Shown piece after piece: positions 1-64,000 of a stretch of 64,000 bases of DNA. The DNA comes from Catajapyx aquilonaris (lineage: Eukaryota): NCBI GenBank assembly GCA_000934665.2, contig KZ538063.1, positions 124,001-188,000 on the forward strand. The letters run 5' to 3'. The notes under the pieces were generated by a model. That model saw only the letters and a list, made by a program, of their open reading frames with translations, was not told the DNA's origin and did not search any database. A program made the position numbers and the translations under genes. Positions within the stretch are counted from its first letter, which is position 1. The number at the start of each line of letters is the position of its first letter.

Positions 1-400
1 AGCTTCTACGCGCAACAGCGACGTTTAGATCGGCCCAAATAACTGCTACACGCAACAGCTAGTTTTACAACTACCCAAGTAGCCGCTACGTTAAGAAACA
101 ACTCAACTAGCTTCTACGCGCAACAGCGACGTTTAGATCGGCCCAAATAACTGCTACACGCAACAGCTAGTTTTACAACGACCCATGTAGCCGCTACATG
201 CAATAACAGCTACATTAAAACAACCAGCGTTTAACAGCGACGCTAATAACGACCCAAGCAACTGCTAGATGCAATAACCTCTACGTTGAGAAAAGGCCTA
301 AGTAGCCGCTATATTTTTATTTTATTTTTTTATTTATTCTACCCCATTAGCTGGCCTATTGGCCATTTTTAGGGGGACAAGTAGCCGCTATATGGAAAGA
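1..400. repeat. Tandem array (~108-bp unit with degenerate ~20-bp subunits), probably internal to a non-autonomous element
   Basis: agcttctacgcgcaacagcgacgtttagatcggcccaaataactgctacacgcaacagctag at 1 and 109; repeated aagtagccgcta. Confidence 0.8.
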
Positions 401-1116
401 GCATGATGCATGAGGCCCATAAAGTGTCCTATCTCCCCCTGAAGCTGGCCTCATGGAGTCCCCTTGTGCCTAAAGCATCCGGAACAATCCGGACGTTAAT
501 CCTGGAGGGCCATCTGTTCACTTTTGGCCCTCCCTGTGCCGCTGAAAACCTCCGCACCATTTTCAGGACGTGCGGCAAAGGCAAGTTTATGTAAATAGGG
601 TCCGAGGCCTGGTTGTAATTTGAGCGTATGGAGTGGATGGAGGTGAGGTGCCCCCCACCCCCAACCCTCCTCAACACTCCCCCCGTGCCCAAGCGCCATA
701 AAGACACTCCTTATCGCCCTTATTGCACACTACTTGTACCCCCCCTCTTTACTCATCCGGGGTTGGAATTAATCTCACCTTCTCTCTCCCAAGCCCCCCC
801 GGATATATATTTTCCGGGCCTTTGTGATTGGACTGGGGGATGGAAAACCCTGACCGCAATATGCTGCACTTGAATCCGGATATGCAGCCCGATGGACACT
901 CTCCCTTGACGATTCGGGCCTCTGATTGGACCCTATCTATGTCCGGCTTTATCTCCAAAAGGGGGGTTATTCGAATCCCGACAACGCATCTATAGCCAAT
1001 AAGGGTCATTTAAAGTAGTTATAGTAAAATAACCAGCTCATCGTAATAACTAATAATACAGTAATAATAATAATCATCATCATATACAAAATTCACAATC
1101 CGTGACTCCACCCCTT

Positions 1117-1214
1117 GTCATCACCAACGTGCATGTAGTATACTATTTTCGCCCTGAGGGGCGTGCAGAGAGAGCCTATGCGCCAACTGGTAGTGGTCTA
1201 TCGTACTACGTCCA
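1117..1214 (-). mobile_element. Family A interspersed repeat, degenerate copy
   Basis: gtcatca..gtgcatgtagta..ccctgag..gtgcagagag..atgcgcca..gtactacgtcca matches the reverse family A consensus. Confidence 0.55.
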
Positions 1215-1279
1215 AGTTGGAGGGGGGGGGGGGGCAATTAGTCTTTCCATAATTTGGCAACAGGTCCGCTACTATAGTA

Positions 1280-1910
1280 GCTAATAATGACCAATACTAG
1301 GTTATGGCTAATAAACTTCTACTAATATCGTCTAACTAATAACATCTGGTATTAACTGATTGCAACTAATAATTATTATTGGCAATAACTTCTAATAGCC
1401 AATAATCTCTGATAATAACCAATAATAACTAATAACAGCTAATAACTCCTAACAACCAGAAATCTCTCAATAACCAATAACAACTAGCAATAGCTAATAA
1501 CAACTAATACTTAGTAATAACTTTTAATAACCAATTATATATTAATATCCAATAACTAGTGATAGCAAATTACAACTAATAAGCCTATCTGGCTAAAACT
1601 TATAATAACCAATTATATATTAATATCCAATAACTTGTGATAGCAAATAACAACTCATAAGCCTATCTGGTTATAACTTACAATAACCAATAATCTCTCA
1701 ATAACCAATAACTAGTAATAGCTAATAACCAATGCCGTACTTGATAATAACGAATATCTTATATAGCCTTACTATAATAACATCTGGTAATAGCTGAGTA
1801 ACTAATATCTCACAACTAATAACTTGTAGCAGCTAATAATAACCAATCCCTCGTAACTAACAACGCGCAATAGAGCTAACAACAGATAATAAATAATTAA
1901 AATAACTGCT
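1280..1910. repeat. AT-rich degenerate simple-repeat array (AATAACT/AGCTAAT words)
   Basis: Repeated ataactaataac/accaataac, with an internal ~78-bp duplication at 1527/1605. Confidence 0.8.
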
Positions 1911-2990
1911 CTCGTTATTCGGTCAGACACCCTGTAGCTTCGGGCGTCGTATAATGGGTGGCCACGCATGCGTCTGAGGCACTATTACGCGTGTTATAGT
2001 GTGCGGCCTGAATGTTGAACGACGGTCAGTCACTCGAGTGATGTCCACTTTATTCCGGGGTGCTATATTTCCAAGCCTGCCTCGTAAGCATCTCATTATA
2101 CGAGGTGCTGGTTGGGGGCAATTCCGAAGCAAAGGAGATGTCACTTCAAGTCACACACTCTAAACGAACTATATGTGTCTTCTCGACATGCAATGAATCT
2201 CATTACCAATCAAGAGCATTGCATGGGATCGATACAGCGCACGCATGTTTGCATTGCGGAAACATGTCACACATATATAGGAATTGTCGCCCCTGTCCTC
2301 ATTAAACACTCGTCAAATCGACTGAGAGAGATATACACTTTCCAAGCCCGCAGTCGTCTGAACGAGAATTGTTTGCTTGGAAGTACTGTACATGACACAT
2401 ATACGTACGTTTCACTAACTCGGTTGAATTAAATTATTTTAAATTAAATCGCTATATTATAATGTCGAAAATAAACTAAAGTTAAAATGGCGAGTTCAAA
2501 GTTTTGTGACGTCATGCTACCCTTTCTCCTCCACCCCCCAACTTGACATCAAAAGGGGGTCGCAGAGCAGATGGGGATTAACTTTAAATAAAGTACATTA
2601 AACTACGACAACTCCCAAAACCGCGCCCCTAACTTTTCCTTCCCATCGATTTGGAGCCATGGGGGCCTAACACCACTCTCAAAACTAAAACTCTTCCATT
2701 AATTTTAACTACGAACTCAAACAATTCGTTAATTTTTGACCTCCTGTTCTTGCAATCACGACATGCACATTTGCAATTACTCTGATTTGCTGTTTAAAAA
2801 CGCACAAAAATTGTGGACAAATGTGTACGCTATTGAAGCCAGTGACGTCAAGATTAATCAACATGTCATCCACTGTGACTTTAACAGCTTAATAAATTAA
2901 CGTCCGGTTAGTTATTATTAAAATATTTTAAATTTATCAATATATTTAATGGAATATATTTAAACATATTTACATTTTTATATTCATGTA

Positions 2991-3133
2991 CAATGTTGGA
3001 CATTTAATCGGGGCATACTGCTAACGACATCTTGCTCGCCCGGCTTGCAGTACCGTATCCTTATCTTCGATTACTTCTTCTGCCGCTTCGGAAAATGTCG
3101 CTAGCAGTATGCCTCGATTAATGTCCAACACTG
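2991..3133. mobile_element. MITE family B (Tc1/mariner-type, TA TSD)
   Basis: TA|caatgttggacatttaatcg...cgattaatgtccaacactg|TA inverted termini; homologous to 30308-30606 and 55698-55849. Confidence 0.85.
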
Positions 3134-4361
3134 TAATTTATTTTATTAGCATACCGGTATTTGCGTAATTTATTTACGAGTATATTAATGTGATTTGCAG
3201 CACTTATGAATTTTGTGTAATTAATTTAATAAATATAATTTATTATACGAGTATGATTTATTTATTTGTTAATATGCCAGCAGCAGAGCACGTTCTTCGC
3301 AAAGGCTTGTTTCCATGCTAATGTATTCAACAAAAATCAATGTGTTAAATATCATGGTAACCCAGTTGCCATGGACAAACAGACCGACAAACTGCCACTT
3401 ATATACTATGTAATATTTATGTAATATATTTTATTAATGTATTTATTTATAGTCCGAGAGTGTTTTATTAATGAACGGTCGGTTAGTGTGGTCACTCCCA
3501 CAGCACACATTAAGGTCAATTGATGCAACGCACAATTCATATCTGAAACTGGGTCCATGGTTAGTATCGGTTAATAAAAGGGCGTGGCGTGATACCGAGC
3601 TGTAAATATCTGCTGGAACCAGGACCTGGAACTGTTATTTCGGGACAGAAATGAGTTAGTGAAGGGTCAGTTATCCCCATGCTTCCTGGGGCTGCCCACA
3701 ACAGTCCGGGGGAAGGGTTAGTATAGTACTCATCATCTCCAGAGAGAGGGACACACACCCACACGAGTTATGGTTGAAAGATAAGAAAATAATAATTTAA
3801 AAAAGAAACCTGAGGGCGTCAGATAATCAAAAGGCTGCGGTTGTTGTTGCTGCTGTTGCTCGTCGTTCATCTTTGGAACCGGAGTGGTGACCTGGTCGTC
3901 TAAAGAAACATGAGAGAAAACGGAAATAAGACAGTTTTTGACCAGCTCTTGCCACACGCCCCATTGTTCGTGCTGTCACAAAAATCCTTCCCATTTCCTA
4001 GATCGATCATATGTTTTTTTAACACACAAAAAAAACTTTTAAAAAGTGTCGGGGGGTGGTGTCGGGGTTGCCAACGTCAAGAGCTGGGTTCTTAACACCT
4101 TCCGGATGGGGTGGCTCCTTTTCAGTAGATGACTGACTCTGTCGAGTTTCTAGGGAGCAGGAAGTGGTGCGATCGCTTCTCGACCTCGCCCCCTTCTTTT
4201 TTGGGGGAAGCCAAGGAGGTGGGTGACATGTCACCACCCACTCTAAAAACCTGCTAACAACTCCACTTCCCGTTTTTAGCACGCCAAATGGACTTCGCAA
4301 AAAAAACGAGAGAGGCTTGTAACCAGTTTGCGACCCAAACCGGATCCAAAAATTGACTCGC

Positions 4362-4467
4362 GTTTGTGTCCGGGGCGAGTCATCACTCAGCTAGATGCAT
4401 GTAGTACCACAACCCCTCACAACCTGAAAGTGGCAACAGTATGCAGAGAGGGATGGTGCGCCATCTA
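4362..4467 (-). mobile_element. Family A repeat copy
   Basis: gtttgtgtccgggg cgagtcatca..gcatgtagtaccac..agtggca..tgcagagag..gcgccatcta. Confidence 0.75.
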
Positions 4468-5009
4468 ATTTCCAAGTAAAAAAATATAGCGTCACGAGGA
4501 TAAAGTAAAGAACGTTCGCAAAATAGCAGTGATGGGTGGCGAATAAGGTAGGGTGGTTGGGTGGAGCCAATTTCGAGCCAAAATTCCTCGCTTTGCAGGC
4601 AAGAGCCAGAATCAATTAATTAGATGGACTTTTCTTCACACCCGGAAACTCATTATTTCCATTCCACTCCTTTTTGCGCCATTTTCCTCCTCCTTTCCTC
4701 TAGTGTGAAATGAGAAAAAATTCATCAGTTTCTTCCAAGAGATAGAGGATGGTATGAGATGGGGGGGGGGGAGGCAGGCCCCTCCTCACACCATCCTACC
4801 ACCACCCCTGGCTCTCCCGCAAACTAATTCAAGCCTGACGTACCCTTCCCTCTTCGCACACGAATCACCACTCTCGTCGCCTCTATAATACTTTTCCTTA
4901 TTTCACTCATTTCCGTTCGTACTATTCGGGACGAAAAGATACGCGCCCGACTGGGCTTCAATTTTGCGCCCCCCTGGAAAACTGAGAGCGCTTCAAGAAA
5001 ATAAACTCT

Positions 5010-6405
5010 CCCAAAATGACGTATGTAAGTTAAATAACGTGTACCCAAAATAACGTATCAGTTAAATAACGTCTATCCAAAATAACGTATCAGTTGAATA
5101 ACGGGTATCCAAAATAACGTATCAGTTAAATAACGTGTATGCAAAATAACGTTTATGTAAAATCACGCCTAAAGAAAATTACATGCGAGCAAAATCACGC
5201 CTAAAGAAAGTAGCAACGTTTAAAAGAAATAACGATTAAGCAAAATGACTTGCAGGCAAAATAGCGTTTGAATCAAATTAACGCTTAAATCAGCTTGTAA
5301 GGAAAATAACTTGTATTACCATTAGCAAGGGGGTTACCAGTTCGGTACACCGGTGTACACCTGCAGTGGTACTCCCAGGTACTCCTTAGGTACCTTTAAT
5401 ACTCTTTGGTACTCCTTGCTACTTCTTGAATTTGGTACTCCAGTGTATACGTACAGTTTACAGTCGAGCGGTTAACACCTTGACCATTAGTAATGAATAT
5501 AACGTTTAAGTAAAATAACGTTTAAAGAAGTAGCGAGTGGGCAAAATAACGTCTACAAAAAATATATCTGTTATACTCACGCCTAAAGAAAGTAACGGAT
5601 AAACGGAATAACGATTACGTAAAATATCTTGCAGGCAAAATTGCGTTTAAAGAAAATCTACGCGCAAAATAGCTTGTAAGGAAAATAACTTGTATTACCA
5701 TTAGTAATCAATATAACGTTCAAGAAAAATAGCGTTTAAAGTAGTAGCAAGTTGGCAAAATAACGCCTAAAATTACATATGGGCAAAATCACGCATACAA
5801 AAAGGAACTGTTAAACTCACGTCTAAAGAAAGTATCGGTTAAACGGAATAACGATTAAGTAAAATAACTTCCAGGCAAAATAGCGTTTAAAGAAAATCTA
5901 CGCGCAAAATAGCTTGCATGGAAAATAACTTATATTGCCATCAGTAATGAATATAACGCTTAGCAAAAGAACGTTTAAAGATATAGCGTGTGGGCAAAAT
6001 AACGCCCTAAGAAAGAAAAATCACGTCTAAAGAAAGTGGTAACGGTTAAATGGAATAACGATTCAGCAAAATAACTTGCATCAAAAATAGCGTTTAAATC
6101 AAATTTACGCTTAAATTAGCTTGTAATGAAAATAACTTGTATTTACCATTATAGTAATCAATATAACGTTCAAGAAAAATAACGTTTAAAGTAGTAGCAA
6201 GTGGGCAAAATAACGCCTAAAAGTACATATGGGCAAAATCACGTCTACAAAAAGGAACTGTTAAACTCACGTCTAAAGAAGGTATCGGTTAAACGGAATA
6301 ACGATTAAGTAAAATAACTTCCAGGCAAAATAGCGTTTAAAGAAAATCTACACGCAAAATAGCTTGCAAGGAAAATAACAATGCAAATAACTTATATTGC
6401 CATTT
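5010..6405. repeat. Satellite-like array: short AAAATAACG subunits in ~210-245-bp higher-order units
   Basis: gcaaaatagcgtttaaagaaaatctacgcgcaaaatagcttg..ggaaaataacttgtattaccattag recurs near 5256, 5636, 5876, 6084, 6325. Confidence 0.9.
5326..5482. mobile_element. 157-bp MITE with 8-bp TSD (P-element- or hAT-type) inserted in the satellite
   Basis: ACCATTAG duplicated at 5318-5325 and 5483-5490; imperfect TIRs caagggggttacc / ggttaacaccttg. Confidence 0.8.
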
Positions 6406-7439
6406 GAAATGAGTTTGAAGATTCGAATGAGGCAACAATTATTCCGATCGGATGCTCTAGAGAGATTATTGCGCAACAAAAATGAAACAATTATGCCGAA
6501 TGTTCGCATGGTTTAATAACTGGCATGTCCTAATCTTCCCCGTCACGTAGACACACACGCGATACATTAAATAGCCGCTCTTTTCAAGGACCATTGTTGC
6601 CAAAAAGCGCGGATCGGATTACACAATATTCCAACTGTTGTTTCTCACACACCTGATCTTCTCGCATGCACACGATCTATATATGAAACATCCGGATGAA
6701 TATTTACGTGTAATACACTTACAACCATTGCCATTCAGCAGCTATAGGCGTATTCAGATACGCTGAAATGATTGAAAGGACCACTAACTAAAACCGTCTC
6801 TCAAAACACCCTCGATTGTACACTAAATGGGTCCGAATTGTGATGTATGAGTGGTGGGGACGTCTATTGAATCCTAAGCCCACTTAGTATTTTCTATCAT
6901 CTATAGACCCCGTCTAGTGGTCCCAATTGGATATCGGGGAAACTTGGCAGCTGCTCCGCCCCCTTCCATTTTAATATTAATCGCCTTCCACTTAAAAGCA
7001 CTGCCATTATTAAAACTGCGATTGTGAACGATTTTTTTTTTGTTATAGATGGGCCAGGCGGGTGGTCCCCACAAATAAAGTGTCGTCCATTTTGAATCCA
7101 GCAGCCATATTAGTCAGGTGTTGGGATGACAAGCTCTTGCCGACAATTAGGCGTTGATTGTACGTAACAAGGCGTTTTCGGAGAGGGTGTGATTGATATG
7201 AAGAGAGAGAAGGCTGGTACGGCTTGTGCAACTCGACCTGGTGGGTAATAAATGGACTTGTCAGCTTTGCTTTTGGCGCTCGGATTAATCCCCAGCCCGC
7301 ACGTTTTACCCGGATGGATTTTCGCTCGACTCGCACCTGGATAACTGACAACAGCTGACGAGGATAAACAAGGATGCAATTTGGAAGGGTTCACATGGTA
7401 CAAGTTGGCCCTGACAAGCTAGAACTGTCACTGTCACAT

Positions 7440-8170
7440 TCATTCGATATATCGCACGTGGAATGGATTTAAACTGATATTTCGATATATCGCACGTGAG
7501 ATCGATTTAAACTGATATTTCGATATATCGCACATCTAATCGATTTTTATATATCGCCTGTTCGATATATTCTTACAGAGAAAAGTCGATCTCTCAAGAT
7601 ATATCTTTTGATTCCAATATTAATACGACGTGTCTCGCTGTATGTCCGGAGAGCTCATCGTGCCGCAGGGTTATCGATGCTTCGATGGTCAGAAGGTGAA
7701 AACTTTACGATATCTAATTCGGTGTCGGCGTCGTTTTTTCGATATGTATTCGAAGGTTTCGAGGGCAATTTCGCTTAATCAATTATGATGAATCGATTCT
7801 AATCAATCGATATTGATATATCGATTGAATTAGCCTATTTTTGGATATGCCGATATTAATAAGTAGATATCGATTTGTTGGGTCAAATAATTATATCGGT
7901 TTTAATGTCAAAATCCAATCAATAGATATTAATATCTCGATTCTAATATATCGATATTAATATATTGGTTCTGAATCTTCTGATATATCGATTCAACAAT
8001 CTACGCGATATCGGTAGTAAATCTCGATTATCGATATATCGAAATTAATATATTGGTTCTGAATCTTCTGATATATCGATTCTACAATCTACGCGATATC
8101 GGTTGTAATATCTCGATTATCGATATATCGACCACTGTGATATTTATGCCACATCTATATTCGATATGAG
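7440..8170. repeat. ATCGAT/TCGATA-rich degenerate array with ~38-bp and ~88-bp tandem duplications
   Basis: ttcgatatatcgcac x3 (7443-7535); attaatatattggttctgaatcttctgatatatcgatt at 7956 and 8044. Confidence 0.8.
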
Positions 8171-8343
8171 AAATTCCGATAAATTAATTATCGCACGTCA
8201 GCCTTAACGATGCCCTTATCTAGTGAATGACCTTAACGATACAGTTGACGTCCAAACAGCTTCAGATGTTTCTTCGTCTCTGCCAATCAGGTTGCGGAAA
8301 TCATTGCAACGTAACAGCTATTTTTAGTGCTATAGATACTGAC

Positions 8344-8554
8344 CCACGACGTTGAGTGTGACGAAGTAGCTGCGATGAGGCTGCGTGCTGATCTGGCACT
8401 CGTAGATGCCCGCGTCCCTCTTCTGCGTGTACTTGATCTGCAACGTCCACTCGTCCGTGTTCGGGTGGTGGATCGCCTGGAACCGCTGGTCGCTCGTGTA
8501 CGTGTAAGCACCCACCGTCAGGATGTGGATGTCTCTGTGTCGTATCCACGACAC
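8344..8554 (-). CDS. dpr6: Internal coding exon of a Dpr-family (defective proboscis extension response) Ig cell-surface protein; most of Ig domain 1; dpr6/dpr10-like
   Basis: Translates VSWIRHRDIHILTVGAYTYTSDQRFQAIHHPNTDEWTLQIKYTQKRDAGIYECQISTQPHRSYFVTLNVV (70 codons + 1 nt), with Dpr signatures VSWIR, HILTVG, TYTSDQRF and DAGxYECQIST. Acceptor ttattttgcAG at 8556-8555, donor GTcagt at 8343. Family is secure; the dpr6 paralog call rests on recalled similarity and needs BLAST/phylogeny. Confidence 0.93.
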
Positions 8555-9132
8555 CTGCAAAATAAGATAAGAAACACTCAAGATCACAGTCCAAGGTCGA
8601 ATCGCTACAAATAACCGCTACTTATAACCCTTATTTGAAAATCTGTAAATTTCCATCGATGAGCATGTTAACAGCGACTATCACTGCTATTATAGAATAG
8701 CAGCATTGTGACTGCTATTTCTGTAGTATGGTAAATGTGCGATTGCGTAATGAGGGCCAAGTGCCTGATGAATTGTTTACTGCGGAAAGTGTGCCAAAAA
8801 TATTGCAATTAGTGGATGGTAGCTGATGGGGTGGACAATACATGGCTTTTCTGAGATGGAAGAAAAACGACCGGACAAAACACACCAAGGACCCGCCCTA
8901 CTCAAGGAGTCGAGGCATGTAGTGCGCTGTACAGGGGGGTGCTATAACAATATATCCTGCGCTACAATGGCATCAATAGCAGGGCCGTGTCAATAATGAA
9001 CCAAGGCCTGAGTCGGGGGAGCTCCCACACCAGATTTATGACTTAGAGCACTTGACTCTTTTTCTTCTTCCTTTTTTTGAGAAAAATATATAGCTGGAGC
9101 AAATCATTATATAGAATTGGCTAGAGTGTGGA

Positions 9133-9241
9133 TCTGTCCGCGGTGTTATCAGCTAGGTGCATGTAGTACCACTACCCCTCATAAGACCCTGAGAGTGGCA
9201 GTAGTGTGCAGATTCGCCATCTATGTGAGGGGTATGGTACT
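9133..9241 (-). mobile_element. Family A repeat copy, near full core
   Basis: gtccgcgg..agctaggtgcatgtagtaccactacccctc..gaccctgagagtggcagtagtgtgcagattcgccatctatgtgaggggtatggtac. Confidence 0.85.
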
Positions 9242-9849
9242 GATTCATTTCAGCAATTAGACCATCAAGTACCTTCAGGTGACGAAACCGTGCAAAACCG
9301 GCAACAGTGCGTCAATAATGATCCGGAGCGCATTCCGGGCTATAAATCACATCCGGTCAAGGGGAGGGTTTTAATGGCTAATGACATTTGCACAATATTG
9401 TCTCATATTGTCAGTGTAATGCCAGAGGGGGGGAGGGAGGGAGGGGAAGGGGGAGGGGGGAGGGAGAAAATAATCCGGAGCGAGCGAGCGAACATTACAT
9501 AGCTCTTTGATGACAGATATAGGTCAGCGCTGGAATACACATAATGAGCAAACTNGGGGGGGGGGGGGGGAGACGGGCGAGGGAAAACAGCTGGCAGCAC
9601 TGCGAATAATAACTGCTATTTTGAATCGCAGCTAATGCTGATTTTTTTGGGAATTATAACCTATAAACTAATCATAAGCAGCGGCACGATTTTTCAAAAA
9701 GAGCAGGACAATGAAAATCTTGAAACATGATGGCGTGCCTTATAGCCGCCCCTTTCGTAACTGTTACTTGCAGCTCTGCTCTATATCCTTTCAAGGTATG
9801 TTTACATTACGGGTACTTGTACGCTTTAATATCCATACACTACACGGAC

Positions 9850-10470
9850 CATTAAAATAACTGCTGATTTAACTGCTACATCAAGACCCACGAAACTGCT
9901 ATTTCCAGTAACTGATACTTATGTAACTGCAGCGCTGCTGAATACACACGCCTATACGCATGCCCTGTAAGAAGAGCAGCTCTTAAGACCATCATTCACG
10001 ATGAAATAACAGCTACTTTAAGAACTTACTACTCTAAGATGTTTTTGAAAAGCAGCTCTAAAAAGCAGCTAAGCGATCATTACAATTGTAATGAACACTT
10101 AGCTGCTTTTTAGAGCTGCTTTTCAGTAAACGGGACTACAGTAGCGTATGTTTTAGAATTGATGCGTGCAACAGCTGCGTTAAGAACTACTCTAAGATGT
10201 TCGTAATCATCACTTTAATAGCAGCTTTTTGGAACTGCTATTTCAGTAAACGGAACTACAGTAGCGTATATCTTAAAATTGATGCATACAACAGCTGCGT
10301 TAAGAACTACTCCAAATCTCATCCTTTGTAACAACTTAGCTGCTATTAAGAACCGCTTTATCAATGAACGCTCCTAGAATACTGCATTTAAACAGCTTCG
10401 ATAAAAACGAATCAATGAACCACTATATTCTGTAGTTGCTATTTAGAACTGATCTTTCAATGAACGCTGC
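9850..10470. repeat. Degenerate AGCTGCT/AACTGCT array with ~120-bp duplication and an 80-bp palindrome
   Basis: ttcagtaaacggractacagtagcgtat repeated at ~10122/10243; palindrome 10046-10125. Confidence 0.7.
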
Positions 10471-10477
10471 TAGTATG

Positions 10478-10688
10478 CAGGGTGTTTCAACTTTTTTGCC
10501 CGAACAGTTACCGGAAATATTGCACTAAGCTGCTACTTTGTAAGCAGTTATGCCACTTCAACCTAAGATTCGCAGGGAATATTCCCCATTCCTCCGACAA
10601 ACCGGTTGCAAGTCACTGCTTACAAAGTAGCAGCTTATAATGCAATATTTCCGATAATTGTTCGGACAAAAAAAGTTGAAACACCCTG
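10478..10688. mobile_element. MITE family C (CAGGGTG termini, Tc1/mariner-type)
   Basis: cagggtgtttcaactttttt...aaaaaagttgaaacaccctg|TA, ~70-bp TIRs; homologue at 43300-43618. Confidence 0.9.
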
Positions 10689-11350
10689 TATTTAACTGAT
10701 ACATGCCACAGCTACTTTAAGAACGACCCAATAACCGCCCTTTGGACACTTAAACTGCGATTTTGAACCCGCTTCGAGTTCTGTTGACACGATCTGACCA
10801 ACTTGACACACGTACTGCGACATAAGTGCAGCTCTCTTTTTCTGATCGGGTAAAAAAGCGCAAATAGCTGTGTCGGTTGGAGTGGGTGGCAAACCAACTT
10901 TGAAAGGCGACTCGAGCACACACGTACAGAGAGATGGGGGGCACAACAAGCATGGAAGGTTTCAACAAAAAAAATGGGGGGTATTGCGAAGGTGTGCAGC
11001 GTCATCGGATTTCGATCAGTCCATCCGGAAGTGGCCTCATCCCCTCCCAAAGAAAAGGGCATACTTTTTCTTTTCTCGGGGCAAGAGCGAGCCCCTGGGC
11101 GGCCCTTGAGCTCCGCCCTCCCTTCCCGGAGATGGGTTAAGAAGATGGCCACAAACTTTATGCCGCCTGCAAAATTGGCACCTTCCGCCAGCTGGCTCAG
11201 CAACTTCCTCCTTTTCCTCAGGACCTTTTCTTCTCTTTACACTGCACCTTTTGTACCCCTAGCACGAACCTCACTACATTTCTCTACATACTCAGCACAT
11301 GCGACTTCGTTATTTGCACAGGCCGGAAAAAAGTTGAAGCCCGGGAATCA

Positions 11351-11423
11351 GACTATCCATGTAGTACCACATCCCACACATAGATGACTGCCACTCTCAG
11401 GGTCGTGCAGGGGTACTACACAT
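11351..11423 (+). mobile_element. Family A repeat copy with internal deletions
   Basis: ccatgtagtaccacatcccacacatagatg actgccactctcagggtcgtgcaggggtactacac. Confidence 0.8.
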
Positions 11424-12729
11424 AATCAACCCCCTTTTGGACCTCCCAACACCCAATATGATGTTTCAAGTGCAAAAATATGGACACAATGCGTGGGAGT
11501 GTCGAACTTTTCCACCTCGACAAATTGCATGCAAAGTTGCCAAGCCTGAAACATTTTTTGTCACATTTTTTGATAGGTGACAGCATAAAAAGGGCGGCGT
11601 TGTACAAAAAGAGGCCCCGCTTGACACCCAACACTGTGCGGTGAGATGGGTATCCTATTCAATGCGTCGCCATATTGGAACAGCCCTCATTTGAGCAAAG
11701 TTGCGGCCGCGCTTATTCAATAGGACGAAACTTTTTATTTCGAACCACCTGGAATAAAAATGCTCCAGGTCAGTTTACACTCGGTTAATAAAATCTGGGT
11801 CTATATGTATTGTGGACACATGGCGGGGCAGGAGCCAATACATGGCTTGATGAGCAAAGTTTAACAAGTTAGTGTCTACCACTCATGGTACATATCAAAG
11901 GAGCAACTTTTCGTTCTTGATTGGACCAAAAATGGCGGAAAGAACATGGCAAGATAATTATATTGTACCGAATATTATGATTATAATTATATTTCATATT
12001 CGTCGTAAATAATATAGCATTCAATATCTTACGACCAACAATGTTAAAACTAAATTATGTCGCAAGGTTCAGCCCCATTTTGGGTGGTGAATTCCGCAGC
12101 CTAAAATGTGCATGGAAGCAAGTCATACTGGACGTACGGAGATGATATAATTGTCTAACGTGGCATCGGGTAATCAACACGTGATAATCGGCGGGGCAAT
12201 TACTTTGCACAAAATGAAAGGCCCGCATTTTTACATTAAACCGGCAGATTGGGCCCAAATTGAGGTGCGCCCCCCCCCATCCCCCCCTTCATCGTAAATT
12301 ATTCGCCCCCTCCCTGCCCCCTCCCTCTCTCTCTGGGGGCAATAATCGCAACTATGCGTGCAGGTCAGATAGCTTTTGCATTCAGGCGCACATGCATTGC
12401 GGTGTGCTTTAAACAACCATAACTGTTTGGTTTGATGAAGGTCAGCGGCACGTGGCCATCGCCGCCCGCAGCTAATTCAAAACCAGTCATTATCGCCCGA
12501 GTTACATTGCCGATACAATAATTCGGATGTGGGGGGTGTCCAAAAACGGGCTGCGAATTATTTCGGCCAGGTCGGGTTATGCCGCCCGCAGCGGGCTTGG
12601 TAATGCTCAGGGTCAATCCAATCAGCGATGATATTTGTGTGACCTGTCGCCAATCTATTTTGCTATTTCCCACCATGGGATCCACTGCCTCTCACGGCTA
12701 TGTATGCCTAAAAACCACGTCTAAATATT

Positions 12730-13250
12730 AGTATAATAACTGCTGTTTCGAATAGTAACTGCTTTATGAAGTGTTATTATTTACAGGATAGTATACTTCT
12801 TGGAAAGTAGCGGCGGTTTAGGAGCGTAATTGTTATTTTGAAGAGTAACGCCTGTTTGAAATAAGCCGCTATCATGGAGTGAAACTGCTTCTTGAGGAAT
12901 AATCATTGCTTTTGGAAAATAGCTACGCTAGCTATTTTGAAGTAGCTGTTATTTCGAAGAGCAATTGTTTCTTAGGACGTAGCCGTTGTTTATGGTAGCA
13001 ACTATTTCTTGGAGAGTAGCTACTTTGAGAAGTAGCTGTTATTTTGAAGAACAATAGTTTCTTAGGACGTAGCTGTTATTTATGGTAGTAACTATTTCTT
13101 GGAGAGTAGCTACTTTGAGAAGTAGCTGTTATTATGAAGAGTAACATTTTTTGAAACCAGTTACACTCCACAATAGCAGCTATAGCTGCTATTGTGGAGT
13201 GTAACTGGTTCTTGAGGAAAAACTTCCTTGGGAGAGTAGCTGCTACTTCG
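12730..13250. repeat. Degenerate GAAGTAGCTG array with ~80-bp duplication and a 56-bp perfect palindrome
   Basis: tatggtagyaactatttcttggagagtagctactttgagaagtagctgtta at 12991 and 13081; palindrome 13155-13210. Confidence 0.8.
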
Positions 13251-14015
13251 CTGGTTTAGTCCGGGCTTAGATCTAGTCCCAGACAAGGTGAGCTGAGGTT
13301 GAACCTAGGTCGCTTTTTATAGTCCACACTATTCTAGGGCTAAATGGATTTAAGCTAATGCTGCACTTCGGAATAAGCATTTTAAAAGTCTAATCCCGCC
13401 AGATTAAAAATTTTAGTTGGTCATTGGTCAATCGATCCGGGATCGAGTGATCCGGATCCCAGCCTTAGCCTGATCTCCCTTTCAGCCCCGCCCCTACATA
13501 AACCTCTTTGGTCCCCGTGCCCCCCGGTATGACTCCAAACAGCACACAAAGTGATTACTGACCAGCCTCTCCCGTAATAGCGTTTGATCCCATCCTAAAT
13601 TCCCCATCTAGCCACCTAAAAAAAGCGGCGATTCCTCCAGCTTTTGCTACAAAAAGCAACAGCCCATGATACAAACGGAATGGATGACAACGGAGGGAAA
13701 AGCAAGCGCGTGACTTGATCCCTTTCATCCGGTAGGGTAGGCATACACTGCGGCATGCCTTGGCAATGTGTCCCTAGCTATTACAATAAAAGCAGCATAG
13801 AGCGATATGTAAGTGGCTGGTAGGATTTTACAAATGGAATATCTTATGAAACTCCTGCCATTTCTGGAGTCCCCATCAATAAATAAATACTACGAAAAAA
13901 ATAAATACTACCATTAGCTCTTGATACTACCAATAAATATTAACAGTTAACCATATTAAGTAACTAATAATCAACAGAAATAAAATATAAAAAGCTATTA
14001 ATAATATTAACATAA

Positions 14016-14063
14016 CCTCCTGAGACCCGGAGTACAGTATACTGTACCAGGGGTCTCAGGAGG
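14016..14063. mobile_element. 48-bp palindromic mini-element, piggyBac-like
   Basis: ATAA|cctcctgagaccc..gtacagta|tactgtac..gggtctcaggagg|ATAA. Confidence 0.55.
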
Positions 14064-14880
14064 ATAACTAATAATGACGATTAATATATTAATTGCAATG
14101 ATATATTAATAAATGTATGTTAATTTTGATAATAAATCAATATAAATTATATACAAATAAAACATCCCGATATTACATGTAACAAAATTGGTATAAATTG
14201 GCACAAAACATCCTACAATAGAGGGGATGGAAGTGTCATGGAATGAATCAGCCATACATTGTGAGGCAGCATTGTATTCTTTTGACGAGAAGTTTGCATT
14301 ATTACTCGAAGCATCTTGTCCTCGACCAGTGTGCATAAATAAGGCCCGGGAACAGCCAGTTCAGGTGTGGGGGTGTTAGTAGCAGAGTTTGGCAAAGTGG
14401 AAGGGGGGCAATTCTCAAGAGGGATATGCTAACCTGCATAACCTCCCTTACTTACTCCTTGCCAACTACTGCTCCTTCCCCCCAAAAAAAACATTAAAAA
14501 AAGAAGAAAAAAACGAAGAGGAAAGTGCGGCCCAAGTCATGCCCTAGCAATTTTCTAAGACCCAGCTTGGATATTAGGCAGCAGAAGCAGCGGCGGGGTG
14601 AATCTCAACTTGGGCTAGGGGTAAAGGAGTCTGAATAATTGCCAACGGGGGCCCACGGTATTAGCCTCGTTTTAAAGACATGAGAGGGAGAGAGATTTGC
14701 GCCAGCCAACTGACATGCGCTTCTTACGTGTCTTACCAGCTGGGGGATTATTAGGCCCCGCTGCCGCCTGCCTATCCTATATAGCTCCTCGTAGCTCTTA
14801 AGACGAGGAACAAAATCACGTTATGCGAAGGAGCAACAATGTGAACAAAAAATATGATTTTACATAGTTCTTTTCACCAG

Positions 14881-14971
14881 GACGGTCCACGTAGTACCAC
14901 ATCCCTTCCATAGATGGCGAATACTGCCACTCTCAGGGTCGTGCGAGTGGTGGTGGTACTGCACGCACCTA
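14881..14971 (+). mobile_element. Family A repeat copy
   Basis: gtccacgtagtaccacatccc..catagatggcgaa..tactgccactctcagggtcgtgcgag..tggtactgcacgcaccta. Confidence 0.85.
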
Positions 14972-15702
14972 CTGTACAAACAGATTCTCAAGCCATTTCT
15001 ACATAAATTACTGTACATTTTATGGCGCCGCAGGGCAACGAACGTTATTTTGGCTCTGCCATGGCGAGATGCTCCTCAATTTCGTCACATATAGGAAAGA
15101 TCTTCCTCTGACTGATTGGTCACAACGTATTAAGTGCAATTCTGACCAATCACGACACCCCCTGCCCCCTTTAATGCGTCTTTTAGCTCCCCCTCTTTTT
15201 CCTAAAATATGACGGTTGGGTTTGGGTGGGTGGAAGGGGGGGGGGGGCGTAATACCGTCGGCAAAATTTACTGATTTGGTCCTCTTGCTCGATATTCCCC
15301 GGTTGAATTATTCCTCTTTTTGATCCGGTGCTTATAAGCGTGTGCTTGGGTGGGTGGGTGGGAGGCAGAAGGGGGAGGGGGGAGGGCTGGCTTTAATTTC
15401 GTTGCGCAGTAATTTATAAACTGCCCCTGGGAGTGTCTAATTAGGCGGCGTTTTAATTAGTTTCAAAAGAACGTATGTAGTCGAAATGAAGACAGGACGG
15501 TGCGCCACGTAAAAGTCACAAAAAAAGTATTTCAAAAATAAGCAGAAATATTAAGCGGGAGTTATTCTGGACGGTGCTGCCACAGGCGGAAGAAACGTCT
15601 AAAAAGCGACACAAAAGCGTTTTAAAATGTGTGACACTAATTCGGAGTAATGCAAAGCCGATACAATGGGTCTCTTTCGATGGCTCTTTACGAGAATACC
15701 CT

Positions 15703-15810
15703 AAACTTGGCAACACTGCCTCTAACTGCAACCTAGTACCATACGTCTCACATAGATGGCGAATCATTACTCTGCACACTTCTGCCACTCTCAGGGCTAT
15801 GGGGTTGGTT
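15703..15810 (+). mobile_element. Family A repeat copy
   Basis: aaacttggcaacactg..tagtaccatac..ctcacatagatggcgaatc..tctgcacacttctgccactctcaggg. Confidence 0.85.
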
Positions 15811-16250
15811 ACATATTGTTATTAGTTACTTTAGTTACATTGTTACCAGTTACTTTAGTTACATTGTTACCAGTCACTTTAGTTACATTGTTACCAGTTA
15901 CTTTATAGTCAGTTATTATTAGTTATTATTTCATTATCAGTTACTTTAGTTAGTTATGATTTCATTGTCAGTAACTTTAGTTAGTTATGATTTCATTGTC
16001 AGTAACTTTAGTTAGTTATGATTTCATTGTCAGTAACTTTAGTTAGTTATGATTTCATTGTCAGTAACTTTAGTTAGTTATGATTTCATTGTCAGTAACT
16101 TTAGTTAGTTATGATTTCATTGTCAGTAACTTCAGTTAGTTATGATTTCATTGTCAGTTACTCTAGTTAGTTATGATTAGTTATTATTGCATTGTCAGTT
16201 ACTTTAGTTAGTTATTACTTAGTTATGATTTCATTATTAGTTGCCTGTTA
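15811..16250. repeat. Minisatellite: 24-bp units followed by 31-bp units
   Basis: (ttactttagttacattgttaccag)n then (tttcattgtcagtaactttagttagttatga)n. Confidence 0.92.
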
Positions 16251-16663
16251 AAGTTATTAAAAGTGAAAATGATGCCAGCATTTTGTTGACGTCAATTCAA
16301 CTTTTAATAATTTTGCTGGGTATAGCTATTTCAAACATGACTTATTAAAGTGGTAATCAGCGGACTCTGGTAATTTCTCTTGCATCGGCTGGCAACACAA
16401 TTATTTTTACATATAGTGTAGGTTGCGGCGTTATTTTTTTCCGGGGCCTGCCGGAATGAAAGTGGTCCAAAGTTAGCCTCCACCTAGCCCAGGGCAGTCA
16501 TCATCAGCACGCTCCATTATTCTCCAGGAAACACTCTGACCTCGACAACAACAAAAAAATTTAATCATAATGGAGGCCCAGCTCGCTTTTGAAACACGAT
16601 ACAACAATACCCCGGAACCTATATACTCTTCAATAGCAAGCATATTCCCCCCCCCCCCCCCCC

Positions 16664-16863
16664 NNNNNNNNNNNNNNNNNNNNNNNNNNNNNNNNNNNNN
16701 NNNNNNNNNNNNNNNNNNNNNNNNNNNNNNNNNNNNNNNNNNNNNNNNNNNNNNNNNNNNNNNNNNNNNNNNNNNNNNNNNNNNNNNNNNNNNNNNNNNN
16801 NNNNNNNNNNNNNNNNNNNNNNNNNNNNNNNNNNNNNNNNNNNNNNNNNNNNNNNNNNNNNNN
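16664..16863. other. 200-N assembly gap between poly-C and poly-G tracts
   Basis: Run of N flanked by a C17 run and a G8 run. Confidence 0.98.
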
Positions 16864-18434
16864 GGGGGGGGAGATTGTTTGTCGCTCTTGATTGGCGGGA
16901 GGTAATCGATAGTATCGTCGCGATTAGTATGCCACTCAACGGAGGGAAAGGAGTCGAGTGAATAAACAGGCAGAGAAAGAGCCTTTTATTCAAGTGGATG
17001 CTGCCATGTCCAGATGCCTGGTGCTGTAGCTATAGTTTAATATCAAAATGTTTAATTTAAAACAACGAATGAAATTATTTTATCATACATTATTGTATGC
17101 ACTGTTATTATCTTAAGCTATTGTAGACTATGCACTGTTATTATTATCCTAAATTATAATGTATATCTTAATATCTTAAATATTATTATTTATATATTGT
17201 CTATCGTAAATAAAAGCAGGTGTTCGAGAACAATGGATTAGACCGGAAGTGAGCTGTCAACGAGTGATTGATGACCCATTGTCTCTTAACGCCCCTTTTT
17301 ATACTACTAATTTTGTGTTAGTTTTATTCATTAATATAATAATAATATAATATAATAACCAACATAAAACACGATTAAAATAAATAATTGCTAAAATAAA
17401 TTATCATTAAAACAACCAATATATCACAAGCAAACAATCCGTAAAAAGCTACATAGGCCTACATTAAAATAATTGTTAAATAAATTAAAGAAATATTTAA
17501 ACAATGTTAGAAGTTACTAATATATTGGCAGAGGTGGTGATCAGAGTTATTCTGTCGAGGGCAACAATAGTTCGATTTTAGCTACACCTAGATGCACTTA
17601 ATTAGAGTAATGGCAACCCCCGTTATGATCAGCATCACACTTTCCTTCCGCCCTCCCGTACCCGATTGGCCCACCGGGGTGCGAGGGTTCCAATTACAAA
17701 GATTGGGGGGTCCTGCCTCGGAGGAGCCCCTGGGGTTGAAACATGGCTCAGGCAAAGGCGGCACTAATGGTGACAAATAGTGGGCCCACCCTCTTCGGAG
17801 AGAGGAAAAGGAGAGGGGCTGCGCGATTCCTCAAACCTTCAAGATATTCTCAGGAATGCGCTTGGTCCTCCACACCCGAATAGGAAGCGCTTAAAGACAC
17901 ACCAGAAACCATTTTGCAGCGTTAATGATGGAGAAGAGAGCATACCCTGCCCCCCCCCCCCTTCCCCCGCCATCACAAAATGTCACAAAGATAATCCCCT
18001 CCCTTTCCCTCCCCGATAAGACACACTTGTCTTCCCCCCCTTGGGCTGCTTAAGAGCTCCGCCATTATCATTAGGCGTGTCATCCTTGGGGCCTTCGGAA
18101 ATGAAAATGGCCACCGAAAAGAGGCCACTCCTCACTGCACATCCGACCAATGGTGGAGCAACCTACAAAATATAAGAAACCGAGCGGAAAACTGAGGTTC
18201 ATCTCTCCCAGCCTGGCCATATATAGGATCTTCCCAAGAAAATTATGGCCGCCTCCGTTTTTTACTCTTCCTATTGACACGTTTATGCCCGGGTCTTACG
18301 GTGAGGCTCACTCAGAGTTATGGGGGTTAAACCGTGGAGATGACGGAACGTTAACGGAGATATGTGACCTGGTAACCTTGCAAAAAATACGTGATTTACG
18401 GGGCTGCATCAGCGATATCACAAAATGAGCTCCA

Positions 18435-18504
18435 GTGGTACCATAGGCCGCACATAGATGGAGCTCATACTGGGGTCGTGGTGATGATGACTTACCCCGG
18501 ACAA
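18435..18504 (+). mobile_element. Family A repeat, deleted copy
   Basis: gtaccata..cgcacatagatgg..ggggtcgtg..tgatgacttaccccggacaa. Confidence 0.65.
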
Positions 18505-19138
18505 TCTCAGACTCTGATTTCTGTATACCATTTGAAAAGTGTCCTCCTTCCAACTGCCGGATGCTTAAGCTTAAACCCAGCACCTCGTATATCTCCATCT
18601 GTGCAGCAACATTTCGCGCAATAAACTTTTGGAGGGGGGGTAGGCCCGGCGGTGCAAAGTTGCTTCAAAGTGGAGCGGAAGGCAAATCATCTCCTCTACC
18701 GACACAACTTGCCGGGGCCCTACATCTGCTTGGAATCCGGGGGTATATAGCCTAAGACAGTCCCCGGTTTAACCCACACAAAAAAATAAAAAGTGTTGCT
18801 CGTCCTACCGTGGTTAATACCAAGCATTTGCCAAGTGCGTCTCCAGCAAAGCGAGCCTTTCATTTGTTATTATTATTGTTCCAGACTGCGTGCTGCTTGC
18901 ACACTGTTATTCCTCCGGGCGACACAGAACAGTTTCTCCGGAGTCAAATCCAGCCACAAGTTAGCTCCTAATAGACCGGAATTTAGGACCGGAAACTTGC
19001 TCAACTCCTACAGCAAATAGACCCAGCTTCTATATAGACGAGAACAAGTCATGAAGTTACAGCCATTCTTGAAGCAAGAGACTATATAGTGACTAACATC
19101 TGGTATATTTCAAGCGAACTTGGGTAAAACGGAAACGA

Positions 19139-19447
19139 GTTACCATGGCAAATTGACAAAGCCACAATAACGTTCGTTGCTCTGCGCCGCACAAGACAGA
19201 CAGCATTGTTGGCGGATACACAACCCAAAATAAGCGCACAGGTCTCGACGCTCGGAACTAGAATCAGGCAATGCGACGTACCGTGCCTGGCAGGGCTATA
19301 AGACGGAAATCACTGGTGCGGTCACACAAAGGACATACAGATGACACCAACTCGCAATTGATTATCCGGCAAATGCGACGTACCGTGCCTGGCAGGTCAC
19401 AAGACAGTACTGGTGCGGTCACCCAAAAGACATAAGATGACATCAAC
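19139..19447 (-). mobile_element. Family H interspersed repeat with duplicated end segment
   Basis: gccacaataacgttcgttg..gcgccgcacaagac..taagcgcac; atgcgacgtaccgtgcctggcagg occurs twice (19271, 19373); homologous to 41617, 43080, 52005. Confidence 0.85.
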
Positions 19448-20379
19448 AAAAATATTCATTTATATACGTCCTATAGGGCCGCCCAGGGAGCGCAAATATT
19501 CATTTCTGCCTTCTGAGGAAAGAACTTTTCATTTACCTTGCGCCATGATGTCTCAATATTTCGGATGGATTATAACCATGCCGGCAGCCACTTTGGTCCA
19601 AACACTGTACCAATAATAACCAGACGCGCTTTTCCAAATGAGACCAAATGAACCTCCATCGAAGGGAATGACGTTAACCAAAATTATTCGTCCGATTGGG
19701 GGGGAGGAAAATCCAAAAAAATAAAAGCTCCAAAAATGAAGTCTCCGTCGCTCCAACTCTCAAAACTTTGCGCGTACATTTTTCCTGCTCTCTCATCATT
19801 CCCGAAGCATTCAATAAAAATCGGCCTTTTTGTGTTAATATTGGCAGAGTTGGCTGAAACAACGGGGAAAATTTTTTATCGCTGTTTCTCTCTGGCAAAA
19901 ACCTTGTTCAAAAGACTTCAATTGCGTTCCCCTCACTCTCATGTAATTTTCAAAAAAAAAAACTCAAGTTGACTGCAATGCGGGTCAAACGCTAGATTCT
20001 TTTTGGGCGCATAATATCAAAGGATTCGGGCTCAAACATATCGAGGTTCACTCACCTTTTCACCACTTAATTAATCCGGACGCGTGACCGGATCAAATAT
20101 TACATTGTTGCAAAGGTGTGTCAAAAATTTTGATCCATTTTTCAGCCCCCTTTGTTGGCCATCCCCAAGGCGAAGTATACCATTTCTGCCTGACACCATC
20201 AGGAGATATGATCAGATGATAAAAGACAGGCTAAAACCGGATAAAACGCTGCCATGTATACTGTACAGAGTACAGAGACAATACAATGTATTATTGCAAT
20301 AATTAATGACGCTGTTTTACTCAACCATTGTTCTGTACCAAGCTCAAAACAGTCGATATTCAAAGCATACACCTAATTT

Positions 20380-21010
20380 TAGCAGCTAATATTATGACAA
20401 GAATTCGAGTATCAGTTAAAATGACATTAATAATATAAGCAGCGTTAAATATTAGCTGAAATATTAGTCTACATTAAAGGCAAAGTTTGTCGGTATGTCC
20501 CATGTCCATCCTCCTGGCATCCTATAATTATGCTAGTATTATAATGCAGCAACGATATAAGCTACAAACATTATTATGAGCGTTATTAGCTATATTATAA
20601 AAGCAGTTATTGTCCAAACAAAATATATTATACGCAGCGTTTCATCTTAAATATAAGAAAAGCATCACCGTTATTAATTAGTGACAAAATTAATATTAAG
20701 CAGCTTCATTAGTAACACATAAAATATAAGCAGCTTTATTAGCTACAAATATTAGAATGAGCGTTATTAGCTATATTATAAAAAGCAGTTACTTACCAAA
20801 ATATAATTATTATACGCAGCGTTTCATGTTAAATATAAAAAGCACCGTTATTAATGAATGACAAAATTAATATAAGCAGATTTATTAGCTACAGATATTA
20901 TTTATAACATATAAGCAGCGTTTTTAGCTGTAAATGTTATAATATAAGCAACGTTAGTAATCAATCGCGTTAACTGTAGCTCTTAGTTGACATAAATATT
21001 AGCTTCTATA
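20380..21010. repeat. AT-rich degenerate array (AATATAAGCAGC units, ~180-bp duplication)
   Basis: atgagcgttattagctatattataaaa at ~20577 and ~20757. Confidence 0.8.
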
Positions 21011-21979
21011 ATAATTAGGTTGGGTAGACGAATTTATGCAAAATTTCGCGCATAAAAGAAGTCATTTAAGTGGAAAAAATTAGCGGAAAAATTAAGTGAA
21101 AATTACAGTTTCCTCGCGGGTGGAAGAAAATTGCGAATATTTTTTGCACATCGACTGTTTAAGTGGAAATTGACTGAAGACGTGTTAATCCATGCTCGTA
21201 ACTTTTCATCCATCGACATGTGCCAACGTCGCGTCACCTTTAGGAAGGTAATTGCAACTATTAGATTTTTTTCAGAGTCTCTTAAGCGTTAAAAATAGCG
21301 CCGTGCAAAAAAATGAAATTTTGCACCTTTACAGGGGGGGNGGGGGGAGAGAGAAAAAAAAGTGCTGAGAAAGTGCATAGTGGATCAATTCCGCTCAAAG
21401 CCTTGAAGGTGGATAATTCAGTTCTCCTTCTCTTCCTCTTCCCCTTTTCTTCGTCCCTTCTTTCGCACACACTTTTTCTTTCGCGAATCTTGAAGCGCTA
21501 AGAAAATGGGGACATTTGGATTCGGGCGTTTGAAGAGAGTTTTGCCAACGGGGTCTCATCATCAGCAAGCTTCGCCCTCCTCCTTTGCAAGCTTTATTCC
21601 AAGGACTTGCACGCCTCGCAAACTATACCTCTCGGCGCTATTTTACCCCTCCCCAACCCCCCCTCCCTCCTACCTCACTTTTGCATCATTCGCATTCAAG
21701 TGCTACAATGTCACGTTGCGCATCAATCCACTCACAAGCTCGCGATTTTTTTTTCACTCTTCTAAAGCGCTCGCGTCCAACAACAAATCACGGGACTCAA
21801 AAGTTTTCTTAACTCGAGAGTAGACTCAGCCATAACTCATTTCCCTTCTGACAACATAATTGCTAATTAACGCTTACCTAACGCTGGGATCTAAGCCAGG
21901 AAATTCTCATTAGATGGGAATTTTTTTGGGGGAAAAATACGTACTTGTTTAGTCCGTTTTTTTGGCTGATTTCTTTTAA

Positions 21980-22065
21980 AAGGGCGGTTTGTTGGGTGGC
22001 TACTCGGGGATTAATAATTTTCGCCAGGGTTGGTGGTTCGAATCCGGGGGGGAAATTATTTTCAA
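21980..22065 (+). mobile_element. Possible degenerate tRNA-derived SINE head
   Basis: Pol III B-box GGTTCGAATCC at 22035-22045; A box not clear. Confidence 0.3.
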
Positions 22066-22199
22066 TTTTTTGCATTATTTATTTGCTCATTTCTTATAAA
22101 TATAGGTAGGCCTATAGATAAATTATTAAACATTCACTCGATAGTTTTATATATTTTAATATAAATTTAGTATTAATTATTATTAAATAATGAATTATA

Positions 22200-22555
22200 C
22201 TGGGTGATCAAACTTTTTTGTGTTTTTAGTTATTGACAAATTCAGCCTAAGCTGCTTATATTTTAGCCCGTTACCTGGCAACCCCGTCCGGCGGGCCTAT
22301 TCGAACATCAGCCCCATGGAGAGCGCTTCCATTGTTGCCACTGTTTACAAATCGAGTGAGTGAGTGCGCAGGCAGAAGCTGGGTCGTCTGCGTCACTCAC
22401 TCGACTTGTAAACAGTGGCAACAATGGAAGCGCTCTCCATGGGCAGATGTTCGAATTGGCCCGCCGGACGGGGTTGCCAGGTAACGGGCTACAATATAAG
22501 CAGCTTAGGCTGAATTTGTCAATAACTAAAACGACAAAAAAGTTTGATCACCCTG
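22200..22555. mobile_element. MITE family D: 356-bp almost fully palindromic foldback element, TA TSD
   Basis: TA|ctgggtgatcaaactttttt...aaaaaagtttgatcaccctg|TA; arms of ~170 bp pair across nearly their whole length. Confidence 0.93.
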
Positions 22556-24069
22556 TATATGTTCAATTAAGGAGGTAAATACTTCCCTCTTATATAATTA
22601 TACAAGTTGTTCCAGTTTCGTGGGTCACTTTTTGATAACTGATATTACCCAATAGCTGCTATTTTTTGTAGCTTATTGCGCCCCTAACCATATGCCCCAT
22701 TCTATAACTACTGCTATATTCGACCCATTTTTATATTATATATGCAGATTAAATTTTCATTATTAATTAATTATAATTAAGTGCAATTAAGAAAGTCAAT
22801 ATTTTCTTATAATTTATAGCGTATATTTGCTTCTGTTTGTTTCCACGGCATGAAATCGTGTCAAGGTAGGTGGTTCTAATCCCGTCAGGCGCTGTTTTTC
22901 TCCCACAATTTTTTCCTCCAGCAGCCATGAGCATAACCATTTATCTTTTCCCACCAACATCTCCAGCTATCCCAGGCTATAAATTGGGCTCGAAGCTACA
23001 GCCCTTCCCAGAATGAGGAATTATCCGAAATAGATCTAGAGGTGATCCGGTGTATGTTAGGAAGAGCGATCGATCCCCCCCCTAGGTTGGTCGGAAGCAA
23101 TCAGGCCTCACTCGCTGCCAGCTAATCGCCTTCCAATCAACGATCTATCTATCTATCTATCTATCCCCCAAATGCAGGATCCGAGAAGGCAAAGCATCTC
23201 TCTTTATTTTGTGTAGTGACGTCACAACTCCGGGCCATATCTTATCTTCAGGCAAACATTAATCTGCCTCCTGCTGGTGGTGGGGGGGGGNAGAATAATT
23301 TGTACCCGCTTTTGCAGCCTCCCAAAACTTCCAATTAGTCTCAAGGCCGCAGAAGCGATAATAAACCACTTCCAAAACAATACTCTGCTCGCACAGCTAA
23401 ACTTTTCCAGCTCCATTTGTTATCATTGTCTTGCCTATACAAAGAGGCGATGGAAGTGCCGTAAGATATACTTCTAACAATAATTATGAGTCACTCAACT
23501 GGGACGTCAGATACTCAGCTGTGACGTCAGACATCCAACTCTGACGTCACTCGAACTTTTTTTTTCTCCCGGAATATTTTGGATTAAAATTTTCCTCCAA
23601 CCTAAATTGAACAAAAGGGGGGCATGCTATTTGGTTCCTAAAATGAGATGCAAATTGACCAGAGGAATAAGATGCTTCGGACTTTCCGTCCATTTTTAAT
23701 TCCAACGCAAAATGTTCCCAACAGGCCCTCTATATAGAGATGAGTCTTTTTATTCCTTTTTCCAACATACACCCCGCAAAAACTGGTAATTTCTCCCTCA
23801 AAAAAAATCGCAATTTTTTGTGTATCCCGCAGCGTTATACGAGGCAATGAGCTACTCACACTGCCCAAAATTGCGTTTAGGACCGGTCCTATTCGTCGCT
23901 TAAATGCTGGGAATGAGAAACAATTTGACCAATCCCCCCACCAATTTTGTGAAGCCAAAAGTCTGCACCAATAAGCTGCTTATAGCCTACTGTATTATAT
24001 CAAAATATTAGCTATTAATATTGGATCGAATTAATTTTTTTGAAAGAACATTGGAAGGTGTACTATATA

Positions 24070-24266
24070 GGGTATAATGTAGATCGGGTCAGTATCGTAT
24101 GCCAACATCGGCCCAACACCGGATGCCAACGTCGGCCCGACGTGACAAAAGTTAACCGTTTTACATTGGCCCGACATTGCTCCCCAACATTGGCCCAACA
24201 TCGCTCCCCAACATTGGCCCGGTGTCATTCGCCGACATCGGGCCGACGAAGTGTCCTACCTGGGTA
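24070..24266. mobile_element. Non-autonomous element remnant with GGCCCAACAT internal repeats
   Basis: ccaacatyggccc(a/g)ac repeated ~6 times at ~21-22 bp; ends ctacctggg|TA. Confidence 0.55.
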
Positions 24267-24870
24267 TACCACGCAGGTCTGTAGGCTTACTAATAAGCGA
24301 CTTATATTATTTCAAAATATTAGTTTCAAATATTAGGTGTTTTTTTCGAAGCAATTTACTGCCACACGGGTCTACTAATAATCGGCTTATGTTATAGCTA
24401 AATATTAGCTTTTAATATTAGGCTGATATTTTTAGAGAGAACCTTGCAATAAGGGTATAGTACCACGCAGCAGGTCTAGAGCAGTTTTGGCTTGGAGTCG
24501 GAATAAAATTGCATTAAAAGTTTCAAAAGCATTATCTCGGGCGCAAAACTCGTGGGAGAGACTCATTATCATACGGAGCTATTACCGGAGGGAGGGAGGG
24601 AGGGAGGGAGGGAGGGAGGGAATGCTTGGGGAGAGGAAGAAGCCTTCTCTGCTGTGCCTGACTTGCTTCATGGAGAGATTTTCGTGAGGAAAAAAAGGCA
24701 TCTATCTGTCTCTGGGTTGGTTCTGGGAAGGTTGGCTTTCTCTGTCTTTTTTTAAGGCGCTATTCAACATGGTGGAAAGTGACATCAAATGGTGGCCAAA
24801 CCGACATTTTCTGCTCCAGGACTCTATGCATGTCTGGAATGGTGATATATTAAAGGTAGTATCCATATTT

Positions 24871-24921
24871 GACGTAGTATAAAATATCTCACATAGATGG
24901 CGCATTGTTGATGCGGACAGA
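24871..24921 (+). mobile_element. Family A repeat, heavily deleted copy that retains the motif
   Basis: acgtagtat..atatctcacatagatggcgca..gcggacaga. Confidence 0.6.
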
Positions 24922-25359
24922 GTCGCAGAGCCAATTCTGTATGAGCTGTAATTATTTTACATCTTTTGGGGCCATAAAAATTTCGAGCCAAACTTTAAGA
25001 GGAGCAAACTTTAATGGGATTTTTTTTTCTCTCTCTCTATACCATTTCTGCCACCCCATTGCTTTTATCGGGAGCATTAATCGCTGCTATAATTTCGGTC
25101 TACATGTCTCCTCCTCCTGTAATAGGCGTGTGCAACTCCCCCCTTCTCCTAACACCCTCTTCCAACCTGAGGGCATGCGAAATCTGGAAGCCTCACAGCC
25201 TCACTATTCAGGATTACAAGAAAGTTCTCCACTCTTTTTTTTTACCTATACACGTACACGATCTTCCTCTCTTTCCTGAAAAGGAGCCACCAAAAATAAG
25301 TCATCTTTAACGTCGCAGTTAGCCTATGTGAGCAGAGTGGGACTTAGCAGTTGATCCCG

Positions 25360-26575
25360 CAGGAGTCGAAAATAGCAGTTGTATCCTAAGGTGAAAATAG
25401 CAGTTGTATCCTAAGGTGAAAATAGCAGTTACATGCCCAATGTGAAAAATAGCAATTACGAGCAACCGGTTGCAACTTAGCAGCTAACTACAGACGAAAA
25501 TAACAGTGATATAAGCGTCAAATAGCTGTTATGATTGAGTCAAAATAGCAGTTACGTACTATACCTGTCACTAAAAGGTTTGGCCGAAAATGAAGGGATA
25601 CCTCGGGCAAAAAATGGCCAAAACTTTTTGTGATAGATTCGATTGTACGTATACGTATGTAGGCCTACAATATACAGGGTGGTCCAAGTTCAAGTGTCGT
25701 TTTATAACGGCGATTAATAGCAGTGATTTTGCGATGACGTAGCAGCGACGCGTAAAATGTCCCATTTCGGCGCATCTTCGGCGCAATCGAAGTGGACAAT
25801 TTTACACGTCGCTGCTACGTCATCGTTAAGCGCTTCTATTAATCGCCGTTATAAAACGACACTTGAACTTGGACCACCCTGTATTATAGTTATTTATATA
25901 TTTATATATTTATATATTAAGTTATATGCGCAGGGAGTTAAAATGATTGACGGTACCCAGTATATGAAAATAAAAATAGCTGTTACATAGTCAAACCAGA
26001 ATAGCGGTTACGCAAAGGCAAAAATAGCCGTTATCCGCACGATGCGGAAAATATCAGTACCGTGTACAGTCGAAAATAGCAGTTATATGAGGGTCAAGTA
26101 GCAGTTATATGAGAGTCAAGTAGCAGTTATGATGGGTCAAAATAGCAGCTATATTCGCAACATGGAAAACAACAGCGATGTGCACAGAGGGTTAAATTAT
26201 CGGTACAAAAAGGTAAAAAATAGCAGTTATATGTGCACAGTAGAAAATATAAGTTACATTAAGGTCAAAGTAGCAGTTATATGTGCATCAGTGCATAATT
26301 GACAATATCAGTTACACTATGGTCAAAGTAGCAGTTATATGTATAATATGGAATACTGCAGCTATATGCACAGGGGGTTACATGATAGGCGCATAACGGA
26401 CAAAATAAGATGTCATATAGTCGTCCTAGCGGTTACGCAAATGTCAAAAATAGCGGTTATAATTATGTACAGAGACGAAAATAACAGTTACATGTATATC
26501 TACAACGCGGAGGCGGATGGTGTACGTTGTCTAAATTAGCAGCTACTTGTCCCGGAGTTGAAAATAGCAGTGACT
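25360..26575. repeat. Degenerate AAAATAGCAGTTA array interrupted by MITE E
   Basis: More than 15 copies of aaaatagcagtt / aagtagcagtta, with local 25-bp and 21-bp tandem units. Confidence 0.8.
25675..25881. mobile_element. MITE family E (CAGGGTG termini, TA TSD), palindromic
   Basis: TA|cagggtggtccaagttcaagtgtcgttttataacggcgattaatag...ctattaatcgccgttataaaacgacacttgaacttggaccaccctg|TA. Confidence 0.93.
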
Positions 26576-27198
26576 GGGCTGAAGGCAATGAGTAGAGTAG
26601 TAAATAGCGCTTTGTCGAGGGGGTTGCGGATGAGTATGTTTCCTCCCGTCCAATTGGAAAATAGAATTCATCTCCTAATGCACCGGCTCCTCAGCAAAGC
26701 TCTCTCTATCTCTCTATACTTGCTGGGAAGAGAGGGAGGGATGTGGGGGAAGGCGGGCTGGGAGGGAGGGAGGGAGGGATGAATAAAACCCTTGGCTGGT
26801 GAGAGCAAACTCTGGCAGAGCGGGGGACTCAACTTGGACTGTTTACAAAACACCGCCGAGCCTTTCGCAACTGCACAATAAGTTAATTATTGCCTCCTCC
26901 TCCTCCTCCTCCTCCTCCCCTTCCCTCCCCTTCCCTCCCCTCCTCTCTCCCCGCAACACAGAAAGTCGCGTGCCTGTAAATAACTTTCCAGCTTCAACAA
27001 TGCGTTTTAGTAGCAGACAAATGGAATTATCAAACGGCGTTGGCACTCCGCAACCAGGTCTGCCAACTACGGTCCACTCCTTGGTCACTATGCCCACTGT
27101 TGCCAGAGCTTGCATCACCCGATCCACTCATTACTTACTGCAAAAGGTTTATGAATCAAATACTTGTTCCAATATTATTAACTAATCAACCCCTTGTC

Positions 27199-27358
27199 AA
27201 AACTTGGCAACACTGCCCCCCCCCCCCCGACTGTCCACCTAATACCATATCCCTCACATAGGTGGCCCATCCTTCCTCTCTGCACACTCCTGCCACTCTC
27301 AGGGTCATACTACCGTGGGTACTATGTGCACCTGGCTGATGACTCACTCCGGACAAAC
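27199..27358 (+). mobile_element. Family A repeat, longest uninterrupted copy
   Basis: aacttggcaacactg..ctgtcca..taccatatccctcacataggtggc..tctgcacactcctgccactctcagggtc..ggtactatgtgcacctggctgatgactcactccggacaaac. Confidence 0.85.
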
Positions 27359-27379
27359 ATTACGTTCTAAGTGCAGTCA

Positions 27380-27945
27380 TAATTTAACTAAAATAATAAC
27401 TAATAACAACTAAACAATGTAACTTATAACAACTAATAACAACTAAACAATATGACTAATAACAACTAATAACACAGTCAAATAAATAACGAAGCTAATA
27501 CCTAAACATAACTAAACTAATAGCTGATGATAACCAATAACTAAATAACCAACTTATAATGACTAAACAATGTAACTATTAACAACTAAACAATGTAACT
27601 ATTAACAACTAAACAATATAACTAATAACACAGTCAAATAAATAACGAAGCTAATACCTAAACATGACTAAACTAATAACTGATGATAACCAAAAACTAA
27701 ATAACCAACTAATAACTACTGAATAACTAGTACTGAATAACTAACAAATACGAAATAACTAACAATAACTCATATTAACATGAAAAATAATTAATATTAA
27801 CATGAAATAATCACTAATGTTAGCCTGAAATAACAACTAATAGTACAACTAATACGGCATAACCAAAATAACTTGAATCTGAAATAACATTTAACTAACA
27901 ATAACTAAATAACTAATGACAACTAAATAATATAAGTAATATAGC
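27380..27945. repeat. AATAACT/AACTAAT simple-repeat array
   Basis: actaataacacagtcaaataaataacgaagctaatacctaaac duplicated at ~27465/27621. Confidence 0.8.
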
Positions 27946-30200
27946 CAACTGGCATTACTAAATTGTATCTTTTTGGAAGCATTAACATGACTGTCCGTAC
28001 CAGATCCATCTAGCGGCCCAAACTCGAAGTACTTAATGTCGTGTCCACAACTTTTCCGGGTTTGACGGCTCCAATCACCGAGGATCACATAATCTTTTAA
28101 GCAGCATATGGTTTCCATCCTACACTACCACTGCGGCCCCCCGAATCACCCCTCCAAATGCAACGCCCAAAATAATAAGCGGCCATGTTTGTCATGCTCA
28201 TGAGAAGCATATTTCATTCGCGTATTATCGTGTTGATCTGTTAATTTGGCGCCACCACAATTTAGCCAGCTATGGAGGACTACGATGATGCAAAAAGTTT
28301 GGCACTTTTCGAGTGGGAGGGTTTTGCTATCATATTTAGCATGATTGGAAGCAGTAGGAGTAAAGATGCGATTACAGCACCGTTCGTGGGGTGGCGGAAA
28401 CTCCCCCCCCCCNCTCAGATTTTTTTTGGGAGGTCCACCCACTGCCATAAATATGAGCTATAGGACTCAAAGATGATAATTTTGGGGTGCTTGACTCTAA
28501 ATGGCCCCTCACATAGCATCCCACGCCAATATTTCTATAGATTGAAGTCGCACCGTTTTGAGCGTGTGTAAACCCAGGGAATAAATTTGCAGTTGCGTCA
28601 CACCAACTCGATCCAATTAATGTGATTGATGCTAATACGGTATAGAAAAATTAATATTTCGGTCCGGTTTTGGGATGGGTCGTCGGATGGGGAGGGGATA
28701 AACACGGGCTCGTTTTGGGTTGCACGGGGAACCATTCAATACGTTTCAATCTCGGGGATTCGGGCTCTAACGGGCCGTGTCCGCAACTTTATTGGGGGCA
28801 CTACAAGGTATACCAAACGATACCTCTGCATAAACTGACCCACTTTAAAAGGTTGTAGAGTTGTAGGTGTTATTATAAAACACCATGCACCATTTGCTTA
28901 TTCCCCCTGTTTTCTGGAAAGACGTATTAAGTGTAAGTAGCAAGAGCAAGTAGCAGATAGCAGATAATTGTAGCGGGTAGCAGTTAAGAGTAACGGTTAT
29001 GCTTTTCACAGCGCTGCAAGAGAAACCTCAATATGGCGGAGTCTTAATTTGAATTTGATGTACTATTGTCATTTTCATAATCCCGGTACTTTAAATTTTA
29101 TTAAAACAATTTAGCTCATTTAAAAACAACATTTTACATTTAATGTTTAAAACATTTTAAATTTCATTTATTAAATATTTGCAACTTTATTATTTAAATA
29201 TTTACAAATTTTATTTTTAAGATATTATTATTTTATTTATAAATTTCTTTAAGTTAATTTTTGATTTAAAATATTTTAATTTCAAATAGTTATTTTAAGA
29301 TTTTAAAATTGCATTGTTGCACAATTTTTGCACTTTCAAATGTAATTGTTATTTTTTACATTTCTATAATTAAATGAATTTTGCGATACTTACATATAAC
29401 ATTTTGAAATATATTTTAATTGCTCCAATATTTAATTGTGCTACCTGCAGTAGTTAGCGACTTATTTTGACCCCCTTATTATTCAGCACCAAATTCTAGC
29501 TGCTTTCAAAAATATTAGGTAGAGTTTCACCACTAATTTTGCGAGGAATTTTAAAGCATTGCGAGTGACCATTTTATACTGACTTTATAGCTAATATGAG
29601 TAGCTAATACTTCGAATAACCTGAACATCTGTTCGAAAAATAACTATTTAGTAATTGCTTTAAAAATCACAACTACGAGCAGCTCTGTTGCAGTGAAGGT
29701 TCCTGTAATTGCTAGAATGACATGGCCTGCACTTACAATTGTTGCGTTTCGGTGCGTATAGATACTGCGTCATCTCCCCCCNCCCCCAGCTTTGGTCATG
29801 ACTCCTCCTTCCTCCCCTACCTGATTAAAATTCCATTTTTGGACCACCTTTGGAGGGGGTCACATTTGCATATTTTCCACTCCAGATTACCATTCCTTTG
29901 AGATAGATTCACTCAAAAGAGATAGAGAGACTCATGTGTAGAGGGGGGAGTTGGCAAAGAAAGTTCATTTTCGAGGTTAGGGAGGAGGGGACATAACCAC
30001 CCACCAAATTTAAAATGCATGAAGGCAAACTTGATATTAAGAGGAAAAAAGTGGAATGGGGAGCTAACGATCAAGCGACTCTGTTATACTATGTAGGAGA
30101 GTGCACCACTGCCAGTAAATGATTTACAGCCGGGGACGTCAATCGGCCAGTTTATACGCATGGAGTATTATCTCTCTACTAGTAGTAAAACAGTTGCTAA

Positions 30201-30633
30201 AATTTGGCAACGCTGCACCAGACTGTCCATGTAGTGCCATATTCCTCGCATAGATGTCTCTCACTCACTCTCTGCACACTACTGCCACTCTTAGGGTCGG
30301 GCTAGTACAGTGCTGGACATTAATCGACGCATACTGCCAGCGACATTTTCCGAAGCGGCAGAAGAAGGAATCGAAGATAAGGATACTGCAAGATTCCTTC
30401 TCCTGCCGCTTCGGAAAATGTCGCTGGCAGTATGCCTCGATTAATGTCCAACACTGTACAGTGCTGGCCATATATGGAGGCAACGACTAGCGACATTTTC
30501 CGAAGCGGCAGAAGAAGGAATCGAAGATAAGGATACTGCAAGATTCCTTCTCCTGCCGCTTCGGAAAATGTCGCTGGCAGTATGCCTCGATTAATGTCCA
30601 ACACTGTACTGGTACTATACAAGGATCTAGCTG
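30201..30633 (+). mobile_element. Family A copy interrupted by two tandem family B MITEs
   Basis: ttggcaacgctg..gtccatgtagtgcca..cgcatagatg..actgccactcttagggtcgg [MITEs] tggtactatac..ctagctg. Confidence 0.8.
30308..30606. mobile_element. Two tandem family B MITEs (30308-30456, 30459-30606) sharing a TA
   Basis: TA|cagtgctgg...ccaacactg|TA|cagtgctgg...ccaacactg|TA; each unit is a hairpin. Confidence 0.93.
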
Positions 30634-30747
30634 TCGTTCCGTCTATAAATTCCTCAACTTACACCTACCCAACTATACACTTAACTGCTGTTAGGAAGAT
30701 TCGGGAACATGTCAAAAGATGGCGCCAGAAGTCCAATCAATTGGTTT

Positions 30748-30778
30748 CAACTTACCTGCAAAGAGAAAAATAAACATA
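30748..30778 (-). other. Candidate recursive splice site (ratchet point) in the long dpr intron
   Basis: Minus strand reads tgtttatttttctctttgCAG|GTAAGTtg: polypyrimidine tract and AG (30757-30756) directly followed by a perfect GTAAGT donor, on the same strand as the dpr exon. Confidence 0.7.
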
Positions 30779-31840
30779 ATAAATAATTAAGAACAACAAT
30801 AGATTACAACAACTATTGAATTGTTCAGTATATTAAAAAGTTGAAGACGGATTAACTTCAGATAATGTTGTGAGCTAACTTATGAACCACACGGTTATAA
30901 ATGCTCGGATCAAATATTATTTTGGTACATTTTCTACTTTCAATTTACTCCCAACAATGTGCCTCTCATTTTTGCTTCAAAATATGGCTTCGCTCCGGAG
31001 AGCAGCCAAATCGCATCAGTATAAAAAGACAAGAAAAACATGGCGTCGTTAGTTCCGGTACATTCCCCCTTATGCAGAAACGCAGCACATGACTCACACT
31101 GTGCCATACCTCGCGTACGTGCTAAAACCGATTATTCAAAAAAAAAGTGCGGTTCGCAAATTTATTCGCAATGCGAGTCCAATCGGCCACCCACAAAAAA
31201 AAATATTCGCTAGGACTTGTTGTCACGTTGCAAAAACATGCCACGCACATACGCACAAGCTGGCCAAACATTGCTCGGATGGAATTGCACCAAACTGATG
31301 CAGGTTTTAGCAATATTTACGTGAATGTAGCAGCGTGCAGGGTGTGCCGGAGCTAAAAAGTGGTTCTGCGCATGCGCATCGCTGCAAGGAGGCGGAGTCA
31401 GCTCTTTGCCTCAAGGTAGCCAGGTGCTCAGGTGAATCTGGCAACTCTGACCGCGACTGTCTCACATCCCGCGGTCGTAAAAGAAAGCTCAAATCTGCGA
31501 CTTCGTTAGGACCAATCCCTGATAACGCATGTGACTAAAAAAAGAAGCGGCTAATTAATAAAAGAAGCTGGTAATTAACAGGAAGGCTCTTAAACCATCT
31601 ATAGTCTTGGAAGATTTATCGGGGCTCCGCACACCCTTCCTTCTTGGACCTTCCTTCAGACCACCTTGCCGCAAGTCTTATCGGAAAACCAGAAGAAACT
31701 CAGGAGGAAGAGCTTCAAGATTCTTCCCGTTTATGGCACATTCCAGGAGATTCCAGCAAACGGTCTTAATTAGCGGTCGGTTTTGTCAACGTTAATTAAG
31801 AAGAAAATCTCTTATTATGTCATACTAGCGAACCTCTCGC

Positions 31841-32259
31841 CAAACTTGGCAACACTGTCCACGTAGTACCATGCACCTGACATAGATGGCGTATCTGCAC
31901 ATATCACCCACGCTGACAGAGTCACATGCACGAGCCAATTCTATATATGACAAGTAGCGAACCTGTTGACAAAAGGCAACACTGCCTGACCTATAGTATG
32001 AGATCGGTCGCTTTAAGAACGCAACCGTGCGCGCACACCAGTTCGCGCAAGACCACACCCCTTCCCACAACGTTGCCACGTTCAAAATCATTGTGATCGT
32101 CTCAGCTGTCCTTGGAGTGGCTCTGGCAACGCCGCAGAAGGTCCCATCAGTGTGAGAAGTAAGCGTATCCTATGCGCCACGGGATGCGCACTCGGTTGCG
32201 TTCTTATATTGATCAAGCTGTTACATGCACCTATAGGTGATGACTCACCGCGGACAAAC
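31841..32259 (+). mobile_element. Family A copy interrupted by other insertions, including MITE G
   Basis: aaacttggcaacactgtccacgtagtacca..catagatggcgtatctgcaca; resumes at ~32221 tacatgcaccta..tgatgactcaccgcggacaaac. Confidence 0.8.
32016..32204. mobile_element. MITE family G relative (TA-flanked)
   Basis: TA|agaacgcaaccg..gcgca...tgcgcactcggttgcgttct|TA. Confidence 0.75.
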
Positions 32260-33130
32260 GGAGGCACAGACTCAAGGCAGTTCTGTACATGAACGCATTG
32301 TGAATAGCATAATCAAAGATTTTCTCTAATTTTCCTTAATGCAACCGGCGGTATTCACTAGTCTATAGTTAACGGCCCGATTAGAATTAGACTGCCGGTT
32401 AATTAGGTTTACAGATCCCCTGACTAAATTAAGGCACACAGTTGTAGCCTTGACGTCATCAGAAGGTGGCTCTTCCCCTCTAGTTAATGTCAATTAGTGG
32501 TCCTCCCAACTCAGGTTTCCGTGCCCTTTGACCTCCCGCCCTTTTCGAGTTCGTGACCGTTGCGTTGGATGGATGACCCCCTTTTTTTTCCTCCTTGCAT
32601 CCATCATTCCGCCTATTGGTCATCCATTGTCCATGAGCCTTTTATTCGTCTCCCTACATGTTCCACATTTTTGGGTGGGAGGAACCAAAGGACATTTCAC
32701 TGTAGAAGCCAGGACTGTAAGGGAGAGCAATAAACCACCAGGTGGCAGGTCGAGCATGTCCGGTGTCCACTATGGCCGCATGTTAAACCCAGGTTAAACC
32801 AGATCATGGGAATAGACAAGGGAATATGTGAAAGTCGTTAAACGGATTGTTCGACCAAGCAACTCAGTTTGGAGAGAAGCAACAGGTTGCTCGGTTAAAC
32901 AAAATGTTGTTTCTCTTCTTTTGCGCAGTATAACCAAGAGATTAGAATAGCAATTCAAAGAAACGTTGTCTAACTTTCAACACTTCGTTTAAAATGGTCG
33001 GATGTTCAAAAGTGGGTCAGAATCACAATCGGTTAGAATCTTAAAAGTGATTAAAAGTGCTAAAATGACTTCACACGATTGCACCGAAATGTTAAAAGTT
33101 AGACAGTTATTACTGCAGATGATTTTTTTA

Positions 33131-33330
33131 CGAGCGCAACCGAGTGCGCACCCACATTCGCGCAAGTCCATTGTTCCGACAACAACGTTGCCACAGTTGC
33201 TCCTCAAGTAGGCTCTAAGGTTCGTTCCAGAAACTTGGCAACATCGCAAATGTCAGCTGTATTGTTACCCCATAAAGCGTAGTGTTGGAAACAATTTGCG
33301 CGAATAGTGTTGCGCATTCGGTTGCGCTCA
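33131..33330. mobile_element. MITE family G (TA-flanked)
   Basis: TA|cgagcgcaaccgagtgcgca...tgcgcattcggttgcgctca|TA; reverse homologue at 43633-43843. Confidence 0.85.
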
Positions 33331-35574
33331 TAAACAAATTAATCTATATTTTCACACTCTTCAGAAACGTAAATTATCAAATAAAATATATTAAAACAAA
33401 TAAAACATTACAATTATGAACAAATAAATAAAATAATAATATAACATTTCAATAATGGACAAATAAATAAAATAACAAATATAACATTTCAATAATGGAC
33501 AAATAAATAAAACAATAAATATAACATTGCAATAATGAACAAATGAAATAATAAATATAACAATAAATAAATTATACACAAATGAAACAATAATATAATG
33601 ATATTAATGAATACTGAAACAAATTAGTATAAAATAATAATTAAAAATAAATAATAACTAACAATAGATGTAATAAGTGATTTAATATTAACGAATAAAA
33701 ATAACATAACAAAACAAATAATGCATGAGAAATGATATAAATATAAGAAATAACAAATATAATAAATAATACTAATTAATAATAAAAAATATATCAAATT
33801 AATAATGCGGTATTAAAATAAATGAAATGAATAACAAAAGCTCGATGACAAGAGGTACAGATATAGATTATTAAATCAAAGCACAGCGAATTAAATTTGT
33901 TTATCAAATGAGGATATTATCGCCCCCCCCCCCCCCCCCCCCCCCCCCCNAGGGAATGAGGAGCTATCTAACCACAAACCATCAGCACAACACAAGGCAT
34001 GGATGCATAATTACACCGGAGCATGTGCGCAATCCGGATAATCCAGACATTAATCCCGCACATGTGATTCAGAATCGGGCAAAAATATAATTTTTAATAA
34101 ACAAACACACAGCGTAATGATCCGGAGTCCAGCTCATAATCCTGCCATTTTTTAGGTGGGGGTCAGACTGGACACTGTGGGGTTGAAGGGGGTGGGGGGA
34201 GATGAAATTCATGATAATTACATGCATTTGGTCCTAATTTGGTGGTTAATGACATTAGTTAAAACGAGGAGGGGAAAAAGCAGATCAAATGATTACGTGG
34301 TGGGTCCACGATAACAATATTGTGTCGAGTTGAGATCGATCCAGGGTTGCCACCACCATCATCTTTCTTCTCATGGGGGGTGGTTGGGGCTTGGGTTGGG
34401 GGGGGGGGGGGTCACAGGAATCCGGGCAAGGTCAAGAGGTCAGTCGGTGTAATTGCGCCATTTTTTCTACCCTTTAATTATTGCAATAAGCGACCCATTT
34501 TTCATGCTGAACAGGGTGGGATTGACAACCCTGCACGTGTGGTTCACGCATGATGTATTGCTCCAATATGGCGCCCAGACAATGGACTAGGGTCAACCTG
34601 GGTCATTGCGTGGGAATTAATTAAGGATGCTTTTAACTATGATTTTTAAATAAAAAAAAGCGATATCACCGTTCCTGCAATTTTTTATTCTCAATTTTCA
34701 AAAGACGTCATGTGTGACGTCATATCCGGCGGTTATCTTCAGCGCTACAGTTATCGTGATCCCAGTATAGCAGAACTGCCGAACACAAGATAGTGTCACA
34801 TACATAGGGACACAAATAAACAATATATTGTTCAGGTGGTATATTGGACCACCCAAAAATGAGCAGGCGTCGAGACGCTTTTCTGTGTCACAGCAATCGT
34901 CGCGACGCCAGGTTTTTCCATCTGTCCTTTACCTCCCGTCTCGCAGCCTCCTCTTTTTTTACTAGACCAGTGAGTGCCAGTGGGTGGGTGTGCCAGCTGT
35001 GGGGTGAAGCAGAACACACACATACAGTCTGAATCTCTAGCCTCGTTCATCACTTGCTCCGACCGTATGGCCTCCTTTGCAGAGGCATCAAAAAAGAAAG
35101 AGAAAAGGGTCGCCATTTTGAGTCCCACTGGACACTGACAAAGAATGGCGCGGAACGGCACCAACTGGCACGGTTTGGTTCACTCCTAGTAGTGTTTCTA
35201 ACCTTTCCTTTGAAACACCTATTTCTTTACAGTTGGGACATTAATACTATAAGCCGACGATATTGGTTAAGATTGCTGTACCTAGCTGTTATAAATTAAC
35301 TGCTTAAAATGAGCAGCTTTTTGACCCACTACGGACGTGCCAATTGAAGACTTTGGAACAAATATTAATTGCTATGGCCAATAAGGATGTCGTTTAGAAA
35401 AATAGGAAAAAAAACTGTCCTGATTTTGAAATCAGTTTGTGACATCCCCTCACCAGGCGCGAGCCTGGGTGGGCTTTGTGTATCAGTCGTGTTTTGGTCC
35501 GGCTTCGGACCGGTCTAATAAACGACCCTGAGTGACCATGCGGGGTCAAGGGATGACATGAGGTCAACCCTCAC

Positions 35575-36440
35575 AAGTTTGAACAGCTAGTTTTCAATAA
35601 CTAGTTTGAACAGCTAGCTTTCAATAACTAGTTTGAACAGCCAGTTTTCAATAACTAGTTTTAGAAGCTACTCACAAATAGCTATGTTTATAACTAGTTT
35701 GAACAGCTAGTTTTTAATAACTAGTTTTAGAAGCTACTCACAAATAGCTATGTTTATAACTAGTTTGAACAGCTAGTTTTTAATAACTAGTTTTAGAAGC
35801 TACTCACAAATAGCTATGTTTATAACTAGTTTGAACAGCTAGTTTTCAATAACTATAGTTTGAACAGATAGTTTTCAATAACTAGTTTGAAGAGCTAGTT
35901 TTCAATGACTAGTTTGAATAGCTAGTTTTCAATGACTAGTTTGAATAGCTAGTTTTTAATAACTAGTTTTAGAAGCTACTCACAAACAGCTATGTTTATA
36001 ACTACTTACAATCAGCTATGTTTATAGCTACTTACAAACAGCTATGTTTATAACCTACTTAAACAGCTACCTTCAAAACCACTTGCCCAGAGTTCCTTTG
36101 AGAAGCTACTAGTTACTAATACGAGTAGCTACATTTGAAATTGGGCTTCTATTAACAGCTACTTTTAGAAGCTACCTCCCAGTTACGTTTAATAGCTGCT
36201 TGAAATAGCTCATTTTGAAATTGTTCTACTTTTAGAAGCTACGTAAATAGCTCATTTTGAAATTATGGCTACTTTTAGAAGCTACATAAAATAGCTCATT
36301 TTGAAGTTATGCCAGTTTCAGAAGCTACATAAAATAGTTACCCTTAGAAGCTACTTACCCATAACTATTTTTAGAAGCTACTTACAGATAACTGCTTTCC
36401 AGTAGTTACTTTTAGAAGCTATTTAACAGGTTGACTGCTA
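35575..36440. repeat. Minisatellite: 27-bp and ~67-bp units built from CTAG/AGCTA words
   Basis: (aactagtttgaacagctagttttcaat)n and ttttagaagctactcacaaatagctatgtttat repeats. Confidence 0.9.
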
Positions 36441-37069
36441 AAACATGATGGTTATAGTATGAAAATATCGCCTATTTAAAGAGGCTCGCGCAGATGACCT
36501 TATTTATGCCCACACTTACGACAAAAAAATATGAGCGATCATAAACAGCGCAATATGCAATATTACGCGAATTGCGATTTTCAAACTTCCTTTTTTTTAC
36601 ATTTTTGAACAGCTATGCTTTGAACAGCGTTAGGAATAACATTTTACGCTCTAATTGGTTCGAACGGGCGTTTTGCGTGGGGAGGGGTATAATAGCCTTT
36701 AACGACCCGAATATTTATGGGCCACTTTCTGTAATTACCTGTGTGATTTTTACAGATACAACCAACCTTATCTGGCCAATCAAAACGCAACCCTCATCGG
36801 ATGAATAAAATACAAGTGCAACAATACCCGGTATACGGTAAAGAGGCAAAAACATATTATTTTTGCAAATTCTCCCCCATATTCGCGAAAAATGTCGTAA
36901 CTTTTTTACAACAATATTTAAGTGCATATTTTGGCCTAAAATACGCTTTAAAAATACACTTTTTATATGTAAAAACAGGATAATAAATTAGACCACGCCT
37001 CTTTCTATTGCAAGGTTGCTAGGGCAGGTAACTTTATATACCGTACTGTATAAATACTGTATAAATTTT

Positions 37070-37320
37070 CAGGGTTGGAATTATGGTAATATTTTTGTCA
37101 AAGTTGGAATTATCCCTAAATGTGTCAGGGTTGAAAATACTATGACTAATTGGGCACGCTTGGAATAATGGATAATTTTCTCAGAGTTGGAATTGTCGTT
37201 AGTTTTGTTCCAGTGTGAATTGTGGCTACACTTTTTAGGGTTAAAATTATAGATAATTTAGTTATGGTCGGAATTATGGCTAATTTTGTCAGGGTTGGAA
37301 TTATGGTCAAGTTGTCTCTA
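37070..37320. repeat. Degenerate GGGTTGGAATTATGG tandem repeat (~30 bp)
   Basis: About 8 divergent units of cagggttggaattatgg. Confidence 0.65.
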
Positions 37321-40300
37321 GTAATACTCGTAGTGGTATTTTGATCTCAAATTCATCGAAATTCCACAGCAAGTTTGCTAGGGCAGACGTTCACGCATTG
37401 AGTCGGGGTTGGAAATACGGTCAGAAACGCACTAAATTGGCAAGACCTACTTGACTATTGATCACCCGACACTTTTGTTGTGAATGCATTCACCCACACT
37501 ATTTTTCCGCGAATAAGGTGGGGTGCCCCCCCCCCCCTCCAAAAAAAAAACATTTTTTTTTTTTTGTCCGGAAATCCTCGTGCTTTGCGTTTTTATACCG
37601 TGACAATAAACGTGGCAATTAATTCATTATCAGTCGGTGGGAGAGCACAGCATGTGAATAAAAGGCGTGCATGCAAAGTGTTGGTGGCGCCAACATATTT
37701 TTCGGTGGAGAAAATCCGGAAATAAGTGGGCGGGGCTTATCTTCCGGACACCATTGCTTCAAGCCCATCAAACATTATCCTTCTATTCATCCAGACCTGA
37801 TTTTTTTTTGTCCGGAATAGAATGGGAGGAGAGGCTCATAATAATCGATCAGTTATTAATAGGAGGGGGGAGGGGGCATGGTTACATAGTGTGTATCTGG
37901 ACCCCCCCGGAACAATCCGGGCTTGAAAGCAGATTGGGCTTACACGGGGGATGATAATACCAGGAGCTTTTTGACCTACGAGCTCACAGGATTTTTTCCC
38001 CGGCCAAGTAGCTTAGATTTATCGCTTTTTTTTACAAAAAAAATTTCGCGATACACTTATCTACTTTTAAAGCTGGATATTAAATTAAATCCAGCAAAAG
38101 ACGGATAATAAATATTCAACATTTGAAAGACAGGTGGAGTTATTACATTGTATGTTAAACTAATTCAAATCAAACTTAAAACGTCAAATTAAATAAAATT
38201 TGAAGTATTATTTACGCGGAGGAAAATCAAATTCAATGAAGATGAAATGAAATCGAATTTATAATTATCAAATTACATTAAATTAAAATTATTAGTTACG
38301 TTAATAATTAAAGTTATTAAATCTAGGAAATTTACATTATTCGATGAAATGATGGGAAACTGAATGATTGGCTTAAGAAAATTAATATTGTGTAATTCAT
38401 TAAAATAATAAAATTAAATCAGATTCTAAGTAAATACATGAATATTATAAAACGAAACAATATACAATCGTTTTTAATTTTTAAATTAATTGCGAAGTAC
38501 AGAATATAATAGAATAAAAAATCATGACGCACTAAATTTATAATATTATTAAATTAAATGTAAATTAAAGTAACTTAAATTAAAACGATGGAATTAAATA
38601 AATCAAATAATTACATAAATTTAGAATATTATAAAATCGAAATCAAAATGAGAAAAACAACTAAAACAACAAAATAAAATAAATTAAAATGACAAAATTG
38701 AATCAAATTAAATCGCAATAATTTTTTATAATAAAATACTAAAAATTACAAATGCAGCTCATCTTAATAAGCTGTTATTTATAACCGTTCCTTTTGAATA
38801 ACAATGTATAATCACTGCTATGCAAAAAATTCGCAATATATTTCCGGACAGATTTTCTGCACCTATACAGTAACTTACATAATATGGCTTAAGGTTTTGC
38901 AAAAATTAAATGTGCAATACACCCTCCACTTTACATGATCCGCTTCCAGATTTATACCGGGTAGGGAAAAAATCCGGTACATTCTAAATCCTGGCCTGAG
39001 CTAGACTTTGCGAATGTGGCTGCGAAAAGCCCCTCCCCCCTTCCCCCCCACAAAATTTCAAATAGTGATCCAGAAGTGGTGACTCGAGCAGCTCCAACCC
39101 CCCCTCGCATAGAAACATAGGAATCATGTAAATAACAAAACCCTGGTTGCTGCGGGGGCCAACAGAAAGCGCAAAAAAACGTGTGCAAAAAATTCGCGAG
39201 TTAGTTTCTTTCGTTTTCTCTTCCTCTGCCTCGGCAATAAATTTAAATTTTGGTGGGCCCAAACTCCCCCATCGGTTTTCTTCGCCGCCACAAGACTTTC
39301 GATCTGGGTCACTCCCATTTTCAGCAACACAAAAAATCGCAACAACACTCGCTTCCAAAAACTTTAGCCGCCCAAAAATGGCGGAACAGAAACGTGGGAC
39401 TCTAGGGGAGAAAAAATGGCCGCCAAAAGAAGAGAGAGTAAGACTAATCATCACCTCCCTTCATCCCCAAATGGCAATTTGGTGTTTGCATTTTTTCTTC
39501 TTCTTCTTCGCAACAACACTTTTGCCAGCATGGCGATAGAAAAGAGCTTCTTTTCTCGCGCAATTGAAAAGGGCAAAGGGACGGGGGAGGAGAAACTTTT
39601 CCTTCAACTTTTGCCAAGGGAGGGAAGTATCTGATGGCTCTCCTTTTGTGCCAGGCTAACGAGTCTTTTACAGTGGAGAAAAGAAGGGGTCGTATGGTGG
39701 CAGGGTGAAGGAAGAGTCTGTGGCTCTGTTTGTCCGGCTCGGCTAGGTGCATTCTAGGCCAAAGAACGTTATTGTAGCTTTGAAGTCCGTCATGGACACC
39801 CCTGTGACGACTCTCACTCGAGGACCTTCGCGCCTTCTAAGTGTGGATATGTTCTTTGTGAGTCAGTCGTGAAGCGGCCTGGCTGCAGGCTGCAGGCTGT
39901 CCCGAACCTCTCTATTATTGGACCACGACACTGAGTGACTTCGCGGAGTCGGGAGAGGACACGAGGAGGTCAACCATCACAATGGCGCCCAACCGTGGGG
40001 CCGCCGTGGCCAAAATGGCTTCCCTCCGGAGAGGCGATCCACTGAGCGTAAAATGATCTGGTAACCCTGCGTCTCTTGGTTGAATCCTGCTGGAAAGTCA
40101 TGGTCCAGTGATCCCTTCACCTCCTGGAAATCCTTGTTATTCCAACGGGCCGGGAGAACCGGCTGATTAAGCGCCATCATAGACACACTGCGGCTTATCC
40201 GCTCTTGCGAATCACAGCATCCCCCCCTCACATTTGGAGCCATCCACACGTGTGCTGCAGCTGTGATATTGCTTCTCTCCTTGCCAGCCTAGCCCAGACT

Positions 40301-40619
40301 TACTTCTCCGATGCCCTGCACCTGTCGCAAATGAGACGCTATTTACGGGCCTCGGGACAGAGTAACGAGCAAGAAAACCCTACCCTCCCCTTGCTTCAAA
40401 GACTGGAGTTTGCGCTGGCTGAGACGCGTGCACTCAACCCAAGCTCCCTAATTGGCCTCCGTTGCCGGGGCACTTCCTACCTACCTGTGTGGCTCACGTC
40501 GCAGGAGACCAAGTGGAAAAAGAAGTCAATAAGATGCCCGGATTTATGGCCAGTCCACGCTCCGTAGAGAGGGGGAAAAAATGCTCTCGTTAGCAGGTAA
40601 CAACTTGGAGGAAACTTTC

Positions 40620-41600
40620 AAGTCACTGCCTTACAATCGCGGCTGTTTTATTATTGCGTCTCGTGGACAGTTCATTTATCCCCCTGTCTTACAATAGCGG
40701 CTACTACCATATATCGCTTCATGGGCAGCTATTTTGCGTCACTGTCTAACAATAAAGGCTATTTCCAAATAGCGTCTAATTGACAGTTCGTTTACGTTGC
40801 TGTCGTAAAATAGCGGCTATTACGAATTAGCGCTTAGTTGAAAACTATTCACGTCACTGTCTTACAACAGCGGCTATTGGCGTTAAGTAACCAGCTATTT
40901 CATGTCAGTCATACAACAGCTACTATTTTATAATCGAGTCTCGTGAACAGCTCGTTTATCCCCATGTCTTACAATAGCGGCTACTACCATATAGCGCTTC
41001 ATGGGCAGCTATTTTGCGTCACTGTCTAACAATAACAGCTATTTCCAAATAGCGTCCAATTGACAGTTCTCTTACGTTGCTGTCGTAAAATAGCGGATAT
41101 TACCAAGTAGCGCTTAGTTGAAAACTATTCACGTCACTGTCTTACAATAGCGGCTATTGCAAAAGAGCGTTAAGTAAACAGCTATTTCATGTCAGTCATA
41201 CAACAGCTGCTATTTTATAATCGCGTCTCGTGAACAGCTCCGTTTATCTCCGTCTTACAATAGCGGCTACTACCATATAGCGCTTCATGGGCAGCTACTG
41301 TACGTCACTGTCTAATAATAACAGATATTTCCAAATCGCGTCTAATGAAGTTCTTTTACGTTGCTGTCGCCTAATAGCGGCCATTTCCAAAGAGCGTGTA
41401 GTAAACAGCTATTTCACGTAGCCGTCTTACAATAGCGGCTATTTTATAATCGCGTCTTGTGAAGAATTAGTTTACCTTCATGTCTCACATAACGGCTACT
41501 ACCATGTAGCACTTAGTTGACAGCTGTTCAAGTCTTACAATAGCGGCTGTTTTCAAATCGCTGTTAGTGGACAGCACTTTCGCGTCACTATCTTATAATA
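40620..41600. repeat. Satellite: ~40-bp subunits (cttacaatagcggcta) in ~280-bp higher-order units
   Basis: cttacaatagcggctactaccatat..gcttcatgggcagcta at 40688, 40968, 41254. Confidence 0.92.
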
Positions 41601-41616
41601 ACCGCACCAGTATTGT

Positions 41617-41796
41617 CCGTCATGTGGTCATGCCAGGCACGGTATGTCGCATTGCCCGATAATTGTGAGAGTGAAGTCAGTGAACAAGCCGTGCGCTTAT
41701 TGTGGGTATTGTATACGCCAAGAATGCTGTCCGTCTTGTGCGCCGCAGGCCAACGAACGTTATTGTGGCCTTGCCAACTTGCTATGGTAACCCGTT
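41617..41796 (+). mobile_element. Family H repeat copy
   Basis: tgccaggcacggta..gcgcttattgtggg..gcgccgcaggccaacgaacgttattgtggc..gctatggtaac. Confidence 0.85.
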
Positions 41797-41843
41797 GACA
41801 TTTTTTTTACCTAAATTCCTTCTGATATGACTTGTAAAGAAAA

Positions 41844-41944
41844 CGAGTGGAATTTTCGTACAACCGCTAGTTACTGCTACCTTAGCAGTACCAGTGTTTG
41901 GCAGTGGTACTGCTAAGTTAGCAGTGGGACGAAAATTCGACCCA
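41844..41944. mobile_element. Small foldback element
   Basis: gaattttcgt/acgaaaattc outer arms and actgctaccttagcagtacca/tggtactgctaagttagcagt inner arms. Confidence 0.6.
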
Positions 41945-42180
41945 TATTATTTTTTAACATAAAGAGACTTGAGAGGCTGCGGGACCTACATGTGTTTCGC
42001 CACAGCCTGTGACGTCAAGTCTTGCTGCACCGGACATGTGGCATAATCAGGACTTCGTGAGCGACATGAGACGTCACCGGACTGACGTGTGACATGCTTG
42101 ACCTGACAGCGGCTCGTCTGATGCGACATGCGGGCTCTTACATGTGTATACAAATGTCACTGTCACAAGTTCTAGCGAGG

Positions 42181-42250
42181 CGTACCATATCTCTCACATA
42201 GATGGCTAACTAATGCCACTCTCAGGGTCGTGCCAGGAGTAGTGGCGCAT
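42181..42250 (+). mobile_element. Family A repeat copy
   Basis: gtaccatatctctcacatagatggct..tgccactctcagggtcgtgccaggagtagtgg. Confidence 0.8.
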
Positions 42251-43079
42251 ACCAAACTCGTTGGAAATTCCGGTTGCTTCAAGTGACATTCATGCAGCAG
42301 GGCTCCCGAATTTGGCACTAAACGCTCCAACTTCGGGTCCAAAAATTACCCGGATTTATGTTCGCCTCGGGAGTTTCTGCCCCTCTCCTGCCCCCCGAAA
42401 GCTTCATTTCTCTCAATGCACCTGTGACCGGTTCTTAACCCGGATCCAATTTTGGAGGCCTTAAAACACGTTCAAAATTCATCCGGGTTGGTGTATAAAA
42501 CTGGGCCGATTAATAATACAGTACATGGTCGCAACAATGCGGATGGGATACCCCCGACTGCAAACACACAAAAACCGCATCCGAAACTGTAAACTGTAAT
42601 TTTCGAAAGCTTAACATTGTTTCCACGCGTTTAAATGTTGCCACATGAAAGGCGGCAGGAATTAATGGCCGATTTTGGAAAAACAAAAGCCTCGGTTTTA
42701 TCATATGTATTTTTTTTCCTGGTGTTGTCGTGCACACCGGTTTGATGATTATGTTGCGTTAATTACAGACCAGGCCTAATGAAGCCTGCAGGGAACCAGA
42801 GTCTGCCAGATTGGTCCATGTCGCTACGTCCGTCAGACCGTGAGTTTCAGTCACTCTCGATCCATCATCAAAGTTGGGACCTGTGTCCGGAAAAGATGGG
42901 GGGTTGGCAACCATGGATCGTACCCGGATTTTAACATATGTAGTTACATGCACCTGTTGCATAACCAATAAAATTATGGGATTACACCATGTGTCATAAT
43001 TCAGCTCACGATTGGACATGGAAGGGCGGAAATGAACTTTTGAAGCTCTCTCTCTCTGTTGATGCATCTGTATAGCTTT

Positions 43080-43264
43080 TGGGTGACCGCGCCAGTTCTG
43101 GCCGTCTTGTGGCCCTGCCAGGCACGGTCCCATTTCCACCTATAATTTTAGTTTGCTGCAATAGTAACAAGTTGAGCGCTTATTGTGGGTTACATATATA
43201 CGCCAACAATGCTGCCCGCGTCTTGAGCGCCGCAGGCCAACGAACGTTATTGTGCCATTTTGAC
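43080..43264 (+). mobile_element. Family H repeat copy
   Basis: gggtgaccgc..ccctgccaggcacgg..gcgcttattgtggg..cgcaggccaacgaacgttattgtg. Confidence 0.85.
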
Positions 43265-43299
43265 ATAAATTCACCTTATCACCCGGTATTTTGCCTATA

Positions 43300-43618
43300 C
43301 AGGGTGTTTCAACTTTTTTGTTTGAACAGTTATCGGAAAATTGCACGTAGCTGCTACTTTGTAGGCAGTGACTTGCAACCGGTGATTTATCGGAGGAATG
43401 GGGAACGGGGAAAAAGAGTGTCACACATCCCATGGCATGTGTGACCCTCTTTTTTCCAGGCTTGACCCTCAATTTTCAGCGGGCAGCACGTATGCCACTT
43501 CAACCTACGATTCTCCGTTTCTCCGAAAAATTACCGTTTACAAGTCACTACTTACAAAGTAGCAGCTACGTGCAATTTTTTCCGATAACTGTTCGGACAA
43601 AAAAGTTGAAACACCCTG
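43300..43618. mobile_element. MITE family C, longer copy, TA TSD
   Basis: TA|cagggtgtttcaactttttt...aaaaaagttgaaacaccctg|TA. Confidence 0.92.
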
Positions 43619-43632
43619 TATATGAATTTTTA

Positions 43633-43843
43633 TGAGTGCAACCGAGCGCGCAACACAGTTCGCGCAAATTGTTTCCAATACTACGCCTGAGGTGGTAACA
43701 ATATGGACGACTTTTGCGATGTTGCCAAGTCCCTGGAACGAACCTGAGAGGCTAACTAACGGTGTTAATTCGGCCCCTGATGAGTAATTATTGTAGCAAC
43801 GTTGTTGTCAGTACAATGGACTTGCGCGAGCAGGTTGCGTTCA
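43633..43843. mobile_element. MITE family G
   Basis: TA|tgagtgcaaccgagcgcgca...ggttgcgttca|TA; reverse homologue of 33131-33330. Confidence 0.85.
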
Positions 43844-43871
43844 TAAAAAAACTCCCGTTTGTTAGTCATAA

Positions 43872-43951
43872 ACCAGGTGGATGTAGTACCACTCCCCCTC
43901 AGAAGTGGCAGGAGTGTGCGCCATATATGCGAGGGGTATGGTACTACGTAG
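43872..43951 (-). mobile_element. Family A repeat copy
   Basis: aggtggatgtagtaccactccccctc agaagtggcaggagtgtgcgccatatatgcgaggggtatggtactacg. Confidence 0.8.
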
Positions 43952-45319
43952 TTGTCAAGTATACCAAATTATGTCGTAGCAGCCTAGTTCAGCTGCAAAA
44001 ATTCCCAGCATTTTTTGGGGTCGAGCTCCATAGTTCCAGTACTATGAACTACGTAGACAAAAAAAGAGGGAGTCATGCGATTGGCCCGTATTAGCTGCGG
44101 CCGCAATGCACATTTACCGGAAAGCTCCATTAATTAGTAGCTATAGAGGAGCTCCGTCGACAAAAGGTTGCCAACAGGCAGAGTTCACTAGATGAATGTG
44201 AAAGATAGATGGCGACACTAATAATTGATGGCCGTGATTGTTTCCGGATGGGTGGGGGTAGAGAGGAGGGTTTCGATGCTCACAATGCATTTGGCGGGGA
44301 ATTGTGTTTGACCGCAGCTTTTCGATTAACGCGATGGCTGCGGACAAACAGACCGGGGAACACACACAGAGAGAGCAGCAGACACTCCAAACCACCTGAC
44401 AACACTAGGGGCTGGAAATGGGGGGTGGGAAAGCGGGGAGAGGGAAGGAACAATCTGGAGGTTGCTAGTCAAAGTCACGTCTCAAACTTATCGGGATTCT
44501 TTCTTTTCAGACGAAGCAACGCCATTGTTTGTTTCAGATTTATCACTGGAAGTCACGTACAAGTAAGGTAGCAGGAAATTAGCAGCAAAAAAGCCGTATC
44601 TCCATGGTAGTGTAGATGCGACTTTTTTCCGTATGACGTGTTTGATGCCTTTCAGAAGCATTAAGCGGGTGGAACGGAGTCGGTAGTATCGTTAGGACCA
44701 GACGGTTGCAGCCGGATGACGAGGGCCAATCGGATGGCGCCACCATCATTCATTTTACCCTGGGCTGAGTCCCGTGTATGGGCTGTCAGATGAGACATAT
44801 TCAAGACCATCCCTCTCCTCATGTGGTGCAATGTTTCAGTGCCAATTTCAGCTCGGATCTGAATCGATACACGACACCCTCCATTCCCCCTACCCCCTAC
44901 CCCCACTACAAATTGCACGGCCCATTGATATTGTAGCAAACCTTCACGGCCCACAAGCAGGTTTTACACACTTGCAACAACTGACAAAGCTATCCATCAT
45001 CCGATTAGTCCATCCTCTCTTGCACACAAAAAACCCTCCCTCCCACTGGCTCCACCTACCGTAAATCATTCACACCCCTAACCCCCCTAGAAATTCATCC
45101 ACGCCGATCCTCACCGCAGATAACGATGATGACTATTTCCCATTGCGAATTTTAAAGGGTGGGGGGGGGGGGGGGNGGGAGACAAAATCCGGATTTTTCA
45201 TCCATCAACCATCTGGCAACAATGGCGCAATCTGGCAACTGTGTGTCTGCCTACTGATCTGGGAACATTGCAGACTTTCCATCATCTGGCAACACTGAAA
45301 GAGCGACAAGCACTACTAC

Positions 45320-46030
45320 TACTAATAATAATCGTCGCTATTTATGGAAAAACTGCTACCAATCACTTCCACATCTGGAACTACTGCTACTATATAATCA
45401 CTGTTGCATAGGAATAACTGTTGCCAATCCCTGTTATAGAAGAAAAACTGCTATTGATCACCATCTTATAGTTACAACGTTATAACCATACAACAATGAT
45501 CAATGGCAGATTTCGTATATAACAGTGATTAGCAATAGTTCGTCCCATAAAAAGTGATTAGTAGAATTTGTTCCAGATGTGATTATAAGAACTTACTTGT
45601 ACGGTATAACTTATAATCACATCAGGAAACACTATTACTAATCACTGCTACCAAGAGCTCTTGCTGCTACTAATCACTTTATGGGACGAACAACTGTTGC
45701 TAATCACAGTTATAAACTGCTACTAATCGCTGTTATATAGGAATGATAATAACTGTTGCCATCACTGTTATACAGGCCGAAACTGTTACTATAATCATTA
45801 TCATATAGGAAAATCGTTCCTGACCTAATCACGGTCTTATATGAATAACTGTTACTAACCACTGTTATAGCTACAACTGCTACAAATCGCGGTCTTATAT
45901 GAATAACTGTTACGAACCACTGTTATAGATATAACTGATACGAATCACTGGAATCTGGAATCGATGCTACTTAATCACTTACTATTTATTGCTTCATCTA
46001 GAATCACTGCAACTATAATCACTGCTATAC
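45320..46030. repeat. Degenerate AATCACTGYTA array
   Basis: Many atcactgtta/aactgctact units; similar blocks at 46710-46950, 48795-49045 (reverse) and 56400-56930. Confidence 0.7.
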
Positions 46031-47339
46031 AGTATATGCAACAGTGTTTCTGCGCAGTTACTGATCTGGTAACACTGCAGGCGGGGTCAGGCCTTGACCA
46101 GCAGGCCAGGCCAGGAGTTTTTTTCCCCGGCCCAGGCCCAGGCCGGCTAAAATTAAAACGTCATTTTGGTGGGCGTGAATGGGCCTCGGGGCGACATCAA
46201 CAAGCCCGGTCCTTAAAAAATTCACGCCCCTCCCGGGTCAGTCCCGTCCACGAGAGAAGGGTGGGGGTTGGGGGGGTATTGTATCTGGAGGGGGGTGAGT
46301 ATGTGCACATACCCCCCATTCGCAAATTAAAAGAGGCGTGGCTTATACCCACCCTCTGATCCGCCCCATTATACTCAGCATGTTGCCTCAGATTGGAATT
46401 ACAATCATGAATATCAAATTTTGCTTCAAAAATATGGAGTCGCTCGGCCACGCATATCATCAACTAGGGAGGGTGGGTCACAAAAAAAATAAAACATGGT
46501 GGGGGCAAAGTCATATTTGCCTCCCTCCCTGTAAGTTCTCCGGGGGTATTTTCAGTGATTGCGCTCAACCGAGCGTGTAATCACTAATGGCTGGATATTG
46601 CGCCTCGTATCAACCAAAGTCATATTTTAATGGGAAAAATTAGGTGGTCAACAACTGGCCAGTTGTAGAGTTCTTGGCCAAAAACTTGTGTACAGTACAC
46701 CGTCCAGCTATATCACTGCTATATCTGTAATCGCTGCTAGTCACAGCTATTTATAGAATCACTGCTACTATTAGCCACTACATGGAATCACTGTTACTAG
46801 TCACAGCTATATAGAATCACTTACTAGACACAGCTATTTATAGAATCACTGTTACTAGTCACAGCTATATAGAATCACTGCTACTATTAACCACTACATG
46901 GAATTACTGATATTAATAACTGCTACTAATCACTGTTAGCTCTAAAATAGCAGCTAATCGGAAATCGTCATTTTGATCACCCAGTCCTAAAACTTCGCCT
47001 TGAATTAGACCTATCCGGCCCAGTTCGTACTTGATTTGGCACAAACTGGCACGGAACAGAACGGATTGGACTGTTCACACGAGTCGAGTTGCCAGTCCGT
47101 TCCGTTCTCTCCGCTTCCCTCAAACCGTGCCAATCAACAGGCTGAATGGTGCGGTGTGCAACAAAAGGGGACCCTCCTCGTCAGACGCCAATTAGCTGTA
47201 CAAAAGGTATTAATTAATTAGACCGAGTTCCTGATCAGATCCGTCATTGGGATCGCGATCCCCCACTGAGCTGCCAAGAGAGCGACGCAGAACGGGAGTG
47301 AATGGTTGGCTCAATGGCACGGAAATTCCGGGATGTCGT

Positions 47340-48045
47340 GGATAGTCCAGAGATAGTCTGCGGTAGTCCCACGAGTCTAAAGTTAGTCCATGATTAATCA
47401 ACGGTAGGCTACTCCAAGAGCAAATGACGCGGGTTCAGTTAGTCCAGGGTAGTCCACGGGCAGTCAATGGCTAGTCCAAGGAAAATCCCACGTTTAATAG
47501 TCCACGGTGTTCTCAAGTAGTTCAAATTAAGTCCACACTTATTCCACAGTAGTCGAAAGATAAGAGATGATAGTTCACTGTTATTCCACGGCTAGTTCAA
47601 AGTTAGTCCACGGTAGTTTGAGGATAGTCCGGGGTTAGTACTGCCAGACCGTAACTCAATATCCACTTCCCTTTGCGGCAAGAAAAGAAAGCAGTGTTAC
47701 CGAAAGCATCCAACAGGTGGAGTTGGGGTGCTCGTTCCTTTTTTCCCACCTACTCCGACACCACCTCTTGGATGCTATCGGTAACACTTGCTTTCTTTTC
47801 TCGCCGCTAGGGAAGTGGATATTGAGTTACCGTGTTCTTCGATCTGACGGCTGTGTAGCCTATGCCTACAAGTTTAGTCGAAGTTTAGTCCAATGCTAGT
47901 CCAAGGTTAGTCCACGGTTATCTCAGGATAGTCCGGAGTAAGTACAAGTTTAGTCCACAGCTAGTCCAAGGTTAGTCCTGGTAAGTCCAATGTGGTGCAA
48001 GGTTAGTCCAATCAAGTCCGGGTTAGTCCACGGTAGTCCAAAATA
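47340..48045. repeat. TAGTCCA-based short-period array
   Basis: tagtcca recurring at about 10-12-bp spacing. Confidence 0.8.
47641..47853. mobile_element. Foldback element F inserted in the TAGTCCA array
   Basis: gtaactcaatatccacttccc..aagaaagcagtgttaccgaaagcatccaa / ttggatgctatcggtaacacttgctttctt..gggaagtggatattgagttac inverted arms. Confidence 0.85.
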
Positions 48046-48672
48046 GCACGATCTCATTCGGTGTACGCGAAAATAGTGAGTATTAAGCCCTATTACTGCG
48101 CCAAATAGCGGACCAGGTCAGGTTTCCTCGGCCCCGTGTAAACGCCTCTAACATACAGGCCAGCTTCTGTACCCGGCCCAGGTGGTGGGAAGTACGCGTC
48201 GGATCGATCCTCGCCAGGCAGGCAGCCTGGCAGGAAAATGAATGTACGGCAGTACATCTGTCATAAACGGGGCCGTACGTACCAAAAGTGGGTCCGAAAT
48301 AAACCGTTGGGCAGTAGGTAAACGTCTGGAGCTGGACTCGTTTGGGCCAGGACTTATTAGTTAATCAGTGAGTTGGAGGCAGGCTTGGCTCAACAGCAGC
48401 AGTTGCTGGTGAAGGCCGACAGATGGCGCTCTCTTAACGGCCCTGGGGTCAAATCAAGAGATGGCTTAATAGTAATTAAGCACTTGGGGAAGCTGGGGGG
48501 AAATGGACTGGTGCTGCCTCCCATTTGACGCTCCAACCAAAGTCGGCGGCTATGATTGATCGGACCACTAGGACGCTAGATGGCTCTAGCTAACAGCCAA
48601 CAAGGCGCCTTTTTTGCGCCCTTAAGGGGGGGGGGGGTCATCAACGGGTCGTTTTGAAGAGACTGCTCAGCT

Positions 48673-49110
48673 CAGCTAGGTACAGCACGTAGTACCACGA
48701 TTCCTCGCACAACACTGAGAGTGGCAGGACCAGCTCCCTGACACTCCTACCCCAGCCTTGTGGAAACCCCCGTGAGCTTAGCTCGTTTCCTCCTTCCAGT
48801 GATTACTAACTGCTACTCAAATTTCAATAACTAACTGCTATTTAACAGCAGTGATTGCCATTGCTATCCAAAAATATCAGTTACTATCAGCTGCTATTTG
48901 TAGCAGTGATTACCAATTGCTATTGTAGCAGTGATTACTACTGCTATCCAAAATATCAGTTATTTCTAGTGGTTATTTTAGTACTGATTACTATTTCTGT
49001 CCAAAGCATCAGTTATTATCAACTGCTACTTGAAACTGCTACTGAAAGGGGTGGCCGTGGTGTGGCCAACACGTGGATGCGCCATCTATGTCAGGGGTGT
49101 GGTACTATGG
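48673..49110 (-). mobile_element. Family A copy split by a ~340-bp insert containing a TAGCAGTGATT array
   Basis: cagctagg..acgtagtaccac..ctgagagtggcagga (to 48729); atgcgccatctatgtcaggggtgtggtacta (49077-49107). Confidence 0.7.
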
Positions 49111-50479
49111 TCATCCTTAAAGAATATCTCGGTTTCTCTACCACTACCTAACTGACCGTGCCTAGTCGCCGTGTTTATGGCAAGGTGATATGAAGGGCAT
49201 GCAAAATAAGCGTCCTTTCTCTTCACTTTTAGCATATAATTTTCCAAGCTGCGATAATTCGATTAGCGTCGCCAGGCGGGGCAAGACTCGCTGGAACGAA
49301 ACCATCTAAATGAATTGACGGCGGGTTGGATATTAGAAGGCTTCATTTCCATTCAAAATGGCGTCGGGTGAGAGCACTTCCCAGACCATTTAACGACTGA
49401 CCCCTTCTAAGTGCCAAAGGGTTCAAAGAAACTCCAATAATTAGTTGATGGNGGGGGGGGGGGCGACCGAGGCGACACTAACTTCAGCTTATTTCACAAG
49501 TGGAATGGTCTGCTGTGATTAACTCGTCTCATTACGCCAATCACTGGGGCCAAAGACGTCACCCATGAATATCGATATAGCGCGGAAGGGAATATCGATA
49601 CATGTGAAGGCGGGTAGTTTGAAAAATAATGGAGCCTCCATGAGACTGAGACTATAACTGAGACTGACTATGGGACTCGTGGCTACTATAGTAGCTACGA
49701 GGAGCCAGACCTGTTTGCTGTGTACTGGCTTCAGCTAACTCCCATGTTTATGGGGCGGAGTAATGACATTGAACCCCACCCAGGCAGTTACAAGAGGGGT
49801 TGTAACTTGCAACAACCTTCCAAAAGAATACCAGTAACCAGCAAGGCAGCCGTCCGTATTTTCCTTTTGAGACTTGGGCCAAGTCACGCCCAAGACATTT
49901 CTCTCTGAAATTGGAACCAAAAGATGGAGAATCCCTTTCCCTCCCAACCAAGAACCAACCATTGTCGACTCATCTACACACAAAAAAGGGTAGGGGGAGG
50001 GGGGGGGGGTTGGAATTATACACAACCATAAAAAGAGAAGTGAATTCAGGGGCCTCCCAAAAGAGTTTGGGGCTGAAAAGCAGGAGACACTGAGCGATGG
50101 ACACTAGATCCTCCCTGTTCGCCTTTGTGCTCCATTTATATGGCTGCCTTTTGTTTCATTCCTTTCCCTTTTTCCACCCTCGTCAAAAGAGCCTGCACGC
50201 TACGGACATGTTACGCACGCCAAAGGACCTTATCGCTTCACATGTGTCTACAGGGTGGTGCACGGCTACAGTCATCAGGAAATGGCTACTTGTTATTCGC
50301 ACCAGGAGCTGTGTTTACTACAATCTGAGTCGGAACCAGTGTTTTGGAGCTCATTTTAGCGTGAACGGACGAATGCGGTGCGAGAATCATCTTGTCGCTC
50401 ACGCTCGTGATAATTGGTAACAAAAGCGAGAAGACACCTTCACGGTCTTGCTAAAAAAGTCTCACATTTACTCTAAAAC

Positions 50480-51200
50480 TTGTTCACGCTCACGCTTTTG
50501 TTCAAGCACAAGTTCACAATTTTGTTCTCGCTCACTCTCAAGTTCTCGCTCAATTAGACTACGCAGTTTTGTTCTTGCTCATGCTCACTCTCATCATGAT
50601 GTCGATCTTGTTTACTATTTCGTTCTAGGAGGCTATCCCTCACGCTCAAGTTCACGCTCTCTCTGGCTCTCGTTCATGTTCAGGCTTTCGTTCTCGCTCA
50701 AGTATACAATTATTTTGTTCTCGCTCACGCTCATTCTCTTGTTCTCGTTCACGCTTTTGTTATAGCTTCTAGCTCACCCTCACGGTTCTGACTCAGACTC
50801 ACTCTGTCGGTCTCGTTCACGCTCAAGTTCACTCTTACATTCATATTTATTCCCACGCTCTCGTTCACCCTTTCGTTCTCGCTCACGCTCAAGTTCACGT
50901 TCTCGCCCACGCTCAAGTTCACGCTTACATTAATACTTATTTCCACGCGCTCGTTCTCGCTCACGCTCAAGTTCACGCTCTCATTCTCGCTCACGCTCAA
51001 GTTCACGCTTTTGTTCTCGCCCACGCTCAAGTTCACGCTTACATTCATACTTATTCCCACGCTCTCGTTCACGCTTTCGTTCTCTCTCACGTTCAAGTTT
51101 ACCCTCACATTCACGCTTACTCCCACGCTTTTGTTCCAGCTCACCCTCACGGTCTCGTTCACACTCACTCTGAAGCTCTCACTCACACTACGAACCATAC
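50480..51200. repeat. Degenerate hexamer-based array (ctcacg/ttcacg/ctcaag)
   Basis: ttctcgctcacgctcaagttcacg repeated; produces spurious S/V/N-rich and T/L/F-rich ORFs. Confidence 0.88.
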
Positions 51201-52004
51201 GAAATATTCTCTCCAACTTGCGAACACGCTCGCATTACTATAGCGAGAAATTCTTCACCCCCCCCCCCCCCCCCCCTCCCNGGACTGTAGACTTATCCAT
51301 AGCGCTCTACAGTGTATTTATGGAATGGAATGACCGATACCACAGAGAGGATTATTTAATTGAAAATATTTCCAGCGATTGCAGAAGCCGCATTTCTTTT
51401 TTTAAATATAAATATGATTCATCCCCAAATCTAGGCCCCGCTTTTGACCCACCTCCCCTCCTCCTCCACCGCACACACAGTTTACGGAGTGTATTGCAGG
51501 TTGTAAATCGTTGCCTCTTCAAACAGTGTAAAAGCCGGATTATGTCCCCCGGATCATCCCCAGCACACAATCCAACATCAGCCGCGTTTATGATATTCCA
51601 AACAATAAGGCCAGATCACTGCTCCCTGCCTCTAGCAATGCGATTTTTTTTCTATGAAAAAAAGCGAGCGAATTATCCCAAAAAAGCAATTTTTTTAAGC
51701 ATTTGAGGTCGATTCAGTGGGAATTCCCTAGAGCTTTTCATCAAAAAAAAAAAAAAAAAATCCTGGGGTATGTGAAGTACACAATACCGTTTGGTATCGG
51801 GACTCAAATAGGGAGAGGGGGCTGTTTGTCAAGAGGAATAATTATTCACAAAAGAGGCCGGCTCTGCTTGGAATACAACGAAAATGGTTTGCAAAATTTC
51901 CGAACAATTCCAGGGAATCAAGTTTTTGCTAGAAATAGCACTAAAATGTAGTTCGACTTTTTTTTTTTTTTTTTTTTTGCGAATGTACGTGGTGATGGAT
52001 ATGT

Positions 52005-52234
52005 GTTGGTATCATATGTATGGCATTGGGGTGACCTCACCAGTTCTACCCATCTTTTGACCCTGCCAGGCACGGTACGTCGTATTTTCCCGATAATAAT
52101 TATCATTAAATTCGAGTGTTAACGAGATGAGTGCTTATTGTGGGTTGTGTATACTCCCACAATTCTGTCCGTACTGTACGCTGCAAGCCAACGAACGTTA
52201 TTGTGGCTTTGCCAATATGCCATGGCAGGCAGTT
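52005..52234 (+). mobile_element. Family H repeat copy
   Basis: gggtgacc..ccctgccaggcacggtacgtcg..gcttattgtggg..gccaacgaacgttattgtggctttgcca..gccatggca. Confidence 0.85.
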
Positions 52235-52924
52235 GCCATTTTCACCTACGAGTAAATTTTATCACCACTCGTGAGCTCTGTTTAGTTGGATAGTGCACCA
52301 CAATTAAACTGATTTCTCAAAGTGTTAGCTTTTGAAATAATTAGCAGTGCACAACCAATTGCAATAATTAGTAGTCGTTGTCAATTGAACGTCCGTCACA
52401 CGTTCTGCATAAAAATTTCGGCGACACTTTCCGATTGGCACGATCCGCAACAAAATATTTGACTGAAAAAGTGTGTGTTCGATGTGGCATGGTCCAAATC
52501 GCGCGTTTGACACCGGCCAATTAACGTTTTGTAGAATTAATTATTATAATTGGGGCGGGCCATAGCTTGTAAAATAAAACTGACCCCCCCCCCCCATCAC
52601 CATCCCCTACTACCCCATCCAAACTCATTTGAATGTTTGTCTTTGTAAATTGGCCCGTGATGTCCGAGTCAATATTTGGCCTGGTTAATATAATAAAACG
52701 TTTAAAAAATATTGCAAACTAACCCGCACAATATAATTGCGGGCTTGTTAAGCCTCAGCCATCCAATGGCCACCATTCATACCAGGGAACAATTCATTAA
52801 CCCTATTTAAATCGCTGAAATATTTAAATATTATGTACAGTAATTTGTGAAATCTTTCGTGTAAATCCACTGCAATTTTAACCAGCTCTCTAAGACCCCG
52901 TTATTTTAAGCATCTGCATAGAAC

Positions 52925-53850
52925 AAGTAGTTATTTAAAGTAGTTATTTTAAGTGGTTATTTATTAAGTAGTTATTTATTAAGTAGTTATTTTAAGTGGT
53001 TATTTATTAAGTAGTTATTTATTAAGTAGTTATTTATTAAGTAGTTATGTTAAGTAGTTATTTATTAAGTAGTTATGTTAAGTAGTTATTTATTAAGTAG
53101 TTATGTTAAGTAGTTATGTTAAGTAGTTATTTATTAAGCAGTTATAAGTAGTAGTTATTTGAAGCAGTTATTTATTGAACCGTTATTATCAGTAGCTATT
53201 TATCAGCAGTGATTCATTAAGCAGCTATTTATTAAGTAGTAATGTATAAAGTTGTTATTTATAAGTAGCTATTTATCAGTTATTATTATTAGTTATCTAC
53301 CAATTATTATTAGTAGTTATCTATCAGTTATTATTAGTAGCTATCTACCAGTTATTGTTAGTAGCTATCTACCAGTTATTGTTAGTAGCTATCTACCAGT
53401 TATTGTTAGTAGCTATCTACCAGTTATTGTTAGTAGTTATCTGCCAGTTATTGTTAGTAGCTATCTACCAGTTATTGTTAGTAGTTATCTATCAGTTATT
53501 ATTAGTAGCTATTTGTCAGTTGATATTTTTAGTAGCTTTTATCAGCTGATATTATGTAGTAGCTTTTATCAGTTGATATTATGTAGTAGCTATTTATCAG
53601 TTGATATTATTTAGTAGCTTTTATAAGTTGATATTATGTAGTAGCTATTTATCAGTTGATATTATTTAGTAGCTTTTATAAGTTGATATTATGTAGTAGC
53701 TATTTATCAGTTGATATTATTTACTAGCTTTTATCAGTTGATATTATGTAGTAGCTATTTATCAGTCGATATTATTTAGTAGCTTTTATCAGTTGATATT
53801 ATTTAGTAGCTTTTATCAGTTGATATTATTTAGTAGCCATTTATTAAATG
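52925..53850. repeat. Compound minisatellite (AAGTAGTTA units, then 24-bp units, then ~26-27-bp units)
   Basis: (aagtagttatttatt)n; (agttattgttagtagctatctacc)n; (agttgatattatktagtagct..)n. Confidence 0.92.
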
Positions 53851-53998
53851 CGGTTATTTCCTGTTTGAACCAGTTCATGCTCATTTTATTAGCTTATTAT
53901 GCCTTAGCTGCTACTTTGTAATGGTGGGGATTAGTCTATGCCAATTTCGTTTCAGCAGCTAAGCTAATTCGGGCTAATTGGCTTCTCCTTGCCTACAT

Positions 53999-54071
53999 GT
54001 TTGTCCGCGGCGAGTCATCAGTAGTGTGCAGAGATGAGCCATCTATGTGAGTGTTATGGTACTACGTCCAC
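53999..54071 (-). mobile_element. Family A repeat copy with internal deletion
   Basis: gtttgtccgcggcgagtcatcagtagtgtgcagagatgagccatctatgtgag..tatggtactacg. Confidence 0.8.
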
Positions 54072-55697
54072 GATCCCATACCTGAAGGATTCATCTGTTT
54101 GAGCAGTTCTCCGTGGGAAAAAAGAGATCCGGATCGGGGCTGTCACATCTGATGATCCGGATGGAAATACGGGCACGGAATTGTGGAGAGTACATGGTTC
54201 CATCCTCATTTGTCAGGGCCCGTTTTATAAGTCCAGGACCTACAAAAATTCCAGACCAGACCTCGCTCTTTTTTTGTGTACGTACAGTATGTCCCACTAG
54301 TGGAGTGGGACGTCCCGAGTGTCGTCTGACATCTGCGGACGCGATAAGCAAACCGGACTGATCGGGTTAAACTCACCCCCCCTCTGAAGCTGCAAGACCC
54401 GCCCATCATGCTACTATGCTATCGACTATAGCGTTTTTCCTACTCGCTCTTCTCTACCCCCCAAAAAGTCGATATGTGGAGGTGGGCCAACTTGACTTCC
54501 GATTCACAAAAAAAAAGAGAGATAGAAATTTTTGTTCGTATCTAGCCTCATTTGCATGCCAATGTCTCAGGCCTTGGCCCATGTTGGACCGGGTTACGAC
54601 TCACTACAGGAAATCCGACCCTGATAGGACGAATTAGCATAGCTGCTGAAACAAAAATTGGCATCAACTAACCTGCACCCCCCCCCCCCCCAAAGTAGCA
54701 GCTAAGCTAGAATTAGCTAAGAAAAATGGAGCATCTGCTGGAAGTGACAGTATAGCTGCTTAATCAATAGCTCACTTTAAATAACCATATAGCTGCATAA
54801 AAGAGAGACTGCTTAAAGTAAAGCAACCACATATTTTATGCAGCTGGTTAAAATGGCAGTGGAGCTTTTAAACGAGGAAAAATAGGCAATTTGACCACCA
54901 TGCGATTAATATCAGTAACATTCTAGTTAACTCAGTAACTGCTACTTTGACCACCATGCGATGAAATATAGCAGTGACGCATAAGTTTTAGTTTTTAGCG
55001 CAGCAGCTACTTGTATTTGCTAGATGTCCTCGTCACTTCCGCAACCTTTTATTCTTCTTCTCCGAATCAATTTATTCTCTCTATGATATAATGGGGTCTA
55101 CCCAGCGGGAGGGCCGACTGATAATAAAAATGGCGGACGGTTGGAATTAATTAAAGAGCCTGGTCGCGTGCAATATCCATGTCCACAACTTTTCTGGGGG
55201 GGGAGGGGGAGGGGTTGATTTTTTTTTAAAAAAAGGGGGGGGGGGGGAATTGAGGTTAGAGCTCTCGGTGGGCCAATCCGAGTTGGGACATTTCAAAATC
55301 CATCCTTCAAACTCTTCTCTCTTTTTTTTGGTGCATTTTAGAGGGTGGCATCAGGGTTGCCAATTGCGTTAAAAATAAGACCGGGGGGAGTAATGGGTTG
55401 GGGAGGCGGTTGTGATGACAATAAGGGTTATATAGGAGAGACGCACAACCAGGTTTTGCATTATTGCTCCTCTGAGGTGCCAGCCAGGGAGAGGCGGCCA
55501 TATTTCCAGAATTTGCATAATGGATGAGCGCGAGATACTTCTTTTTTCGGGGTCGGTCGGTTGGTTCATGGAGGTGCCTTCAGGGGGAGGGTTGGCTGAT
55601 TTGCATCCCGAAAGCCAAGGACGACCTGCCCAATCGAATGGCTAGACTCGAAATCCACGCTTTAAAAAAAATATACATGTTCGTAAAATGGCGCGTA

Positions 55698-55849
55698 CAA
55701 GTGTTGGTCATAAATAGAGGCAACCGCCAGCGACATTTTCTGAAGCGGCAGAAGAAGGAATCGAACTTACAAGCCGGGCGAGCAAGATTCCTTCTTCTGC
55801 CGCTTCGGAAAATGTCGCTGGCGGTTGCCTCGATATATGACCAACACTG
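55698..55849. mobile_element. MITE family B, second TIR subtype
   Basis: TA|caagtgttggtcata..gaggcaaccgccagcgacattttc...gaaaatgtcgctggcggttgcctc..tatgaccaacactg|TA. Confidence 0.9.
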
Positions 55850-56179
55850 TACAGGGCAGTTTTAGCATCTGATGACGTCGCATCATGGTCAAATTTGAGC
55901 AGCAGCTATGTAGCTGCTAAAAGAGCAGTCACTGTAGTCCAGTAGCGATTGCTGATTGCTTCCTATATCTTGGAATCACATGTAGGGCAGTTTAAAAATA
56001 CGGTATGACAGGTCATCTTAAATGCGGTATGACAGGTCATCTTAAATACGGTATGACACTTCATCTTAAATGCGGTATGACACTTAACTGATATTAAATA
56101 CGGTGTCGCAACAATTATTTTCAAATACGAAACTTTTCAGGCCTACTTAACATCTAATTTATTATTTATAGTCTTAGCA

Positions 56180-56372
56180 ACACTGTAAACCGCAATTCAT
56201 TAAAAGAGCATCACTGGCGAGTCTCTCATGGAGTATCAATATTTTAATGCTCTTGCGATGTTTTTTTAGCAAAAAAAAACATCACAGGAGCATTAAAAGA
56301 GCATTAAAAATTGATGCTTCATGGGTGACTCCCTAGTGATGCGCTCTTTTAATAGATTGCGGTTTGCGATGT
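56180..56372. mobile_element. Degenerate foldback element
   Basis: aaaccgcaat..attaaaagagcatcact..ttaatgctc..gatgttttttt / aaaaaaacatc..gagcattaa..agtgatgc..ctcttttaat..attgcggttt. Confidence 0.7.
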
Positions 56373-57690
56373 ACCAAAAACACGTCGAGAAATGCGAATT
56401 AAAAGCTATCAGCATTTCACTGCTACTTTTAATAACGGTCAGTAATCACTGCTACTAATAGAAGTGATAATAACTGTTACTAAATAGCAGTTAGTAATCA
56501 CTGATATTTTTAGATAGCAATATCAATCACTGCCTGTCAAATATCAGTTAGTAACTACCGCTACAAATAGCAGTTGGCAATAACTGATATTTTATAGCAA
56601 TATAAATCACTGCTATTAAATATTAGTTATAAATCCCTGCTACTTATATCAATTAAGAACTAATCGTTAGATAGAAATAGCAATTACTGATGTTTAACAG
56701 CTGTTAGAAATCACTGCTTCTAAAATCAGTAATAACTGCTACTAACACCAGTTATTAATAGCTGATATTTTGGATAGCTATAACAATTACTGCTGTTCAA
56801 TATAGCAGTTAGCAATCAATGTTACGTTTAAAAAGTAGTTAGTAACCACTGATATATTTTGCACAGCAACTAGTAACCATTGATACAAGGTATTTGAATA
56901 GAAGTTAGTAATCAATGTTAGTTGCGAAAATCGCAATTTTCAGCACGGTATTGGCAGATTTTCGCAGGATTTTCCACTCAAACGTGGCTTCTCTAGATGC
57001 GAAAATACTAATCGGCGGCTTGAGTCTAATAGAGGCCGGATGATGACCCCTTGCAGACACAGGTGGAGGTGACCTGACACCATTTGGCGGGGGTTAATCA
57101 GAAGACAAGAAGCGGCGGCGGGCACGTGAACCTAACCCCCAGTTAATGCCAGTTAATTGGAGGATGAAAAGACGGGGGTCGAATTTGGTAAAAGTTGGAC
57201 AAAAGGGGGAGAGAGTTGACGGGTGGCATTAATGATGACTGCGTGGCACTGAGGGAGAGAGGGAGGGAGGGAGGGAGGGAGGAAGAACCATTATCTGAAC
57301 AAACGGAGCCAAAGCCACCCCCCAGATGCTCCAGAGAGACGGGGACCTTATTCTTTATCAATAATGTGAAGAGAGAGCCTCATTGGACAGCCTCATCTCA
57401 TTATCTCTCCTTCCCTTGCCTCATTCATAAACCTGTCTTTCACCTGACAAATTACTCCTGGGGAGGGGGAAGGAGCAGACGGGGGAGGAGACGGGGGAGG
57501 GAAAAAATGAACCCCCTCTCCCCACCCCTCCCTTGCAAGACATTGTTCGTCTGTGATAAGGAGACGGTAATGGCATCCAGACGACGCTAATTTCCCTCCT
57601 CGTCTCTTACTTCCAACCACTGACAGGGTTTGTTTCTGGTGTCAATTCACCCCAGAACATACATCCTCTCAACTCTCAAGGTCCCTATAG

Positions 57691-57788
57691 GTACTATCCC
57701 TAGGTACCAAAAGAATTGACCGGTGTTGATGGGTATATAGCACCACATACCCATCAACTCCGGTCAATTCTTTTGGCGCCCATAGTAC
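57691..57788. mobile_element. Small foldback element
   Basis: ccaaaagaattgaccggtgttgatgggtat / atacccatcaactccggtcaattcttttgg (29/30 paired). Confidence 0.75.
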
Positions 57789-58356
57789 AAGGTCTGGACC
57801 ATGTTCTCGGTACCGTATTGAATTATTCGATACTTTGATTTGTATCCTGTACACTGTACAGTACTGGGCACGGCTGGGCAGGTTCGTATAGCATTGGTGG
57901 CGCTGAGAGCCACTGCAGCAAAAGAGCGAATGAAAGTGACCAGTTAGTATCGAGGTTAGTATTATAGCCATATTATGCTATATTATTTATAGCAAATCAG
58001 TTATTAGTTATGTGATAGATATTTCATGTATTAGCTAATAATTTATAATATATTAGTTATAAAAACGGCCACATGTTAGTTATATTATAACAGTTACTTA
58101 TTATTTCAGCTATTTATTATTAGTTATAACAGTTACTTATTATTTCAGCTATTTATCATATTAGTTATATCACTTACATATTATATTGGTTTTGTGGATG
58201 ATATTTCATATATTCACTAATAACTGCACTATCAGTTTTCTAATATATTAGTTATAAAAACCGCCACATATTAGTTACATTACGGCAGTCACCTATTATT
58301 TCAGTTATTTATCATATTAGTTATATCAATTACATATTATATTAGTCGTGTATCAG

Positions 58357-58493
58357 GGGGTGGATTCATCAAATGTTGCAAGACACATTTTCGTCGTGAC
58401 CGGTCGTAACCGTAATAGTTAATAATTATTAGTAACTATTGTTACTACCGATTACGACGAAAATATTTGTCTGCCATTAGATGAATCCACCCC
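58357..58493. mobile_element. Palindromic MITE with GGGGTGGATTCATC termini (possibly PIF/Harbinger-like)
   Basis: ggggtggattcatc...gatgaatccacccc plus internal pairing attttcgtcgt/acgacgaaaat; TSD uncertain (possibly CAG). Confidence 0.75.
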
Positions 58494-58794
58494 AGTTATA
58501 TTAGTTATACGTCAAAGCCGTTAGATTATAATACATTATCAGCTGTATCAAATTAGTTATCTGTTATATTAGTTATGCAGAGTATATTACATATTATGTT
58601 AGTTATTATTATTATTATTTTTACGTTACCCCGTGCTAGGGCCATTGGCCCTTTTAGGGGGGTGGGATACCACCATTTGCTTCAATTTTCTATTTTTTCT
58701 TCTTCACTCCGGTGCAAGGATGAAAGGTCATGGGGAAGGGATAGGGATTTTTTGGGGAGAGAACATGGGTGCAAGGTGCACGTCTGCAAACGGG

Positions 58795-58955
58795 TCATGT
58801 GCTGTTCCCCAGGAGGTTAGGTTGCCAGACACCTCCTTGGTGCAGTTCAGAGACCCTCCTGACGCAGGTGAAAGGAAAGTTCCCCAGGCGGGGATCGAAC
58901 CTGGGGCCTTTCACACAGCAAGCCGTGACGTTACCATCACGGCCACCACACCTCC
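58795..58955 (-). mobile_element. tRNA-derived SINE
   Basis: Minus strand has A-box-like TGGCCGTGATGG and B-box GGTTCGATCCC at tRNA-like spacing, followed by a non-tRNA body; no proper cloverleaf. Confidence 0.6.
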
Positions 58956-59665
58956 CCCATATTATATTAGTTAACTAGGTATTGGTTGTTAAATCGTCAC
59001 TTCGATTCGCCCTTTCGCCGTATAGGATCTCGAAACCATCAATTCATGTCATGGATTGTAGTGCAACAGTCCATCAGACCATGGTTCCAAGTGATCATCA
59101 GTAGTTTTTATTCAGAATGGGGGGGGGGGGGGGGNGATACGAGCTTAAGGATTTATTGGCTGCAAGATTGCCTAATTGAGGTCCCGGCATTTTTGTGTGC
59201 CAAAAAAACCAGCATCAGAAATGGCGGAGGGTGAAACGCCCCTTGAGCAAACATCATTGGTCCCAAAACGGCATCCCCTGTTTTTAAGTGAGAGTGAAGG
59301 CCATGATGGATGATGAATCCAGCCGTGTTTTAAATGGACGCGGTCGGAAAATGATCACGTTATCTGCAGCCACCCCCTTCCCACCCTGCGCCCCCATCCA
59401 AAAAAAAATTAGCATCACCCTTCCACCTCCCCCCAACTGGCTAAAAGCACCGCCAGTAAAAAGCAGGCAAAAAGAGCATCCAAAAACTGCGGTCACGAGT
59501 CTTGGATGGACAGCTCGTGCATCATAGGACACCTCTATAATTGATCGACCAATAATAATCTAGGTAAAGCTGAAGCCAAAAAATTCGTGCCCGAAAAATG
59601 GCTCCCAAAGTGCTTCTCTGGTTGGCGGAATATTGTATTGAATCTGTTTCCAACACTGATCATCA

Positions 59666-59810
59666 GTTTGTTAGTTAGTCCGGGGTGAGTCATCACCTCA
59701 ACTCAGCCATATCCACACCCCTGCCACTGTCAGTGCCAGCGAGGGGTAATCGGTAATGGTACTACCAGATGGGCTGAGTATGTTGACACCAGACAAACAA
59801 ACTAACAAAC
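59666..59810. mobile_element. Family A-related mosaic copy
   Basis: Reverse 3' end (gtccggggtgagtcatca) followed by forward core (cctgccactgtcag..gcgaggggta..tggtactac). Confidence 0.5.
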
Positions 59811-60579
59811 TAGCATAGCCGATTAGTAGTATAGGAAAACAATTTCAAGAACTTGTCTGGAATAACTGGATGCATCGTAAACAAATTATGGCCATATTTA
59901 AATTCACCAAAATTCTAGATAAAAACATTACATAATAAATCAGAAAGTTTCTCGGCATGTATTTATCTACGGGCTACCTAACTCACTTTCAGACTACTGA
60001 GAGTGAAGCATCTTGGCACACTGATGGCTTACCAGGCTGATTCAGGGAAAGGTCTGAAAACTGCACTTTTTTTTAAGTAGTACAAATTTTTATTTAAATT
60101 GAGTACTTTCCCTATACTGTAATGAGCAAACATCGACGTCGCTTAGCCAAGTTACACTTCTTGTTGAGCGCCTTGTAATCCGAACTTAATCCTTTGGCAA
60201 AGCGTGCTTTTACATGTAAGTCAAGGCGGAAACTAGCAGGCGCATGACAACCCCACTCACAAAGTTCAAGTACTGTCGTTACACAATGGGGTCGTGTTCA
60301 AACCTCTTAACTCCACGGGTAATTAAACCGTCCAGATGAGGGTTAAACACCTCAAATAAATCGAGTGTATTTCGAAACTAAGATTAGTTAATGTATAGAT
60401 ATGCTTAGCGTCCTATATTCATAAGCCACTTCTATACAGTTGTTAGATTTAAGTCATTTGCTCGTTAAGTACTTAAAAATTAAACAGACAAATAATTCGT
60501 GGATTTTGCATCTACTGCAAACTAAATATTGCAAATGTTTCATATTTTGAAACTCACCTTATAAACTTATCAGGTAACA

Positions 60580-60892
60580 CATCGATTCGACTCGCTTTCC
60601 GATGTATCAATATATCGATATATTGAATTATTAACTAATATATCGATATAATGAAATATTAACTAATATATCGGTATATTGAAGTATTAACTAATATATC
60701 GATATAATGAAATATTAACTAATATGTCGATATAATGAAATATTAACTAATATATCGATATATTGAAATATTAACTAATATATCGATATATTGAAATATT
60801 AACTAATATATCGATATATTGAAATATCAACTAATATATCGATATATTGAAATATTAACTAATATATCGATTTGATTTGCTTATCGATGTAT
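60580..60892. repeat. 28-bp minisatellite containing TATCGATA (DRE-like palindrome)
   Basis: (tatcgatatattgaaatattaactaata)n, about 9-10 units. Confidence 0.92.
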
Positions 60893-61017
60893 AGAAGCTA
60901 TTGTGTATTTTCCGGAAGGCTACCTGATATTTCAGCGTACATGTTTGCAAAGTTTACGTCAATTTTTTTTGCACACATTCCGCCTGCCAGCTGCGGTCCA
61001 ACAATCGCATTTGTTAC

Positions 61018-61517
61018 CTCCCAAACTTTCGCCTATATTGAAAAGTTGGCTGGAAATATTTATATACGGTTTCATGCCCGTAACTGGCTTCCAGGCAAAG
61101 AGAACCGGCTTTATGTCCCATCTCTTGACGATAAAATTGCTCAATATCATCTGAGTCAACAGGACCTTCAGGGCTTCTTGTATCGACGTCGTCTCCCTTG
61201 CGAATATTTTCGCAGCGTCACTTTTTTTTACTTCAAAAAAGATAAAAAGGAACCTTCCATACCTTTTTAAAAAAACCGCTTAAAAAGGACACGTCGATGT
61301 AACTTACTTTTCCCTTCACCGTCGTCTGCAAATGATTGCAATGCAATTTGGCCATACTGTACGTTGGAAAATGGATATTAGGTTTGCAGGTAATATGGCC
61401 CAACAAAGGAGATTCAATAGTGAGGAGTTATGGGTAGTACTCAATTACTGAGACCGCTGCTAGACAAGATGATGGGAGGAAAAATAGCAACAAAATTGCG
61501 GGGTTATGTGACGACAT
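61018..61517 (-). CDS. Possible small nested gene or pseudogene: exons 61517-61449, 61356-61308, 61230-61018 (or read-through to stop at 60959); unknown product with signal-peptide-like N-terminus
   Basis: caaaATG start, two short GT-AG introns (92 and 77 nt) with compatible phases, open frame MSSHNPAILLLFFLPSSCLAAVS/YGQIALQSFADDGEGK/IKKSDAAKIFARETTSIQEALKVLLTQMILSNF... No recognised homology. Confidence 0.3.
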
Positions 61518-61596
61518 TTTTGGACCGGGTCCTAAATCACTTTAACTGTGCGTGTGAGTGAAATAAGTCGTCTCTCTTGTTCCTTGCCGAAATGTA

Positions 61597-62270
61597 CAGT
61601 GCAGAAATGGTGAAGTACTGGTGGTGCTAAGACCAGATGCGGCAAAAGAGCGAATCGAATCTGTGTATTAATTTATGCAACGATTTCAATTCGCTTTTCG
61701 ATGTATCGATGCATTTACTACACATCGATTCGAGAATCATTACATTATCTAATACGATACATGGATTCGAGTATCGATATAATTCAATTCAATTCGCTTT
61801 CGATATATCGATATATTACGTGACACATCAATTCAATTCGCTTTCGATATATCGATATATCAATAATTATTAACAGCACATCGACTCGAGTAGCGGTGTA
61901 TCTAGGTATTAATTATACATCGATTCGAGTATCGATATATTATGTAACAGATCAATTCAATTTCTTTTCGATATATCGATGTATCAATTATCAACTGTAC
62001 TTTGATTCGAGTATCGATATATTAATTAACAGATGGATTCGCTTCTCCATGTATCAATATAACTATGCATTGATTCGAGTATTGACATGTTCACTAAAAT
62101 ATTGATTCGAATCACTTCTCCATGTATCGATATATTAACCAAAACATCAATCCGATTCGCTTTTCAAAGTTTCGATCTATCGATGTATTAACTAATGAAT
62201 CGATTTGCTTCGCTTTTTGCCGCAACTGCCCCAGGCGCCACCAGTACTTGACCATTCCTCTCCGGCACTG
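61597..62270. mobile_element. MITE family I (674 bp, CAGTG termini, TA TSD) with ATCGAT-rich internal repeats
   Basis: TA|cagtgc..aatggtgaagtactggtggtgc..tgcggcaaaagagcgaa pairs with ttcgctttttgccgca..gcgccaccagtacttgaccatt..gcactg|TA; related TIR fragment at 57859-57932. Confidence 0.8.
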
Positions 62271-62639
62271 TAGTTCTAAAGATATTATTACAAAGCCAAT
62301 AATTGCGTTAAAATGACCATATTTCCACTCGAACAATCCAGCGTATTTGATCAGATCACTAGTGATCTGCACAAAAAAACTTGACGTGATCTGATGGTGT
62401 CAAAAAAGAAACGATCGAAAAACCACTCGTATCAGGCGAGTCATGTGCGAGGCAGACCATCCATCTTGGTTTCTTTATCTGCATGAGACGTGTCCCGCTT
62501 CTCTATTTTTTTCCTTCTAACCCTTAGGCGCTTTTTTTTTGTGAGTGAGCGAATCACAGGTGAAAAGAGAAGTAAGTGGCGTGACTTTGATCCCGTTATT
62601 TCCTTCGGGGCACGTCCTTTTGTTGAGCAAATATTGGGA

Positions 62640-63196
62640 AGCCACGGTTGGTCCCAAAAGCATGTTTACCGCGGGCCCGAAAATGGCAGAGGTTGGCCAC
62701 ACTGGATACAAAATGGCGTTTGTGTACGCAAAGAATAGACCAGAGGCTACTTGGGCTGGAAATTTCACGCCAAAAAATGTGCACGCATGTTCCCTGGAGC
62801 GACTTTTGGCTCTAAAGTAGCAGAGAGAAAAAGGATAGGTTGGTTAACTGAAGCGAGCTGGATCCAAAATGGAGATTGCCTATGCAAAAAAATAGTATTT
62901 GTGAATCAGCCTGGAAAGTCCCTGTCCTATCAGCAATACACGCGTATGTATGAAGTGGGATTTTTTTGGCCCGAAATAGGACGATTAAAAATGAAGGTTG
63001 GCCAACCGAAATGAAATGGATACAAAATGGCCGCTGCGTATCCCTGGAGCAACTTTAGCTGCGCATAATATGTAGGTTGGCCAAAACGTGAGCTAATCGG
63101 TTTCAAAATGGCTAACCCATCTAGTCCAATCCGAGGGACCAAAAATGGCCGCTCATAACTCGTAGGTAGGTCTATCCATCCGGATCCAAGATGGCG
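62640..63196. repeat. Degenerate repeat cluster with AGGTTGGCCA and AAAATGG motifs
   Basis: aggttggcca..ggatacaaaatggc..tccctggagcracttt at ~62690-62806 and ~62995-63056. Confidence 0.6.
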
Positions 63197-64000
63197 TCTT
63201 ACGTACGGAGTCATGCAGGGTATTACCTGACCTAACCAGGAAAAGAAAAATGCAGAGAGAGGCGAGAAGTCCACCCACCCGACTCCAGGGGACTAATGAT
63301 CCGGACTTTGAACCGGCGATTACGTTATAACGTGTCCGGACACTTCCTATACGAGCAACCGAGGGGGGGGTTATGACAGTGTGGTGGGGCCCGCCCATGT
63401 TCGTGGCCATACCTGGTCACGACAGGTTGAATCACTTTTGTCTTACCTAATAATAAGCATCTCGATACCCCGATTTTTTTTCCCCTCACTCTCTTCCTAC
63501 TATTGGCTAGCTTGTCCTAAATCTCCATCGCGTGAGGCAGACAATCGCTCGCGTTTATTTTCATTCCTTTTTTTTTATTTGATTCAACTACACTTGCTAC
63601 ACTTTGGATAACCAAATGAATGTTGTCAGTTGCACGAAACCTATTTTATGGCTGACTCAACCTGCCTGAGCGCATCACCCGCGCTTACATCATGCAAAAC
63701 ATTGGTCATTATTTTGCAGCAAGTCCGGCAATTAGGGTAATTAATCGGTCGCAAGCTCTTTGCTACCAGAGTTTTTTTTTTTTTTTTTTGCGGACACAAA
63801 ATCGGACCAGTTGCCGTTCATTCCTAAAGCAGTTGTCATCATCAATCTGGGACCAGGTTTTAACCTCTCTGTTGTAACGCAAAACCGTCAGAATTTTGCG
63901 GAATACAATTTGCTCGCGAGTTAGCCAGAGAATTGGGTGCGACTCGCTGTGTAAGAGGACGTTTTTCGCAAGTTTTTGAAAGCGATTCATCACACTTACA

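Follow-up and report, generated by a model that had tools for sequence, protein, structure and literature searches.

Drosophila and a few vertebrates are the only animals in which recursive splicing is well mapped. Drosophila ratchet points consist of a 3' splice site juxtaposed with a 5' splice site, and the 197 of them described in the Duff preprint lie in introns of 11–133 kb, from which segments of 2.6–63.6 kb (mean 18 kb) are removed. According to the same preprint, TT occupies positions -6/-5 in 196 of these 197 ratchet points vs. 44% of ordinary 3' splice sites, and the branch points are found mostly between -36 and -21. The available part of Pai 2018 gives a high-confidence site for 63% of those fly introns that exceed 40 kb; the fly motifs listed there (supplementary table 1) resemble ...CTTTGCAGGTAAGTT and are very close to the site at position 30756 that is described below. 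As far as the accessible portion of Joseph et al. 2021 goes, ratchet points require a short downstream cryptic exon, about 50 nt long with variable length, and the ratchet-point donor is usually stronger than the donor of the cryptic exon. According to the same portion, these cryptic RS-exons of flies show poor conservation, are in general out of frame, are skipped in all cases and are harmful if included.

On the vertebrate side, the available part of PMC8797253 places mouse recursive sites in the IgLON gene Lsamp, in Cadm2 and in Hs6st3, names NTM among the recursive-splicing genes, and describes fixed recursive sites as rare in mouse brain. For the lungfish, the excerpt at hand indicates recursive splicing at levels similar to human, fixed sites being rare there too. 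This rarity in both mouse and lungfish makes such a site less to be expected beforehand in a large genome other than that of a fly. Among vertebrate proteins, IgLONs such as Lsamp and NTM are regarded as most closely related to the Dpr/DIP proteins. Among arthropods other than flies, the literature searched contained a single case, the recursive site predicted for locust NPF1 within its second intron of 230 kb, which was found by means of the fly motif and has support from U2AF65 RNA immunoprecipitation (PMC8892266). A link between dpr genes and recursive splicing was not found in the main texts searched; 'dpr' and six presumed FBgn identifiers are absent from the five supplementary files of Pai 2018, a study of S2 cells, and 'dpr' is absent from the searched supplements of PMC8906543 (all but one file) and of PMC8605326.

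Here we analyze a stretch of 64,000 nucleotides of Catajapyx aquilonaris DNA, referred to as the window, to which all positions relate and for which an earlier note had proposed a ratchet point in a giant dpr intron. We consider it somewhat more probable than an even chance that the junction 30756|30755 of the minus strand is a genuine recursive splice site accompanied by a cryptic exon that bears a stop, situated in a dpr6-like neuronal IgSF gene within an intron that exceeds 55 kb in the assembly.

The dpr6-like exon and its intron

Two features of the window define the host context of the site:

8344..8554, minus strand: dpr6-like exon that codes for the second half of Ig domain 1, with the acceptor ttttgcag|GTG at 8555|8554 (phase 0) and a probable donor G|GTCAGT at about 8344|8343

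16664..16863, no strand: assembly gap of 200 N that separates the dpr exon from the candidate ratchet point and could in principle hide an exon

For the open reading frame 8330..8617 on the minus strand, Pfam indicates half of an Ig V-set domain at E 1.5e-5, with 25.6 bits vs. a cut-off of 26. A protein search with the exon yielded 1045 of 1046 candidates at E<=0.001, and the best 120 protein matches are insect Ig proteins, several of which are named dpr6 by their source (P0061, P0069, P0082, P0106); the top matches are of the dpr6 type, with identities of 85–89%. Identity to Drosophila proteins amounts to 85–86%, the top value among the matches listed being about 89–90%; by these values the DNA belongs to an arthropod outside the drosophilids. 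It is this close similarity of the exon 8554..8344 to named dpr6 proteins that identifies it as being of the dpr6/10 type. When 18 full-length homologues were used in tblastn, the sole exon recovered was 8554–8345, with E values of about 1e-35 to 1e-39, and no credible upstream dpr exon was detected between 8555 and 64000 at E values up to 1000 with a word size of 2. A candidate for the first half of Ig1 at 39415–39344 (33% identity, E 0.6–1.5) was rejected, as it is without the conserved NVT and Cys. The two-Ig architecture and the signal peptide are not represented in the window, which holds a single dpr exon, the rest being presumably outside; their absence is a matter of where the window ends and does not count against dpr membership. 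The genuine dpr exon also starts with GT (cag|GTGTCG), so that its acceptor is likewise of the AG|GT type; the GTGTCG that would be regenerated there is a poor donor.

None of the 51 other open reading frames of at least 100 aa reaches the Pfam cut-off (three have sub-threshold matches at chance level), by which nested genes and transposon reading frames in the window are rejected, and Rfam gave no match at gathering scores. Since there is neither another dpr exon nor another reading frame that passes Pfam, the surroundings look like one long non-coding intron, which would exceed 55 kb provided that the assembly is contiguous. The candidate site is on the same, sense, strand as the dpr exon, and its position suggests that it lies inside the dpr transcript and intron, with the upstream exon and the transcription start outside the window. 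It would leave at least 33,244 nt of the intron on its 5' side and nominally 22,201 nt on its 3' side. The earlier note had put the distance to the dpr acceptor at 22.2 kb; this figure stands for the assembly as it is, and is to be taken as nominal because the 200-N gap at 16664–16863 intervenes (205 N in total between site and acceptor). The assembly is of draft quality, with this gap and ten isolated single Ns at 9555, 21341, 23291, 28413, 29782, 33950, 45176, 49452, 51281 and 59135, several of them inside homopolymer runs, as X residues in poly-P or poly-G translations indicate. The window is also very rich in tandem repeats of the minisatellite type (61 TRF rows with periods of 11–450, for example at 40646–41443, 52925–53844 and 5484–6379).

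Architecture of the candidate ratchet point

The following features, given from upstream to downstream in the sense of the minus strand, make up the candidate site and its putative cryptic exon:

30786..30790, minus strand: branch-point-like TTAAT with a candidate branch A at -32 (30787), inside the range of -36 to -21 of the Duff preprint

30760..30779, minus strand: polypyrimidine tract from -24 to -5, with 17/20 pyrimidines and TT at -6/-5

30750..30758, minus strand: ratchet-point core CAG|GTAAGT, with the junction at 30756|30755

30663..30755, minus strand: candidate cryptic RS-exon of 93 nt, 42% GC, with stops in all three frames

30657..30668, minus strand: donor cluster of the cryptic exon, consisting of GGT|GTAAGT (GT at 30662–30661, 93-nt exon) and TGG|GTAGGT (GT at 30668–30667, 87-nt exon)

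Direct reading of the minus strand and a check by script both give TTTTTCTCTTTGCAG|GTAAGT at 30756|30755, within the longer context ...TTATGTTTATTTTTCTCTTTGCAG|GTAAGTTGAAACC. The AG of the 3' splice site corresponds to 30757–30756 and is preceded by C (CAG at -3 to -1); the GT that follows directly is 30755–30754, as part of a GTAAGT at 30755–30750. The pyrimidine tract contains an unbroken run of 11 nt, TTTTTCTCTTT, and ends with the TT at 30761–30760. Upstream of the acceptor extends a zone of 55 nt free of AG, the closest AG being 30814–30813. The juxtaposition of AG and GTAAGT that the earlier note had read at this junction is thus found with the same letters at the same position, and its long polypyrimidine tract followed by CAG is borne out by the 17/20 pyrimidines at -24 to -5. 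Three published hallmarks of ratchet points that it had not listed are present in addition, namely TT at -6/-5, the A of TTAAT at -32 and the 55-nt AG-free zone. Indeed, the 30756|30755 site, which has the zero-nucleotide ratchet-point motif, shows every sequence feature of ratchet points that was tested. Moreover, the nine bases of the core (CAGGTAAGT) fully match what we take to be the 5' end of U1.

A second GTAAGT follows at 30662–30657 in the context GGT|GTAAGTTG, 93 nt beyond the junction as had been proposed, and together with the GTAGGT at 30668 (87 nt) it provides the downstream cryptic 5' splice site that a ratchet point of the fly type has. Its eight intronic bases GTAAGTTG are identical to those of the ratchet-point donor. 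GGT stands at -3 to -1 of the RS-exon donor, and which exonic bases the regenerated donor would have depends on the upstream exon, which is outside the window. The 93-nt interval opens GTA AGT TGA, with TGA at 30749–30747, and because the acceptor at 8555|8554 is of phase 0, the reading of the cryptic exon as V-S-stop holds; the phase-0 stop that had been pointed out earlier is in fact accompanied by stops in both other frames.

Two tandem copies of a MITE-like palindromic element of about 155 bp are present at 30305–30610 and start 47 nt 3' of the donor of the cryptic exon; further copies are found at 55695–55857 and 2987–3135, the mean column identity of the four copies being 86%. In the sense RNA the tandem pair forms one long hairpin (MFE -226.6 kcal/mol, z -32.5, none of 100 shuffles equally stable), and the pair could be a transposon insertion. 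An origin of the 30756 site from a repeat is rejected, as the window contains a single copy of it, outside the repeats, the closest of which ends at about 30610.

Comparison with described recursive sites

The locus resembles the Drosophila ratchet points with cryptic RS-exons that are described for Ubx, kuz, Bx, luna and others in the available parts of Duff et al., Joseph et al. and Pai et al. in its juxtaposed acceptor and donor, its strong pyrimidine tract, the TT at -6/-5 and the CAG|GTAAGT core, as well as in the branch-like motif near -30 and the downstream cryptic donor that defines a short, stop-bearing non-coding exon. The very long intron of a neuronal gene is another common feature, and the nominal 22-kb segment is within the 2.6–63.6 kb of flies. 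On the other hand, the host is a non-drosophilid arthropod, the cryptic exon measures 87–93 nt instead of the approximately 50 nt (variable) given for flies in the portion consulted, the intronic part of the cryptic donor is as strong as that of the ratchet-point donor, and there is one site in more than 55 kb.

With the locust NPF1 site (PMC8892266) the locus shares a non-drosophilid arthropod host, a prediction based on the fly motif, the giant size of the intron, and the presence of a pyrimidine tract and a branch point upstream. It differs from the locust case, which has the support of U2AF65 RNA immunoprecipitation, and from the fly sites in that it is a prediction from sequence. The resemblance to vertebrate RS-exons (Sibley et al. 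2015, as cited in later papers) concerns exon definition, the premature stop that results if the cryptic exon is included, and the long neuronal IgSF adhesion genes that serve as hosts. The motif of the present site is of the fly type, however, and a vertebrate genome has few such sites; the comparison does not imply that the sites are homologous.

Frequency of the motif and the possibility of chance

The main alternative to recursive splicing, and a serious one, is that a T-rich tract with CAG happens to adjoin a GTAAGT in an AT-rich intron, with a second GTAAGT 93 nt away, and that the spliceosome makes no meaningful use of either. We therefore give the frequency of the motif at several levels of stringency. 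The short pattern AGGTAAGT is not unusual by itself: the 30756|30755 site is its only occurrence in the window, vs. a mean of 1.86 in shuffled sequences, 85 of 100 of which contained at least one. The longer pattern YYYYYYYYYNCAGGTAAGT has the same site as its sole match without mismatch, and two matches vs. 0.75 expected when up to two mismatches are allowed. An exact search of metagenome contigs with the 23-nt core gave no match.

A composite was then defined by at least 13/20 pyrimidines, TT at -6/-5 and YAG|GTRAGT, with thresholds that were set after the site had already been seen. Among the 331 AG|GT sites of the window (162 on the plus and 169 on the minus strand), the 30756 site is the only one to show it, and the antisense (plus) strand has no such composite. 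The only other AG|GT that passes a looser filter, at 9796 on the plus strand, is AAG|GTATGT (CCTTTCAAG|GTATGT) with 15/20 pyrimidines, antisense to dpr. If the parts are assumed to be independent, the 53, 12 and 2 acceptor-like contexts at thresholds of 13, 15 and 17 pyrimidines, multiplied by the GTRAGT frequency, give expectations of 0.041, 0.009 and 0.002 per minus strand. Markov simulation of the minus strand (300 windows for each of orders 3 and 5) resulted in the following numbers of composites per window:

Threshold 13/20: 0.010 at order 3, 0.020 at order 5

Threshold 15/20: 0.007 at order 3, 0.007 at order 5

Threshold 17/20: 0 at order 3, 0.003 at order 5

The composite together with a second GTRAGT 30–155 nt downstream was obtained in 0/300 simulated windows at either order. 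A chance occurrence of the composite motif within the window is thus unlikely.

The argument for chance draws on a different scale. Even about 0.01 composites per 64-kb strand corresponds to hundreds of composites in a gigabase-sized genome, and large vertebrate genomes have few fixed recursive sites, as far as the partial sources extend. In addition, AGGTAAGT is at chance level (1 vs. 1.86 expected), and with 26 GTAAGT per 64 kb on the minus strand a second copy within 30–150 nt has a likelihood of about 5%, all the more as a weaker downstream donor would also have been accepted. What speaks against a pseudo-site is the coincidence of all hallmarks at 30756 (TT at -6/-5, CAG, perfect GTAAGT, 17/20 pyrimidines, a branch-like motif at -32 and 55 nt without AG), in sense orientation within the giant intron of a neuronal IgSF gene, together with the simulations and the lack of a composite on the antisense strand. 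On balance we regard a fortuitous origin as rather unlikely. Several points nevertheless count against recursive splicing and have to be kept in view: there is only one composite site in more than 55 kb, a length at which several are frequent in fly introns; taken by itself, AGGTAAGT shows no enrichment; chance motifs scale with intron length; the thresholds of the composite were set with the site in view; the host is not a drosophilid; the 200-N gap separates the site from the dpr exon; and the donor of the cryptic exon equals that of the ratchet point in its eight intronic bases, where in flies the latter is usually the stronger.

Strand asymmetry and other roles of the donor

GTRAGT occurs 49 times on the minus and 20 times on the plus strand of the whole window (binomial p 6e-4), GTAAGT 26 vs. 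8 times, and the poly(A) hexamers AATAAA and ATTAAA together 96 times on the minus vs. 153 times on the plus strand. The GTAAGT skew is present on both sides of 30756, up to the end of the window, and base composition accounts for only an approximately 1.1-fold skew. These figures fit transcription of the minus strand across the window, and they fit selection that acts, along the axis of U1 and poly(A) signals, on whichever strand of a long intron is transcribed. At least 16 of 1406 hexamer pairs are, however, skewed by strand at p<0.001; since the skews are over-dispersed to this extent, those of GTRAGT and of the poly(A) hexamers amount to weak support.

The same asymmetry is relevant to the suggestion that the GTAAGT at 30755 has another role, either as the 5' splice site of an upstream exon that is not annotated, be it non-coding or an alternative first exon, or of some other transcript, or as one among many sense-strand U1 sites by which premature cleavage and polyadenylation are suppressed in the long intron. 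The full 9-nt match of CAGGTAAGT to the presumed U1 sequence is what such an element would show, and the sense-strand enrichment of GTRAGT with depletion of poly(A) hexamers is in line with it, within the limit that the over-dispersion of the hexamer skews sets to this evidence. Yet the 60 nt upstream are AT-rich and pyrimidine-rich and include the AG-free zone, which makes them acceptor-like and not exon-like, and a simple U1 site needs neither a pyrimidine tract nor TT at -6/-5 nor CAG. This role seems to us improbable; an alternative first exon ending at 30756, in particular, is unlikely in view of the AT-rich, acceptor-like sequence upstream.

The remaining explanation takes the 93-nt (or 87-nt) interval as a regulated 'poison' cassette exon or expressed RS-exon, which would be included in a fraction of the dpr transcripts, truncate the frame and lower protein output. 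Like poison cassette exons, the interval is short, has strong splice sites at both ends, the intronic part of its donor being equal to that of the ratchet point, and contains in-frame stops, here in all three frames. Poison cassette exons differ in that their inclusion is regulated in a fraction of the mRNA and that, as a rule, they have no consensus 5' splice site at their start; the perfect GTAAGT with which the present interval opens is a signature of re-splicing that ordinary cassette exons do not have. The usual donor consensus at the exonic positions -3 to -1 is MAG, from which the GGT of the downstream donor deviates. Flies do have expressed RS-exons, fewer than 50 in number, inclusion being set by competition between donors and by exonic sequence (Joseph et al. 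2021, accessible portion). For the 93-nt interval such a use appears improbable.

Proposed mechanism

Recursive splicing at 30756|30755, through which the giant intron is probably removed stepwise, would proceed in steps that we deduce from the sequence and from the published model for Drosophila and vertebrates. The 93-nt (or 87-nt) interval would be recognized as a cryptic exon, with U2AF and U2 on the TTAAT branch region, the pyrimidine tract and CAG, and U1 on the downstream GTAAGT (30662) or GTAGGT (30668). The upstream dpr exon, beyond the window, would then be joined to 30755, and the first segment, of at least 33 kb, would leave as a lariat. This ligation would rebuild a 5' splice site from the end of the exon and GTAAGTTG, which would be preferred over the donor of the cryptic exon and joined to the 8555|8554 acceptor. 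In this second step the nominal 22.2-kb segment would be removed and the cryptic exon with it, which would leave no trace in the mRNA. Should the downstream donor be used instead, the mRNA would read V-S-stop straight after the upstream exon. The site is a good sequence-based prediction of a known mechanism and not a discovery.

Implications

If the site is real, it is of moderate interest because it lies outside Drosophila. Ratchet points of the zero-nucleotide type known from flies, with TT at -6/-5 and a stop-bearing cryptic exon, may then be at work beyond Drosophila, in a distant arthropod's dpr6 orthologue, a reading that we put forward tentatively and with less than even confidence. Were the site used, the ratchet-point grammar of flies would be portable across arthropods and could serve to annotate giant neuronal introns from their sequence, and a donor mutation at one position of a synaptic-specificity gene should turn a silent intron element into a stop-bearing exon. 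The excess of U1 motifs on the sense strand and the deficit of poly(A) signals would, if the prediction is true, be part of a single system for the protection of very long neuronal transcripts. The removal in steps of giant introns from neuronal IgSF adhesion genes, dpr in arthropods and IgLON and Cadm in vertebrates, would in that case be ancient or have evolved repeatedly, and would not be a peculiarity of drosophilids.
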